Below are positions 1 through 8,160 of a stretch of 8,160 nucleotides of DNA, in pieces. How positions within the stretch are numbered: position 1 is the first letter of the stretch; every line of letters begins with the position of its first letter. The stretch lies in the IMG/VR virus record IMGVR_UViG_2671180778_000006. One strand, 5' to 3'. The stretch comes from a virus. Its lineage: Duplodnaviria; Heunggongvirae; Uroviricota; Caudoviricetes. Both the position numbers and the translations under genes were made by a program. The notes beneath the pieces were generated by a model that did not search any database, was not told where the DNA came from, and saw nothing but the letters and a program-made list of their open reading frames with translations.

Positions 1-131
1 TGAAGACGTAAAGCTTCAGTGATCCAGGTCCGGTGTTTCATACGATAGTGTCCATTAAAAATGATGGACATTATTTTTGTAGAGCCGGAGGAAACAGACC
101 AGACGGTTTAAATGAGCCGGTTACGAAAAAA

Positions 132-344
132 ATGGCAATTGTCGATAAAAAGGGTCTGGAGTACATTCCTAATATCGATCGTATGATCCGTGAGAAAGAA
201 TGTCGGGAGCTAACCACTCTTGCGAACAGCACACGCTGGAAGCTGGAGAAGGAAGGAAAATTTCCTAAGCGGATCAAGATTGGTTCCACTGCTGTTGCAT
301 ATCGTCTTTCAGAAGTGCAGGCATGGATTAGGGGAGAGTGGTAA
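132..344 (+). CDS. alpA: AlpA-family (prophage CP4-57 regulatory protein-like) HTH transcriptional regulator
   Basis: The C-terminal 55 residues (MIREKECRELTTLANSTRWKLEKEGKFPKRIKIGSTAVAYRLSEVQAWI) fit the AlpA/Phage_AlpA helix-turn-helix pattern. Start is ambiguous: ATG at 132 has no clear Shine-Dalgarno; the ORF track extends to a GTG at 33. Confidence 0.8.
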   Translation: MAIVDKKGLEYIPNIDRMIREKECRELTTLANSTRWKLEKEGKFPKRIKIGSTAVAYRLSEVQAWIRGEW

Positions 345-363
345 GAATTTAGACAGTGGATGT

Positions 364-390
364 AATCCTATGGGGTAAACCCATAGGATT
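364..390. terminator. Perfect 11-bp stem / 5-nt loop hairpin between convergent genes (possible bidirectional terminator)
   Basis: aatcctatggg (364-374), loop gtaaa, cccataggatt (380-390). It lies between the alpA stop (344) and the stop of the minus-strand 449-aa gene (396). The flanking U-tracts are weak, so terminator function is uncertain. Confidence 0.4.
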
Positions 391-395
391 TGAAA

Positions 396-1745
396 TCACT
401 TAAATTCAAATACGTGCGTAGTTGATGAGATTATATAATTAGGTGGTAAGTATTGAACTATTTCTCCATCTTCTTCAAAAATATGAATAACTCTTGGGAA
501 TAATTCAGGGCGTATAGGATTTAATGCCTTCGGATTATGAAACATGTATATTGCTGTACACCATGGTTCTTGATATGAAGGTGCATTGACAAGAGCAGTA
601 AAAGGCATTGGGGTACAGCCTTCATCAGTTTTAATACCTCTAACGATGGATTTGACATTTTTTTGTTCAATCCCTGCCACTACTCCCATCCTATCAAATT
701 TTGGGATGGTGGCATGTGTCGCAAGTAATATGGCTGAGACATTCTCATTTTTATTAGAGCCGAAAAAATTAGATTGTATACTTCGATTTTCAAATAAATG
801 TTGTTCAATTTTACTTCCAGAATCCATATCTACACCATACAGATAGCTTTGTAGTGCTGGCATTGATATACTCATCGAAAATCTGCGTGAGTAATCGTGT
901 AAAGCAATAATGAAAGGCTTTCCTTTTGTATGATCTAGTTCCCAATAGCATAATTTTAAGGGTTCAGGTTTATGCCTAACTTTCTTTAATAGAGTGCGGG
1001 CAAATTTGAATGGCATTTGTTCTTTTACATATCTCTGAAGATCTTCTACTGCCTCATGATCAAGTATCAATTTCTCGGTAGGTTCCTCTTGTTCTGCAAC
1101 TGTGGCAGCTTCTACAGCAATATCAATGCCATTTTTTGAGATAATATAATCAGGTTGAGCATAATCTCTGCATATTACGAAATCCATTTCGTAGAAAACT
1201 GCGTTTAGATAAAGTTCGAATAAGCGAGAGTTAAATGAAGCACTCTGGAAATCTCTGATGAATATTCCATCAGGATCTTTACACCAATAAGCTAACTCTT
1301 GCATAACAATAAATGCAGGATAGTGTTTGGGTTCCTCAAGTAGCATTCTTAGATAAACGTTTTTTTTATGTTCTGGAACTTTGGCTAGGAATATTGAAAA
1401 TGCCGACTCTGATTCGTCACCCTGTATAAAACAACCGTTCTTGTGTAGTGATAATAGCTCTGGTATGGCTTTTTCCATATCAGTAATTAAATCATCTTTA
1501 GATTCACGGGATACAATTACTTTAATCGCTCTAAATTTTTTATCTAAATCCCTACCTAGAAATATAGCGTTGTAATCATTATCTATTTTACAAAAAACAA
1601 TTGTTGCTAAGATCGTGACATCATCCTTTATAAATTTGAACCAACAGATTTCCTCCGAAAAGGTTTTTACGTATGGTGTACGACCATAGAAAAATACATC
1701 AAATTGTTCTTTACTGATTTCTAGCATTTTGTGACTTGTTGTCAT
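396..1745 (-). CDS. Hypothetical 449-aa protein, family not recognised; candidate effector of a cargo (possibly anti-phage) operon
   Basis: Uninterrupted 1350-nt ORF with ATG start and an upstream AAGGA Shine-Dalgarno at 7-nt spacing. It starts 23 nt downstream of the RHH gene on the same strand. Composition is markedly AT-rich compared with the roughly balanced flanking genes. By eye there is no Walker A, HEPN Rx4-6H, HNH or transmembrane signature. Confidence 0.85.
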   Translation of the reverse strand: MTTSHKMLEISKEQFDVFFYGRTPYVKTFSEEICWFKFIKDDVTILATIVFCKIDNDYNAIFLGRDLDKKFRAIKVIVSRESKDDLITDMEKAIPELLSLHKNGCFIQGDESESAFSIFLAKVPEHKKNVYLRMLLEEPKHYPAFIVMQELAYWCKDPDGIFIRDFQSASFNSRLFELYLNAVFYEMDFVICRDYAQPDYIISKNGIDIAVEAATVAEQEEPTEKLILDHEAVEDLQRYVKEQMPFKFARTLLKKVRHKPEPLKLCYWELDHTKGKPFIIALHDYSRRFSMSISMPALQSYLYGVDMDSGSKIEQHLFENRSIQSNFFGSNKNENVSAILLATHATIPKFDRMGVVAGIEQKNVKSIVRGIKTDEGCTPMPFTALVNAPSYQEPWCTAIYMFHNPKALNPIRPELFPRVIHIFEEDGEIVQYLPPNYIISSTTHVFEFK

Positions 1746-1768
1746 AGAAGAATCCTTTATGCAAATTA

Positions 1769-1963
1769 TCAGCCTTTAGGTGTTATTCCTTGTTTTATTA
1801 GTTCGGCACGAGCCAGTTCTTTTAGCCAGTTACCTAAGCTCATCCCTTCTTTGGCAGCGACATTAACCATTTGTTCTTTTAATTCTGGGTTAATACGGAC
1901 TTGGAATGCTGGTGCTTTACCTGCACCTTTCGGTTGTTTATCACGTTGAATGATAGTTGACAT
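1769..1963 (-). CDS. Ribbon-helix-helix (Arc/MetJ/CopG-like) DNA-binding protein, probable operon regulator
   Basis: 64 aa. FQVRINPELKEQMVNVAAKEGMSLGNWLKELARAEL matches the beta-strand plus two-helix RHH pattern (compare Arc and Mnt repressors). ATG at 1961-1963 on the minus strand with AGGU about 9 nt upstream in the mRNA. First gene of the leftward operon. Confidence 0.7.
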   Translation of the reverse strand: MSTIIQRDKQPKGAGKAPAFQVRINPELKEQMVNVAAKEGMSLGNWLKELARAELIKQGITPKG

Positions 1964-2005
1964 GTGTGTACCTATTGCTTAGTATGATTCTTGATAGGTA
2001 CACAC
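1964..2005 (-). promoter_or_regulatory. Perfect 12-bp inverted repeat (GTGTGTACCTAT, 18-nt spacer, ATAGGTACACAC): candidate operator or RBS-sequestering leader hairpin
   Basis: Left arm 1964-1975 and right arm 1994-2005 are exact reverse complements. The repeat abuts the RHH start codon and contains its Shine-Dalgarno in the transcribed leader. Confidence 0.5.
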
Positions 2006-2023
2006 CTTATCATGTTTTATTGC

Positions 2024-2052
2024 TATATAACAACGCCCTGCAGTGCTCGCAA
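2024..2052 (-). promoter_or_regulatory. Putative sigma70 promoter for the leftward RHH/449-aa operon
   Basis: Read on the minus strand: -35 TTGCGA (plus 2047-2052), 17-nt spacer, -10 TATATA (plus 2024-2029). Each hexamer is only a 4/6 match, so this is weak by-eye evidence. Confidence 0.3.
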
Positions 2053-2298
2053 CACATACAGGGCGTCTAACCACCAACGATAGCAACAGTATCGAGGTAG
2101 CTATGAGAAATCATACCACACACCCGCAAGGGCGGGATTCGCACAACCTGAATAAATACATCTGGCGTTTTATCGCCCTGAGCACCGCACAACCACGCGT
2201 AATACACATCGAGGCCGCCAGCGAACAGGAAGCCCGCCAGCAATCCCCAACTGGCTACGTGATGATATTCGCCGCCCGTATTCGTCAGGAGGTGTGCC

Positions 2299-2484
2299 GT
2301 GCTTAAAACCTTCCGTGTATTTGCCCGAGCTGTTAACCCACTGGGCCACACAATTGGTATCACTCAGAACGTGAAGGCTGTTAATGTTCAGACGGCTATT
2401 GCTGCGGTGAGAAGCGAATCATCAGAATATGGCTTATCACAAGTCATTATTTCAGCAGTGTATGAATTAAAAGAGGTGCATTAA
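2299..2484 (+). CDS. Hypothetical small protein (61 aa), first gene of the rightward replication operon
   Basis: GTG start preceded by a strong AGGAGG Shine-Dalgarno (2287-2292) at 6-nt spacing. Its stop overlaps the next start (TAATG). Confidence 0.5.
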   Translation: MLKTFRVFARAVNPLGHTIGITQNVKAVNVQTAIAAVRSESSEYGLSQVIISAVYELKEVH

Positions 2485-2675
2485 TGCAGGAAATCACATT
2501 ACACGAAGCCGCTGAACGTGCGCACCAGACAGAAATTATTTGCCGCCTTCTTGAGGTATACCCGAACAAAATTACAGATGCTGATATATCCGCGCTGGCG
2601 AGCCTACTGGCGCGCCTTTCGGGAAGTGTCGCTAGTTTCCTGATTGAGGAAGAAAGTAAGCTGGTGGGGGATTAA
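2484..2675 (+). CDS. Hypothetical small protein (63 aa)
   Basis: ATG overlapping the upstream stop; AAGAGGTG Shine-Dalgarno at 2471-2478. Same strand and tight coupling with its neighbours. Confidence 0.5.
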   Translation: MQEITLHEAAERAHQTEIICRLLEVYPNKITDADISALASLLARLSGSVASFLIEEESKLVGD

Positions 2676-2897
2676 ATGAATACAGAACGGGAAGTCTTTT
2701 TTAAATTGTTAGCATGTGCAGAAAGTTCATTAACTTTAAATAATTCAGCAAAAGCAATATTAAATATGTGGCTTGATTGCATAAATGACAATGAAGATGC
2801 AAATATTGCTTATGGCCTGTTGTCACTTATTGATGAATCAGCAGAAAAACTCAATGACGCAATAAATAGTGCCCTGCTATCAAATAAGTCGAGTTAA
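2676..2897 (+). CDS. Hypothetical small protein (73 aa), AT-rich
   Basis: ATG immediately after the upstream TAA; G-rich Shine-Dalgarno upstream. Composition is distinctly more AT-rich than the neighbouring ORFs. Confidence 0.45.
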   Translation: MNTEREVFFKLLACAESSLTLNNSAKAILNMWLDCINDNEDANIAYGLLSLIDESAEKLNDAINSALLSNKSS

Positions 2898-2914
2898 GTC
2901 GAGGAATAAATAAT

Positions 2915-3214
2915 ATGGAAATGAAAAATTCTGGCTTTATTGCCAGCGGCCCCGCTCGGCCTGAATTTATGAACGGCGATATTTACCGCGATAAATACGG
3001 CGGCACGGTAACGATTAAAGGCGTGGCAGAACGGCGCATCACTTACCGCCGTGAGGGGTATAGCTATGACTGCGTGATGCCTGTTTATCAGTTCCGGCGT
3101 GATTTTTCCCTGGTATATGCCGCACCCCGCAGTAAGCCCATCAGCAGGGAAAAAGCGCGGGGAAACATCCAGAAAATGAAAAGCATGATTAACGCATTCA
3201 GGGGCAAAAAATGA
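2915..3214 (+). CDS. Hypothetical protein (99 aa) upstream of the primase
   Basis: ATG with GAGGA Shine-Dalgarno at 2901-2905. Its stop overlaps the primase start (ATGA at 3211-3214), implying translational coupling. Confidence 0.5.
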   Translation: MEMKNSGFIASGPARPEFMNGDIYRDKYGGTVTIKGVAERRITYRREGYSYDCVMPVYQFRRDFSLVYAAPRSKPISREKARGNIQKMKSMINAFRGKK

Positions 3215-4962
3215 AACTGGCACCGAACTTAAAAAAACAGCCACGCGACAGACTGACAGAGGTAATCATCTTTGCAGGTAGTGATGCGTGGAGCCATGCG
3301 AAAGAGTGGCGGGAATGGGCGGGTAAACATATTGCCGCCGACGATGTGCCGCCTGTCGTGCTGGCTGATGAGCAACTGAAAAATATCACCGATTACCGGA
3401 TCATTGATGAAGATCGTCAGTGTGTGCGTGTTTACCGCGCAGGACATATCACAGAGCACAGCATGACGCAGATTGTTACGTTACTGGCTGTGGCTGGAGT
3501 GAAGACCGTACACGAATACGCGGGGATTACTGACACCAGCCCAGTGGATTTATCCGAGCAGTTGCCGCGACTCAAAGAGGAATGCGAGCGTGGGGAAAGT
3601 CTGGTGCTTAATCTTCCGACGAAGCAAAAGGCGCAACTTTCACAGATGGCAGACAGTGAACGTGCACAACTACTTGCCGATCGCTTTGATGGTGTGTGTG
3701 TTCATGCAGAAAGTGAAATCGTCCACGTATGGCGCGGCGGGGTATGGTGTCCGGTCAGCACAATGGAGCTGAGCCGCGAAATGGTGGCGATCTATTCAGA
3801 GCACAGGGCCACGTTCAGCAAACGTGTAATCAATAACGCCGTGGAAGCGTTAAAAGTTATTGCCGACCCCATGGGGGAGCCGTCCGGTGATTTGCTACCG
3901 TTCACTAATGGTGTGCTTAACCTGAAAACGGGGGAATTTTCTCCGCACTCGCCGGAGCACTGGAGCACCACGCACAATGGCATTGAGTACACGCCACCAG
4001 TAGCAGGGGAAAACATCCGCGATAATGCGCCAAATTTCCATAAATGGCTTGAACATGCTGCAAGAAAAGACCCGCGTAAGATGATGCGTATATGTGCCGC
4101 GTTATACATGATTATGGCGAACCGCTACGACTGGCAGATGTTCATTGAGGCCACCGGAGACGGGGGAAGCGGTAAGAGTACATTTACCCATATTGCCACC
4201 CTGCTTGCTGGCAAACAGAACACCGTAAGCGCGGAGATGACATCACTCGATGATGCAGGAGGGCGCGCGCAGGTTGTCGGGAGTCGTCTTATCGTCCTTG
4301 CCGATCAGCCGAAATATACGGGGGAAGGCACGGGCATCAAGAAAATCACGGGAGGCGATCCCGTTGAAATTAACCCGAAATATGAGCAGCGATTCACGAC
4401 GATAATAAGGGCGGTGGTACTGGCAACCAATAACGACCCGATGATCTTTACCGAACGGGCCGGAGGTGTGTCACGCCGTCGGGTGATTTTCCGGTTCGAC
4501 AACATTGTAAGGGAGGACGAAAAAGACAAGGAATTACCGGAAAAGATAGCGGCAGAAATCCCCGTAATTATCCGCCGCTTGCTGGCTAATTTTGCTGCCC
4601 CTGAAAAGGCACGGGCTTTATTACTGGAACAGCGTGACGGTGATGAAGCTCTGGCAATAAAGCAGCAAACGGATCCGGTTGTTGAGCTTTGCGCGGCGCT
4701 GGAGTTTCTGGAGGAAGCTCGTGGGCTAATGATGGGCGGTGGTGGTGACACCGTGAAGTACACGACCAGAAACAGCCTTTACCGTGTCTATATGGCCTTC
4801 ATGGCATACACAGGAAAGGGGAAATGTTTGAGCGTGAATGAGTTCGGAAAGGCTATGAGGTCAGCGGCGAAAGTTTACGGATATGAATATATTACGCGAA
4901 AAGTTAAGGGAGTCACGCAGACCAACGCAACGACTACTGATGATTGCGATGCGTTTTTATAA
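3211..4962 (+). CDS. Phage/plasmid primase-helicase, P4 / D5-like family (satellite pri-rep replication initiator)
   Basis: 583 aa. Walker A GDGGSGKST (4156-4182) and Walker B-like LIVLAD. The LLPFTNGVLNLKTGEFSPHSPEHWST block is typical of the D5-N / P4-type primase C-terminal region. An iteron array follows directly downstream. No primase catalytic motif was recognised in the first ~170 residues. Confidence 0.8.
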   Translation: MKLAPNLKKQPRDRLTEVIIFAGSDAWSHAKEWREWAGKHIAADDVPPVVLADEQLKNITDYRIIDEDRQCVRVYRAGHITEHSMTQIVTLLAVAGVKTVHEYAGITDTSPVDLSEQLPRLKEECERGESLVLNLPTKQKAQLSQMADSERAQLLADRFDGVCVHAESEIVHVWRGGVWCPVSTMELSREMVAIYSEHRATFSKRVINNAVEALKVIADPMGEPSGDLLPFTNGVLNLKTGEFSPHSPEHWSTTHNGIEYTPPVAGENIRDNAPNFHKWLEHAARKDPRKMMRICAALYMIMANRYDWQMFIEATGDGGSGKSTFTHIATLLAGKQNTVSAEMTSLDDAGGRAQVVGSRLIVLADQPKYTGEGTGIKKITGGDPVEINPKYEQRFTTIIRAVVLATNNDPMIFTERAGGVSRRRVIFRFDNIVREDEKDKELPEKIAAEIPVIIRRLLANFAAPEKARALLLEQRDGDEALAIKQQTDPVVELCAALEFLEEARGLMMGGGGDTVKYTTRNSLYRVYMAFMAYTGKGKCLSVNEFGKAMRSAAKVYGYEYITRKVKGVTQTNATTTDDCDAFL

Positions 4963-4975
4963 AAAATGGCAATGG

Positions 4976-5207
4976 TTATCTACCTTGTCTACCTGACTGA
5001 AAGAAAATACTTTTATTTCAATGTATTAATGCAGGTAGATAACTATTTTTCACTGTCTACCTGTTATCTACCTTATCTACCCATTTTTGTAGACAGGTAA
5101 GGAGACGGGTAGAGATGAGGTAGACAGCTATTTGGGGCTGTCTACCTCCCTGAAACCCGCGCCATTACTGGCCTGATAACTAATCAGGTAGACAAGGTAG
5201 ACAAGGT
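4976..5207. repeat. Iteron-type replication origin (about 11 copies of TCTACC / GGTAGA in both orientations, plus an AT-rich stretch)
   Basis: TCTACC at 4979, 4988, 5056, 5067, 5076 and 5141. Reverse-orientation GGTAGA at 5034, 5108, 5119, 5187 and 5196, the last two as a tandem GGTAGACAA pair. AT-rich stretch at 5001-5030. Position immediately 3' of the primase gene. Confidence 0.75.
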
Positions 5208-5251
5208 GGTGGTGCACAAAAAACTTTTTAAACGAGGGGGTAAAAATAAAA

Positions 5252-5509
5252 ATGCACACATCAGGAAAACTGAACAAACATATAAAGCCACATTACCGCG
5301 CCCTTGATATGGCTGAACACTGGCTAAGGGTGGCGATTAAGGCAATAGACCGCAACGCCGGGGAAGGATACGCGAAAGCACATCCCGAACTGATAAGCGC
5401 ATTCATGACAACGGCGGCTGCAAACTTTGCCACGCTGACCGAACGGGAGATTGCTGAAGCGGAGGAAGTGACAACAATCAATATTAAGTCCGGAGAGCAG
5501 GCAGCATGA
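5252..5509 (+). CDS. Hypothetical protein (85 aa), translationally coupled to the SSB-like gene
   Basis: ATG with GAGGGGG upstream. Its stop overlaps the next start (ATGA at 5506-5509). No family recognised. Confidence 0.5.
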   Translation: MHTSGKLNKHIKPHYRALDMAEHWLRVAIKAIDRNAGEGYAKAHPELISAFMTTAAANFATLTEREIAEAEEVTTINIKSGEQAA

Positions 5510-5955
5510 CGGCGCAAATATCAGTTTACGGGCGGTTGGTGGACGACCCGCAGACAAAACAGACCAGCAAGGGCACCCCCATGACGCTGGCGCGTATGGC
5601 GGTATCACTGCCCTGCAGTCAGTCGGATGACGGTCTGGCGACGTTGTGGTTATCTGTCCTGGCGTTTGGCAGACAAGCCGACGCGCTGGCAAAGCATCAC
5701 AAAGGCGAACTCCTGAGCGTGGCGGGTAACATGCAGATGAGCCAGTGGACTGGACAGAACGGCGAAACGCGGCAGGGCTGGCAGGTTATCGCAGACAGCG
5801 TAATCAGTGCGCGATCGGTGCGACCGGGCGGCAAAAAAGGCCAACAGGGGCAGGCTACTGACGCACTGAACAGAGCAAAACAACAGGCAGATCAGCAAGG
5901 AAGCCAGCCACCAGAGGGAGATAATGAGCAATGGGGAGATGATATCCCGTTTTAA
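5506..5955 (+). CDS. Single-stranded DNA-binding protein-like (short OB-fold SSB with C-terminal DDIPF tail)
   Basis: 149 aa. The N-terminal pattern (VYGRLVDDPQ ... WLSVLAFGRQAD ... KGELLSVAGNMQMSQWTGQNGETRQGW) is consistent with the SSB OB fold. A Gly/Gln-rich linker and the terminal GDDIPF match the conserved acidic SSB tip. GGAGAG Shine-Dalgarno upstream. Confidence 0.7.
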   Translation: MTAQISVYGRLVDDPQTKQTSKGTPMTLARMAVSLPCSQSDDGLATLWLSVLAFGRQADALAKHHKGELLSVAGNMQMSQWTGQNGETRQGWQVIADSVISARSVRPGGKKGQQGQATDALNRAKQQADQQGSQPPEGDNEQWGDDIPF

Positions 5956-5973
5956 ATATTGCCAATAAAAAAA

Positions 5974-5997
5974 GCCGGAAAAAATAAATTTTCCGGC
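5974..5997 (-). terminator. Hairpin with a 7-nt U-run on the minus strand (intrinsic terminator oriented leftward)
   Basis: Stem GCCGGAAAA (5974-5982) pairs with TTTTCCGGC (5989-5997), 6-nt loop. An A7 run at 5967-5973 on the plus strand gives a U7 tail in the minus-strand RNA. There is no U-tract on the plus-strand side. Confidence 0.4.
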
Positions 5998-6107
5998 ATG
6001 CTACATAAATCCCGACCAAAGGGAGTGAAGATATTAACACTAATTGTCCGCACTGAAGTTGTCACCCCAAAACTTTATACAACATTGCACTCGGTTGCAT
6101 GTGTTCG

Positions 6108-6136
6108 CATGACAAATATCGGTGATAGCATATATC
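6108..6136 (+). promoter_or_regulatory. Putative sigma70 promoter upstream of the capsid gene
   Basis: -35 ATGACA (6108-6113), 17-nt spacer, -10 TATATC (6131-6136), about 35 nt upstream of the capsid ATG. Weak, by eye only. Confidence 0.25.
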
Positions 6137-6171
6137 CACAATTATTTTTAATGAATGCAAAGAGGATGCGT

Positions 6172-7212
6172 ATGGTTGATTTATATTCGCCTACCCAGCT
6201 TGTACAGGTGGTTAATGCTGTAGATGTACAAAAACAACTAAATGCGTTGTTTACCAGTTTGTTTTTTACTCGCTCGGTAATGTTTGGATCGCGCGATATT
6301 ATTCTTGATACAATCGACGATCCAAATATCCCAATTGCAGCGTTTTGTTCTCCTATGGTGGGTAGTAAAGTTTCACGTGACGAAGGGTACGAATCAAAAA
6401 CAATTCGTCCAGGCTATATGAAGCCGAAAAGCAGCATTGATCCAAATAAGTTAGCTGTGCGCCCTGCTGGTGTATCACCTGAGCAATACAATGCTTTTGG
6501 GGCGCGTAATATTAAAGTTAAACAGGCGATTGTAAATCAAGCTAAAGCTATTCGTGCACGTATTGAATGGCTTGCCGTTCAGGCAATCACAACGGGGAAA
6601 AATATCATTGAGGGCGATGGTATTGAACGTTATGAGCTGGACTGGAATATTAAACCACAAAATATCATCACTCAGTCTGGCGGTACTGAGTGGTCAGGTA
6701 AGGATAAAGAAACTTTTGATCCAAATGATGATATTGAGAGCTACGCAGAATTTAGTGAGGGCGTCACTAATATCATCATTATGGGCGGTAATGTATGGAA
6801 GAAATACCGTTCATTCAGAGCGATAAAAGAGGCTCTGGATACCCGTCGTGGTTCTAATTCCGAACTGGAAACGGCCCTTAAAGACCTTGGTGATTCGGTG
6901 AGTTTTAAAGGATATATGGGCGATGTTGCGATTGTTGTTTACAGCGGGCGTTATACCGACGAGGACGGAACTGAAAAACATTTCCTTGATCCTGATTTGA
7001 TGGTGCTTGGCAATACGGCTCTTCAGGGGATTGTCGCCTATGGCGGTATTCAGGATCCGGAGCTAATCCGAATGGGGCTGACTAAAGCCGAACTTGCACC
7101 GAAAAACTATATTGTGCCTGGTGATCCGGCTATTGAATATGTGCAGACACATTCAGCACCACAGCCAATACCGGCCCGCATCAATCGTTTTGTTACCGTT
7201 CGCATTGGCTAA
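6172..7212 (+). CDS. Major capsid protein, phage lambda gpE-like
   Basis: Near-full-length similarity to lambda gpE as recalled from memory, including ITQSGGTEWS, DTRRGSNSELETA, GDVAIVVYSG and MVLGNT blocks and a matching N-terminus (MVDLYSPTQL against lambda MSMYTTAQLL). Start placed at ATG 6172 with GAGG at 6-nt spacing; the ORF track's upstream extension to 5959 is not supported. Confidence 0.9.
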   Translation: MVDLYSPTQLVQVVNAVDVQKQLNALFTSLFFTRSVMFGSRDIILDTIDDPNIPIAAFCSPMVGSKVSRDEGYESKTIRPGYMKPKSSIDPNKLAVRPAGVSPEQYNAFGARNIKVKQAIVNQAKAIRARIEWLAVQAITTGKNIIEGDGIERYELDWNIKPQNIITQSGGTEWSGKDKETFDPNDDIESYAEFSEGVTNIIIMGGNVWKKYRSFRAIKEALDTRRGSNSELETALKDLGDSVSFKGYMGDVAIVVYSGRYTDEDGTEKHFLDPDLMVLGNTALQGIVAYGGIQDPELIRMGLTKAELAPKNYIVPGDPAIEYVQTHSAPQPIPARINRFVTVRIG

Positions 7213-7221
7213 GGGGGAGCA

Positions 7222-7563
7222 ATGGCTACTCATTACACTGAACTCATGGCTGGCACTGAAGCACTGGTGACTACGCTGGGGATATTTTCAGCTAATAAAG
7301 GGGTAATTCCTGCATTTACGCCACTGATGCAGGAAGATGCAACAGGTGCACTGGTGGTATGGGATGGTTCGAGCGTAGGTAAAGCGGTTTATGTTTCCGC
7401 TGTACAAATCGACACCGCGAAAAAAACACAGGCTCAGGTCTATAAGACAGGTGTCTTAAATGTTGATGCTCTGAACTGGCCTGAGTCTGTAAAAGAACTG
7501 TCAGTAAAGATTGCAGCGTTTGTTGGCTCAGGTATTTCTGTTCAGCCGCTGGCTCGTGTGTAA
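7222..7563 (+). CDS. Head decoration protein, phage lambda gpD-like
   Basis: 113 aa. AFTPLMQEDATGALVVWDGS ... VYKTGVLNVDALNWPE ... AAFVGSGISV aligns with recalled lambda gpD ([20 protein letters not shown] ... FYKSGTFRYEDVLWPE ... TAFAGTAISIV). GGGGGAG Shine-Dalgarno upstream. Confidence 0.8.
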   Translation: MATHYTELMAGTEALVTTLGIFSANKGVIPAFTPLMQEDATGALVVWDGSSVGKAVYVSAVQIDTAKKTQAQVYKTGVLNVDALNWPESVKELSVKIAAFVGSGISVQPLARV

Positions 7564-7574
7564 AGGGGGATACA

Positions 7575-7958
7575 ATGCAAAATGATTACAATGACCTTAA
7601 GCCAATTGCCGAAATGATGTACCCGAATCCAGCTGTAGAGGAATTAAAAGCTATCGCTGACAAAATGTGTTTAAGCGAGCGCCTTGTTGATATGAATCAG
7701 GTGATGGAAATTACAACCCTGAGTCGGCGTACACTGCTAAACCTTGAGGCTAGTGGAGAGTTCCCGGAGCGTGTGCAGGTTACGGAAGGGCGTAAGGCCT
7801 GGTATTTAAGTGAAGTGATCGACTGGATAAATAATATTCCTCGCGCTTCTGAATATTGCCGCGTACCTGTCCCAAAAAAGCCAGATGCGGCGCTATGCCT
7901 CAAGATTGAGCGTGTACGCCGCAATGCACGGGATGGTCGCTATAAGCTGATTGGTTGA
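7575..7958 (+). CDS. AlpA-like HTH domain protein (127 aa); regulator or candidate packaging-specificity factor
   Basis: Residues about 40-95 (MNQVMEITTLSRRTLLNLEASGEFPERVQVTEGRKAWYLSEVIDWI) fit the AlpA-type HTH pattern, with extra N- and C-terminal extensions. AGGGGG Shine-Dalgarno upstream. Sits immediately 5' of the cos site. Confidence 0.6.
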   Translation: MQNDYNDLKPIAEMMYPNPAVEELKAIADKMCLSERLVDMNQVMEITTLSRRTLLNLEASGEFPERVQVTEGRKAWYLSEVIDWINNIPRASEYCRVPVPKKPDAALCLKIERVRRNARDGRYKLIG

Positions 7959-7965
7959 TGAAATT

Positions 7966-8160
7966 AGGGCCCGCTCTGGCTGGCGGGTCCTTTCCGGCGA
8001 TCTGACAGGCTACGGGGCGTCAGGCGCGCGGATTTTCGCTATTTATGAAAATTTTCCGGTTTAAGGCGTTTCCGTTCTTCTTCGTCGTAACTTAATGTTT
8101 TTATTTAAAATACCCCCTGAAAAGAAAGGAAACGACAGGTGCTGAAAGCGAGCTTTTTGG
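7966..8160 (+). other. Lambda-type cos site (cosQ-side flank, cosN at about 8015-8026, cosB R3/I1/R2 region) running off the window end
   Basis: 8027-8160 is nearly identical to my recollection of the lambda left end (CGCGGGTTTTCGCTATTTATGAAAATTTTCCGGTTTAAGGCGTTTCCGTTCTTCTTCGTCATAACTTAATG...GAAAGGAAACGACAGGTGCTGAAAGCGAG). 7971-8014 resembles the lambda right end (...GGGTCCTTTCCGGTGATCCGACAGGTTACG). The 12 nt at the cosN position read GGGCGTCAGGCG against lambda GGGCGGCGACCT. Confidence 0.8.

What the first reader, a model, noticed from the sequence alone, without database searches (positions are those of the whole stretch)
396..2052. AT-rich two-gene cargo operon (RHH regulator + 449-aa protein of unrecognised family) in a satellite variable slot: candidate new anti-phage or abortive-infection system
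The sequence shows a 64-aa ribbon-helix-helix protein followed 23 nt later by a 449-aa ORF, both on the minus strand with good ribosome-binding sites, and much more AT-rich than the flanking alpA and primase modules, which suggests separate acquisition. The operon sits between the AlpA regulator and the replication module. Established knowledge is that phage satellites (P4-like elements, PICIs) carry diverse anti-phage systems in variable cargo slots, often small operons with their own regulator. I could not match the 449-aa protein to any known defence or housekeeping family by eye. The defence role is inference from context and composition only.
Basis: partly seen in the sequence, partly recalled or inferred. 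Interest (0 to 1): 0.85.

Follow-up and report, generated by a model that had tools for sequence, protein, structure and literature searches.

The report
Known PD-T7-1 defence gene in satellite
The "unrecognised" 449-aa protein is PD-T7-1, an anti-phage nuclease already validated experimentally in E. coli in 2022, and it sits behind a small Arc-like regulator in the swappable zone of an already described phage satellite, so the finding is real but not new.

Summary
A 64-aa ribbon-helix-helix (RHH) gene (1769-1963, minus strand) lies 23 nt upstream of a 449-aa ORF (396-1745, minus strand). The ORF is AT-rich (GC 0.345, primase 0.517).

The 449-aa protein is not a new family. It matches the PADLOC PD-T7-1 model end to end (E=1.3e-153). 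PD-T7-1 is a single-gene defence system that Vassallo et al. 2022 validated against T7 and T-even phages and annotated as a PD-(D/E)XK-like nuclease. My structure model (pLDDT 92.8) and the invariant residues E177, D199 and E212 agree with that. No solved structure resembles the whole protein.

The island is a helper-embedded PICI (Tommasini et al. 2023), inserted in a lambdoid prophage's capsid gene. The slot is that paper's "dynamic zone".

The RHH is the slot's Arc-like regulator, not a dedicated partner. Sister islands keep it with a different cargo gene or with none, and PD-T7-1 homologues outside Enterobacterales lack it. An inverted repeat that co-varies with the RHH brackets the -10 of the rightward replication-operon promoter. 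This suggests the RHH represses that promoter while PD-T7-1 is co-transcribed with it, as rexAB is with lambda cI.

Verdict: already known, low interest.

The parts
1..124 (.). Terminal 124 nt of an IS66-family insertion sequence abutting alpA. Not part of the operon.
   Evidence: Window 1-124 matches L005 12218-12341 (the far end of the IS66 tnpA/B/C block) in the opposite orientation to the rest of the window, which is 100% identical to L005 (E. coli CP010238.1) over 125-8160.
123..344 (+). alpA (satellite excisionase/activator), convergent with the cargo gene; left border of the variable slot.
   Evidence: Pfam Phage_AlpA 6.6e-15. Annotated as a 73-aa HTH regulator next to int in sister islands. 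85-96% nt identity to sister islands up to position 341-343, where homology breaks. In this window the first codon is disturbed by the IS junction.
367..391 (.). 11-bp-stem hairpin between the convergent alpA and PD-T7-1 genes; bidirectional terminator-like.
   Evidence: ATCCTATGGGG-taaa-CCCATAGGAT. RNA fold -18.9 / -21.6 kcal/mol, z -5.2 / -5.0, 0 of 200 shuffles as stable. It lies inside the block that moves with the cargo. Function inferred.
396..1745 (-). PD-T7-1: 449-aa single-protein anti-phage defence gene with a central PD-(D/E)XK-like nuclease core (about 167-284) between an N-terminal beta-meander domain (about 1-110) and a C-terminal alpha/beta domain.
1746..1768 (-). 23-nt intergenic spacer carrying the PD-T7-1 Shine-Dalgarno sequence (AAGGA, 7 nt before the ATG).
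   Evidence: Sequence. An SD-like purine run at the same place in the Buttiauxella, Edwardsiella, Enterobacter and Serratia homologues, with spacers of 21-23 nt.
1769..1963 (-). 64-aa Arc-like ribbon-helix-helix regulator (named 'HicB family antitoxin' by NCBI), first gene of the leftward operon.
   Evidence: The family is widespread in Enterobacterales satellites. It is retained with other cargo or no cargo.
1964..2005 (.). Candidate RHH operator: perfect 12-bp inverted repeat GTGTGTACCTAT (1964-1975) / ATAGGTACACAC (1994-2005) with an 18-bp spacer, abutting the RHH start codon.
   Evidence: I3. The arms are conserved while the spacer diverges in Buttiauxella, Enterobacter and E2348/69-type islands. 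Both arms change symmetrically in Edwardsiella together with RHH beta-strand residues. Serratia's divergent RHH has a different palindrome, and YlcI-type islands have a different repeat set. Binding is inferred.
1957..1985 (+). Rightward sigma-70-like promoter TTGACA-17-TAGTAT pointing at the icd-like/primase operon. Its -35 overlaps RHH codons 1-3 and its -10 lies inside the operator spacer.
   Evidence: Promoter scan, 10 of 12 matches. TTGACA and a -10-like hexamer 17 nt downstream are conserved in the other RHH-type islands. Activity not tested.
2004..2012 (-). Candidate leftward promoter for RHH and PD-T7-1: extended -10-like TGaTAAGGT.
   Evidence: Read by eye. The motif CATG-n-TAA(G/T)GT is conserved directly upstream of the operator arm in all RHH-type islands printed. 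The alternative TTGCGA(2052-2047)-17-TATATA(2029-2024) is not conserved. Inferred only.
2033..2066 (+). Conserved leader hairpin (8-bp stem ACGCCCTG/CAGGGCGT, 18-nt loop) upstream of the icd-like gene; right edge of the module that moves with the cargo.
   Evidence: I6; 3 pairs with compensatory changes. No Rfam family matches. The loop is found in both orientations among sister islands.
2103..2306 (+). icd-like gene, first gene of the rightward (replication) operon; context only, not part of the cargo.
   Evidence: RefSeq annotation 'host cell division inhibitor Icd-like protein' in sister islands. PHROG 6196, 3.4e-42.

Best explanation
The 449-aa gene is PD-T7-1, a known single-protein anti-phage defence gene. 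Its conserved centre is a PD-(D/E)XK-type nuclease fold (E177, P198-D199, E212, probably K255), flanked by an N-terminal domain absent from the related PD-T7-5 and by a C-terminal domain. These flanking domains presumably sense infection or gate the nuclease, which then cuts phage or host nucleic acid (inferred). The gene rides as the second cistron of the leftward operon in the dynamic zone of a helper-embedded PICI satellite that sits inside a lambdoid prophage's capsid gene. The first cistron is an Arc-like RHH protein that belongs to the satellite's control region. It most likely binds the inverted repeat at 1964-2005, and by doing so represses the rightward icd/primase promoter and autoregulates its own operon (inferred). 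PD-T7-1 would then be made constitutively while the satellite is quiescent, as rexAB is made with cI in lambda. Shown here: the family identity, the fold, the element type, the swap boundaries and the operator co-variation. Taken from the literature: anti-phage activity. Inferred: the nuclease substrate, RHH binding and the promoters.
Against: I could not retrieve RCQ85672.1, so identity with the validated allele is inferred from length, HMM score and coinciding HHpred coordinates. The canonical lysine of (D/E)xK is absent (position 214 is A/V/T across the family). Whether PD-T7-1 acts by abortive infection or direct immunity, and what it cuts, is not stated in any text I could read. In every Enterobacterales example (5 genera, PICI and non-PICI contexts) PD-T7-1 keeps an RHH 21-23 nt upstream, so a functional dependence on the RHH is not excluded. 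The original 'single-gene' clone extended 302 nt to one side of the ORF, and if that side is upstream it contained the RHH gene. The inverted repeat could also act as an RNA hairpin (-16.6 kcal/mol, z -4.4) rather than as a protein operator. No promoter was tested.
Confidence: 0.85

Rival explanations
1. The two genes form a type II toxin-antitoxin or abortive-infection pair. PD-T7-1 is a nuclease toxin held in check by the RHH 'HicB-family antitoxin', and infection releases the toxin.
For: NCBI names the RHH 'toxin-antitoxin system HicB family antitoxin'. The layout is antitoxin-like: a small RHH gene first, a 23-nt gap, then a nuclease. The pair stays together in all Enterobacterales contexts, including a non-PICI one. 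Some fold hits are RHH antitoxins such as DinJ, CopA and AtaR.
Against: There is no HicA. The Pfam HicB hit is below its cut-off (20.3 against 21 bits). The RHH domain occupies the C-terminus (residues 19-60), so there is no C-terminal toxin-binding extension. The same RHH occurs with an unrelated 241-aa gene and with no downstream gene at all. PD-T7-1 homologues at 32-53% identity stand alone or follow a reverse transcriptase. Its best structural neighbour is the Arc repressor.
Confidence: 0.08
2. The RHH is a dedicated transcriptional regulator of the defence gene, acquired with it as one two-gene cargo cassette, and has no role in satellite control.
For: Relative to YlcI/YnfO-type sister islands, the whole block 342-2150/2265 (cargo, RHH, control region) is replaced. 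The block 318-2091 is found as a unit next to TrbL/FRG genes outside a PICI. RHH GC (0.41) is below the backbone value.
Against: The RHH and everything to its right is 97% identical in islands where only the cargo differs. The RHH family is far more common than PD-T7-1 (at least 1000 contigs for one member) and occurs with an empty slot. Its candidate operator brackets the -10 of the promoter that drives the satellite's icd/primase operon, and that promoter's -35 is built from the RHH's own first codons.
Confidence: 0.2
3. PD-T7-1 serves the satellite's own life cycle, for example by cutting helper or competitor DNA to favour satellite packaging, rather than protecting the host cell.
For: It sits in a satellite embedded in its helper prophage. 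PICIs are known to interfere with helpers (background in PMC10111431).
Against: Cloned alone in K-12, without satellite or helper, it protects against unrelated lytic phages. Homologues lie in chromosomal defence neighbourhoods: Gabija-like genes in Halomonas, RloB/AAA_21 in Methylocystis, PIN-TPR-GreABC in Serratia. Most sister islands lack it: 2 of 5426 complete E. coli genomes carry the operon, against 79 with the >=95% identical primase backbone.
Confidence: 0.05

Closest known systems
PD-T7-1 (Vassallo et al. 2022, Nat Microbiol; PADLOC PDLC04073)
   Same: Full-length HMM match (E=1.3e-153). Same 449-aa length. The same weak PD-(D/E)XK/Hjc signal at residues 171-220. E. coli origin in a prophage/satellite neighbourhood.
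   Different: Nothing detectable. This is the same system. The only open point is whether the allele is identical to ECOR46 RCQ85672.1, and whether the published 'single-gene' clone also carried the RHH ORF.
PD-T7-5 (Vassallo et al. 2022; PADLOC PDLC04110) and PHROG 8571
   Same: Share the nuclease core and the C-terminal domain (residues 118-424 match PD-T7-5 at 7e-39; residues 111-444 match PHROG 8571 at 7.5e-90).
   Different: They lack the roughly 110-residue N-terminal beta-meander domain with invariant E32, D55, D57 and D66 that marks PD-T7-1.
Helper-embedded PICIs, E:Phage_cap_E site group (Tommasini, Mageeney and Williams 2023)
   Same: int-alpA, dynamic zone, primase/SSB zone, and a late zone with its own capsid, decoration and small-terminase genes. 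Inserted in and co-oriented with a lambdoid major capsid gene.
   Different: That paper describes the dynamic zone as Bro-N proteins and CI-like immunity RNAs and says almost nothing about defence. Here the zone holds an oppositely oriented RHH plus defence-gene operon, and no C4/isrK RNA is detected.
Lambda cI-rexAB, and the P2/P4 defence hotspots (Rousset et al. 2022)
   Same: A defence gene carried by a temperate element or satellite, in a swappable slot, and transcribed with or next to the element's maintenance regulator, so that it is expressed in the quiescent state.
   Different: Unrelated proteins. The link between the RHH and satellite repression is inferred here, not shown.
P22 Arc repressor and other RHH regulators
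   Same: A strand-helix-helix domain. Arc is the top structural neighbour (27-31% identity, prob 0.93-0.97). A palindromic candidate operator overlaps a promoter.
   Different: It has an 18-residue basic N-terminal tail. The half-sites are 30 bp apart centre to centre, which suggests two dimers. Binding has not been demonstrated.

Membership tests
PD-T7-1 defence system | Full-length sequence match to the curated PD-T7-1 profile | tested here: met
   PADLOC PDLC04073: 510 bits, E=1.3e-153, residues 7-447 on HMM positions 1-448 of 452.
PD-T7-1 defence system | Same size and domain signal as the validated ECOR46 protein RCQ85672.1 | tested here: met
   The ORF at 2183-3533 is the same length as 396-1745. 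The published HHpred hits at residues 171-220 coincide with the invariant E177/D199/E212 block. The sequence itself was not retrievable.
PD-T7-1 defence system | Reduces plating of T7 and T-even phages when expressed from its native promoter | not testable with these tools
   Reported for the ECOR46 allele (PMC9519451) and for a NILS69 allele.
PD-T7-1 defence system | A single gene is sufficient | tested here: inconclusive
   Homologues in four non-enteric genera have no RHH. All enteric ones do, and the original clone extended 302 nt to one side of the ORF, enough to hold the RHH (218 nt) if that side is upstream.
PD-(D/E)XK nuclease superfamily | [quoted passage not shown] | tested here: met
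PD-(D/E)XK nuclease superfamily | Conserved acidic residues on helix 1, at the start of strand 2 (PD) and on strand 3 | tested here: met
   E177, P198-D199 and E212 are invariant in 43 sequences down to 31% identity.
PD-(D/E)XK nuclease superfamily | Lysine two residues after the strand-3 acidic residue ((D/E)xK) | tested here: inconclusive
   Position 214 is A, V or T in the family, so the canonical lysine is absent. Invariant K255 on the following helix may substitute, as relocated lysines do in some family members (own knowledge).
PD-(D/E)XK nuclease superfamily | Metal-dependent nuclease activity | not testable with these tools
   No biochemical data found in the 16 papers that mention PD-T7-1.
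Ribbon-helix-helix (Arc/MetJ) DNA-binding proteins | Short strand followed by two helices; nearest structures are RHH proteins | tested here: met
   Helices 26-38 and 43-57 at pLDDT >=90 after an extended FQVRI segment. The top fold hits are almost all RHH proteins (Arc, DinJ, AmrZ, NikA, CopA, ParG), though none reaches E <= 0.001 because of the small size. PHROG Arc-like repressor 1.2e-5.
Ribbon-helix-helix (Arc/MetJ) DNA-binding proteins | Binds a repeated or palindromic operator | not testable with these tools
   Indirect support only: an inverted repeat co-varying with the protein.
HicAB type II toxin-antitoxin | Adjacent HicA toxin gene | tested here: not met
   No HicA in the window or in any sister locus. 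The neighbour is PD-T7-1, a different gene, or nothing.
HicAB type II toxin-antitoxin | Match to the HicB family above the curated cut-off | tested here: not met
   PF05534 scores 20.3 bits against a cut-off of 21, covering only the RHH part. All NCBIfam antitoxin models are far below their cut-offs.
Helper-embedded PICI (HE-PICI) | [quoted passage not shown] | tested here: met
   Loci 100% or 99.7% identical to the window have int-alpA next to an 82-91-aa capsid N-terminal fragment, with the capsid C-terminal fragment at the far end. In the window's own best match (L005) an IS66 element separates alpA from the int side.
Helper-embedded PICI (HE-PICI) | Four ordered zones: integration, dynamic, replication, late | tested here: met
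   alpA / PD-T7-1 and RHH / icd-DUF4222-primase-SSB / capsid-decoration-AlpA2, compared with PMC10111431.

The most novel reading that the evidence does not exclude
The RHH and its inverted-repeat operator are the satellite's protein master repressor, an Stl-like switch that replaces the CI-RNA immunity proposed for other HE-PICIs. This immunity module is exchanged between islands together with whatever defence gene is parked behind it. Defence output would then be hard-wired to satellite quiescence and would shut off or change on induction. The neighbouring leader hairpin, whose 18-nt loop is found in both orientations in otherwise identical islands, could add a heritable flip to this control region.
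Probability: 0.25. Interest if true: 0.45.

Novelty: already known. Interest (0 to 1): 0.15.

Why it matters
It matters little as a discovery. The gene is a catalogued, experimentally validated defence system, and the island type and its dynamic zone are published. It also yields three modest, usable points. (1) PD-T7-1's natural expression unit in enterobacteria includes an Arc-like RHH gene and operator that the original clone may have carried unnoticed, which matters for anyone dissecting its mechanism. (2) The exact swap boundaries of this HE-PICI hotspot are now defined: cargo only at 344-1772, and the whole module at about 318/342 to 2091/2265. (3) The same slot in sister islands holds 241-aa and 178-aa proteins with no match in Pfam, PHROGs or PADLOC. 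Those are better candidates for new defence genes than the one flagged.

Tried and rejected
- Pfam and NCBIfam gave nothing for the 449-aa protein.
- Sequence and profile searches of the PDB gave nothing at E<=10.
- Foldseek against the PDB gave no hit at E<=1e-3, and the top Rad50/retron rows have TM 0.1 and are noise.
- The AFDB library was not available, so no family-level structural neighbours could be named.
- Rfam at E<=1 on the window and at gathering threshold on three sister loci found no C4/isrK/CI-like RNA. I therefore could not tie the leader hairpin to P4/P1-type immunity RNAs.
- The toxin-antitoxin reading suggested by the 'HicB' name was considered and rejected for the reasons given under rivals.
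- A leftward promoter read by eye as TTGCGA-17-TATATA (2052-2024) was dropped as the main candidate because its -10 is not conserved in the 84%-identical module. The consensus scan found no leftward promoter at all.
- I did not find, in any text available, whether PD-T7-1 is classed as abortive infection or direct immunity. That is shown only in a figure.
- I could not fetch the ECOR46 contig to prove allele identity or the orientation of the cloned fragment.
Full report
**1. Observation**

The window holds a 449-aa ORF at 396-1745 and a 64-aa ORF at 1769-1963, both on the minus strand and 23 nt apart.

The larger gene is markedly AT-rich:

| Feature | GC |
|---|---|
| 449-aa gene | 0.345 |
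| RHH gene | 0.410 |
| alpA | 0.436 |
| primase | 0.517 |
| whole window | 0.452 |

The 449-aa gene has a good Shine-Dalgarno sequence (AAGGA, 7 nt before the ATG). The RHH gene has only a weak one, buried in an inverted-repeat arm.

Window 125-8160 is 100% identical to E. coli CP010238.1. Window 1-124 is the end of an IS66-family element, so the ORF listed as 33-344 over-extends alpA.

**2. What the 449-aa protein is**

Pfam and NCBIfam find nothing. The PADLOC library matches the PD-T7-1 model over its whole length (510 bits, E=1.3e-153) and, more weakly, PD-T7-5 over residues 118-424.

PD-T7-1 is one of the 21 systems recovered by functional selection from E. coli isolates by Vassallo et al. 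2022 (PMC9519451):
- It came from strain ECOR46 (RCQ85672.1, ORF 2183-3533, the same length as here) and was labelled "Nuclease".
- Cloned with its native promoter in MG1655, it protected against T7 and more strongly against T-even phages.
- A later study found that another allele protects against a Teseptimavirus and shrinks T7 plaques.
- The authors' HHpred table gives only weak hits (Hjc 80%, PDDEXK_5 55%, FokI_C, Vsr, RmuC), all at residues 171-220.

My own analysis agrees with that annotation:
- 177 homologues were found, with identity falling to 31% among the listed hits. They come from Gamma-, Beta- and Alphaproteobacteria.
- In a 43-sequence alignment, E177, P198-D199, E212-A213 and K255 are invariant.
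- The AlphaFold model is confident (pLDDT 92.8, pTM 0.92). [quoted passage not shown]
- Foldseek and two sequence searches of the PDB find no relative of the whole protein.
- The canonical lysine of the (D/E)xK motif is missing. Position 214 is A, V or T.
- The N-terminal ~110 residues carry invariant E32, D55, D57 and D66. This domain is absent from PD-T7-5 and PHROG 8571.

Reviews list PD-T7-1 as a single-gene PD-(D/E)XK system of unknown mechanism. So the protein belongs to a known, validated defence family whose mechanism is still open.

**3. What the island is**

The exact protein occurs on 187 contigs. In every E. coli context examined the layout is the same:

- N-terminal fragment of the prophage capsid gene
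- int, alpA
- PD-T7-1 and RHH on the opposite strand
- icd-like gene and small ORFs
- DUF4222, primase, SSB
- the island's own capsid, decoration and AlpA-like genes, then a Nu1-like small terminase
- a second variable slot
- C-terminal fragment of the prophage capsid gene

This is the helper-embedded PICI family (E:Phage_cap_E site) described by Tommasini, Mageeney and Williams 2023 (PMC10111431). That paper defines four zones: integration, a "dynamic" Bro zone, replication and late. The finding lies in the dynamic zone. The paper barely mentions defence.

**4. Is the slot variable, and what is the unit of exchange?**

The primase backbone is at least 95% identical in 79 of 5426 complete E. 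coli genomes. The PD-T7-1 operon is in 2.

Sister islands carry different content in the slot:

| Island type | Slot content | Where homology to the window breaks |
|---|---|---|
| RHH-type sister islands | RHH (89% aa identity) + unrelated 241-aa gene | 344-1772, just above the RHH stop codon (1769-1771) |
| YlcI/YnfO-type | 100-aa YlcI/YnfO regulator + 178-aa gene | 342 to 2150/2265 (cargo, regulator, control region, 5' end of icd) |
| Portal-gene island | BRO-N gene | not mapped |
| Empty slot (e.g. E. coli E2348/69) | RHH followed after 55 nt by alpA | no cargo |

In the other direction, the block 318-2091 (terminator, PD-T7-1, RHH, operator, leader hairpin) occurs at 80% nt identity next to TrbL, FRG and DUF3892 genes, outside any PICI.

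All PD-T7-1 homologues from Enterobacterales keep a 59-64-aa RHH 21-23 nt upstream. This covers E. coli, Buttiauxella, Edwardsiella, Enterobacter and Serratia, in islands with different integration sites and replication modules. Homologues in Pseudomonas (behind a reverse transcriptase), Burkholderia, Halomonas (beside Gabija-like genes) and Methylocystis (near RloB/AAA_21) have none.

Exchange is therefore nested: the cargo gene alone, or the cargo with its regulator and control region. The RHH is a platform shared by several cargos, not an obligate PD-T7-1 subunit.

**5. The RHH and the control region**

The RHH model shows two well-predicted helices after an extended FQVRI segment. P22 Arc is its best structural neighbour, and PHROG calls it an Arc-like repressor. 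The NCBI name "HicB family antitoxin" rests on a sub-threshold Pfam hit, and there is no HicA.

A perfect 12-bp inverted repeat abuts the RHH start codon: 1964-1975 and 1994-2005, with an 18-bp spacer. It brackets the -10 of a rightward promoter TTGACA-17-TAGTAT at 1957-1985. That promoter's -35 is encoded by RHH codons 1-3.

Comparison across islands supports a cognate pair:
- The arms are conserved while the spacer drifts.
- In Edwardsiella both arms change symmetrically, together with RHH beta-strand residues.
- Serratia's divergent RHH has a different palindrome.
- YlcI-type islands have a different repeat set.

This fits a cognate repressor-operator pair controlling the icd/primase operon and probably its own transcript. 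It is inference only, and an RNA-hairpin role is also possible. A conserved extended -10-like motif (TGnTAAGGT, 2012-2004) is the best candidate for the leftward promoter.

**6. Mechanism, with status of each step**

- PD-T7-1 is a defence protein: shown in the literature.
- It has a PD-(D/E)XK-like catalytic core: shown by fold and conservation.
- It cuts nucleic acid after sensing infection through its flanking domains: inferred.
- It is co-transcribed with the satellite's RHH regulator and so expressed during quiescence, as rexAB is with lambda cI: inferred from the anatomy.

The rivals (toxin-antitoxin pair, dedicated regulator, satellite life-cycle function) are weighed in their own sections.

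**7. Comparison and verdict**

This is the already known PD-T7-1 system in an already described satellite type. Residual value lies in the RHH/operator platform, the defined swap boundaries, the unknown cargos in sister islands, and a curious loop inversion in the leader hairpin. Interest is low.

Noticed in passing
window 2033-2066; L030-L035 at about 4393-4430: The conserved leader hairpin upstream of the icd-like gene has an 18-nt loop that is an exact reverse complement between otherwise identical islands: TATGTGTTGCGAGCACTA in L031, L032 and L034, and TAGTGCTCGCAACACATA in L030, L033 and L035, from six E. coli genomes. The Edwardsiella island also has the flipped form. The stem shows 3 compensatory pairs, and no Rfam family matches. 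This could be a recurrent hairpin-loop inversion or a switch.
   Followed up: partly
L002 8232-8957 (-) and L003 8232-8957 (-); L021 3629-4165 (-): Sister islands carry a 241-aa protein (WP_021559947.1 / WP_396004002.1) or a 178-aa protein (WP_001588495.1) in the same slot. Neither has a significant match in Pfam, PHROGs or PADLOC. These are the genuinely unrecognised candidates for defence cargo in this hotspot.
   Followed up: partly
L001 10083-22112; also L002-L004, L006-L012, L021-L023: The whole island sits inside the lambda-E-like major capsid gene of a lambdoid prophage, with an N-terminal fragment of about 82-91 aa on one side and a C-terminal fragment of about 263 aa on the other, and it brings its own capsid and decoration genes. 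Related islands sit in a portal gene (L024, L025). This is already described as HE-PICIs (PMC10111431).
   Followed up: yes
window 1-124: The end of an IS66-family element abuts the alpA start. In the 100%-identical genome CP010238.1 the same IS lies at the same junction in the opposite orientation, and no integrase gene is called beyond it. The island copy may therefore be immobilised.
   Followed up: partly
Right of window 7958; L001 20268-21140, L003 16852-17613, L023 11549-13265, L005 1-884: A second variable slot lies at the far end of the late zone. It holds an Mrr-like restriction endonuclease, an AbiJ-like protein (2.4e-22), a HEPN + DUF262 pair, or a DUF2971 protein, depending on the island.
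   Followed up: partly
L017 2748-5410: In Pseudomonas fluorescens HK44 the PD-T7-1 homologue (53% identity) overlaps by 4 nt an upstream reverse transcriptase gene (PADLOC generic RT 3e-44, RT_UG17 3.6e-35). This suggests an RT-plus-nuclease operon.
   Followed up: no
L036-L039, L041-L045 at 4374-6144: The module terminator-PD-T7-1-RHH-operator-hairpin (equivalent to window 318-2091, 80.5% nt identity) sits between a Nu1 fragment with FRG and DUF3892 genes and HTH_3 and TrbL genes. It has been captured outside a PICI, apparently in a conjugative element.
   Followed up: partly
L001 12001-13083; L004 9001-10349: In the only two complete RefSeq E. coli genomes with the operon (SCU-316, MLI104K2), PD-T7-1 is annotated as a shortened or split ORF (360 aa; 316 + 131 aa) although the DNA is 99.7-99.8% identical. 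This points to frameshifts or sequencing errors.
   Followed up: no
window 5959-7212: The 417-aa TTG ORF over-extends the island's capsid gene. Sister annotations and gene calls give 346 aa, about 6172-7212.
   Followed up: no
L021 4830-4950: Islands with the YlcI/YnfO-type regulator carry four or more copies of TGTATATC(A/T)CAC in the divergent control region instead of the GTGTGTACCTAT inverted repeat. Operator type tracks regulator type.
   Followed up: partly

What the first reader, a model, noticed from the sequence alone, without database searches (positions are those of the whole stretch)
1964..2005. Perfect 12-bp inverted repeat abutting the RHH start codon and containing its Shine-Dalgarno
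GTGTGTACCTAT and ATAGGTACACAC are exact reverse complements separated by 18 nt and begin 1 nt upstream of the RHH ATG. RHH proteins are known to bind inverted or direct repeats as dimers of dimers and to autoregulate, so this is a natural operator candidate. In the mRNA it would also form a hairpin that includes the AGGU ribosome-binding site, so translational control is an alternative. Either way it points to tight control of the 449-aa gene, as expected for a toxic effector.
Basis: partly seen in the sequence, partly recalled or inferred. Interest (0 to 1): 0.5.

Follow-up and report, generated by a model that had tools for sequence, protein, structure and literature searches.

The report
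Arc-like repressor operator in phage satellite
The perfect inverted repeat is real and is most likely a pair of DNA binding sites for a small Arc-like repressor, placed on two back-to-back promoters of a phage satellite island, so it probably controls both an anti-phage gene and the island's replication genes.

Summary
The 12-bp inverted repeat (1964-1975 / 1994-2005, 18-nt spacer) is exact and abuts the ATG of a 64-aa ribbon-helix-helix (RHH) gene on the minus strand. It is not chance: the repeat keeps this position in more than 70 related loci from Enterobacterales and Aeromonas. Its sequence changes on both arms together.

The variable centre of each arm tracks two RHH beta-strand residues. 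These align with the base-contacting Gln9 and Asn11 of P22 Arc. I found seven residue/site combinations.

Each arm is best read as a dimer site, AGGT-N4-ACCT. The sites overlap two conserved, divergent promoter-like elements. One would drive RHH plus the PD-T7-1 defence gene. The other would drive the Icd-like/primase replication operon of a helper-embedded PICI satellite.

The mRNA-hairpin alternative is disfavoured. The predicted start of the RHH transcript lies inside the upstream arm. In one RHH type, complementarity between the arms is not maintained.

The RHH and repeat belong to the island backbone. The gene after the RHH varies or is absent, so this is not toxin-specific control.

RHH binding and repression are inferred, not demonstrated. 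Verdict: a new member of a known kind, of moderate interest.

The parts
1964..1975 (.). Inverted-repeat arm next to the RHH start codon (GTGTGTACCTAT on the + strand).
   Evidence: It is conserved in position in more than 70 loci.
1994..2005 (.). Inverted-repeat arm distal to the RHH gene (ATAGGTACACAC on the + strand).
   Evidence: Compensatory variation with the other arm is shown.
1962..1973 (-). Proposed RHH dimer site O_P, AGGT-ACAC-ACAT on the minus strand. It covers the SD and the first 2 nt of the ATG, and lies between the -35 and -10 of the Icd-sense promoter.
   Evidence: The reframing comes (sites AGGTG-NN-CACCT in a related RHH type).
1996..2007 (-). Proposed RHH dimer site O_D, AGGT-GTGT-ACCT on the minus strand. 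It overlaps the -10 and predicted +1 of the RHH promoter and the predicted +1 region of the Icd-sense promoter.
1957..1985 (+). Promoter-like element for the Icd-like/primase operon: TTGACA (1957-1962), 17 nt, TAGTAT (1980-1985). The -35 is the reverse complement of RHH codons 1-3.
   Evidence: one of only two 10/12 matches in the window. TTGACA plus TAnnnT at 17-18 nt is kept in 44 of 46 distinct loci.
2004..2033 (-). Promoter-like element for the RHH/cargo operon: -35 TTGTTA (2033-2028), 18 nt, extended -10 TG (2012-2011) and TAAGGT (2009-2004). The predicted start is about 1995-1999, inside the distal arm.
   Evidence: TGnTAnnGT is at a fixed register in 45 of 46 distinct loci, plus L212 by eye. 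TTGnnn lies 17-18 nt upstream in 43 of 46.
1769..1963 (-). 64-aa Arc-like ribbon-helix-helix protein, annotated elsewhere as 'HicB family antitoxin' or 'YlcI/YnfO'.
   Evidence: The profile hits P22 Arc (1b28, E 2.8e-5). Foldseek top hits are Arc, probability 0.97-0.99. The AF2 model has helices 26-38 and 43-57. The Pfam HicB RHH region scores 20.3 bits.
396..1745 (-). 449-aa PD-T7-1 anti-phage defence gene, 23 nt after the RHH stop. This is cargo in the variable slot.
   Evidence: PADLOC PD-T7-1, E 1.3e-153. The system was validated by Vassallo et al. 2022 (PMC9519451).
2103..2306 (+). Icd-like gene, the first gene of the tightly packed + strand operon that runs into DUF4222 and the D5_N primase (to 4962).
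   Evidence: NCBIfam phage_ICD_like, E 1e-19. ORF packing is, and Pfam matches.
2030..2105 (-). Conserved two-hairpin region antisense to the Icd leader. It ends in a GC-rich stem (arms 2033-2040 / 2059-2066) plus a T-run. It is a candidate cis-antisense RNA and terminator directly upstream of the RHH promoter.
   Evidence: 10 of 21 pairs carry compensatory changes, and many G.U pairs are valid only on this strand. No Rfam family matches.

Best explanation
The repeat is a two-site DNA operator for the 64-aa Arc-like RHH protein encoded immediately next to it.

Each arm is the core of one dimer site of the form AGGT-N4-ACCT: O_P at 1962-1973 and O_D at 1996-2007. The antiparallel beta-ribbon of an RHH dimer would read the central N4.

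The two sites sit on a compact pair of divergent, overlapping promoters.
- O_D overlaps the -10 and start of the promoter that reads leftward into the RHH gene and the downstream cargo (here PD-T7-1).
- O_P lies between the -35 and -10 of the promoter that reads rightward into the Icd-like/DUF4222/primase operon.
- O_D also covers that rightward promoter's start.

Bound RHH would therefore limit its own operon (negative autoregulation, setting the level of the defence gene). It would also hold the satellite's replication operon off.

Shown here by computation: the repeat; its conserved register relative to promoter-like elements and the start codon; compensatory change; and co-variation with the beta-strand.

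Inferred: actual binding, stoichiometry, repression of either promoter, and how repression is lifted.
For: (1) RHH identity. The profile matches P22 Arc at E 2.8e-5. Window residues A19/Q21/R23 fall on Arc Q9/N11/R13. That these are Arc's base-contact residues is from my own knowledge of the Arc-operator crystal structure (PDB 1par). Foldseek top hits are Arc.

(2) Seven beta-strand/site combinations:
- A/Q with GTGT-type centres
- T/Q with ATGT or ACGT
- P/H with GTAC
- A/N with ACAC
- M/N with ATAG
- I/S with ATGG
- Q/R(K) with G-NN-C

(3) The link is not simple hitch-hiking. In mosaics the beta-strand is the only protein segment that tracks the site. L191's C-terminal part is 95% identical to a type-A protein. 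L011's N-terminal tail is 100% identical to that of a type-A protein (L157).

(4) In the Q/R type each site is itself a palindrome, AGGTG-NN-CACCT. The central NN combines freely between the two sites (5 perfect, 6 wobble, 5 mismatch among 16 distinct loci). This is expected for two dimer sites and not for an RNA stem.

(5) Promoter-like elements keep a fixed register to the arms on both strands in 44-45 of 46 distinct loci.

(6) The arm occurs only here in the island.

(7) The defence-validated PD-T7-1 clone took 302 nt on one side of the gene 'with its native promoter'. If that is the upstream side, it spans the RHH gene, the repeat and the predicted promoter.
Against: - No binding or expression data exist.
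- Promoters and transcript starts are consensus predictions only.
- The dyad-to-dyad distance varies from 32 to 37 bp (spacer 16-21 nt). A rigid Arc-like tetramer across both sites is therefore unlikely, and cooperativity is unknown.
- The beta-strand codons lie only about 55-75 nt from the sites, so some co-inheritance by linkage remains possible.
- Perfect inverted repeats can also be homogenised by template-switch mutation.
- Covariation between the arms is equally predicted by an RNA stem. Among one-sided changes, G.U (4 cells) and A.C (5 cells) are about equal, which argues only weakly.
Confidence: 0.7

Rival explanations
1. Translational control by an mRNA hairpin. The two arms pair in the RHH mRNA leader and hide the AGGU ribosome-binding site.
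For: If both arms are transcribed, the stem folds at -16.9 kcal/mol, z -5.0. The arms co-vary. Some one-sided changes are G.U in the RHH sense (L009, L090 and L001 types).
Against: - The conserved extended -10 ends 2 nt into the upstream arm, so the predicted transcript starts inside it. The remaining 5-bp stem folds at -1.5 kcal/mol, no better than shuffles.
- A terminator-like hairpin lies just upstream and should limit read-through.
- In the Q/R type, 5 of 16 distinct loci have A.C mismatches at the stem centre, in random proportion.
- A.C cells are as common as G.U cells.
- It does not explain the co-variation with the beta-strand residues.
Confidence: 0.12
2. A type II toxin-antitoxin pair. 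The RHH is the antitoxin of PD-T7-1 and the repeat is the TA autoregulatory operator.
For: The gene order is RHH then effector, 23 nt apart. Databases name the RHH 'HicB family antitoxin'. The Pfam HicB match is 20.3 bits, below the cut-off of 21.
Against: - The same RHH and repeat precede unrelated genes (AbiC-like, SWIM, DUF5677, membrane proteins), or nothing at all in about 10 distinct loci.
- The protein is 64 aa. The RHH fold ends near residue 57, so there is no room for a toxin-binding extension or a HicB N-terminal domain.
- PADLOC matches PD-T7-1 with a single protein model, and Vassallo et al. list one protein for the system.
Confidence: 0.08
3. The repeat serves another factor (AlpA, integrase, a host or helper-phage protein). 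Or it is kept perfect by quasi-palindrome template switching and has no regulatory role of its own.
For: The island encodes two other HTH/AlpA-like proteins. Template switching can co-convert the arms of an inverted repeat (general knowledge).
Against: - Site type follows the RHH beta-strand, not the rest of the locus.
- The position is fixed relative to two promoter-like elements and the start codon across genera.
- The attP arm-type motif described for these islands is different (TGTATTGC; PMC10111431).
Confidence: 0.07

Closest known systems
P22 Arc repressor and its operator in the immI region (arc-ant / mnt divergent promoters)
   Same: Closest by sequence and fold. It is a small RHH with a basic N-terminal arm. 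The base-reading residues fall at the aligned positions. From my own knowledge: the Arc operator lies between the -35 and -10 of Pant and also affects the overlapping divergent Pmnt, so one small repressor acts on two back-to-back promoters.
   Different: Arc binds two adjacent subsites 11 bp apart as a tetramer on a 21-bp operator (own knowledge). Here the two sites are 32-37 bp apart with a variable spacer that holds a -10 element. The element is a satellite island, not a phage, and the downstream gene is variable defence cargo.
SaPI/PICI master repressor Stl (Rpr) of Gram-positive PICIs
   Same: The position and logic match. A repressor gene is transcribed divergently from the replication module, with accessory genes on the repressor side (PMC6092414).
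   Different: There is no homology (Stl is a helix-turn-helix protein; own knowledge). [quoted passage not shown] Derepression by a helper protein is not testable here.
RHH antitoxins (HicB C-terminal domain, ParD, CopA/CopG-like) with palindromic autoregulatory operators
   Same: They share the RHH fold, a promoter-overlapping palindrome and probable negative autoregulation.
   Different: There is no conserved partner toxin and no toxin-binding extension.
Helper-embedded PICI '11capE' family (Eco567.11capE)
   Same: The island layout and insertion site match: int, AlpA, a dynamic zone, Icd/DUF4222/primase/SSB, and capsid plus decoration genes. It is inserted in the major capsid gene of a lambdoid prophage.
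   Different: A term search of that paper found no mention of ribbon(-helix-helix), HicB, operator or inverted repeat. It says the non-hypothetical genes are unidirectional.

Membership tests
Arc/MetJ-type ribbon-helix-helix DNA-binding proteins | Strand-helix-helix fold of about 45 residues | tested here: met
   The profile matches Arc (1b28, E 2.8e-5). The AF2 model has pLDDT 80, an extended N-terminus and helices 26-38 and 43-57. Foldseek top hits are Arc with TM 0.84 on the target, followed by AmrZ, CopA and NikA.
Arc/MetJ-type ribbon-helix-helix DNA-binding proteins | Beta-strand side chains read bases in the major groove | tested here: inconclusive
   This was tested only indirectly. Residues aligned to Arc Q9 and N11 co-vary with the site centre in seven combinations. 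No structure or binding assay is available.
Arc/MetJ-type ribbon-helix-helix DNA-binding proteins | Obligate dimer; operator made of repeated subsites | tested here: inconclusive
   Two repeated sites are present. Dimerisation and occupancy could not be tested with these tools.
P22 Arc operator architecture | Two subsites on one face, about 11 bp centre to centre, bound by a cooperative tetramer | tested here: not met
   Dyads are 34 bp apart in the window and 32-37 bp apart across loci.
Type II toxin-antitoxin module (HicB or RHH antitoxin) | Conserved cognate toxin gene adjacent to the antitoxin | tested here: not met
   The downstream gene varies or is absent.
Type II toxin-antitoxin module (HicB or RHH antitoxin) | Antitoxin carries a toxin-neutralising domain besides the DNA-binding domain | tested here: not met
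   The protein is 64 aa and the RHH ends near residue 57. The Pfam HicB match covers only the RHH part and is below the cut-off.
SD-sequestering leader hairpin | Both arms present in the mRNA | tested here: inconclusive
   The predicted extended -10 puts the start inside the distal arm. No 5'-end data are available.
SD-sequestering leader hairpin | Base pairing maintained by selection along the whole stem | tested here: not met
   In the Q/R type the central pairs are random (5:6:5). A.C cells are as frequent as G.U cells.
PD-T7-1 anti-phage defence system | Full-length match to the PD-T7-1 protein model | tested here: met
   PADLOC E 1.3e-153, residues 7-447 against model positions 1-448 of 452.
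Gram-negative PICI / helper-embedded PICI | int-AlpA, primase replication module, ori downstream of pri, insertion in a helper late gene | tested here: met
   Gene content is shown. Iterons lie at 4971-5207. The same island in SCU-316, strain 10, N1420 and C 237-04 splits a prophage major capsid gene. The family is described in PMC10111431.

The most novel reading that the evidence does not exclude
The RHH and its two-site operator could be the maintenance (immunity-type) repressor switch that has been missing for many Gram-negative PICI-type satellites.
- It would hold the Icd-like/primase replication operon off.
- It would come in at least seven mutually distinct specificities, that is, heteroimmune variants that allow several islands per cell.
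- Its own promoter would double as the expression platform for a swappable anti-phage cargo slot, much as lambda cI carries rexAB.
- A conserved cis-antisense RNA against the Icd leader may form a second layer of the same switch.
Probability: 0.35. Interest if true: 0.65.

Novelty: new member of a known kind. Interest (0 to 1): 0.5.

Why it matters
For Gram-negative PICIs only the activator AlpA is known. [quoted passage not shown]

A small Arc-like repressor sitting on the promoter of the replication operon would give a concrete, testable candidate for that repressor. It would also explain how defence cargo such as PD-T7-1 is expressed in the quiescent island.

The natural series of matched beta-strand/site variants is a ready-made data set for studying the DNA-recognition code of RHH proteins.

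On the practical side, database names for this protein ('HicB family antitoxin', 'YlcI/YnfO') are probably misleading. The published PD-T7-1 clone may have included this regulator.

Tried and rejected
- Rfam search of the whole window (E up to 1) and of 1940-2160 (E up to 10). Nothing came near a gathering score. The best hit was 16.5 bits to the R1162 antisense RNA against a cut-off of 55.
- The genome-contig scan with the RHH alignment gave only 3 loci. The pattern scans were far more productive.
- P0043 is not on record in the contig index.
I re-ran it with database hits.
- I first read the two arms as lying on one DNA face, 30-31 bp apart. I dropped this after the Q/R type showed that each arm is an internally symmetric site, which puts the dyads 32-37 bp apart with no fixed phase.
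- Terminator reading of the repeat: rejected. The stem is AT-rich, the loop is 18 nt, there is no T-run, and the scanner does not call it.
- The 'doubled motif' of HE-PICI attP sites (TGTATTGC) is a different sequence at a different place.
- Literature searches for ribbon-helix-helix with PICI, and for YlcI/YnfO, found no functional study of this protein.

Full report
**1. The observation**

The window reads GTGTGTACCTAT at 1964-1975 and ATAGGTACACAC at 1994-2005. These are exact reverse complements separated by 18 nt.

The neighbouring 64-aa ORF is on the minus strand (1769-1963). The arm at 1964-1975 touches its ATG, and AGGT (1973-1970 on the minus strand) lies 6 nt before the ATG.

A perfect 12-bp inverted repeat with a 3-40 nt spacer appears in 1.4% of dinucleotide shuffles of the window (28 of 2000). 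The arm sequence has no other copy in the window, even with 2 mismatches, nor in 19.8 kb of the same island plus flanking prophage in E. coli SCU-316.

**2. Context**

- The 449-aa gene after the RHH (396-1745, minus strand) is the PD-T7-1 anti-phage system (PADLOC E 1.3e-153; validated in PMC9519451).
- On the other side, on the plus strand, lies a tightly packed operon: an Icd-like gene (2103-2306), small ORFs, DUF4222 and a D5_N/DUF5906 primase. SSB, a major capsid gene, a head-decoration gene and an HTH gene follow. An AlpA gene sits at the left end.
- In complete E. coli genomes this is an integrase-AlpA island inserted inside the major capsid gene of a lambdoid prophage. That makes it a helper-embedded PICI of the '11capE' type (PMC10111431).
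- A term search of that paper found no mention of ribbon(-helix-helix), HicB, operator or inverted repeat.

**3. The RHH and repeat are backbone, and the downstream gene is cargo**

In related E. coli islands the RHH gene, the repeat and the Icd leader are conserved at 77-92% identity. The gene after the RHH differs: a 241-aa unknown, an AbiC-like protein, a 147-aa membrane protein, a SWIM protein or a 176-aa unknown.

Across all loci collected, PD-T7-1 follows three different RHH lineages. About ten distinct loci have no gene after the RHH before the convergent AlpA or the next gene. This argues against a dedicated toxin-antitoxin pair.

**4. The protein is Arc-like**

- A profile of 25 homologues matches P22 Arc in the PDB (1b28, E 2.8e-5). 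The alignment places window K12-G13...P18-A19-F20-Q21-V22-R23 on Arc K2-G3...P8-Q9-F10-N11-L12-R13.
- Gln9, Asn11 and Arg13 are the base-contacting residues of Arc. This is my own knowledge of the Arc-operator structure, PDB 1par.
- The AF2 model (pLDDT 80) has an extended N-terminus and helices 26-38 and 43-57.
- Its best structural matches are Arc entries (probability 0.97-0.99), followed by other RHH proteins.
- The Pfam HicB match covers only the RHH part and is just under the cut-off.

**5. Comparative test of the repeat**

I scanned metagenome and viral contigs with a pattern that fixed only the inner six bases of each arm and ATGTC. The outer six bases of both arms were left free. Sixty-three hits are followed by a true RHH homologue.

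More distant homologues came from a protein search and contig look-ups. A second pattern scan covered a type with a TTG start.

In every case one arm abuts the start codon, and the other begins with the last two bases of a TGnTAnnGT motif.

On a register-fixed alignment (the middle of the spacer removed so that the arms stay in register) of 23 distinct sequences:
- 96.7% of cells pair.
- 5 of 12 pairs show changes on both sides.
- 22 cells carry a double change, against 7.0 +/- 2.1 in shuffles.
- 0 of 500 shuffles reach the observed covariation.

**6. Site type tracks the beta-strand**

The table uses the residues aligned to Arc Q9 and N11.

| Residues at Arc Q9 / N11 positions | Centre of the site |
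|---|---|
| A / Q | GTGT (also GCGT, ATGT, ACGT) |
| T / Q | ATGT or ACGT |
| P / H | GTAC |
| A / N | ACAC |
| M / N | ATAG |
| I / S | ATGG |
| Q / R or K | G-NN-C |

The association survives recombination.
- L191 (P/H) has a C-terminal part 95% identical to an A/Q protein.
- L011 (P/H) has an N-terminal tail identical to that of an A/Q protein (L157).
- The nearest C-terminal neighbours of L171 (P/H) are all A/Q or T/Q, none P/H.

Only the beta-strand follows the DNA.

**7. What each arm is**

The Q/R type is common in E. coli, for example in the strain 10 island. It has sites AGGTG-NN-CACCT at the same two positions. The central NN is GT, AC or GC in any combination between the two sites.

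Among 16 distinct loci, 5 are perfectly complementary, 6 have only wobble pairs and 5 have A.C mismatches. That is the 1:1:1 ratio expected with no constraint.

So each arm is an internally symmetric site of the form AGGT-N4-ACCT, as expected for a two-fold symmetric dimer. Complementarity between the arms at the centre is not itself selected in that type.

In the window the sites are O_P = 1962-1973 and O_D = 1996-2007. The dyad-to-dyad distance is 16 plus the spacer, which gives 34 bp here and 32-37 bp overall (spacers 16-21, mode 19). There is no fixed helical phase and no Arc-style tetramer geometry.

**8. Promoters**

- **Plus strand.** TTGACA (1957-1962), 17 nt, TAGTAT (1980-1985) is one of only two 10/12 matches in the whole window.
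  - TTGACA is the reverse complement of RHH codons 1-3. This may explain why M-S-T is nearly invariant.
  - A TAnnnT hexamer lies 17-18 nt downstream in 44 of 46 distinct loci, although the spacer is otherwise unconserved.
- **Minus strand.** TGnTAnnGT (TG 2012-2011, hexamer 2009-2004) is present at a fixed register in 45 of 46 distinct loci, plus L212 by eye.
  - TTGnnn lies 17-18 nt upstream in 43 of 46.

Consequences for the sites:
- O_P lies in the spacer of the Icd-sense promoter.
- O_D overlaps the -10 and predicted start of the RHH promoter.
- O_D also covers the predicted start of the Icd-sense promoter.

These are consensus predictions, not mapped transcript ends.

The published PD-T7-1 clone 'with its native promoter' extended 302 nt on one side of the gene and 45 nt on the other. 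If the long side is upstream, it ends near window position 2047. It then contains the RHH gene, the repeat and the predicted promoter.

**9. The RNA alternative**

If both arms were transcribed, the stem would be stable (-16.9 kcal/mol, z -5.0). From the predicted start only a 5-bp stem remains (-1.5 kcal/mol; 131 of 200 shuffles fold as well).

One-sided changes give G.U in 4 cells and A.C in 5, so there is no strand-specific tolerance. The Q/R type shows free mismatching at the stem centre.

The hairpin is not excluded, for example in read-through transcripts. It is not needed to explain the data, and it does not explain the protein co-variation.

**10. Proposed mechanism**

RHH dimers occupy O_D and O_P. 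Occupancy of O_D competes with RNA polymerase at the RHH promoter. That gives negative autoregulation and a set level of the co-transcribed defence cargo.

O_P, together with O_D, blocks the divergent promoter of the Icd-like/primase operon and keeps the satellite's replication genes quiet.

All of these steps are inferred. How the block is lifted is unknown. Possibilities include a helper-phage protein, AlpA-dependent transcription, or read-through from helper late genes as proposed for these islands.

The existence of at least seven matched protein/site types resembles heteroimmunity in temperate phages. It fits with several such islands per genome (median 2 places per genome, up to 22).

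**11. Comparison and novelty**

RHH repressors with palindromic operators on their own promoters are a well-known kind. Arc at the divergent Pant/Pmnt promoters of P22 is the nearest analogue in sequence and logic (own knowledge).

The differences are the wide, variable spacing of the two sites, the satellite context and the swappable cargo.

For Gram-negative PICIs the literature states that a global repressor has not been identified and that AlpA is an activator (PMC6092414). I found no paper in the library that treats this RHH as a regulator. A recent survey lists it only as 'HicB' or 'YlcI/YnfO' accessory genes in P4-like, PICI and cf-PICI elements.

I rate this a new member of a known kind, of moderate interest. 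The interest would be higher if it proves to be the repressor of the replication module.

Noticed in passing
window 2030-2105, minus strand: The strand antisense to the Icd leader folds into two conserved hairpins. Ten of 21 pairs carry compensatory changes, and many G.U pairs are valid only on this strand. The second hairpin (arms 2033-2040 / 2059-2066) is followed by a T-run that doubles as the -35 of the RHH promoter. A TGnTATGAT-like -10 lies at about 2113-2121 on the same strand. This is a candidate cis-antisense small RNA covering the Icd SD and start codon. No Rfam family matches it.
   Followed up: partly
window 4971-5207: At least 12 copies of an AGGTAGA(C/T)A iteron lie in both orientations between the primase and the next gene. 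They include the perfect 12-bp inverted repeat at 5117-5128 / 5137-5148. This is most likely the island's replication origin, which is known to lie downstream of pri in these PICIs.
   Followed up: partly
L001, L002, L003, L213 (E. coli strain 10, N1420, C 237-04, SCU-316): The island splits the major capsid gene of a lambdoid prophage and carries its own capsid and head-decoration genes. This is the already published helper-embedded PICI configuration (PMC10111431).
   Followed up: yes
window 1957-1963: The -35 hexamer TTGACA of the plus-strand promoter is the reverse complement of RHH codons 1-3 (ATG TCA AC). This dual use may explain why the N-terminus M-S-T is nearly invariant across the family. 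One RHH type uses TTG as its start codon and still keeps TTGACA.
   Followed up: partly
window 364-390: An 11-bp perfect hairpin (AATCCTATGGG / CCCATAGGATT, 5-nt loop) lies between the convergent AlpA and PD-T7-1 genes. It is probably a transcription stop. The T-run is weak on the plus strand and absent on the minus strand.
   Followed up: no
window 6724-6735 / 6769-6780: A third perfect 12-bp inverted repeat (AATGATGATATT, 33-nt spacer) lies inside the major capsid gene. It is unexplained.
   Followed up: no
window 396-2047 (by calculation from PMC9519451, Table S2): The clone used to validate PD-T7-1 (ECOR46) took 302 nt on one side of the gene and 45 nt on the other. If the long side is upstream, it includes the whole RHH gene, the repeat and the predicted promoter. 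In that case the 'single-gene' system was tested together with this regulator.
   Followed up: partly
RHH homologues in public records: The protein is annotated as 'toxin-antitoxin system HicB family antitoxin', 'YlcI/YnfO family protein' or 'predicted HicB family RNase H-like nuclease'. The evidence here points to a stand-alone Arc-like regulator instead.
   Followed up: yes
L213 9052-10134 (E. coli SCU-316): In the genome with a 99.8% identical module, the PD-T7-1 gene is annotated as only about 360 aa. This suggests a different start call or a disruption in that strain.
   Followed up: no

What the first reader, a model, noticed from the sequence alone, without database searches (positions are those of the whole stretch)
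5506..5955. Satellite-encoded short SSB with a conserved DDIPF tail
The protein has an SSB-like OB-fold pattern and ends in GDDIPF. The acidic C-terminal tip of bacterial SSB is the docking site for many replication and repair proteins. A satellite copy, coupled to an upstream 85-aa ORF and placed just after the origin, could support satellite replication or compete for host SSB partners during helper infection. Function beyond 'SSB-like' is inference.
Basis: partly seen in the sequence, partly recalled or inferred. Interest (0 to 1): 0.4.

Follow-up and report, generated by a model that had tools for sequence, protein, structure and literature searches.

The report
Ordinary SSB gene of an E. 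coli phage satellite
The ORF is a genuine single-stranded-DNA-binding protein gene in the replication module of a known type of E. coli phage satellite (a PICI); it is already annotated in public genomes, so it is real but ordinary, and its role in the satellite is still untested.

Summary
Window 5506-5955 (+) encodes a 149-aa protein ending in GDDIPF. It passes the curated cut-offs of Pfam SSB (57.1 bits, cut-off 26) and TIGR00621 (67.2 bits, cut-off 53.95). It keeps three of the four ssDNA-stacking aromatic residues of E. coli SSB. The structure model has OB-fold topology and retrieves only SSBs. dN/dS in the OB domain is 0.08-0.25.

The start codon overlaps the stop of an 85-aa ORF (ATGA). 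The gene lies 300 nt downstream of nine AGGTAGAYA iterons, which follow a D5/P4-type primase-helicase gene.

The element is a Gram-negative PICI of the published helper-embedded "11capE" type. The model island EcCICFT073 has the same primase, iterons, 85-aa ORF and SSB layout. The two-gene DNA matches 1565 of 5426 complete E. coli genomes. An identical copy is annotated as SSB in RefSeq, and a 2023 paper already lists SSB among PICI replication genes.

The most likely role is an auxiliary replication SSB that coats satellite ssDNA and docks host SSB partners through its IPF tip. It is probably not essential, because rep plus ori was reported to replicate a plasmid.

In the close family IPF is conserved, but DDIPF occurs in only 32 of 112 sequences. 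Low interest; already known.

The parts
5506..5955 (+). SSB gene (149 aa plus stop)
   Evidence: Pfam SSB 2.1e-15; TIGR00621 67.2 bits against a cut-off of 53.95; phrog_44 1.9e-37. A DNA-identical copy in E. coli EC931 is annotated as single-stranded DNA-binding protein WP_001710062.1.
5506..5814 (+). OB-fold domain, residues 1-103
   Evidence: The AF2 model shows strands 9-11, 16-19, 25-36 and 44-54, helix 55-62, and strands 69-82 and 88-103, with block pLDDT 58-82. The top 50 Foldseek PDB hits are all bacterial SSBs. W48, F54 and W81 align with E. coli W54, F60 and W88. dN/dS is 0.08-0.25.
5815..5925 (+). Linker, residues 104-140: Q/G-rich, low-confidence and probably disordered
   Evidence: pLDDT is below 50 from residue 104 to 149. 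The linker is 37 residues against about 56 in E. coli SSB and has no PxxP motif. Its N-terminal part (RPGGKKGQQGQATDAL) is conserved among close relatives, and the rest varies in length.
5926..5952 (+). C-terminal tip, residues 141-149 (EQWGDDIPF)
   Evidence: It aligns with E. coli SSB ...MDFDDDIPF. Among close family members, IPF ends 101 of 112 sequences, Asp at -5 occurs in 110 of 112, and an aromatic residue at -7 occurs in 107 of 111.
5252..5509 (+). 85-aa ORF translationally coupled to the SSB gene (ATGA overlap); function unknown
   Evidence: phrog_1231 (unknown function) 3.2e-48. There are no Pfam, NCBIfam or PADLOC hits. 164 homologues were found; the 120 listed are 64-100% identical and the named ones are Escherichia, Shigella or Citrobacter. 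AF2 gives a two-helix hairpin at pLDDT 66 with no structural relatives. EcCICFT073 has the same overlap with its SSB.
4977..5203 (.). Iteron array, the putative satellite replication origin
   Evidence: Nine exact AGGTAGAYA copies in both orientations against 0.04 expected, with inverted sets. The same iteron occurs downstream of pri in EcCICFT073, where an ori immediately 3' of the rep gene was tested experimentally (PMC6092414).
3211..4962 (+). Primase-helicase (Pri-Rep) gene of the satellite
   Evidence: Pfam D5_N 1.3e-15 and DUF5906 3.9e-10, with a weaker Pox_D5 match; phrog_864 DNA primase 5.5e-161. It is 79% identical to the EcCICFT073 primase.
5974..5997 (-). Hairpin just downstream of the SSB stop; terminator-like only on the minus strand
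   Evidence: A 9-bp stem followed by TTTTTTTATT when read on the minus strand. On the plus strand it has no T-run. Its role was not established.

Best explanation
The gene encodes a true bacterial-type SSB: an N-terminal OB fold, a short flexible linker and a C-terminal ...DDIPF tip. It belongs to the replication module of a Gram-negative phage-inducible chromosomal island (PICI), here of the helper-embedded '11capE' type.

Proposed mechanism. When the helper induces the island, the rightward alpA-controlled operon is transcribed. The primase-helicase opens the iteron origin just upstream. The SSB, translated together with the 85-aa ORF, coats the exposed satellite ssDNA. Its IPF tip docks host SSB-interacting proteins, as the host SSB tip does. 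The satellite copy adds to the host SSB pool at a time when helper and satellite replicate together.

What is shown: SSB family membership, OB-fold topology, tip conservation, purifying selection, and the position next to the replicase and origin across many islands.

What is inferred: ssDNA binding, tetramer formation, partner docking, the timing of expression, and the benefit to satellite replication. The role is probably auxiliary rather than essential.
For: - Family membership is above curated cut-offs, and the only PDB sequence and fold matches are SSBs.
- The secondary structure order (strands, helix 55-62, strands) fits an OB fold.
- Equivalents of E. coli W54, F60 and W88 are conserved.
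- dN/dS in the OB domain is 0.08-0.25 against seven relatives.
- In 30 of 33 Enterobacterales loci the largest ORF within 4.5 kb upstream of the SSB is a primase-helicase. Two architectures occur: Toprim_3 + Zn_Ribbon_Prim + DUF927, or D5_N + DUF5906 + Pox_D5. A third island pairs the SSB with a RepA-family helicase.
- The iteron origin lies immediately upstream.
- The model island EcCICFT073 has the same primase, iterons, 85-aa ORF and SSB layout, and its ori lies 3' of the rep gene (PMC6092414).
- PMC10111431 places SSB with Primase and DUF5906 in the PICI replication category because the genes colocalise with mapped origins.
- From my own knowledge (not checked here): the tip of E. coli SSB docks the chi subunit of Pol III, PriA, RecQ, ExoI and RecG; in-vitro replication of satellite P4, which uses a related type of primase-helicase, needs host SSB and Pol III holoenzyme; several plasmid and phage SSBs complement E. 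coli ssb mutants.
Against: - No experiment on this protein or any PICI SSB was found in the held literature.
- For EcCICFT073 the rep gene plus ori was reported to replicate a plasmid in DH5alpha, so host SSB can serve.
- The tip is less acidic than the host's in most family members: one acidic residue in the last six in 62 of 111 sequences, against three in host SSB. This could weaken docking to host partners.
- The W40-bearing loop of E. coli SSB is shortened, and H55, mutated to Tyr in the ssb-1 allele (own knowledge), is Leu here. Binding mode and oligomeric state may therefore differ.
- The AF2 model is only moderate, with mean pLDDT 60.6 and TM about 0.5 to SSB structures.
Confidence: 0.65

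Rival explanations
1. The satellite SSB is a dedicated partner of the satellite's own primase-helicase. Its tail and linker would bind the PICI replicase, as the acidic tail of T7 gp2.5 binds the T7 polymerase and helicase-primase, rather than mainly recruiting host proteins.
For: The SSB is tightly syntenic with a primase-helicase in 30 of 33 loci. The tip diverges from the host DDDIPF in most members. The T7 gp2.5 precedent is from my own knowledge.
Against: Closely related SSBs pair with three unrelated replicase architectures. The same tail, for example PPFDDEAPF, occurs with both the D5-type replicase (L016, L027) and the Toprim/DUF927 type (L013). There is thus no sign of tail-replicase co-variation.
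Confidence: 0.13
2. The protein acts as a competitor or decoy. It would titrate host SSB partners or form mixed tetramers with host SSB, biasing replication and repair away from the helper phage or host and so contributing to interference.
For: The IPF tip could occupy the same pockets as host SSB. The reduced acidity of the tip and the different linker, which has no PxxP motif, could make a poor recruiter that still occupies ssDNA. EcCICFT073 interferes with lambda, and the capsid and decoration genes are not responsible (PMC6092414).
Against: No evidence links the SSB to interference. The gene sits in the replication module, not among the late or interference genes. The OB domain is only 23% identical to host SSB, which makes mixed tetramers less likely.
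Confidence: 0.1
3. The protein interacts with anti-phage defence. It might shield satellite ssDNA, blunt SSB- or ssDNA-sensing defence systems, or act as a trigger for them.
For: Phage SSBs are reported triggers of Retron-Eco8, Hna, AbpAB and DRT10 (titles and abstracts listed). This island also carries a defence gene, PD-T7-1, so defence interplay is plausible for the element as a whole.
Against: PADLOC has no match to the SSB or the 85-aa ORF. The SSB is in the conserved replication block, while the defence cargo sits in a separate variable slot. Nothing specific to this protein supports the idea.
Confidence: 0.07
4. The gene is a decaying or functionless passenger inherited from an ancestral phage or plasmid replication module.
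For: Rep plus ori was reported to suffice for plasmid replication. A few truncated copies exist, for example L018 (126 aa), L042 (114 aa) and partial proteins.
Against: dN/dS is 0.08-0.25. The reading frame is intact and the tip conserved in 111 of 112 close homologues. The two-gene DNA matches 1565 of 5426 complete E. coli genomes and relatives occur in about 20 Enterobacterales genera.
Confidence: 0.03

Closest known systems
SSB of the model Gram-negative PICI EcCICFT073 (WP_000126698.1, NC_004431.1 1384538-1384948)
   Same: It occupies the same place in the same kind of element: DUF4222, primase, TGTCTACCT/AGGTAGAYA iterons, an 85-aa ORF (80% identical) whose stop overlaps the SSB start by 4 nt, then the SSB (68% identical, tail ...YGDDIPF), followed by lambda-E-type capsid and D-type decoration genes.
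   Different: It is 136 aa, with a shorter linker. It is followed by perC, which is absent here. EcCICFT073 lies next to phoQ/phoP in the chromosome, whereas the near-identical relatives of the window are embedded in a prophage capsid gene.
Helper-embedded PICI '11capE' (PMC10111431)
   Same: Window 1817-8160 is about 97.6-97.8% identical to islands with the gene order int, alpA, cargo, Icd-like, DUF4222, primase, 85-aa ORF, SSB, capsid, decoration, alpA-like. These islands split the major capsid gene of a lambdoid prophage, which is the configuration that paper describes. The paper lists SSB as a PICI replication family.
   Different: The window carries different cargo at 345-1816 (PD-T7-1 instead of DUF2971 and SWIM). 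Its first 124 bases do not match those islands. Its own integration site cannot be seen in the window.
E. coli chromosomal SSB (PDB 1EQQ/1EYG; NCBIfam NF006533)
   Same: It has an OB fold, equivalents of W54, F60 and W88, a disordered linker and a tip ending ...DDIPF.
   Different: Identity over the OB domain is only 23%. It scores 21.3 bits against the 260-bit cut-off of NF006533. The loop carrying W40 is shortened and H55 is Leu. The linker is 37 residues rather than about 56, contains charged residues and has no PxxP motif. The tip has two rather than three Asp before IPF.
Conjugative-plasmid SSBs (F-type; NCBIfam NF010292 / PRK13732)
   Same: It is an SSB carried by a mobile element that keeps the host-type C-terminal tip. 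A role as an extra SSB supply for the element's own DNA transactions is plausible. Complementation of E. coli ssb mutants by plasmid SSBs is from my own knowledge.
   Different: It is not a member: 19.3 bits against a 265-bit cut-off. Plasmid SSBs sit in the leading region and act on transferred ssDNA, whereas this gene sits beside a primase-helicase and an iteron origin.
Phage-encoded SSBs (PHROG 44)
   Same: It matches phrog_44 at 1.9e-37. BFVD fold hits are phage SSBs.
   Different: No close phage relative was found. The best tblastn identity in 50,697 phage records is 33%, so this lineage is specific to satellites and islands rather than a recent copy from a known helper phage.

Membership tests
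Bacterial SSB family (Pfam PF00436 / TIGR00621) | Profile match above the curated cut-off | tested here: met
   PF00436 57.1 bits (cut-off 26); TIGR00621 67.2 bits (cut-off 53.95).
Bacterial SSB family (Pfam PF00436 / TIGR00621) | OB fold (five-stranded barrel with a helix between strands 3 and 4) | tested here: met
   The AF2 model has the order strands, helix 55-62, strands. Confidence is moderate, with block pLDDT 58-82 across the OB domain. All top 50 PDB fold hits are SSBs, with E down to 2.3e-4 and TM about 0.5 normalised to the target.
Bacterial SSB family (Pfam PF00436 / TIGR00621) | Aromatic ssDNA-stacking residues (E. coli W40, W54, F60, W88) | tested here: inconclusive
   W48, F54 and W81 align with W54, F60 and W88; F54 and W81 are invariant and W48 nearly invariant in the family. 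The W40 position is lost in a shortened loop.
Bacterial SSB family (Pfam PF00436 / TIGR00621) | Disordered linker followed by an acidic tip ending in (D)IPF | tested here: met
   pLDDT is below 50 for residues 104-149. The tail is WGDDIPF, and IPF ends 101 of 112 close homologues.
Bacterial SSB family (Pfam PF00436 / TIGR00621) | Homotetramer (or homodimer) that binds ssDNA | not testable with these tools
   No multimer prediction or biochemistry was available. The H55 equivalent is Leu49.
Enterobacterial housekeeping SSB (NCBIfam NF006533) | Score above the subfamily cut-off | tested here: not met
   21.3 bits against 260; 23% identity to E. coli SSB.
Plasmid SSB (NCBIfam NF010292 / PRK13732) | Score above the subfamily cut-off | tested here: not met
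   19.3 bits against 265.
Gram-negative PICI (Fillol-Salom 2018, PMC6092414) | An alpA regulator and a pri/rep gene followed by an iteron origin, in one rightward operon | tested here: met
   AlpA-family ORFs at 33-344 and 7575-7958, the primase at 3211-4962 and nine iterons at 4977-5203; the AlpA-family, DUF4222, primase, SSB, capsid and decoration genes are all on the + strand.
Gram-negative PICI (Fillol-Salom 2018, PMC6092414) | Own integrase and a specific attachment site | tested here: inconclusive
   The integrase lies outside the window. Near-identical islands have a tyrosine integrase immediately upstream of alpA. Window bases 1-124 do not match them.
Gram-negative PICI (Fillol-Salom 2018, PMC6092414) | Helper-phage-dependent induction and packaging | not testable with these tools
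   This was shown experimentally for EcCICFT073, not for this island.
Helper-embedded PICI, capE site (PMC10111431) | Island inserted within, and co-oriented with, the major capsid gene of a lambdoid prophage | tested here: inconclusive
   This holds for the 97.6-97.8% identical islands in strains 10 and EC931, where the split capsid pseudogene flanks the island. The flanks of the window's own island are not in the window.

The most novel reading that the evidence does not exclude
The satellite SSB, perhaps together with its coupled 85-aa helical partner, is not just a spare replication SSB. It could be a specialised factor whose weakened acidic tip and altered linker change which host SSB partners reach ssDNA. 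That could favour satellite over helper replication, or modulate SSB-sensing defences such as Retron-Eco8, AbpAB or Hna.
Probability: 0.1. Interest if true: 0.5.

Novelty: already known. Interest (0 to 1): 0.15.

Why it matters
The practical importance is modest. PICIs are widespread vehicles of virulence and defence genes in Enterobacterales. Their replication module is usually described as pri-rep plus ori, but this SSB lineage sits next to the replicase in most of the islands sampled here. The two-gene DNA also matches about 29% of complete E. coli genomes. Whether the SSB raises satellite copy number, lets the island cope with limiting host SSB during helper induction, or affects helper interference has not been tested. 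A simple deletion in EcCICFT073 would settle it. Nothing here challenges current understanding.

Tried and rejected
- Rfam scan of the whole window at E<=1 found nothing, including no C4/isrK-type RNAs near the SSB.
- The sigma-70 promoter scan of 4800-6300 found no sites. No separate promoter for the 85-aa ORF and SSB pair can be proposed, and co-transcription with the primase is assumed.
- The 85-aa ORF gave no lead: no Pfam, NCBIfam or PADLOC hit, only an unknown PHROG, a narrow family, a helical-hairpin model and no fold relatives. Small ORFs upstream of the SSB in more distant islands are unrelated to it, and many are probably spurious.
- I looked for tail-replicase co-variation to support a cognate SSB-replicase interaction. 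The same tails occur with different replicase types, so there is no support.
- I looked for a close phage or plasmid source of the gene. Phage records reach at most 33% identity. The plasmid collection holds 10 records at 60-80% identity, including some small 22-39 kb records, but the protein is not the F-type plasmid SSB.
- The AF2 model of the SSB is only moderate (pLDDT 60.6). I use its topology and the identity of its fold hits, not its coordinates.
- The exhaustive representative-protein search (search of protein representatives) was not used, because the family assignment was already unambiguous.

Full report

Yes. Window 5506-5955 on the + strand is an open reading frame of 149 codons plus TAA. 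The protein ends ...NEQWGDDIPF. A GGAG lies 10 nt upstream of the ATG. The ATG overlaps the TGA stop of the preceding 85-codon ORF (5252-5509) as ATGA, the usual sign of translational coupling.

Several searches identify the protein as an SSB:
- Pfam SSB (PF00436): E=2.1e-15, 57.1 bits against a curated cut-off of 26, residues 4-99.
- NCBIfam TIGR00621 'ssb': 67.2 bits against 53.95, residues 4-149, so the match includes the tail.
- PHROG 44 (SSB): 1.9e-37.
- A sequence search of the PDB returned 25 matches, all SSBs, the best at 4.4e-11.

Against E. coli SSB the OB domain is 23% identical. E. coli W54, F60 and W88 align with W48, F54 and W81; F54 and W81 are invariant and W48 nearly invariant in the family. 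The loop that carries W40 is shortened, and H55 is Leu49.

An AlphaFold2 model built on 33 family sequences is of moderate quality. Mean pLDDT is 60.6, with 58-82 across the OB domain and below 50 for residues 104-149. It has the OB order of strands, helix 55-62, strands. Its top 50 Foldseek hits in the PDB are all bacterial SSBs (E down to 2.3e-4), and its top hits among viral models are phage SSBs.

Pairwise dN/dS for the OB domain against seven relatives is 0.08-0.25, so the gene is under purifying selection.

**2. Surroundings**

Upstream lies a 583-aa primase-helicase gene (3211-4962). It matches D5_N and DUF5906, more weakly Pox_D5, and phrog_864 'DNA primase' at 5.5e-161.

Between its stop and the 85-aa ORF there are nine exact copies of AGGTAGAYA in both orientations at 4977-5203. 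Chance expectation is 0.04, and none of 200 shuffles reached nine. They are arranged as inverted sets.

Downstream lie a lambda-E-type major capsid gene (6172-7212), a lambda-D-type decoration gene (7222-7563) and a second AlpA-family gene.

Nothing in Rfam matches the window. No sigma-70-like promoter was found between the primase and the capsid gene.

**3. What the element is**

Window 1817-8160 is about 97.6-97.8% identical to about 11-kb islands in E. coli strains 10 and EC931. Those islands carry a tyrosine integrase, alpA, cargo genes, an Icd-like gene, DUF4222, the primase, the 85-aa ORF, the SSB, capsid and decoration genes, and an alpA-like gene, nearly all in one direction.

They sit inside the major capsid gene of a lambdoid prophage, whose N- and C-terminal fragments flank the island. 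This is the helper-embedded PICI '11capE' configuration described in PMC10111431.

The model Gram-negative PICI EcCICFT073 has the same replication block: DUF4222, primase (79% identical), the same iteron sequence, an 85-aa ORF (80% identical) whose stop overlaps the start of an SSB (68% identical, 136 aa, tail YGDDIPF), then perC, capsid and decoration genes.

**4. Distribution**

- The DNA of the 85-aa ORF plus SSB matches 1565 of 5426 complete E. coli genomes. An identical copy in strain EC931 is annotated as single-stranded DNA-binding protein WP_001710062.1.
- The protein search found 628 relatives. The 120 listed are 64-96% identical, and the named ones are called SSB.
- In species-representative genomes, relatives of about 48-75% identity occur in about 20 Enterobacterales genera.
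- In 30 of 33 such loci the largest ORF within 4.5 kb upstream of the SSB is a primase-helicase of one of two architectures. A third island, in E. coli clone D i2, pairs the SSB with a RepA-family helicase.
- The SSB therefore travels with the replicase and origin whatever the replicase type.
- The 85-aa ORF does not travel as far. Its family has 164 members; the 120 listed are 64-100% identical, and the named ones are Escherichia, Shigella or Citrobacter. It is absent upstream of the SSB in more distant islands.
- No close relative exists in the phage collection, where identity is at most 33%. The protein fails the cut-offs for both the plasmid-SSB and the enterobacterial housekeeping-SSB subfamilies.

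**5. The tail**

Among 112 close homologues of 130-155 aa:
- 111 end in F, 107 in PF and 101 in IPF, but only 32 end in DDIPF.
- Asp at position -5 occurs in 110 of 112.
- An aromatic residue at -7 occurs in 107 of 111.
- The last six residues hold one acidic residue in 62 sequences, two in 33 (as here) and three in 16 (as in host SSB).

More distant members end in forms such as PPFDDEAPF, PYDDQIPF or YDDDF. The docking end is thus conserved, but its acidity is relaxed.

The linker is 37 residues against about 56 in E. coli SSB. It contains charged residues and has no PxxP motif.

**6. Most likely mechanism**

This is a replication-module SSB. After induction, the primase-helicase opens the iteron origin. 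The SSB coats the satellite's ssDNA, and its IPF tip docks host SSB-interacting proteins.

Shown here: family membership, fold topology, conserved tip, purifying selection and synteny with the replicase and origin.

Inferred: ssDNA binding, oligomeric state, partner docking and benefit to the satellite.

The role is probably auxiliary. For EcCICFT073, the rep gene plus ori was reported to let a temperature-sensitive plasmid replicate in DH5alpha (PMC6092414). I did not find any experiment on a PICI SSB in the held literature.

The roles of the SSB tip in E. coli, the host-protein requirements of P4 replication in vitro, and complementation of ssb mutants by plasmid and phage SSBs are cited from my own knowledge, not from tool results.

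**7. Rivals**

- A cognate partner of the PICI replicase. Synteny favours this, but the same SSB tails occur with different replicase types.
There is no supporting evidence, and the gene lies in the replication block.
- A role in defence interplay. Phage SSBs trigger several defence systems, but nothing ties this protein to them and PADLOC is silent.
- A functionless passenger. dN/dS and distribution contradict this.

**8. Novelty and verdict**

The protein is annotated as SSB in RefSeq. The same gene is present in the model PICI. PMC10111431 already assigns the SSB family to the PICI replication category.

The finding is correct but already known. What remains open is the untested function, which a deletion in EcCICFT073 would address. 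Interest is low.

Noticed in passing
window 396-1745 (- strand): A 449-aa ORF matches the anti-phage defence protein PD-T7-1 (PADLOC 1.3e-153, near full length) and phrog_8571. It lies in a 1.5-kb cargo slot (345-1816) that is replaced by DUF2971 and SWIM-zinc-finger genes in the otherwise 97.6-97.8% identical E. coli islands. This satellite therefore carries a defence gene as swappable cargo.
   Followed up: partly
L001:10354-22548 and L002:4293-16651 (relatives of the window): The near-identical islands sit inside the major capsid (E-type) gene of a lambdoid prophage, splitting it into two pseudogene fragments, while carrying their own capsid and decoration genes. This is the published helper-embedded PICI '11capE' configuration.
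   Followed up: yes
window 1-124: The first 124 bases match none of the listed best E. coli hits (all start at query base 125) and do not align to the near-identical islands, which align only from base 125. This may be the 3' end of a different integrase gene, which would suggest a different integration site for this particular island.
   Followed up: no
window 5956-6171, hairpin at 5974-5997: A 216-nt non-coding gap separates the SSB and capsid genes. EcCICFT073 has perC and a small ORF between its SSB and capsid genes. The gap holds a 9-bp GC-rich hairpin that looks like an intrinsic terminator only when read on the minus strand (T-run on that side), although no minus-strand gene lies nearby. 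Rfam finds nothing.
   Followed up: partly
window 5252-5509: The 85-aa ORF coupled to the SSB belongs to a narrow family found in Escherichia, Shigella and Citrobacter. Its C-terminal half is highly conserved (HPELISAFMTTAAANFATLTEREIAEAE). It is predicted as a two-helix hairpin with no detectable relatives of known function. In some O111 genomes only this ORF's DNA was matched, and in a few other genomes only the SSB's.
   Followed up: partly
window 33-344 and 7575-7958: There are two AlpA-family genes, one at each end of the window. The downstream one is longer (127 aa) and matches phrog_2790 at 1.1e-49. It is unclear why the island keeps two.
   Followed up: no
window 1769-1963 (- strand): A 64-aa ORF with weak Arc-like repressor and HicB-like matches lies directly upstream (in its transcription direction) of the PD-T7-1 gene on the same strand. 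It could be a regulator or a partner of the defence gene.
   Followed up: no
plasmid records H73-H84 (e.g. CP088587.1, NZ_CP033626.1, Sodalis NC_007184.1): Relatives of this SSB (55-68% identical) occur on small records of 22-39 kb filed as plasmids, including in Sodalis glossinidius. They could be excised satellites, phage-plasmids or misassigned contigs.
   Followed up: no
L013, L036, L040, L042: SSB relatives of 48-61% identity appear on contigs labelled Chryseobacterium, Paceibacterota and Sphingomonadales. These are probably contamination or mis-binning of Enterobacterales DNA, but this was not checked.
   Followed up: no

What the first reader, a model, noticed from the sequence alone, without database searches (positions are those of the whole stretch)
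6172..7563. Lambda gpE-like capsid and gpD-like decoration genes inside a satellite, in reversed order and without a visible portal, protease or scaffold
Both proteins align well with lambda E and D as I recall them, but here the order is E then D (lambda is D then E). They are preceded by an SSB-like gene rather than head-assembly genes and followed by an HTH gene and cos. A satellite that encodes only the shell and decoration proteins but uses a helper-type cos would probably build its own, possibly smaller, capsids around helper portal, terminase and tail. This differs from classical E. coli PICIs, which rely on helper capsid protein, and from capsid-forming PICIs, which encode a fuller head module. 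More head genes could lie beyond the window.
Basis: partly seen in the sequence, partly recalled or inferred. Interest (0 to 1): 0.65.

Follow-up and report, generated by a model that had tools for sequence, protein, structure and literature searches.

The report
Known PICI capsid and decoration genes
The two genes are real relatives of the phage lambda shell (E) and decoration (D) proteins carried by an E. coli phage satellite, but the same pair was reported in the classic E. coli satellite in 2018 and in this satellite type, which sits inside its helper's capsid gene, in 2023, so the finding is ordinary and only the genes' function is still unknown.

Summary
Window 6172-7212 encodes a full-length Phage_cap_E capsid protein ("E*", 44% identical to lambda E). 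Window 7222-7563 encodes a gpD/SHP-type decoration protein ("D*", 38% identical to lambda D). An SSB gene precedes them, and an AlpA-like HTH gene and a lambda-type cos follow.

The same E-then-D pair is in the prototype E. coli PICI EcCICFT073 (c1499/c1500; c1499 matches PDB 3BQW). There, deleting either gene changed neither transfer nor interference, and all packaged DNA was phage-sized (Fillol-Salom 2018).

The window belongs to the "11capE" family of helper-embedded PICIs (Tommasini 2023). All four complete E. coli copies I examined, plus copies in Cedecea and Kosakonia, lie inside the lambda-type capsid gene E of a prophage and split it at codon 82. None carries a portal or protease of its own.

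My additions:
- E*/D* form a separate lineage, found only in satellites in every context I read (8 lineages). It spans 52-99% identity, and no phage protein exceeds 44%.
- The order is always E then D.
- Purifying selection is strong (omega about 0.02-0.1).
- The pair is also present in satellites that interrupt the portal gene or sit at fis.

The genes are therefore functional, but they are not simply a backup for the split gene. Already known; low interest.

The parts
1..124 (-). Terminal ~124 bases of an IS66-family (ISCro1-like) insertion sequence, abutting alpA where relatives have the 3' end of the satellite integrase
   Evidence: 100% identical to IS66-like element ends in more than 1,400 E. 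coli genomes. The IS layout is seen in L016. Homology to the satellite family starts only at window 125.
132..344 (+). alpA (satellite regulator/excisionase)
   Evidence: PF05930 E=6.6e-15; 96-99% nucleotide identity to the alpA of complete copies.
396..1745 (-). Variable-zone cargo: PD-T7-1 anti-phage defence protein (449 aa)
   Evidence: PADLOC PDLC04073 E=1.3e-153 over the full length. Only 2 of 5,426 E. coli genomes carry this variant, and other copies have different cargo at this position.
1769..1963 (-). HicB/RHH-like small DNA-binding protein
   Evidence: PF05534 E=5e-4, just below the Pfam cut-off. RefSeq annotates the homologue as a HicB-family antitoxin.
2109..2306 (+). Icd-like cell-division inhibitor homologue
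   Evidence: Assigned by position from the RefSeq annotation of L001 8210-8407, using an offset of 6101.
2915..3214 (+). DUF4222 protein
   Evidence: PF13973 E=9e-24.
3211..4962 (+). D5-type primase-helicase (satellite replication)
   Evidence: PF08706, PF19263 and PF03288.
5252..5509 (+). 85-aa protein of unknown function
   Evidence: phrog_1231 E=3e-48.
5506..5955 (+). SSB
   Evidence: PF00436 E=2.1e-15.
6172..7212 (+). E*: satellite-lineage major capsid protein (lambda gpE family; c1499 family)
   Evidence: PF03864 E=2e-41. PDB 3BQW E=2.4e-121 and lambda gpE E=5.9e-77. Omega 0.02-0.07 across five genera.
7222..7563 (+). D*: satellite-lineage head decoration protein (lambda gpD / phage 21 SHP family; c1500 family)
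   Evidence: PF02924 E=4.4e-15. 1TD0 E=6e-16. Omega 0.07-0.11.
7575..7958 (+). HTH2: 127-aa AlpA-like winged-HTH protein, conserved together with E* and D*
   Evidence: PF05930 E=7.6e-9. phrog_2790 E=1e-49. 64-69% identity in four other genera, always directly after D*. No similarity to RppA or c1501.
7983..8160 (+). cos: the cosN 12-nt overhang equivalent is 8015-8026 (GGGCGTCAGGCG); helper-type cosB is 8027-8160
   Evidence: 97% identical to lambda 13-147 and 94% identical to the helper prophage's own cos. The overhang differs from helper and lambda at 5 of 12 positions.

Best explanation
The window is most of a Gram-negative phage-inducible chromosomal island (PICI) of the 'helper-embedded' 11capE type. 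Genes 6172-7212 and 7222-7563 are its late-zone pair. E* is an intact HK97-fold major capsid protein and D* is its matching trimeric decoration protein. They are orthologous in kind to c1499 and c1500 of the prototype EcCICFT073.

Shown: the family assignments; the conserved E*-D*-HTH2-cos module; the position of complete relatives inside, and co-oriented with, the lambda-type capsid gene E of a Qin-like prophage, with a 9-10 bp att identity block whose recombination would restore E exactly; the helper-type cosB; and strong purifying selection on E* and D*.

Inferred mechanism: after induction, E* and D* are expressed as one operon with HTH2, probably by read-through of helper late or satellite transcription. 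They assemble on the helper's portal and protease/scaffold (B, C/Nu3) into phage-sized shells. These shells are made of E* alone or mixed with helper E, and D* cements the E* lattice, because helper D is only about 40% identical to D*. The helper terminase fills these shells from the satellite's helper-type cos with about four tandem copies of the ~11-kb element (42-45 kb). While the satellite is still integrated, E* is the only complete capsid gene in the composite, so the pair shifts early head assembly towards satellite-supplied subunits. The role is probably conditional or redundant, since the nearest tested relatives are dispensable for transfer. My probabilities: identity of the genes and element family about 0.95; this particular copy being helper-embedded about 0.7; the structural co-assembly role about 0.45. 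The single confidence figure given for this explanation (0.8) refers mainly to the identity of the genes and the element family.
For: Family assignment.

Same pair and order in EcCICFT073: L004 669-1724 and 1736-2071. The window's E* matches PDB 3BQW at E=2.4e-121, and 3BQW has the same length (351 aa) as c1499; my attribution of 3BQW to CFT073 is from memory and was not checked with a tool.

Nesting in capsid gene E: four of four complete E. coli copies, plus Cedecea and Kosakonia. The N-terminal fragment is 82 aa, 100% identical to lambda E residues 1-82. The att block is A(A/G)CC(C/G)AAGCA, and joining the two fragments recreates lambda's KPKHE codons. This matches the published E:Phage_cap_E_80 site with 201 instances.

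Distinct lineage: among 50,697 phage records, none has an MCP more than 44% identical to E*. The protein database shows a clade from 99% down to 52% identity (772 to 360 bits), then a gap to phage-type E at 44% or less (290 bits or fewer). Every member whose context I read is in a satellite with the order E* then D*.

Selection: all copies are intact and of identical length in five genera. dS is saturated and dN is 0.05-0.14, giving omega 0.02-0.07 for E* and 0.07-0.11 for D*. About 1,900 full-length database members compare with a few dozen truncated ones.

Operon structure: strong ribosome-binding sites and spacers of 9 and 11 nt.

cos: 97% identical to lambda cosB and 94% to the helper's own cos.

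Element length: 10.4-11.2 kb.

Literature: an E. coli PICI is packaged as phage-length concatemers.
Against: The window's own ends are not visible. Its left edge is an IS66-family end where the integrase should be, so this copy may be immobilised, or not embedded at all.

The only functional data on the family are negative. Deleting c1499 or c1500 changed neither transfer nor lambda interference. Nothing here shows that E* enters particles.

E* is only about 43% identical to its helper's E, so its compatibility with helper Nu3 scaffold and portal is unproven.

Some relatives carry their own C/Nu3-like gene (L013) or a Nu3-like fragment (c1501) next to D*. This may mean that E* needs a matching scaffold, which this element lacks.

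No sigma-70-like promoter was detected upstream of E* on the + strand, so expression is assumed and not shown.
Confidence: 0.8

Rival explanations
1. One reading: the satellite builds its own smaller capsids from E* and D* around the helper's portal, terminase and tail, sized for one ~11-kb genome, as Ccm does for SaPIbov5 and Sid does for P4.
For: E* is a complete MCP homologue in a cos satellite, as Ccm is (abstract, PMC8569155). The Pasteurella PICI PmCI172 carries an MCP homologue and makes small capsids. E* and D* are under strong constraint. This has not been tested for the 11capE family.
Against: For EcCICFT073, which has the same gene pair, all packaged DNA was phage-sized, and deleting c1499 or c1500 affected neither transfer nor interference. 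Element length is close to one quarter of a lambda genome (10.4-11.2 kb), which fits multimer packaging in T=7 heads. E* aligns end to end with lambda E, with no obvious insertion or truncation.
Confidence: 0.12
2. Backup-copy model (suggested by Tommasini et al.): the satellite captured E, and D with it, from a helper so that an intact capsid gene replaces the helper gene it interrupts until the satellite excises.
For: In the capE site the helper's E is physically split while the satellite's E* is intact. The authors propose this. The capsid gene is both the most frequent integration target and the most frequent late gene in PICIs.
Against: The pair is equally present in satellites that interrupt something else or nothing: the Edwardsiella element lies inside the portal gene yet carries E* and D* and no portal gene; the Lelliottia element is at fis; and EcCICFT073 lies next to phoQ. 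E* is not a recent capture, because it is only 43% identical to its own helper's E and no phage comes closer. D is not interrupted, yet D* is always co-carried.
Confidence: 0.2
3. Interference or decoy model: E* and D* poison or dilute helper capsid assembly, or alter how host defences sense capsid protein, rather than serving as required building blocks.
For: Strong constraint with no transfer phenotype. In the EcCICFT073 deletion test Rpp was still present, so a second, redundant interference activity would have been masked. The window lineage lacks Rpp and has helper-identical cosB, so it has no known interference mechanism of its own.
Against: There is no direct evidence. The c1499 and c1500 deletions did not relieve interference. 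No PADLOC model matches either protein.
Confidence: 0.13
4. The genes are functionless remnants of a decayed lambdoid prophage head module, and the region is a defective prophage rather than a satellite.
For: Lambdoid head genes surround the element in complete copies. The EcCICFT073 knock-outs show no phenotype. This copy carries an IS insertion.
Against: The element is bounded by att repeats and has its own integrase, alpA, primase and cos. Both ORFs are intact with identical length in five genera, and omega is at most 0.1 with saturated dS. The lineage is distinct from all phage E genes.
Confidence: 0.05

Closest known systems
Eco567.11capE and the E:Phage_cap_E_80 group of helper-embedded PICIs (Tommasini, Mageeney & Williams 2023, PMC10111431)
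   Same: Size is about 11 kb and gene order is the same: int, alpA, variable zone, DUF4222-primase, SSB, capsid gene, cos. Relatives 97-99% identical to the window sit at the same site in lambda-type gene E, with the same short att identity block, and are co-oriented with the late operon.
   Different: In the window an IS66-family end replaces the integrase-alpA junction. The variable zone carries PD-T7-1. The paper mentions only 'its own capsid gene' and does not discuss the decoration gene, the E-then-D order, the separate lineage or selection.
EcCICFT073 c1499 (capsid; the 351-aa chain of PDB 3BQW is of equal length and matches the window's E* at E=2.4e-121) and c1500 (head decoration) (Fillol-Salom et al. 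2018, PMC6092414)
   Same: The same two families in the same E-then-D order, followed by a small gene and cos, in a PICI with alpA and a primase. Identity to the window's proteins is 54% and 55%.
   Different: EcCICFT073 is chromosomal (next to phoQ) and not helper-embedded. Its cos lacks helper cosB and it uses RppA (c1503). The window lineage has helper-type cosB, no Rpp, and an AlpA-like HTH2 in place of the Nu3-like c1501.
Phage lambda head genes D and E
   Same: The same Pfam families with full-length alignments.
   Different: Identity is only 44% and 38%. The order is reversed. There is no adjacent portal, protease/scaffold or FI gene within the element.
Capsid-forming PICIs (cf-PICIs)
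   Same: They are satellites that encode their own capsid protein.
   Different: cf-PICIs encode a full head and packaging module (portal, protease, head-tail adaptors and connectors). This element has only the MCP and the decoration protein.
SaPIbov5 Ccm
   Same: An MCP homologue encoded by a cos-packaged satellite.
   Different: Ccm redirects capsid size and shape. The closest tested relative of E* (c1499) showed no size redirection.

Membership tests
Gram-negative PICI (Fillol-Salom 2018) | alpA regulator next to the integrase at the left end, with genes mostly unidirectional | tested here: met
   alpA lies at 132-344 (PF05930). The int gene is not in the window but lies immediately upstream of alpA in all complete relatives.
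Gram-negative PICI (Fillol-Salom 2018) | Own primase/replication module | tested here: met
   D5_N/DUF5906/Pox_D5 primase-helicase at 3211-4962, plus SSB.
Gram-negative PICI (Fillol-Salom 2018) | Small size (10-20 kb) and no tail, lysis or large-terminase genes | tested here: met
   Complete relatives are 10.4-11.2 kb between att blocks. No such genes lie inside them.
Gram-negative PICI (Fillol-Salom 2018) | cos site recognised by the helper packaging machinery | tested here: met
   Sequence-level match only: 97% identical to lambda cosB and 94% to the helper's cos. Function was not tested.
Gram-negative PICI (Fillol-Salom 2018) | Helper-dependent induction and high-frequency transfer | not testable with these tools
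   This needs induction and transduction assays.
Helper-embedded PICI, site E:Phage_cap_E_80 (Tommasini 2023) | [quoted passage not shown] | tested here: inconclusive
   Met in six relatives. The window ends before either att site, and its left edge is an IS66 end.
Helper-embedded PICI, site E:Phage_cap_E_80 (Tommasini 2023) | Integrase of the HE-PICI clade | tested here: inconclusive
   No integrase sequence is in the window. Relatives encode a 411-aa tyrosine recombinase, 83-88% identical between genera.
Phage_cap_E (lambda gpE) major capsid proteins | Full-length match to PF03864 above the gathering score | tested here: met
   142.5 bits against a cut-off of 22.9, covering profile positions 4-327 of 329.
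Phage_cap_E (lambda gpE) major capsid proteins | Forms the icosahedral shell of a virion | not testable with these tools
   There is no particle data for E* or c1499. The PDB description of the related 3BQW chain says only 'putative capsid protein of prophage'.
HDPD (lambda gpD / phage 21 SHP) decoration proteins | Match to PF02924 above the gathering score | tested here: met
   56.3 bits against a cut-off of 29.1. 1TD0 at E=6e-16.
Capsid-forming PICI (cf-PICI) | Own portal, protease and head-tail connector genes in addition to the MCP | tested here: not met
   None in the window and none in complete relatives.
Rpp-type packaging redirection (Fillol-Salom 2019) | An Rpp protein and a cosB different from the helper's | tested here: not met
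   No RppA homologue in the window or in L001-L005. HTH2 is unrelated to RppA. cosB is helper-identical.
P4-like satellites | Sid external scaffold, Psu decoration and the Delta activator | tested here: not met
   No such Pfam or PHROG hits among the window's ORFs. The decoration protein is gpD-type and not Psu.

The most novel reading that the evidence does not exclude
In capE-embedded satellites the helper cannot make its own shell protein while the satellite is integrated. The satellite-lineage E*/D* pair, which is old, distinct from every phage E/D and tightly constrained, would then be the actual shell of the first particles made. That would be a capsid swap, in which a satellite supplies the major structural protein for heads built on helper portal, scaffold, terminase and tail, possibly for helper genomes too. 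Satellite and helper would then depend on each other, rather than one simply parasitising the other.
Probability: 0.2. Interest if true: 0.6.

Novelty: already known. Interest (0 to 1): 0.2.

Why it matters
As stated, the finding adds little. Capsid and head-decoration genes in E. coli PICIs were reported and knocked out in 2018, and this element type, with its own capsid gene inside the helper's capsid gene, was described in 2023.

One real gap remains. The function of the c1499/c1500-type pair is unknown, even though it is the most common late gene in Gram-negative PICIs. My analysis shows it is a separate lineage, found in satellites wherever its context was checked, kept under selection as strong as that on a working capsid gene, and carried regardless of where the satellite integrates. 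That conflicts with the published lack of phenotype and points to a conditional role worth testing. Such a test would not resolve a long-standing question, and the result here would not surprise a specialist.

Tried and rejected
1. Exact source genome: no E. coli complete genome holds 80% or more of the window in one place. The window is a mosaic of the L001-type backbone and the L005-type variable zone.

2. Rfam scan of the window for C4/isrK-type immunity RNAs reported in some PICIs: no hit at gathering score.

3. Promoter and terminator scan of 5400-8160: counts did not exceed shuffled controls. There is no + strand sigma-70 site before E*. The hairpin at 5974-5997 scores as a terminator only on the - strand.

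4. HTH2 as an Rpp analogue: no similarity to RppA or c1501, so this stays speculative.

5. Nu1/TerS remnant after cos in the window lineage: none detected in L001, L002 or L005. L003, L008 and L010 do have a Nu1-like gene there. PDB has no match for it.

6. The 311-aa gene beyond the window (L001 14985-15920) as a hidden head gene: no Pfam or PADLOC hit, only phrog_21267 of unknown function.

7. The search for related loci in one-genome-per-species contigs returned only four loci, so my cross-genus sample is small.

8. Literature search for later functional work on c1499 or 3BQW: nothing relevant.

9. Defective-prophage reading: rejected on att structure and selection.

10. I did not run structure prediction, because a crystal structure of a closely matching homologue (3BQW, E=2.4e-121) and lambda gpE cryo-EM models already match end to end.
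Full report
**Observation**

The window has two tightly spaced + strand ORFs at the stated coordinates.
- ORF 6172-7212 (346 aa) matches Pfam Phage_cap_E at E=2.1e-41 over almost the whole profile. It matches lambda gpE structures at E=5.9e-77.
- ORF 7222-7563 (113 aa) matches the gpD family HDPD at E=4.4e-15. It matches phage 21 SHP at 6e-16 and lambda gpD at 1e-11.
- Global identity is 43.8% to lambda E and 38.5% to lambda D.
SSB lies at 5506-5955 and an AlpA-type HTH gene ("HTH2") at 7575-7958.
- The cos region follows. Window 8027-8160 is 97% identical to lambda bases 13-147, and the alignment continues across the nick site.

I refer to the two proteins as E* and D*.

**What the element is**

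The rest of the window is a typical Gram-negative PICI backbone: alpA, a variable zone, DUF4222, a D5-type primase-helicase and SSB.

Megablast against 5,426 complete E. coli genomes finds 80% or more of bases 5900-8160 in 367 genomes. I opened four complete copies that are 97-99% identical to the window (L001, L002, L003, L005). In all four the element has its own tyrosine integrase and sits inside the major capsid gene of a Qin-like lambdoid prophage. The arrangement is terL, W, portal, S49 protease, D, an 82-codon N-terminal E fragment, then the satellite, then the 263-codon C-terminal E fragment, FI, FII and the tail genes.

The two junctions share the block A(A/G)CC(C/G)AAGCA. Joining the fragments recreates lambda's ...GYVKPKHEVNP... 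reading frame, and the N-terminal fragment is 100% identical to lambda E residues 1-82.

Copies in Cedecea and Kosakonia are embedded in the same way.

This is the published "helper-embedded PICI" Eco567.11capE, site E:Phage_cap_E_80. The paper reports 201 instances, a 10-bp identity block, and an element that "bears its own capsid gene" (PMC10111431).

**Is the capsid and decoration pair unusual for an E. coli PICI?**

No. [quoted passage not shown] In CFT073 they lie in the same E-then-D order, followed by a small gene and cos (L004 669-1724 and 1736-2071).

The best PDB match of the window's E* is 3BQW, at E=2.4e-121. It is a 351-aa "putative capsid protein of prophage", the same length as c1499. 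That 3BQW is the CFT073 protein is my recollection and was not checked with a tool. E* and D* are 54% and 55% identical to c1499 and c1500.

That paper reports three relevant results. Deleting c1499 or c1500 changed neither interference with lambda nor transfer by the resident helper. All packaged DNA was phage-sized. The island is therefore packaged as multimers in full-sized heads. Tommasini et al. add that a capsid gene is present in 21 of 29 reference Gram-negative PICIs.

The small-capsid idea is contradicted in the nearest tested relative, though it has not been tested for this family.

**Head genes beyond the window**

After cos, the complete copies hold one of the following:
- a 311-aa protein of unknown function (L001, L002);
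- a Nu1-like small terminase plus a 93-aa protein (L003);
- a restriction endonuclease (L005).

attR follows in each case. None has a portal, protease or scaffold gene inside the element, so it is not a cf-PICI.

The helper's full head module does surround the element in normal order. Here it reflects nesting, not decay.

**What I can add on E* and D***

1. Lineage. No phage in a 50,697-record collection encodes an MCP more than 44% identical to E*. In the large protein database the relatives form a clade running from 99% down to 52% identity (772 to 360 bits). A gap then separates them from phage-type E proteins at 44% or less (290 bits or fewer).
2. Context. Every clade member whose context I read is in a satellite with E* followed by D*:
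   - the window family;
   - CFT073;
   - Kluyvera, Superficieibacter, Cedecea and Kosakonia;
   - Edwardsiella;
   - Lelliottia.

   The nearest phage-type protein sits in an ordinary Nu1-A-W-portal-protease-D-E module.
3. Selection. Across five genera both ORFs keep exactly 346 and 113 codons. Synonymous sites are saturated while dN is 0.05-0.14 for E*. Omega is about 0.02-0.07 for E* and 0.07-0.11 for D*. Within E. coli the few differences are mostly synonymous.
4. Independence from the integration site. The Edwardsiella element splits the portal gene yet carries E* and D* and no portal gene. The Lelliottia element sits at fis and carries E*, D*, a C-like S49 protease and an Rpp-like protein. 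EcCICFT073 lies next to phoQ.

The pair is therefore an old, constrained satellite module. It is neither a recent capture from the helper nor simply a spare copy of the gene the satellite interrupts.

**Packaging signals**

The window's cosB is essentially the helper's. It is 94% identical to the cos upstream of nohA in L002 and L005. No Rpp or Nu1 homologue is present in this lineage. EcCICFT073 differs on both counts: it lacks helper cosB and relies on RppA (RppA identified at L004 2660-3094).

The elements are 10.4-11.2 kb long. Four tandem copies make 42-45 kb, within lambda's packaging range by my own knowledge of lambda packaging limits. This fits the published multimer packaging.

**Most likely mechanism**

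The identity of the genes and of the element family is close to certain. The function is inferred.

I think the most likely role is structural. E*, D* and HTH2 form one operon, with strong ribosome-binding sites and spacers of 9 and 11 nt. They would be expressed late. E* would assemble on the helper's portal and scaffold into phage-sized shells, and D* would stabilise the E* lattice, because the helper's D is only about 40% identical to D*. The helper terminase would fill these heads from the satellite cos.

In the capE configuration, E* is the only intact capsid gene until the satellite excises. This would bias early assembly towards satellite-supplied subunits. The published knock-outs show the role cannot be essential in EcCICFT073 with its helpers, so it is probably conditional or redundant.

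I put about 0.45 on this structural role. The rivals are:
- the backup-copy model, 0.2;
- interference or decoy, 0.13;
- size redirection, 0.12;
- functionless remnant, 0.05.

**Caveats**

The window does not include the integrase or either att site. Bases 1-124 are the end of an IS66-family element that replaces the int-alpA junction. This copy may therefore be immobilised, and its embedding in a helper is inferred from relatives.

My cross-genus sample is small: eight lineages. Expression of E* and D* was not shown, and no + strand sigma-70-like promoter was found upstream.

**Verdict**

Both the genes and the element type are already described in the literature. What remains open is what the pair does. 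Interest is low.

Noticed in passing
window 1-124: The window starts with the terminal ~124 bases of an IS66-family (ISCro1-like) insertion sequence. It abuts alpA exactly where relatives have the integrase stop codon. The satellite's int-alpA junction is therefore disrupted in this copy, and the annotated alpA start of relatives is lost (an in-frame ATG remains at 132).
   Followed up: partly
window 396-1745 (- strand): The 449-aa ORF in the variable zone is the anti-phage defence protein PD-T7-1 (PADLOC E=1.3e-153). Only 2 of 5,426 E. coli genomes carry this variant at this position. Other copies carry DUF2971/SWIM proteins or other cargo there, so the zone behaves as a defence-cargo hotspot.
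   Followed up: partly
window 8015-8026; also L001 ~14116-14127 and L005 ~21325-21336: The 12-nt cohesive-end equivalent of the satellite cos is GGGCGTCAGGCG. It differs at 5 of 12 positions from lambda and from the helper prophages' own GGGCGGCGACCT, although the flanking cosN arms and cosB are nearly identical. Satellite and helper ends would not anneal to each other.
   Followed up: partly
L003 16413-16955; L008 ~12009-12509; L010 ~12020-12517: Some members of the same satellite family carry their own Nu1-like small terminase just after cos (38-50% identical to lambda Nu1). Their cos diverges from the window's after about 106 bases. The window lineage has helper-identical cosB and no TerS. 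These look like two alternative packaging-specificity solutions within one family.
   Followed up: partly
L004 2084-2497 (EcCICFT073 c1501) and L013 11409-12752: c1501, the gene after c1500 in EcCICFT073, shows 37% identity over 83 aa to the C-terminal (Nu3/scaffold) part of the resident prophage's S49 protease gene. The Lelliottia fis PICI has a full S49 gene in that position. The satellite module thus appears as E-D-C, the reverse of lambda's C-D-E, and has been variously reduced.
   Followed up: partly
L011 765-1625 and 11908-12681 (Edwardsiella tarda): A related satellite is inserted in the portal gene of a lambdoid prophage, leaving portal fragments of 286 and 257 aa. It still carries the E*-D* pair and no portal gene.
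   Followed up: partly
window 7210-7224; protein P0005: E* and D* are in the same reading frame, separated only by TAA plus 9 nt. One database protein (P0005, 463 aa, PF03864+PF02924, 85% identical, a single 3.2-kb contig) is exactly the read-through fusion. It may be a mutant or a sequencing error.
   Followed up: no
window 7575-7958: The AlpA-like HTH2 protein (phrog_2790, E=1e-49) is conserved immediately after D* and before cos in five genera, at 64-69% identity. Its role is unknown: it could be a late regulator, a second excisionase or a cos-binding factor. It is unrelated to RppA.
   Followed up: partly
window 5974-5997: A 9-bp GC-rich hairpin lies just after SSB. It has a T-run only on the - strand, so it scores as a terminator for transcription antisense to E*, although no - strand gene lies nearby.
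   Followed up: no
L002 20000-25477: In strain 10 (NZ_CP048330) several helper tail genes (FII, Z, G, T, H) are annotated as frameshifted, so at least some host prophages of this satellite may be defective. I did not check whether these are sequencing errors.
   Followed up: no

What the first reader, a model, noticed from the sequence alone, without database searches (positions are those of the whole stretch)
7575..7958. AlpA-like HTH protein with extensions encoded immediately upstream of cos
This is a second AlpA-type HTH in the island, longer than the regulator at 132-344 and positioned directly 5' of the cos site. In E. coli PICIs a small protein is known to redirect helper terminase to the island's cos; I do not know its sequence and cannot confirm equivalence. 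Position and DNA-binding fold make this gene a candidate packaging-specificity factor, or alternatively a late regulator.
Basis: inference. Interest (0 to 1): 0.45.

Follow-up and report, generated by a model that had tools for sequence, protein, structure and literature searches.

The report
Second AlpA-type regulator in satellite capsid operon
The gene is real, but it is probably not the factor that steers DNA packaging: it is the last gene of a phage satellite's own capsid operon and most likely a DNA-binding switch for that operon.

Summary
Window 7575-7958 (+) encodes a 127-aa protein with an AlpA-type winged helix-turn-helix at residues 36-85. It has family-specific N- and C-terminal extensions and ends 27 nt before cosQ and 57 nt before cosN.

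The packaging reading is not supported:
- The known E. coli redirecting protein, Rpp, lies downstream of cos in the Nu1 slot.
- Rpp has no sequence similarity to this protein.
- Some elements carry both proteins.
- The DNA right of cosN (cosB plus TerS, Rpp or nothing) is a swappable cassette, while this protein stays nearly unchanged.

What stays constant is the triad capsid E-like, decoration D-like and this gene, in all 215 related loci examined. These have different integrases, replication modules and insertion sites.

Upstream of the triad lies a promoter with four direct TTGCAY units at an exact 10-bp period (6075-6110) and an extended -10. The array is unique in each element and absent from the helper prophage. 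It is also absent from EcCICFT073-type islands, which lack this gene.

Best reading, inferred and untested: a late-operon autoregulator or activator that works like PrtN on its P-box or Vis in P4. It is a new variant of a known kind, of moderate interest.

The parts
7575..7958 (+). ORF of 127 aa (stop included): AlpA-family winged-HTH protein with family-specific N-terminal (1-35) and C-terminal (89-127) extensions; here called HTH2
7680..7829 (+). Coding region of the AlpA wHTH core (residues 36-85); putative recognition helix TTLSRRTLLNLE
7564..7569 (+). Shine-Dalgarno AGGGGG of HTH2, directly after the D-like stop (7561-7563). The tight spacing indicates co-transcription with E and D.
   Evidence: sequence
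6172..7212 (+). Satellite major capsid protein, lambda E family (346 aa from the ATG at 6172); first gene of the operon
   Evidence: Pfam Phage_cap_E E 4e-41; annotation in L001; always 1403 nt upstream of HTH2
7222..7563 (+). Satellite head decoration protein, lambda D family (113 aa); second gene of the operon
   Evidence: Pfam HDPD E 4e-15; always 353 nt upstream of HTH2
6075..6110 (+). Array of four direct units at an exact 10-bp period (TTATAC, TTGCAC, TTGCAT, TCGCAT). Proposed operator of the E-D-HTH2 operon.
6122..6130 (+). Extended -10-like element TGATAGCAT, 8 nt after the last 10-bp unit of the array (18 nt in other genera). No recognisable -35. Predicted start of transcription near 6137.
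   Evidence: sequence; conserved TGnTAnnAT in 10 of the 14 representative loci scanned, 8 of them exactly 18 nt after the array. The consensus scan did not call a sigma-70 promoter here.
5974..5997 (.). G+C-rich hairpin. The scan called it terminator-like on the minus strand only. Read on the plus strand it has no T-run and is preceded by an A-run. I take it, by inference, as the end of the replication operon (after ssb) and so the boundary of the late operon.
7966..7991 (+). Hairpin after the HTH2 stop; its 3' arm contains cosQ. Not more stable than shuffled sequence. EcCICFT073 has what reads as a canonical terminator (G+C hairpin followed by a T-run) at the same place.
   Evidence: (z -0.92)
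7985..7991 (+). cosQ GGGTCCT
   Evidence: alignment with the lambda right end. The position of cosQ in lambda is from my own knowledge.
8015..8026 (+). cosN, 12-nt cohesive-end equivalent GGGCGTCAGGCG (lambda and the helper have GGGCGGCGACCT)
8027..8160 (+). Lambda-type cosB (R3 8067-8079, R2 8122-8134), nearly identical to lambda and to the helper. It continues beyond the window into a Nu1-type small terminase gene.
132..344 (+). Integrase-proximal AlpA (AlpA1), the paralogue with a different recognition helix (TTLANSTRWKLE)

Best explanation
HTH2 is a transcription factor of the AlpA/Xis winged-helix family. It is encoded as the last cistron of the satellite's own capsid operon (E-like, D-like, HTH2).

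Proposed mechanism, all inferred:
- Several HTH2 molecules bind head-to-tail to the four 10-bp-phased TTGCAY units upstream of the E gene (6075-6110).
- One unit always sits near -40.5 relative to an extended -10 that lacks a -35.
- From there HTH2 activates transcription of the operon that encodes it. This gives a self-reinforcing late switch.
- The switch would be primed by read-through from the replication operon or, in the helper-embedded state, by helper late transcription.

The family-specific C-terminal helix and N-terminal helices would serve oligomerisation or contact with RNA polymerase.

The gene's position next to cos follows from the lambda-like genome layout, in which the late operon ends at cos. 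It does not indicate a role in packaging.

Shown: the gene, its fold family, the operon synteny, the array with its phasing and uniqueness, and the co-occurrence of array and gene.

Inferred: that HTH2 binds the array, and that the effect is activation rather than repression.

For: 2. Synteny. E at -1403 and D at -353 lie directly upstream in every locus that has upstream sequence, including relatives 46-72% identical with other integrases, other replication modules (D5_N primase or DUF927) and other attachment sites. Intergenic gaps are 9-11 nt.

3. The array.
- Three consecutive units score 17 of 18. 0 of 300 shuffles of the window reached that score.
- Hits at 15 of 18 or better are expected 0.027 times per shuffled window.
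- There is one site per element, and none in about 67 kb of helper prophage and flanking chromosome.

4. Footprint. The units and the TGnTAnnAT element are kept across Escherichia, Salmonella, Kosakonia, Kluyvera, Superficieibacter and Cedecea while the flanks diverge. The spacing from array to -10 is exactly 18 nt in eight divergent representatives. It is 8 nt in the window lineage, so it differs by one helical turn.

5. Co-occurrence. 204 of 215 HTH2 loci have the array. Of the other 11, nine have the HTH2 match close to a contig or locus start (the coordinates put at least seven of them too close for the promoter to be present) and two carry a variant array. None of 80 EcCICFT073-type loci, which have homologous E and D but c1502 in place of HTH2, has it upstream of E.

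6. The array tracks HTH2 and not the integration module. The HE-PICI attP motif TGTATTGCA x2 is present in L001, L002, L006, L018 and L021. It is absent in L003, L004, L013, L015, L019 and L020. Of these six, all but L015 keep the TTGCAY array and L015 has the variant array. No AlpA1 homologue is detected in L003-L005, L013, L019 and L020, and L015 carries a 54%-identical one.

7. One covariation. L015 and L016 have units TTGGG/TTGTG together with an R-to-Q change in the recognition helix.

8. Precedents.
- PrtN activates pyocin genes through a P-box of four 10-11-nt direct repeats ATTGnn(n)GTnn(n), 60-100 bp upstream of the SD (PMC4905994). Here the array lies 50-86 bp upstream of the SD, or 60-96 bp in other genera.
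- Lambda Xis forms a filament on phased direct repeats (my own knowledge).
- P4 Vis, an AlpA homologue, regulates P4 late promoters, and P4 delta is encoded in the late operon it activates (my own knowledge).
- EcCICFT073 AlpA is an activator (PMC6092414).
Against: - No binding or expression data exist.
- Array and gene are only 1.5 kb apart in one module, so their co-occurrence could be linkage rather than function, and the loci are not phylogenetically independent.
- The TTGCA core resembles the HE-PICI attP arm motif TGTATTGCA (PMC10111431). The integrase arm domain or AlpA1 could therefore bind the array in those elements.
- A host or helper factor could be the binder.
- The covariation rests on a single lineage. 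L021 (R-to-G) and L215 (R-to-G at the neighbouring position) keep mostly TTGCA-like units.
- The sign of regulation is unknown. In the window lineage the last unit lies in the spacer (-33 to -28), which could equally repress.
- The consensus scan did not call a promoter here.
- The structure model is only moderate (pLDDT 68).
Confidence: 0.5

Rival explanations
1. Packaging factor. HTH2 binds the satellite cos region or the helper small or large terminase, and biases cos recognition or cleavage towards the satellite. This would be a functional analogue of Rpp.
For: - The gene always lies immediately 5' of cosQ-cosN: 97 of 100 distinct downstream sequences by a strict pattern.
- The satellite cosN overhang differs from that of the helper, so some satellite-specific step in cos handling is conceivable.
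- The conserved C-terminal helix has no assigned partner.
Against: - Rpp lies in the Nu1 slot downstream of cos, has a different architecture and gives no alignment to HTH2.
- Rpp homologues co-occur with HTH2 in L204/L205 (70% to RppA) and L208/L213 (33%).
- HTH2 is 95-100% identical across elements with lambda-type cosB plus Nu1, lambda-type cosB with no TerS, and GGTGGTGG-type cosB plus a different Nu1. It is therefore not coupled to the specificity determinant cosB.
- The only DNA shared by all of them near cos is cosQ and the left half of cosN, which the helper also has, so it offers no discrimination.
- There are no TTGCAY-like or other conserved repeats between the stop codon and cosN.
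- Synonymous divergence does not dip at the 3' end of the gene (pS 0.75-0.81), so no embedded cis element is indicated.
- The fold is closer to excisionases and AlpA than to TerS.
Confidence: 0.12
2. Recombination directionality factor. HTH2 acts as an excisionase, either for the satellite late in the cycle or for the helper prophage as a stand-in, as shown for AlpA_1 of EcCIMP1.
For: - The closest solved structures are excisionases: 8c3t GIsul2 Xis and RdfS.
- PHROG 2790 is annotated 'excisionase and transcriptional regulator', E 1e-49.
- A PICI with two AlpA paralogues, one of which supports helper excision, is documented (PMC11773190).
- The TTGCA core resembles the HE-PICI attP arm motif.
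Against: - HTH2 travels with E and D, not with any integrase. It is found with at least four integrase types and attachment sites: prophage E gene, fis, a Salmonella chromosomal site and others.
- There is no similarity to the helper's Xis, E 1.8.
- The phased array is not at the element ends. It lies in front of the capsid operon.
- The attP motif has a 12-bp period and is absent from many HTH2 elements.
- Most elements have another RDF candidate near the integrase: AlpA1, or HTH_17 in L004, L005 and L013.
Confidence: 0.08
3. A regulator with another logic or target. HTH2 could be a repressor or timer of the late operon (negative autoregulation). It could be a processive antiterminator loaded at P_E, like Pseudomonas AlpA. 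Or it could regulate helper or host genes not sampled here.
For: - The same DNA-binding evidence applies as for the best explanation.
- In the window lineage the promoter-proximal unit overlaps the spacer.
- An extended -10 can work without an activator (my own knowledge).
- A hairpin or terminator follows the operon just before cosQ, and a TerS gene lies beyond it. An antiterminator could read through this.
- AlpA of P. aeruginosa is an antiterminator (my own knowledge).
Against: - Conserved helical phasing with a unit at about -40.5 and the absence of a -35 are typical of activation.
- No array was found in about 67 kb of helper prophage and flanks.
- The TerS gene downstream is often absent.
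- The hairpin is no more stable than chance.
Confidence: 0.2

Closest known systems
AlpA / Vis family (Pfam PF05930): CP4-57 AlpA, P4 Vis, EcCICFT073 AlpA, GIsul2 excisionase (PDB 8c3t)
   Different: - About 35 extra N-terminal and 40 extra C-terminal residues. In a search of 1.84 billion representatives these occur only in this narrow enterobacterial satellite clade.
- Encoded as the third gene of the capsid operon next to cos, not next to the integrase.
- The recognition helix differs from that of AlpA1.
- Pick et al. state that typical E. coli PICIs encode only one AlpA (PMC11773190).
PrtN and the P-box of Pseudomonas pyocin genes
   Same: A small wHTH activator of the Xis/AlpA-like fold; PrtN models are among the viral fold matches. 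Its target is four direct 10-11-nt repeats beginning ATTG, 60-100 bp upstream of the SD of a phage-derived structural operon (PMC4905994). Here there are four 10-nt units (A/G)TTGCAY lying 50-96 bp upstream of the SD.
   Different: There is no Pfam match to the PrtN family, even at E<=10. The unit sequence differs after ATTG. PrtN is controlled by an SOS-cleavable repressor and is encoded apart from its targets. HTH2 is encoded inside the operon it is proposed to control. Binding is untested.
Rpp (RppA/B/C) of EcCICFT073-type PICIs
   Different: - There is no sequence similarity.
- Rpp has its wHTH at residues 1-64 and a C-terminal coiled-coil dimeriser.
- Rpp lies downstream of cos in the Nu1 slot.
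- The slot of HTH2 is taken in EcCICFT073 by an unrelated acidic 137-aa protein.
- Rpp homologues and HTH2 co-occur in some elements.
P4 late control (Vis; delta within the sid-delta-psu operon)
   Same: A satellite-encoded regulator controls a satellite capsid-related late operon, and the activator gene lies inside the operon it controls. The operon is adjacent to cos. (My own knowledge of P4.)
   Different: Delta is a zinc-finger Ogr-type protein that binds a dyad at about -55 and also turns on helper late genes. Here no helper sites were found, and the protein is of the AlpA type.
AlpA_1 of EcCIMP1 (second AlpA of a PICI)
   Same: A second AlpA-family gene at the far end of an E. coli PICI (PMC11773190).
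   Different: AlpA_1 is on the opposite strand, resembles the helper's Xis/TorI and aids helper excision. HTH2 is co-oriented in the capsid operon and is unlike the helper's Xis.

Membership tests
AlpA family (Pfam PF05930) | Match to the family HMM above the curated cut-off | tested here: met
   35.8 bits against a cut-off of 21, residues 36-85 covering profile positions 2-51 of 51
AlpA family (Pfam PF05930) | Winged helix-turn-helix fold of the Xis/MerR class | tested here: met
AlpA family (Pfam PF05930) | Usual context: single-domain protein of 60-80 aa next to an integrase | tested here: not met
   127 aa with extensions. About 7 kb from the integrase, in the capsid operon. This feature is typical of the family, not obligatory.
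Rpp (redirecting phage packaging) | Sequence homology to RppA/B/C | tested here: not met
   No BLASTP alignment to RppA. RppC (6hlk) was not returned at E<=1.
Rpp (redirecting phage packaging) | Architecture: N-terminal wHTH (1-64) plus C-terminal coiled-coil dimerisation domain, 144-153 aa | tested here: not met
   The wHTH is central (36-88) with a 35-aa N-extension. There is a single short C-terminal helix, 105-119.
Rpp (redirecting phage packaging) | Gene located downstream of cos, in the position of the small terminase gene | tested here: not met
   RppA lies at L017 2660-3094, after cosN at about 2560-2572. HTH2 lies upstream of cosQ.
Rpp (redirecting phage packaging) | Binds the helper TerS and the satellite cosB, and blocks the helper | not testable with these tools
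   Needs two-hybrid, EMSA and plaque assays. Indirect evidence against: HTH2 is invariant across cosB types and co-occurs with Rpp homologues.
Small terminase, lambda Nu1 family (PF07471) | Match to the family HMM; N-terminal DNA-binding domain plus oligomerisation and TerL-binding domains | tested here: not met
   No Pfam hit even at E<=10. BLASTP to lambda Nu1 gives E 0.12 over the wHTH only. A true Nu1 gene lies just beyond the window in the closest genome.
PrtN-type activators (P-box) | Membership of the PrtN protein family | tested here: not met
   No Pfam match. There is only fold-level resemblance.
PrtN-type activators (P-box) | Target made of four 10-11-nt direct repeats 60-100 bp upstream of the SD of the regulated operon | tested here: met
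   A candidate target with this layout exists at 6075-6110, 50-86 bp upstream of the SD at 6161-6166 (60-96 bp in other genera). Binding itself was not tested.
Helper-embedded PICI (HE-PICI, Tommasini et al.) | [quoted passage not shown] | tested here: met
   In NZ_CP062853 the element splits the prophage major capsid gene (pseudogene halves at L001 3414-3659 and 14705-15493). The motif lies at L001 3787 and 14606. The window itself lacks both ends.

The most novel reading that the evidence does not exclude
HTH2 is a two-function late switch. It would bind the P-box-like array to fire the satellite's own capsid operon. Through its clade-specific C-terminal helix it would also engage the helper terminase or the cosQ/cosN-left region. 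That would couple production of satellite capsid protein to satellite-biased cos cleavage, giving an Rpp-independent layer of packaging control. This could explain how relatives with helper-type cosB and no TerS or Rpp gene still compete for packaging.
Probability: 0.07. Interest if true: 0.7.

Novelty: new variant of a known kind. Interest (0 to 1): 0.4.

Why it matters
Gram-negative PICIs are described as having one AlpA master regulator and, in the best-studied case, Rpp for packaging. What the satellite-encoded lambda E- and D-type capsid genes do, and how they are controlled, is not known. In EcCICFT073 both were deleted individually to test for a role in helper interference, and PICI capsid genes are reported as not required for helper-assisted transfer (PMC6092414; PMC10111431).

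A dedicated regulator with a defined operator inside a portable 'promoter-E-D-regulator' module would make this question testable. It gives a handle for switching satellite capsid genes on or off. It suggests that late expression in these satellites is self-contained and not driven only by AlpA1 or by the helper.

The analysis also corrects a tempting mis-annotation: proximity to cos does not make a protein a packaging factor. It shows that everything right of cosN (cosB, TerS, Rpp) is a swappable cassette in this satellite family.

Tried and rejected
- Rpp equivalence: rejected.
- Homology to the EcCICFT073 gene in the same slot (c1502-like, 137 aa): none. That protein is acidic and not an HTH.
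- Similarity to the helper's Xis: none.
- Origin from true phages: tblastn against 50,697 phage records found no full-length relative. There were only AlpA-core matches at 40% identity or less.
- Sites in the helper: no phased TTGCAY array in L001, L012 or L220 (about 67 kb), nor in 49 kb of CFT073.
- Sigma-54 reading of TTGCAC-N4-TTGCAT: rejected on the sequence. There is no GG, and the period is 10 rather than 11.
- Replication iterons: unlikely. The array lies after ssb and a hairpin that I take as the end of the replication operon, and it stays with the E-D-HTH2 module.
- Hairpin after the stop codon as a significant structure: not better than shuffles (z -0.92).
- Rfam: no family at gathering threshold anywhere in the window.
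- NCBIfam: no hit.
- Broadening the family for a covariation test. Genome, IMG/VR and metagenome scans gave 215 loci but few independent recognition-helix variants, so the covariation remains anecdotal.
- My first repeat search used the wrong spacing (N5) and missed the array. One script timed out and one failed on a file name.

Full report
**1. The observation**

Window 7575-7958 (+) is an ATG-initiated ORF of 127 codons. It has an AGGGGG ribosome-binding site and starts 11 nt after the stop of the preceding gene.

- Pfam places residues 36-85 in Phage_AlpA: 35.8 bits against a cut-off of 21.
- The best solved relative by sequence is an AlpA-family excisionase, 8c3t, E 2e-9.
- The protein is a paralogue of the island's integrase-proximal AlpA at 132-344: 36% identity, E 3e-11.
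- Aligning the 3' end of the window with the lambda termini shows cosQ (GGGTCCT, 7985-7991) and the cosN overhang equivalent (GGGCGTCAGGCG, 8015-8026; lambda has GGGCGGCGACCT). From 8027 onward there is a cosB almost identical to lambda's, including R3 and R2.
- Full-length homologues of 112-129 aa occur in Escherichia, Salmonella, Enterobacter, Citrobacter, Klebsiella, Pluralibacter, Trabulsiella, Kosakonia, Kluyvera, Superficieibacter, Cedecea, Buttiauxella and Scandinavium.
- Synonymous sites are saturated (pS about 0.8). Non-synonymous change is 0.04 in the core, 0.31 in the N-extension and 0.22 in the C-extension.

The gene is real and both extensions are constrained.

**2. Where the window comes from**

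The 7200-8160 stretch is 99.9% identical to E. coli NZ_CP062853. There the element lies inside a lambdoid prophage and splits its major capsid gene.

The element reads: int, alpA, accessory genes, DUF4222, primase, ssb, its own E-like capsid gene, its own D-like decoration gene, this HTH gene, cos, a Nu1-type small terminase, and a DUF2971 gene. The second half of the prophage capsid gene follows.

This is the helper-embedded PICI described by Tommasini, Mageeney and Williams (11capE type; bioRxiv 10.1101/2022.07.18.500453 and PMC10111431). Neither version of that paper, nor the PICI papers I read, discusses a second AlpA-type gene in the late zone. Pick et al. state that typical E. coli PICIs encode only one AlpA (PMC11773190).

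**3. Is it the packaging-redirection protein?**

- Rpp is 144-153 aa, with an N-terminal wHTH (1-64) and a C-terminal coiled-coil dimeriser.
- In CFT073 the 144-aa RppA gene lies downstream of cosN, in the Nu1 position. The slot between the D-like gene and cos holds an unrelated acidic 137-aa protein.
- HTH2 gives no alignment to RppA or to that 137-aa protein. A PDB sequence search did not return RppC.
- Among viral models the neighbours are AlpA, Xis and PrtN proteins, not terminases.

**4. What is constant and what varies**

I collected 215 loci that encode a relative.

*Constant.* In every locus with upstream sequence the E-like gene starts about 1403 nt and the D-like gene about 353 nt before HTH2. 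This holds for relatives only 46-56% identical that sit in satellites with other integrases, other attachment sites (prophage E gene, fis, a Salmonella chromosomal site) and another replication module (DUF927).

*Variable.* Downstream, cosQ-cosN is almost always present, but what follows differs. Among 100 distinct downstream sequences:

| Downstream of cosN | Count |
|---|---|
| GGTGGTGG-type cosB with a different Nu1-family gene | 54 |
| Lambda-type cosB with no terminase gene | 14 |
| Lambda-type cosB with a lambda-like Nu1 (the window's type) | 9 |
| A tail-I-like gene | 13 |
| Nothing recognisable (other cosB types) | 7 |
| An Rpp homologue | 3 |

The Rpp homologues are 70% identical to RppA in L204/L205 and 33% in L208/L213.

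HTH2 is 95-100% identical across the first three configurations. So HTH2 is tied to the capsid genes and not to the specificity-determining side of cos, and it co-exists with Rpp. The only cos DNA common to all elements is cosQ and the left part of cosN, which the helper shares. There are no conserved repeats between the stop codon and cosN. Synonymous divergence does not drop at the 3' end of the gene. The packaging reading therefore loses most of its support, though protein-protein contacts with terminase cannot be excluded here.

**5. A candidate target**

Between ssb and the E-like gene there is a hairpin (5974-5997). The scan scored it as terminator-like only on the minus strand; I take it, by inference, as the end of the replication operon. 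It is followed by four direct units at an exact 10-bp period: TTATAC, TTGCAC, TTGCAT and TCGCAT (6075-6110). After 8 more nt comes TGATAGCAT, an extended -10 without a -35. The E start codon is at 6172.

- *Significance.* A three-unit window scores 17 of 18. Scores of 15 or more are expected 0.027 times per shuffled window, and 17 was never reached in 300 shuffles.
- *Uniqueness.* The array occurs once per element. It is absent from about 67 kb of helper prophage and flanks, and from 49 kb of CFT073.
- *Conservation.* Across genera the units and the TGnTAnnAT element are conserved while the flanks diverge.
- *Spacing.* In eight divergent representatives the spacing from the array to the TG is exactly 18 nt. 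In the window's E. coli lineage it is 8 nt. The difference is one helical turn, so a unit is always centred near -40.5.
- *Co-occurrence.* 204 of 215 HTH2 loci have the array. Of the 11 without, nine have the HTH2 match close to a contig or locus start (the coordinates put at least seven of them too close for the promoter to be present). Two carry the L015-type variant (TTGGG/TTGTG units), whose HTH2 has an R-to-Q change in the recognition helix. None of 80 EcCICFT073-type loci has the array upstream of E. These have homologous E and D genes but c1502 in place of HTH2.

**6. Who binds the array?**

The TTGCA core recalls the HE-PICI attP arm motif TGTATTGCA x2 (PMC10111431). I found that motif at both ends of the element in L001.

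That motif has a 12-bp period. It is present only in elements with the HE-type integrase (L001, L002, L006, L018, L021). The array persists in elements without the motif and without an AlpA1 homologue (L003, L004, L013, L019, L020). HTH2 is thus the only AlpA/Xis-type protein shared by all array-bearing elements.

Proteins of this fold bind phased direct repeats head-to-tail; the lambda Xis filament is the example from my own knowledge. A close functional precedent is PrtN, a small wHTH activator. Its P-box is four 10-11-nt direct repeats ATTGnn(n)GTnn(n), 60-100 bp upstream of the SD of pyocin operons (PMC4905994). Here the four units (A/G)TTGCAY lie 50-96 bp upstream of the SD.

In P4, the AlpA homologue Vis regulates late promoters, and delta is encoded in the late operon it activates (my own knowledge). 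EcCICFT073 AlpA is an activator (PMC6092414).

I therefore propose that HTH2 binds this array and activates, or at least autoregulates, the E-D-HTH2 operon. This step is inference. The linkage of gene and array within one 1.9-kb module means that co-occurrence is not independent evidence, and the covariation rests on one lineage.

**7. Other readings**

- *Excisionase role.* This is suggested by the nearest structures and by PHROG 2790, and by the EcCIMP1 precedent. However, HTH2 does not travel with any integrase and is unlike the helper's Xis.
- *Repressor or antiterminator.* These cannot be excluded from sequence. In the window lineage the last unit lies in the promoter spacer, and a hairpin followed in some elements by a TerS gene lies downstream. 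That hairpin is no more stable than chance, and the TerS gene is often absent.

**8. Verdict**

The 'late regulator' alternative is the better reading and now has a concrete, testable operator. The 'packaging-specificity factor' reading is not supported.

The protein is an AlpA-family member with clade-specific extensions, which a search of 1.84 billion representatives found only in this clade. It sits in an undescribed place and probable role, so I rate it a new variant of a known kind. Interest is moderate. It would matter mainly as the handle on the unexplained satellite E and D capsid genes.

Noticed in passing
window 396-1745 (-), with the 64-aa ORF at 1769-1963 (-): The 449-aa reverse-strand ORF has no Pfam hit. 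It matches the anti-phage defence protein PD-T7-1 over its full length (PADLOC E 1.3e-153). The satellite therefore carries a defence gene in its accessory zone. A 64-aa gene with a weak HicB/RHH-like match, below the Pfam cut-off, sits next to it. The same 449 aa + 64 aa pair is present in the Buttiauxella element (L002 2939-4504).
   Followed up: partly
L001 13005-13556 (just beyond the window's 3' end): The satellite's small terminase is a chimera. Its first ~100 residues (DNA-binding domain and linker) are identical to the helper's and almost identical to lambda Nu1. Its last ~80 residues (oligomerisation and TerL-binding part) are only about 45% identical (73% overall). A TerS that reads the same cosB as the helper but has a different C-terminal domain could itself act in interference or redirection.
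   Followed up: partly
window 8015-8026: The satellite's 12-nt cohesive end (GGGCGTCAGGCG) differs from that of lambda and of the resident helper (GGGCGGCGACCT) at 6 of 12 positions. The sequence right of it is helper-like. Relatives have yet other overhangs: GGGCGGAAGGCG, GGGCGGCAGCGT and GGGATGTATACC. The window's element looks like a recombinant, with a satellite-type left side of cos joined to a lambda-type cosB.
   Followed up: partly
downstream of cosN in 100 distinct relatives (e.g. L071, L067, L159, L069, L208): Everything to the right of cosN behaves as a swappable cassette. The combinations seen are two cosB types with matching Nu1-family genes, helper-type cosB with no terminase gene, a tail-I-like gene, or Rpp homologues. 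The E-D-HTH2 side stays fixed.
   Followed up: yes
L017 2084-2497 (EcCICFT073): In EcCICFT073 the slot between the D-like gene and cos holds an unrelated acidic 137-aa protein with no Pfam hit. What reads as a canonical terminator (G+C hairpin followed by a T-run) abuts cosQ. 75 of 80 CFT073-type loci carry this gene. Its function is not described in the papers I read. Its size and charge recall lambda gpFI, but this was not tested.
   Followed up: no
window 6131-6139: ATATCCACA, an 8-of-9 match to the DnaA box TTATCCACA (consensus from my own knowledge), lies directly downstream of the proposed -10 of the capsid operon promoter. It is seen only in the E. coli lineages.
   Followed up: no
L001 3787-3807 and 14606-14626; L002, L006, L018, L021: The doubled attP arm motif of HE-PICIs (TGTATTGCA, 12-bp period) is present at both ends of the element. 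It shares the core TTGCA with the promoter array but has a different period. It is absent from non-HE relatives.
   Followed up: yes
L001 13663-14421 (-): The DUF2971 gene at the right end of the element (outside the window) matches the candidate defence family PDC-S31 (PADLOC E 7e-26). Other relatives carry an Abi_C gene at that place (L006 11779-12540).
   Followed up: no
window 1964-2005 and 2140-2206: The divergent region between the RHH-like gene and the rightward early genes holds a perfect 12-nt inverted repeat (GTGTGTACCTAT / ATAGGTACACAC) and a 21-nt direct repeat 46 nt apart. These are candidate operators of the early switch.
   Followed up: no

What the first reader, a model, noticed from the sequence alone, without database searches (positions are those of the whole stretch)
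7966..8160. Lambda-like cos site with near-identical cosB but a different sequence at the cosN cohesive-end position
The cosB-like region matches my recollection of lambda almost base for base, so helper small terminase should bind. The 12 nt at the cosN position read GGGCGTCAGGCG, differing from lambda GGGCGGCGACCT at 5 of 12 positions. If real, the satellite's cohesive ends differ from the helper's while its terminase-binding sites are conserved, which bears on packaging specificity. The comparison is from memory and needs verification.
Basis: partly seen in the sequence, partly recalled or inferred. Interest (0 to 1): 0.55.

Follow-up and report, generated by a model that had tools for sequence, protein, structure and literature searches.

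The report
Satellite lambda-type cos, variant sticky ends
The window ends in a genuine lambda-type DNA-packaging (cos) site of a phage satellite whose 12-base sticky end differs at 5 positions from lambda's and from its own helper prophage's, but this looks like a tolerated natural allele that lambda-type terminase also uses in real phages, not a packaging-specificity switch.

Summary
Window 8015-8026 reads GGGCGTCAGGCG where lambda has GGGCGGCGACCT (positions 6, 8, 9, 10 and 12 differ). cosQ, the CG pairs flanking both nick sites, all spacings, R3 and R2 are as in lambda.

The window is a helper-embedded satellite (HES/PICI type). In near-identical copies elsewhere it sits inside gene E of a lambda-like prophage. 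In six such composites the helper's own cos is canonical, so satellite and helper ends really differ.

The "packaging specificity" reading is not supported:
- The same allele occurs at ordinary lambda-like prophage cos sites with gpA 99.4% identical to lambda's.
- A deposited phage (PhiR46_1) uses GGGCGGAAGGCG, also 5 of 12 different, with gpA 638/641 identical to lambda's.
- Satellites of this family are polymorphic: 53 carry this allele, 40 the canonical one, 11 GGAAGGCG.

The best reading is a functional cos cut by helper terminase at the usual positions and carrying a tolerated allele inherited with the satellite's left flank. That allele is far commoner in satellites than in phages. Satellite and helper ends should barely anneal. 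Whether that matters is untested.

The parts
7575..7958 (+). AlpA-family winged-helix gene (127 aa) that ends 8 nt before the cos inverted repeat. It serves as the marker of this satellite family's cos left flank.
   Evidence: Pfam PF05930, E = 7.6e-9. The best solved structure is an AlpA-family regulator, 8c3t, and no Rpp structure matched at E <= 1. The gene lies 435 nt upstream of the variant cosN in 51 of 57 IMG/VR contigs.
7967..7990 (.). Imperfect inverted repeat GGGCCCGC-(8 nt)-GCGGGTCC whose right arm overlaps cosQ. Its role is unknown; it might be a weak stem-loop after the AlpA-like gene.
   Evidence: Read directly from the sequence. The terminator consensus scan did not call it.
7985..7991 (+). 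cosQ heptamer GGGTCCT (packaging termination element), at the position of lambda 48473-48479. The cosQ coordinates in lambda are from my own knowledge.
   Evidence: Identical sequence and identical distance to cosN as in lambda. Invariant in all cos sites surveyed.
8013..8028 (.). cosN, 16 bp: CG | GGGCGTCAGGCG | CG. Inferred nicks lie between 8014/8015 on the top strand and 8026/8027 on the bottom strand.
   Evidence: Alignment to the experimentally defined lambda left end. The flanking CG dinucleotides and positions 1-5 and 11 are conserved, and the spacings to cosQ and R3 are unchanged. The nick positions themselves are inferred, not shown.
8015..8026 (+). Predicted 12-nt 5' cohesive end GGGCGTCAGGCG. 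It differs from lambda and from the helper at positions 6, 8, 9, 10 and 12.
   Evidence: Predicted self-duplex -18.7 kcal/mol, against -9.1 to -9.3 when paired with the lambda end.
8064..8079 (+). cosB R3 (small-terminase binding site), AGGCGTTTCCGTTCTT, corresponding to lambda bp 50-65.
   Evidence: Identical to lambda. R3 extent taken from PMC9026076.
8080..8122 (.). R3-R2 spacer, which in lambda holds the IHF site I1. Two substitutions relative to lambda (window 8087 and 8116).
   Evidence: Alignment. The position of I1 is taken from the element order R3-I1-R2-R1 in PMC9026076; IHF binding was not tested.
8123..8138 (-). cosB R2 (inverted R element), AGAAAGGAAACGACAG on the + strand, corresponding to lambda bp 109-124.
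   Evidence: Identical to lambda.
8139..8160 (.). Start of the R2-R1 spacer. The window ends here. R1 and a satellite-encoded Nu1-like terS follow in near-identical loci.
   Evidence: L007 matches the window from nt 125 onward with 2 SNPs. There R1 is identical to lambda and a 183-aa TerS starts 190 nt after cosN nt 1.

Best explanation
Window 7985-8160 is the functional cos site of a helper-embedded, PICI-like satellite. It was captured from, and keeps recombining with, lambda-like phages.

Inferred mechanism. Small terminase binds R3/R2/R1. That protein is either the helper's Nu1, which is 99% identical to lambda's, or the satellite's own Nu1-like protein, which has the same first ~102 residues. 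IHF bends the spacer. The helper's lambda-type large terminase (gpA) is thereby placed on cosN. It nicks at the lambda positions, between 8014/8015 on the top strand and 8026/8027 on the bottom strand. This gives 12-nt ends that are self-complementary, so the satellite DNA can circularise normally.

The 12-mer GGGCGTCAGGCG is a naturally occurring, tolerated allele of cosN. Every base known or inferred to matter is kept: the CG flanks, GGGCG at positions 1-5, and C11. The changes fall at positions that terminase anchored on cosB does not read. The allele is common in this satellite lineage because it is inherited with the satellite's cosQ-side flank. It is not a packaging-specificity determinant.

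A side effect is that satellite and helper ends are not mutually cohesive.
For: Shown:
- cos identity and anatomy.
- The satellite and helper cos sites within one prophage carry different cosN in L003/L011, L007-L010 and the published model HES 11capE of E. coli NRG857c.
- The helper gpA N-terminal 163 residues are identical to lambda's.
- The same allele lies at lambda-like prophage cos sites without satellite genes. L175 has Nu1 98.3%, full-length gpA 99.4%, portal 99.4% and an intact gpE. L141 and L186 have Nu1 99.4% and the gpA N-terminus 100%.
- Deposited phage PhiR46_1 (host listed as ECOR13) has GGGCGGAAGGCG, which shares the right half AGGCG, with gpA 638/641 identical to lambda's.
- A helper with GGAAGGCG and a helper with the canonical allele have gpA 629/641 identical.
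- A satellite-anchored survey gives 53 variant, 40 canonical, 11 GGAAGGCG and 2 other alleles. In that survey the variant allele occurs with 7 left-flank and 7 right-flank haplotypes, and with no terS, a chimeric terS or another terS downstream.

From the literature:
- Changes at bp 7-12 mostly have minimal effect, and lambda TerL nicks a cosN changed in its right half efficiently.
- N15 and phiD326 differ at positions 9 and 12, and Gifsy-1 at 8, 9 and 11.
- The CG flanks and the left half are under selection.
- Terminases show no cosN specificity (PMC4669245).
- mEp213/LLS has GGGCGGCGCGCT (PMC12315714).
Against: - No end sequence of packaged satellite DNA is available, so the nick positions and cleavage efficiency are inferred.
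- Position 6 (G to T) lies in the left half, which the literature regards as constrained. Its tolerance rests only on its occurrence at prophage cos sites.
- Prophages carrying the allele could be defective.
- The allele is about 50% in satellites, against 0 of 76 phage-context sites in the open scan and 3 clear phage contexts among the 57 IMG/VR contigs holding the allele. Linkage explains this enrichment, but selection would too.
- The sharp clustering of differences around cosN within otherwise ~99% identical DNA is not what uniform drift gives. It needs either relaxed constraint plus recombination of the flanks, or selection.
Confidence: 0.68

Rival explanations
1. Adaptive cohesive-end incompatibility. 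The satellite lineage keeps a cosN allele whose overhang cannot anneal to the helper's. Satellite DNA then does not join helper DNA. Chromosomes started at the satellite cos and ended at a helper cos (or the reverse) in unexcised composites cannot circularise.
For: - The allele is strongly enriched in satellites: 53 of 106 satellite-type cos sites, against 0 of 76 phage-context sites in the open scan.
- Six helper-satellite composites are mismatched at 5 of 12 positions.
- The predicted heteroduplex is about -9 kcal/mol, against -19 for matched ends. The 2-nt lambda/N15 mismatch computes at -15 and costs a 4-fold yield loss experimentally (PMC4669245).
- In 11capE/61icd the satellite cos lies 15.1 kb after the helper cos. 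In a 61-kb composite, the distance from the satellite cos to the next helper cos would be about 46 kb, which is packageable by my own knowledge of lambda capacity.
Against: - 38% of sibling satellites carry the canonical allele.
- The enrichment is fully explained by inheritance with the satellite's left flank.
- No fitness benefit to the satellite from killing hybrid chromosomes is evident.
- The allele also sits at ordinary prophage cos sites.
Confidence: 0.15
2. Specificity switch. The variant cosN is cut poorly by helper terminase alone. It needs a satellite factor that retargets gpA, either the chimeric Nu1-like TerS just downstream or the AlpA-like protein just upstream. This would be analogous to Rpp redirecting TerS.
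For: - The satellite encodes a TerS with a lambda DNA-binding half and a C-terminal half only about 37-41% identical to lambda's. No deposited phage carries that half at more than 41% identity.
- All 8 chimeric-terS satellites surveyed carry the variant allele.
- The AlpA-like gene is always adjacent.
Against: - 31 satellites with the same allele have no terS, and 9 have a different terS.
- 11capE keeps only 13 Nu1 codons.
- Lambda-like prophages carry the allele with no satellite genes nearby and with lambda-type Nu1 and gpA.
- The literature finds no cosN specificity for lambda-like terminases.
- The AlpA-like protein does not match Rpp structures.
Confidence: 0.07
3. Decaying relic. The cos in this window is no longer used, and the cosN changes are damage.
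For: In this particular copy an IS66-family element abuts the alpA gene at nt 1-124, where related copies have the integrase gene. The HES authors could not detect virions of their model helper.
Against: - The identical 12-mer recurs in 57 IMG/VR contigs, and 73 complete E. coli genomes match the 67-nt cosQ-cosN segment at 90% identity or more. cosQ, the CG flanks, the spacing and the R elements are conserved across many flank haplotypes.
- The changes avoid every position known to matter.
Confidence: 0.05

Closest known systems
Bacteriophage lambda cos (cosQ-cosN-cosB; NC_001416)
   Same: Same order, spacing and sequence of cosQ, nick-flanking CG pairs, R3, the spacer that holds I1, and R2 (R1 lies just beyond the window). 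93.8% identity over 177 nt.
   Different: The cohesive-end 12-mer differs at positions 6, 8, 9, 10 and 12. There are three further changes at -12, -5 and +18. Upstream of cosQ the sequence is satellite DNA, not the lambda right arm.
Natural cosN alleles of lambda-like phages: N15 and phiD326 (positions 9, 12), Gifsy-1 (8, 9, 11), mEp213/LLS (9, 10), PhiR46_1 (7, 8, 9, 10, 12)
   Same: Variation is concentrated in the right half. GGGCG at positions 1-5 and the CG flanks are kept. The alleles are used with lambda-type large terminases.
   Different: This allele adds a change at position 6 and is 5 of 12 different from lambda. I found it in no deposited phage genome, where the best match to the 67-nt cosQ-cosN segment is 92.5%, and not in the searchable literature as a cos sequence. 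Vahanian et al. 2017 (Virology 509:140) could not be read.
Helper-embedded satellite 11capE of E. coli NRG857c (Tommasini, Mageeney and Williams, bioRxiv 10.1101/2022.07.18.500453)
   Same: Same satellite family, same AlpA-like gene followed by cos, same cosN allele GGGCGTCAGGCG and the same left flank. It is embedded in gene E of a lambda-like prophage whose cos is canonical.
   Different: 11capE has a cosB only about 90% lambda-like and just 13 codons of Nu1. The window type has a nearly lambda-identical cosB followed by a full chimeric terS. The preprint notes only a 258-bp, 90% match to the helper cos and does not mention cosN.
EcCICFT073 cos1 with Rpp (Fillol-Salom et al. 2019, PMC6739421)
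   Same: A satellite of lambda-like phages that is packaged from its own cos by helper terminase.
   Different: The pattern is the opposite. There, cosQ and cosN resemble the phage's, cosB is unrelated, and Rpp retargets TerS. Here cosB is lambda's and cosN differs, and no Rpp was detected.
SaPI-encoded small terminase (pac-type Gram-positive PICIs)
   Same: A satellite encodes a TerS but no TerL, so that TerS presumably works with the helper's TerL. This is inferred for the gene just beyond the window.
   Different: The SaPI TerS recognises a satellite-specific pac site. Here the DNA-binding half is identical to the helper's Nu1 and the cosB is the helper's, so it gives no obvious discrimination.

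Membership tests
Lambda-like cos site (12-nt 5' cohesive ends) | cosQ heptamer about 30 bp upstream of the top-strand nick | tested here: met
   GGGTCCT at 7985-7991, at the same distance as in lambda.
Lambda-like cos site (12-nt 5' cohesive ends) | [quoted passage not shown] | tested here: met
   CG at 8013-8014 and 8027-8028. Positions 1-5 read GGGCG and position 11 reads C. Position 6 differs.
Lambda-like cos site (12-nt 5' cohesive ends) | cosB with R3, an IHF site, R2 and R1 at fixed spacing from cosN | tested here: met
   R3 and R2 are identical to lambda and correctly spaced within the window. R1 is seen only in near-identical loci beyond the window end. IHF binding was not tested.
Lambda-like cos site (12-nt 5' cohesive ends) | A Nu1-family small terminase gene starting about 190 nt after the cohesive end | tested here: met
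   In L007 and similar loci a 183-aa Nu1-family ORF starts at +190. It lies outside the window.
Lambda-like cos site (12-nt 5' cohesive ends) | Staggered nicks 12 bp apart, shown on packaged DNA | not testable with these tools
   This needs terminus sequencing of virion DNA or a cos-cleavage assay.
Rpp-type PICI cos (EcCICFT073-like) | A cosB unrelated to the helper phage's R elements | tested here: not met
   cosB here is nearly identical to lambda's, whereas PMC6739421 describes no identifiable phage cosB.
Rpp-type PICI cos (EcCICFT073-like) | An rpp gene next to cos | tested here: not met
   The gene downstream is a Nu1-family TerS. The upstream 127-aa protein is AlpA-family and matches no Rpp structure at E <= 1.
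Helper-embedded satellite (HES) / Gram-negative PICI | Gene content and order: alpA, a variable zone, primase/SSB, then captured late genes (capsid), all co-oriented | tested here: met
   alpA, DUF4222, a D5-type primase, SSB, gpE-like and gpD-like genes are present.
Helper-embedded satellite (HES) / Gram-negative PICI | [quoted passage not shown] | tested here: inconclusive
   This holds for near-identical copies, which sit in gene E of lambda-like prophages. The window itself starts with an IS66-family end and contains neither int nor an att site.

The most novel reading that the evidence does not exclude
Satellites of lambda-like phages are selected to carry sticky ends that do not pair with their helper's ("cohesive-end isolation"). 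Under this reading cosN, long treated as a passive cutting site whose right half drifts freely, is a locus of satellite-helper conflict. It would also be a physical recombination junction at which satellites and helpers swap cos halves.
Probability: 0.13. Interest if true: 0.6.

Novelty: new member of a known kind. Interest (0 to 1): 0.3.

Why it matters
It gives a natural test of how much of cosN lambda terminase actually reads. An allele that differs from lambda at 5 of 12 positions, one of them in the left half, is paired with gpA 99.4% identical to lambda's. That supports the published view that terminase anchored on cosB nicks by position rather than by sequence.

For satellite biology it shows two things. 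Helper-embedded satellites, including the published model 11capE, and their helpers usually make non-complementary ends. The cos module of these satellites is also mosaic. Practically, anyone mapping satellite termini or building cos-based transduction tools from these elements should not assume lambda ends.

Tried and rejected
- Scanning one genome per species for TACG+12-mer+CGC gave 11 hits. All were chance matches in unrelated GC-rich or MAG contigs with no cos context, so this gave no information on host range.
- A sequence search of the AlpA-like protein against solved structures, looking for Rpp, returned only an AlpA regulator. The idea that it is an Rpp was dropped.
- The promoter/terminator scan of 7500-8160 found nothing. 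The inverted repeat over cosQ remains unexplained.
- Vahanian et al. 2017, the survey of natural cosN variation, is not held. A literature search for the 12-mer found one irrelevant paper.
- A homologue search with the C-terminal half of the satellite TerS returned only 7 short proteins. The Klebsiella ones lie in islands without a TerL, so no phage donor of that domain was identified.
- A clean recombination breakpoint exactly at the nick sites was considered. Positions 13-20 are mixed between lambda-like and 11capE-like states, so this was not claimed.
- The megablast count cannot see canonical cos sites because it needs a 28-nt exact word. It was therefore not used as a frequency estimate.

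Full report

Yes. Window 7940-8160 hits lambda and about 100 lambda-like phage records (lambda: 93.8% over 177 nt, E = 2e-70). I fetched NC_001416 and aligned the joined ends. The match runs without gaps from lambda 48473 through the cohesive end to lambda 138, apart from a one-base deletion near window 8152. The 12 nt at the place of lambda nt 1-12 are GGGCGTCAGGCG (window 8015-8026) against GGGCGGCGACCT. They differ at positions 6, 8, 9, 10 and 12.

The following features are unchanged from lambda:
- cosQ, GGGTCCT at 7985-7991;
- the CG pairs flanking both nick positions;
- the cosQ-cosN and cosN-R3 spacings;
- R3 (8064-8079) and R2 (8123-8138).

Downstream of cosN the window has only three substitutions relative to lambda (+18, +73, +102). 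The window ends before R1.

**2. What is the element?**

The window encodes the following:
- an AlpA regulator;
- a 449-aa protein on the minus strand that matches the PD-T7-1 defence family (E = 1e-153);
- a DUF4222 protein;
- a D5-type primase and an SSB;
- a gpE-like capsid protein and a gpD-like decoration protein;
- a second AlpA-family gene (7575-7958), which ends just before cos.

A look-up of the 449-aa protein returned loci that match the window from nt 125 onward with two SNPs. In these loci, and in complete genomes, the element sits inside, and is co-oriented with, gene E of a lambda-like prophage. That is the helper-embedded satellite (HES) configuration described by Tommasini et al.. 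The first 124 nt of the window are the end of an IS66-family element.

Immediately beyond the window end these loci carry R1, identical to lambda, and a 183-aa Nu1-family gene. Its first ~102 codons are nearly identical to lambda Nu1 at the DNA level. Its last ~80 residues are only about 37-41% identical.

**3. Satellite versus helper**

Six composites contain both cos sites: L003/L011, L007, L008, L009, L010, and the published model 11capE/50icd of E. coli NRG857c (L240). In each, the helper cos is canonical (GGGCGGCGACCT) and the satellite cos is GGGCGTCAGGCG. In a seventh (L006) the helper has GGGCGGAAGGCG and the satellite has GGGCGTCAGGCG.

The differences are sharply clustered. Over 527 aligned nt between a satellite cos and its own helper's cos there are 15 differences. 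Eight lie between -12 and +18 (p = 2e-7) and five lie in the 12-mer (p = 6e-6).

**4. Does the difference bear on packaging specificity?**

The evidence says probably not.

(a) Literature. Feiss et al. 2015 (PMC4669245) report the following:
- many mutations at bp 7-12 have minimal effect;
- lambda TerL efficiently nicks a cosN changed in its right half;
- G2C is deleterious but the symmetric C11G is not;
- N15 and phiD326 differ naturally at positions 9 and 12, and Gifsy-1 at 8, 9 and 11;
- the CG flanks, cosQ and the left half are conserved;
- lambda and N15 terminases show no cosN preference.

I confirmed that N15 starts GGGCGGCGTCCG. mEp213/LLS is reported as GGGCGGCGCGCT. Four of the five changes here are in the tolerated half, and G2, C11 and the flanks are kept.

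(b) The allele is used by phage-type cos sites. Of the 57 IMG/VR contigs with TACG-GGGCGTCAGGCG-CGC, 51 have the satellite's AlpA-like gene 435 nt upstream. L141, L175 and L186 do not, and are ordinary lambda-like prophage cos sites. L150 shares L186's upstream flank, but its contig ends 189 nt after cosN. L175 has Nu1 98.3%, full-length gpA 99.4%, portal 99.4% and an intact gpE. L141's upstream flank is the lambda right arm.

(c) A deposited phage, PhiR46_1 (host listed as ECOR13), has GGGCGGAAGGCG. That allele is also 5 of 12 different from lambda and shares the right half AGGCG. Its gpA is 638/641 identical to lambda's. Helpers carrying GGAAGGCG and canonical cosN have gpA 629/641 identical, with half of the differences in the N-terminal 37 residues.

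(d) Satellites are polymorphic. A scan anchored on the satellite-type left flank, with cosN left open, gave 53 GGGCGTCAGGCG, 40 canonical, 11 GGGCGGAAGGCG and 2 others. In that scan the variant allele is combined with 7 left-flank and 7 right-flank haplotypes. Downstream it is followed by no terS (31), another terS (9) or the chimeric terS (8). No satellite factor is therefore consistently linked to the allele except the adjacent AlpA-like gene, and the prophages in (b) lack that gene.

**5. What remains interesting**

The allele is far commoner in satellites than in phages. It makes up about half of satellite-type cos sites. It has only 3 clear phage contexts among the 57 IMG/VR contigs that hold it. 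No deposited phage genome has it.

Inheritance with the satellite's cosQ-side flank is sufficient to explain this, and I rank that first. A selective reading cannot be excluded, however.

Predicted annealing of a satellite end to a lambda end is about -9 kcal/mol, against -19 for matched ends. The lambda/N15 pair, which costs a 4-fold yield loss experimentally, computes at -15. In 11capE/61icd the satellite cos lies 15.1 kb after the helper cos. In an unexcised 61-kb composite, a run from the satellite cos to the next helper cos would be about 46 kb. That size is packageable by my own knowledge of lambda capacity. It would yield ends mismatched at 5 of 12 positions. Whether any of this affects fitness is untested.

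**6. Comparison with known systems**

- It is a lambda-like cos by every sequence criterion I could test. The nick positions are inferred.
- It is the opposite of the EcCICFT073/Rpp arrangement. There cosN and cosQ resemble the phage's, cosB does not, and Rpp retargets TerS. Here no Rpp was found.
- It belongs to the HES/PICI family, and its cosN allele and left flank are those of the published 11capE. The authors of that work noted only a 258-bp, 90% match to the helper cos.
- The allele is a further member of the known series of natural cosN variants. Its distinction is a change at position 6 and its association with satellites.

**7. Verdict**

The best explanation (confidence about 0.68) is a functional cos carrying a tolerated cosN allele, cut at the usual positions by helper lambda-type terminase positioned by small terminase on a lambda-identical cosB. 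Rivals:
- adaptive end incompatibility (0.15);
- a satellite-factor-dependent specificity switch (0.07);
- a decaying relic (0.05).

Interest is modest at 0.3. Decisive tests are terminus mapping of packaged satellite DNA and cosN-swap packaging assays.

Noticed in passing
just beyond the window end; L007 (minus strand) 2991-3542, L003 12245-12796: The satellite encodes its own Nu1-family small terminase (183 aa) and no large terminase. Residues 1-~102 (the DNA-binding and coiled-coil part) are nearly identical to lambda Nu1, also at the DNA level. The C-terminal ~80 residues are only about 37-41% identical; in lambda this part holds the self-assembly and gpA-binding regions. No deposited phage has this C-terminal half at more than 41% identity. 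Homologues at about 70% occur in Klebsiella islands that also lack a TerL. The HES preprint describes its model satellite as lacking terS.
   Followed up: partly
window 396-1745 (-) and 1769-1963 (-): The 449-aa cargo protein matches the PD-T7-1 anti-phage defence family (E = 1e-153) and has no Pfam hit. Together with the adjacent 64-aa ORF it recurs at 84% identity in Klebsiella loci L241/L242, next to a TerS-like remnant. This suggests a two-gene cassette that moves between satellites.
   Followed up: partly
window 1-124: These bases are the end of an IS66-family element (100% matches, up to 18 copies per E. coli genome, many on plasmids). It abuts the alpA gene, where related satellites have the integrase gene. 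L005 has an IS66-family insertion at about the same junction but with different sequence at the boundary. This copy may be impaired for excision.
   Followed up: partly
window 7967-7990: An imperfect 8-bp inverted repeat, GGGCCCGC...GCGGGTCC, has a right arm that contains most of cosQ. Its right arm and loop end (GGCTGGCGGGTCC) recur upstream of the surveyed satellite-type cos sites. It is absent from lambda, whose sequence upstream of cosQ is unrelated. No function is known.
   Followed up: no
L006 16767-18692 versus L007 16767-18692 (helper gpA): Helper large terminases that are otherwise about 98% identical differ in a cluster at residues 8-37. By my own knowledge of lambda, this is the region that binds the small terminase. 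It could reflect co-variation with TerS or pressure from satellites.
   Followed up: no
L240 18221-18415 (11capE of E. coli NRG857c): The 64-aa 'hypothetical protein' after the 11capE cos keeps only the first ~13 codons of Nu1 (MEVNKDQLADILG) and then becomes unrelated. Different satellites therefore have different breakpoints inside the captured Nu1 gene.
   Followed up: yes
IMG/VR loci, e.g. L083, L139, L144: Many sibling satellites carry a third kind of TerS, about 41-45% identical to both lambda Nu1 and the chimeric TerS in the C-terminal half, with a shorter leader. These mostly carry the canonical cosN (32 of 47). Three loci have the satellite's AlpA-like gene upstream but lambda Nu1 and gpA downstream, which may be satellite-helper cos recombinants.
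   Followed up: no
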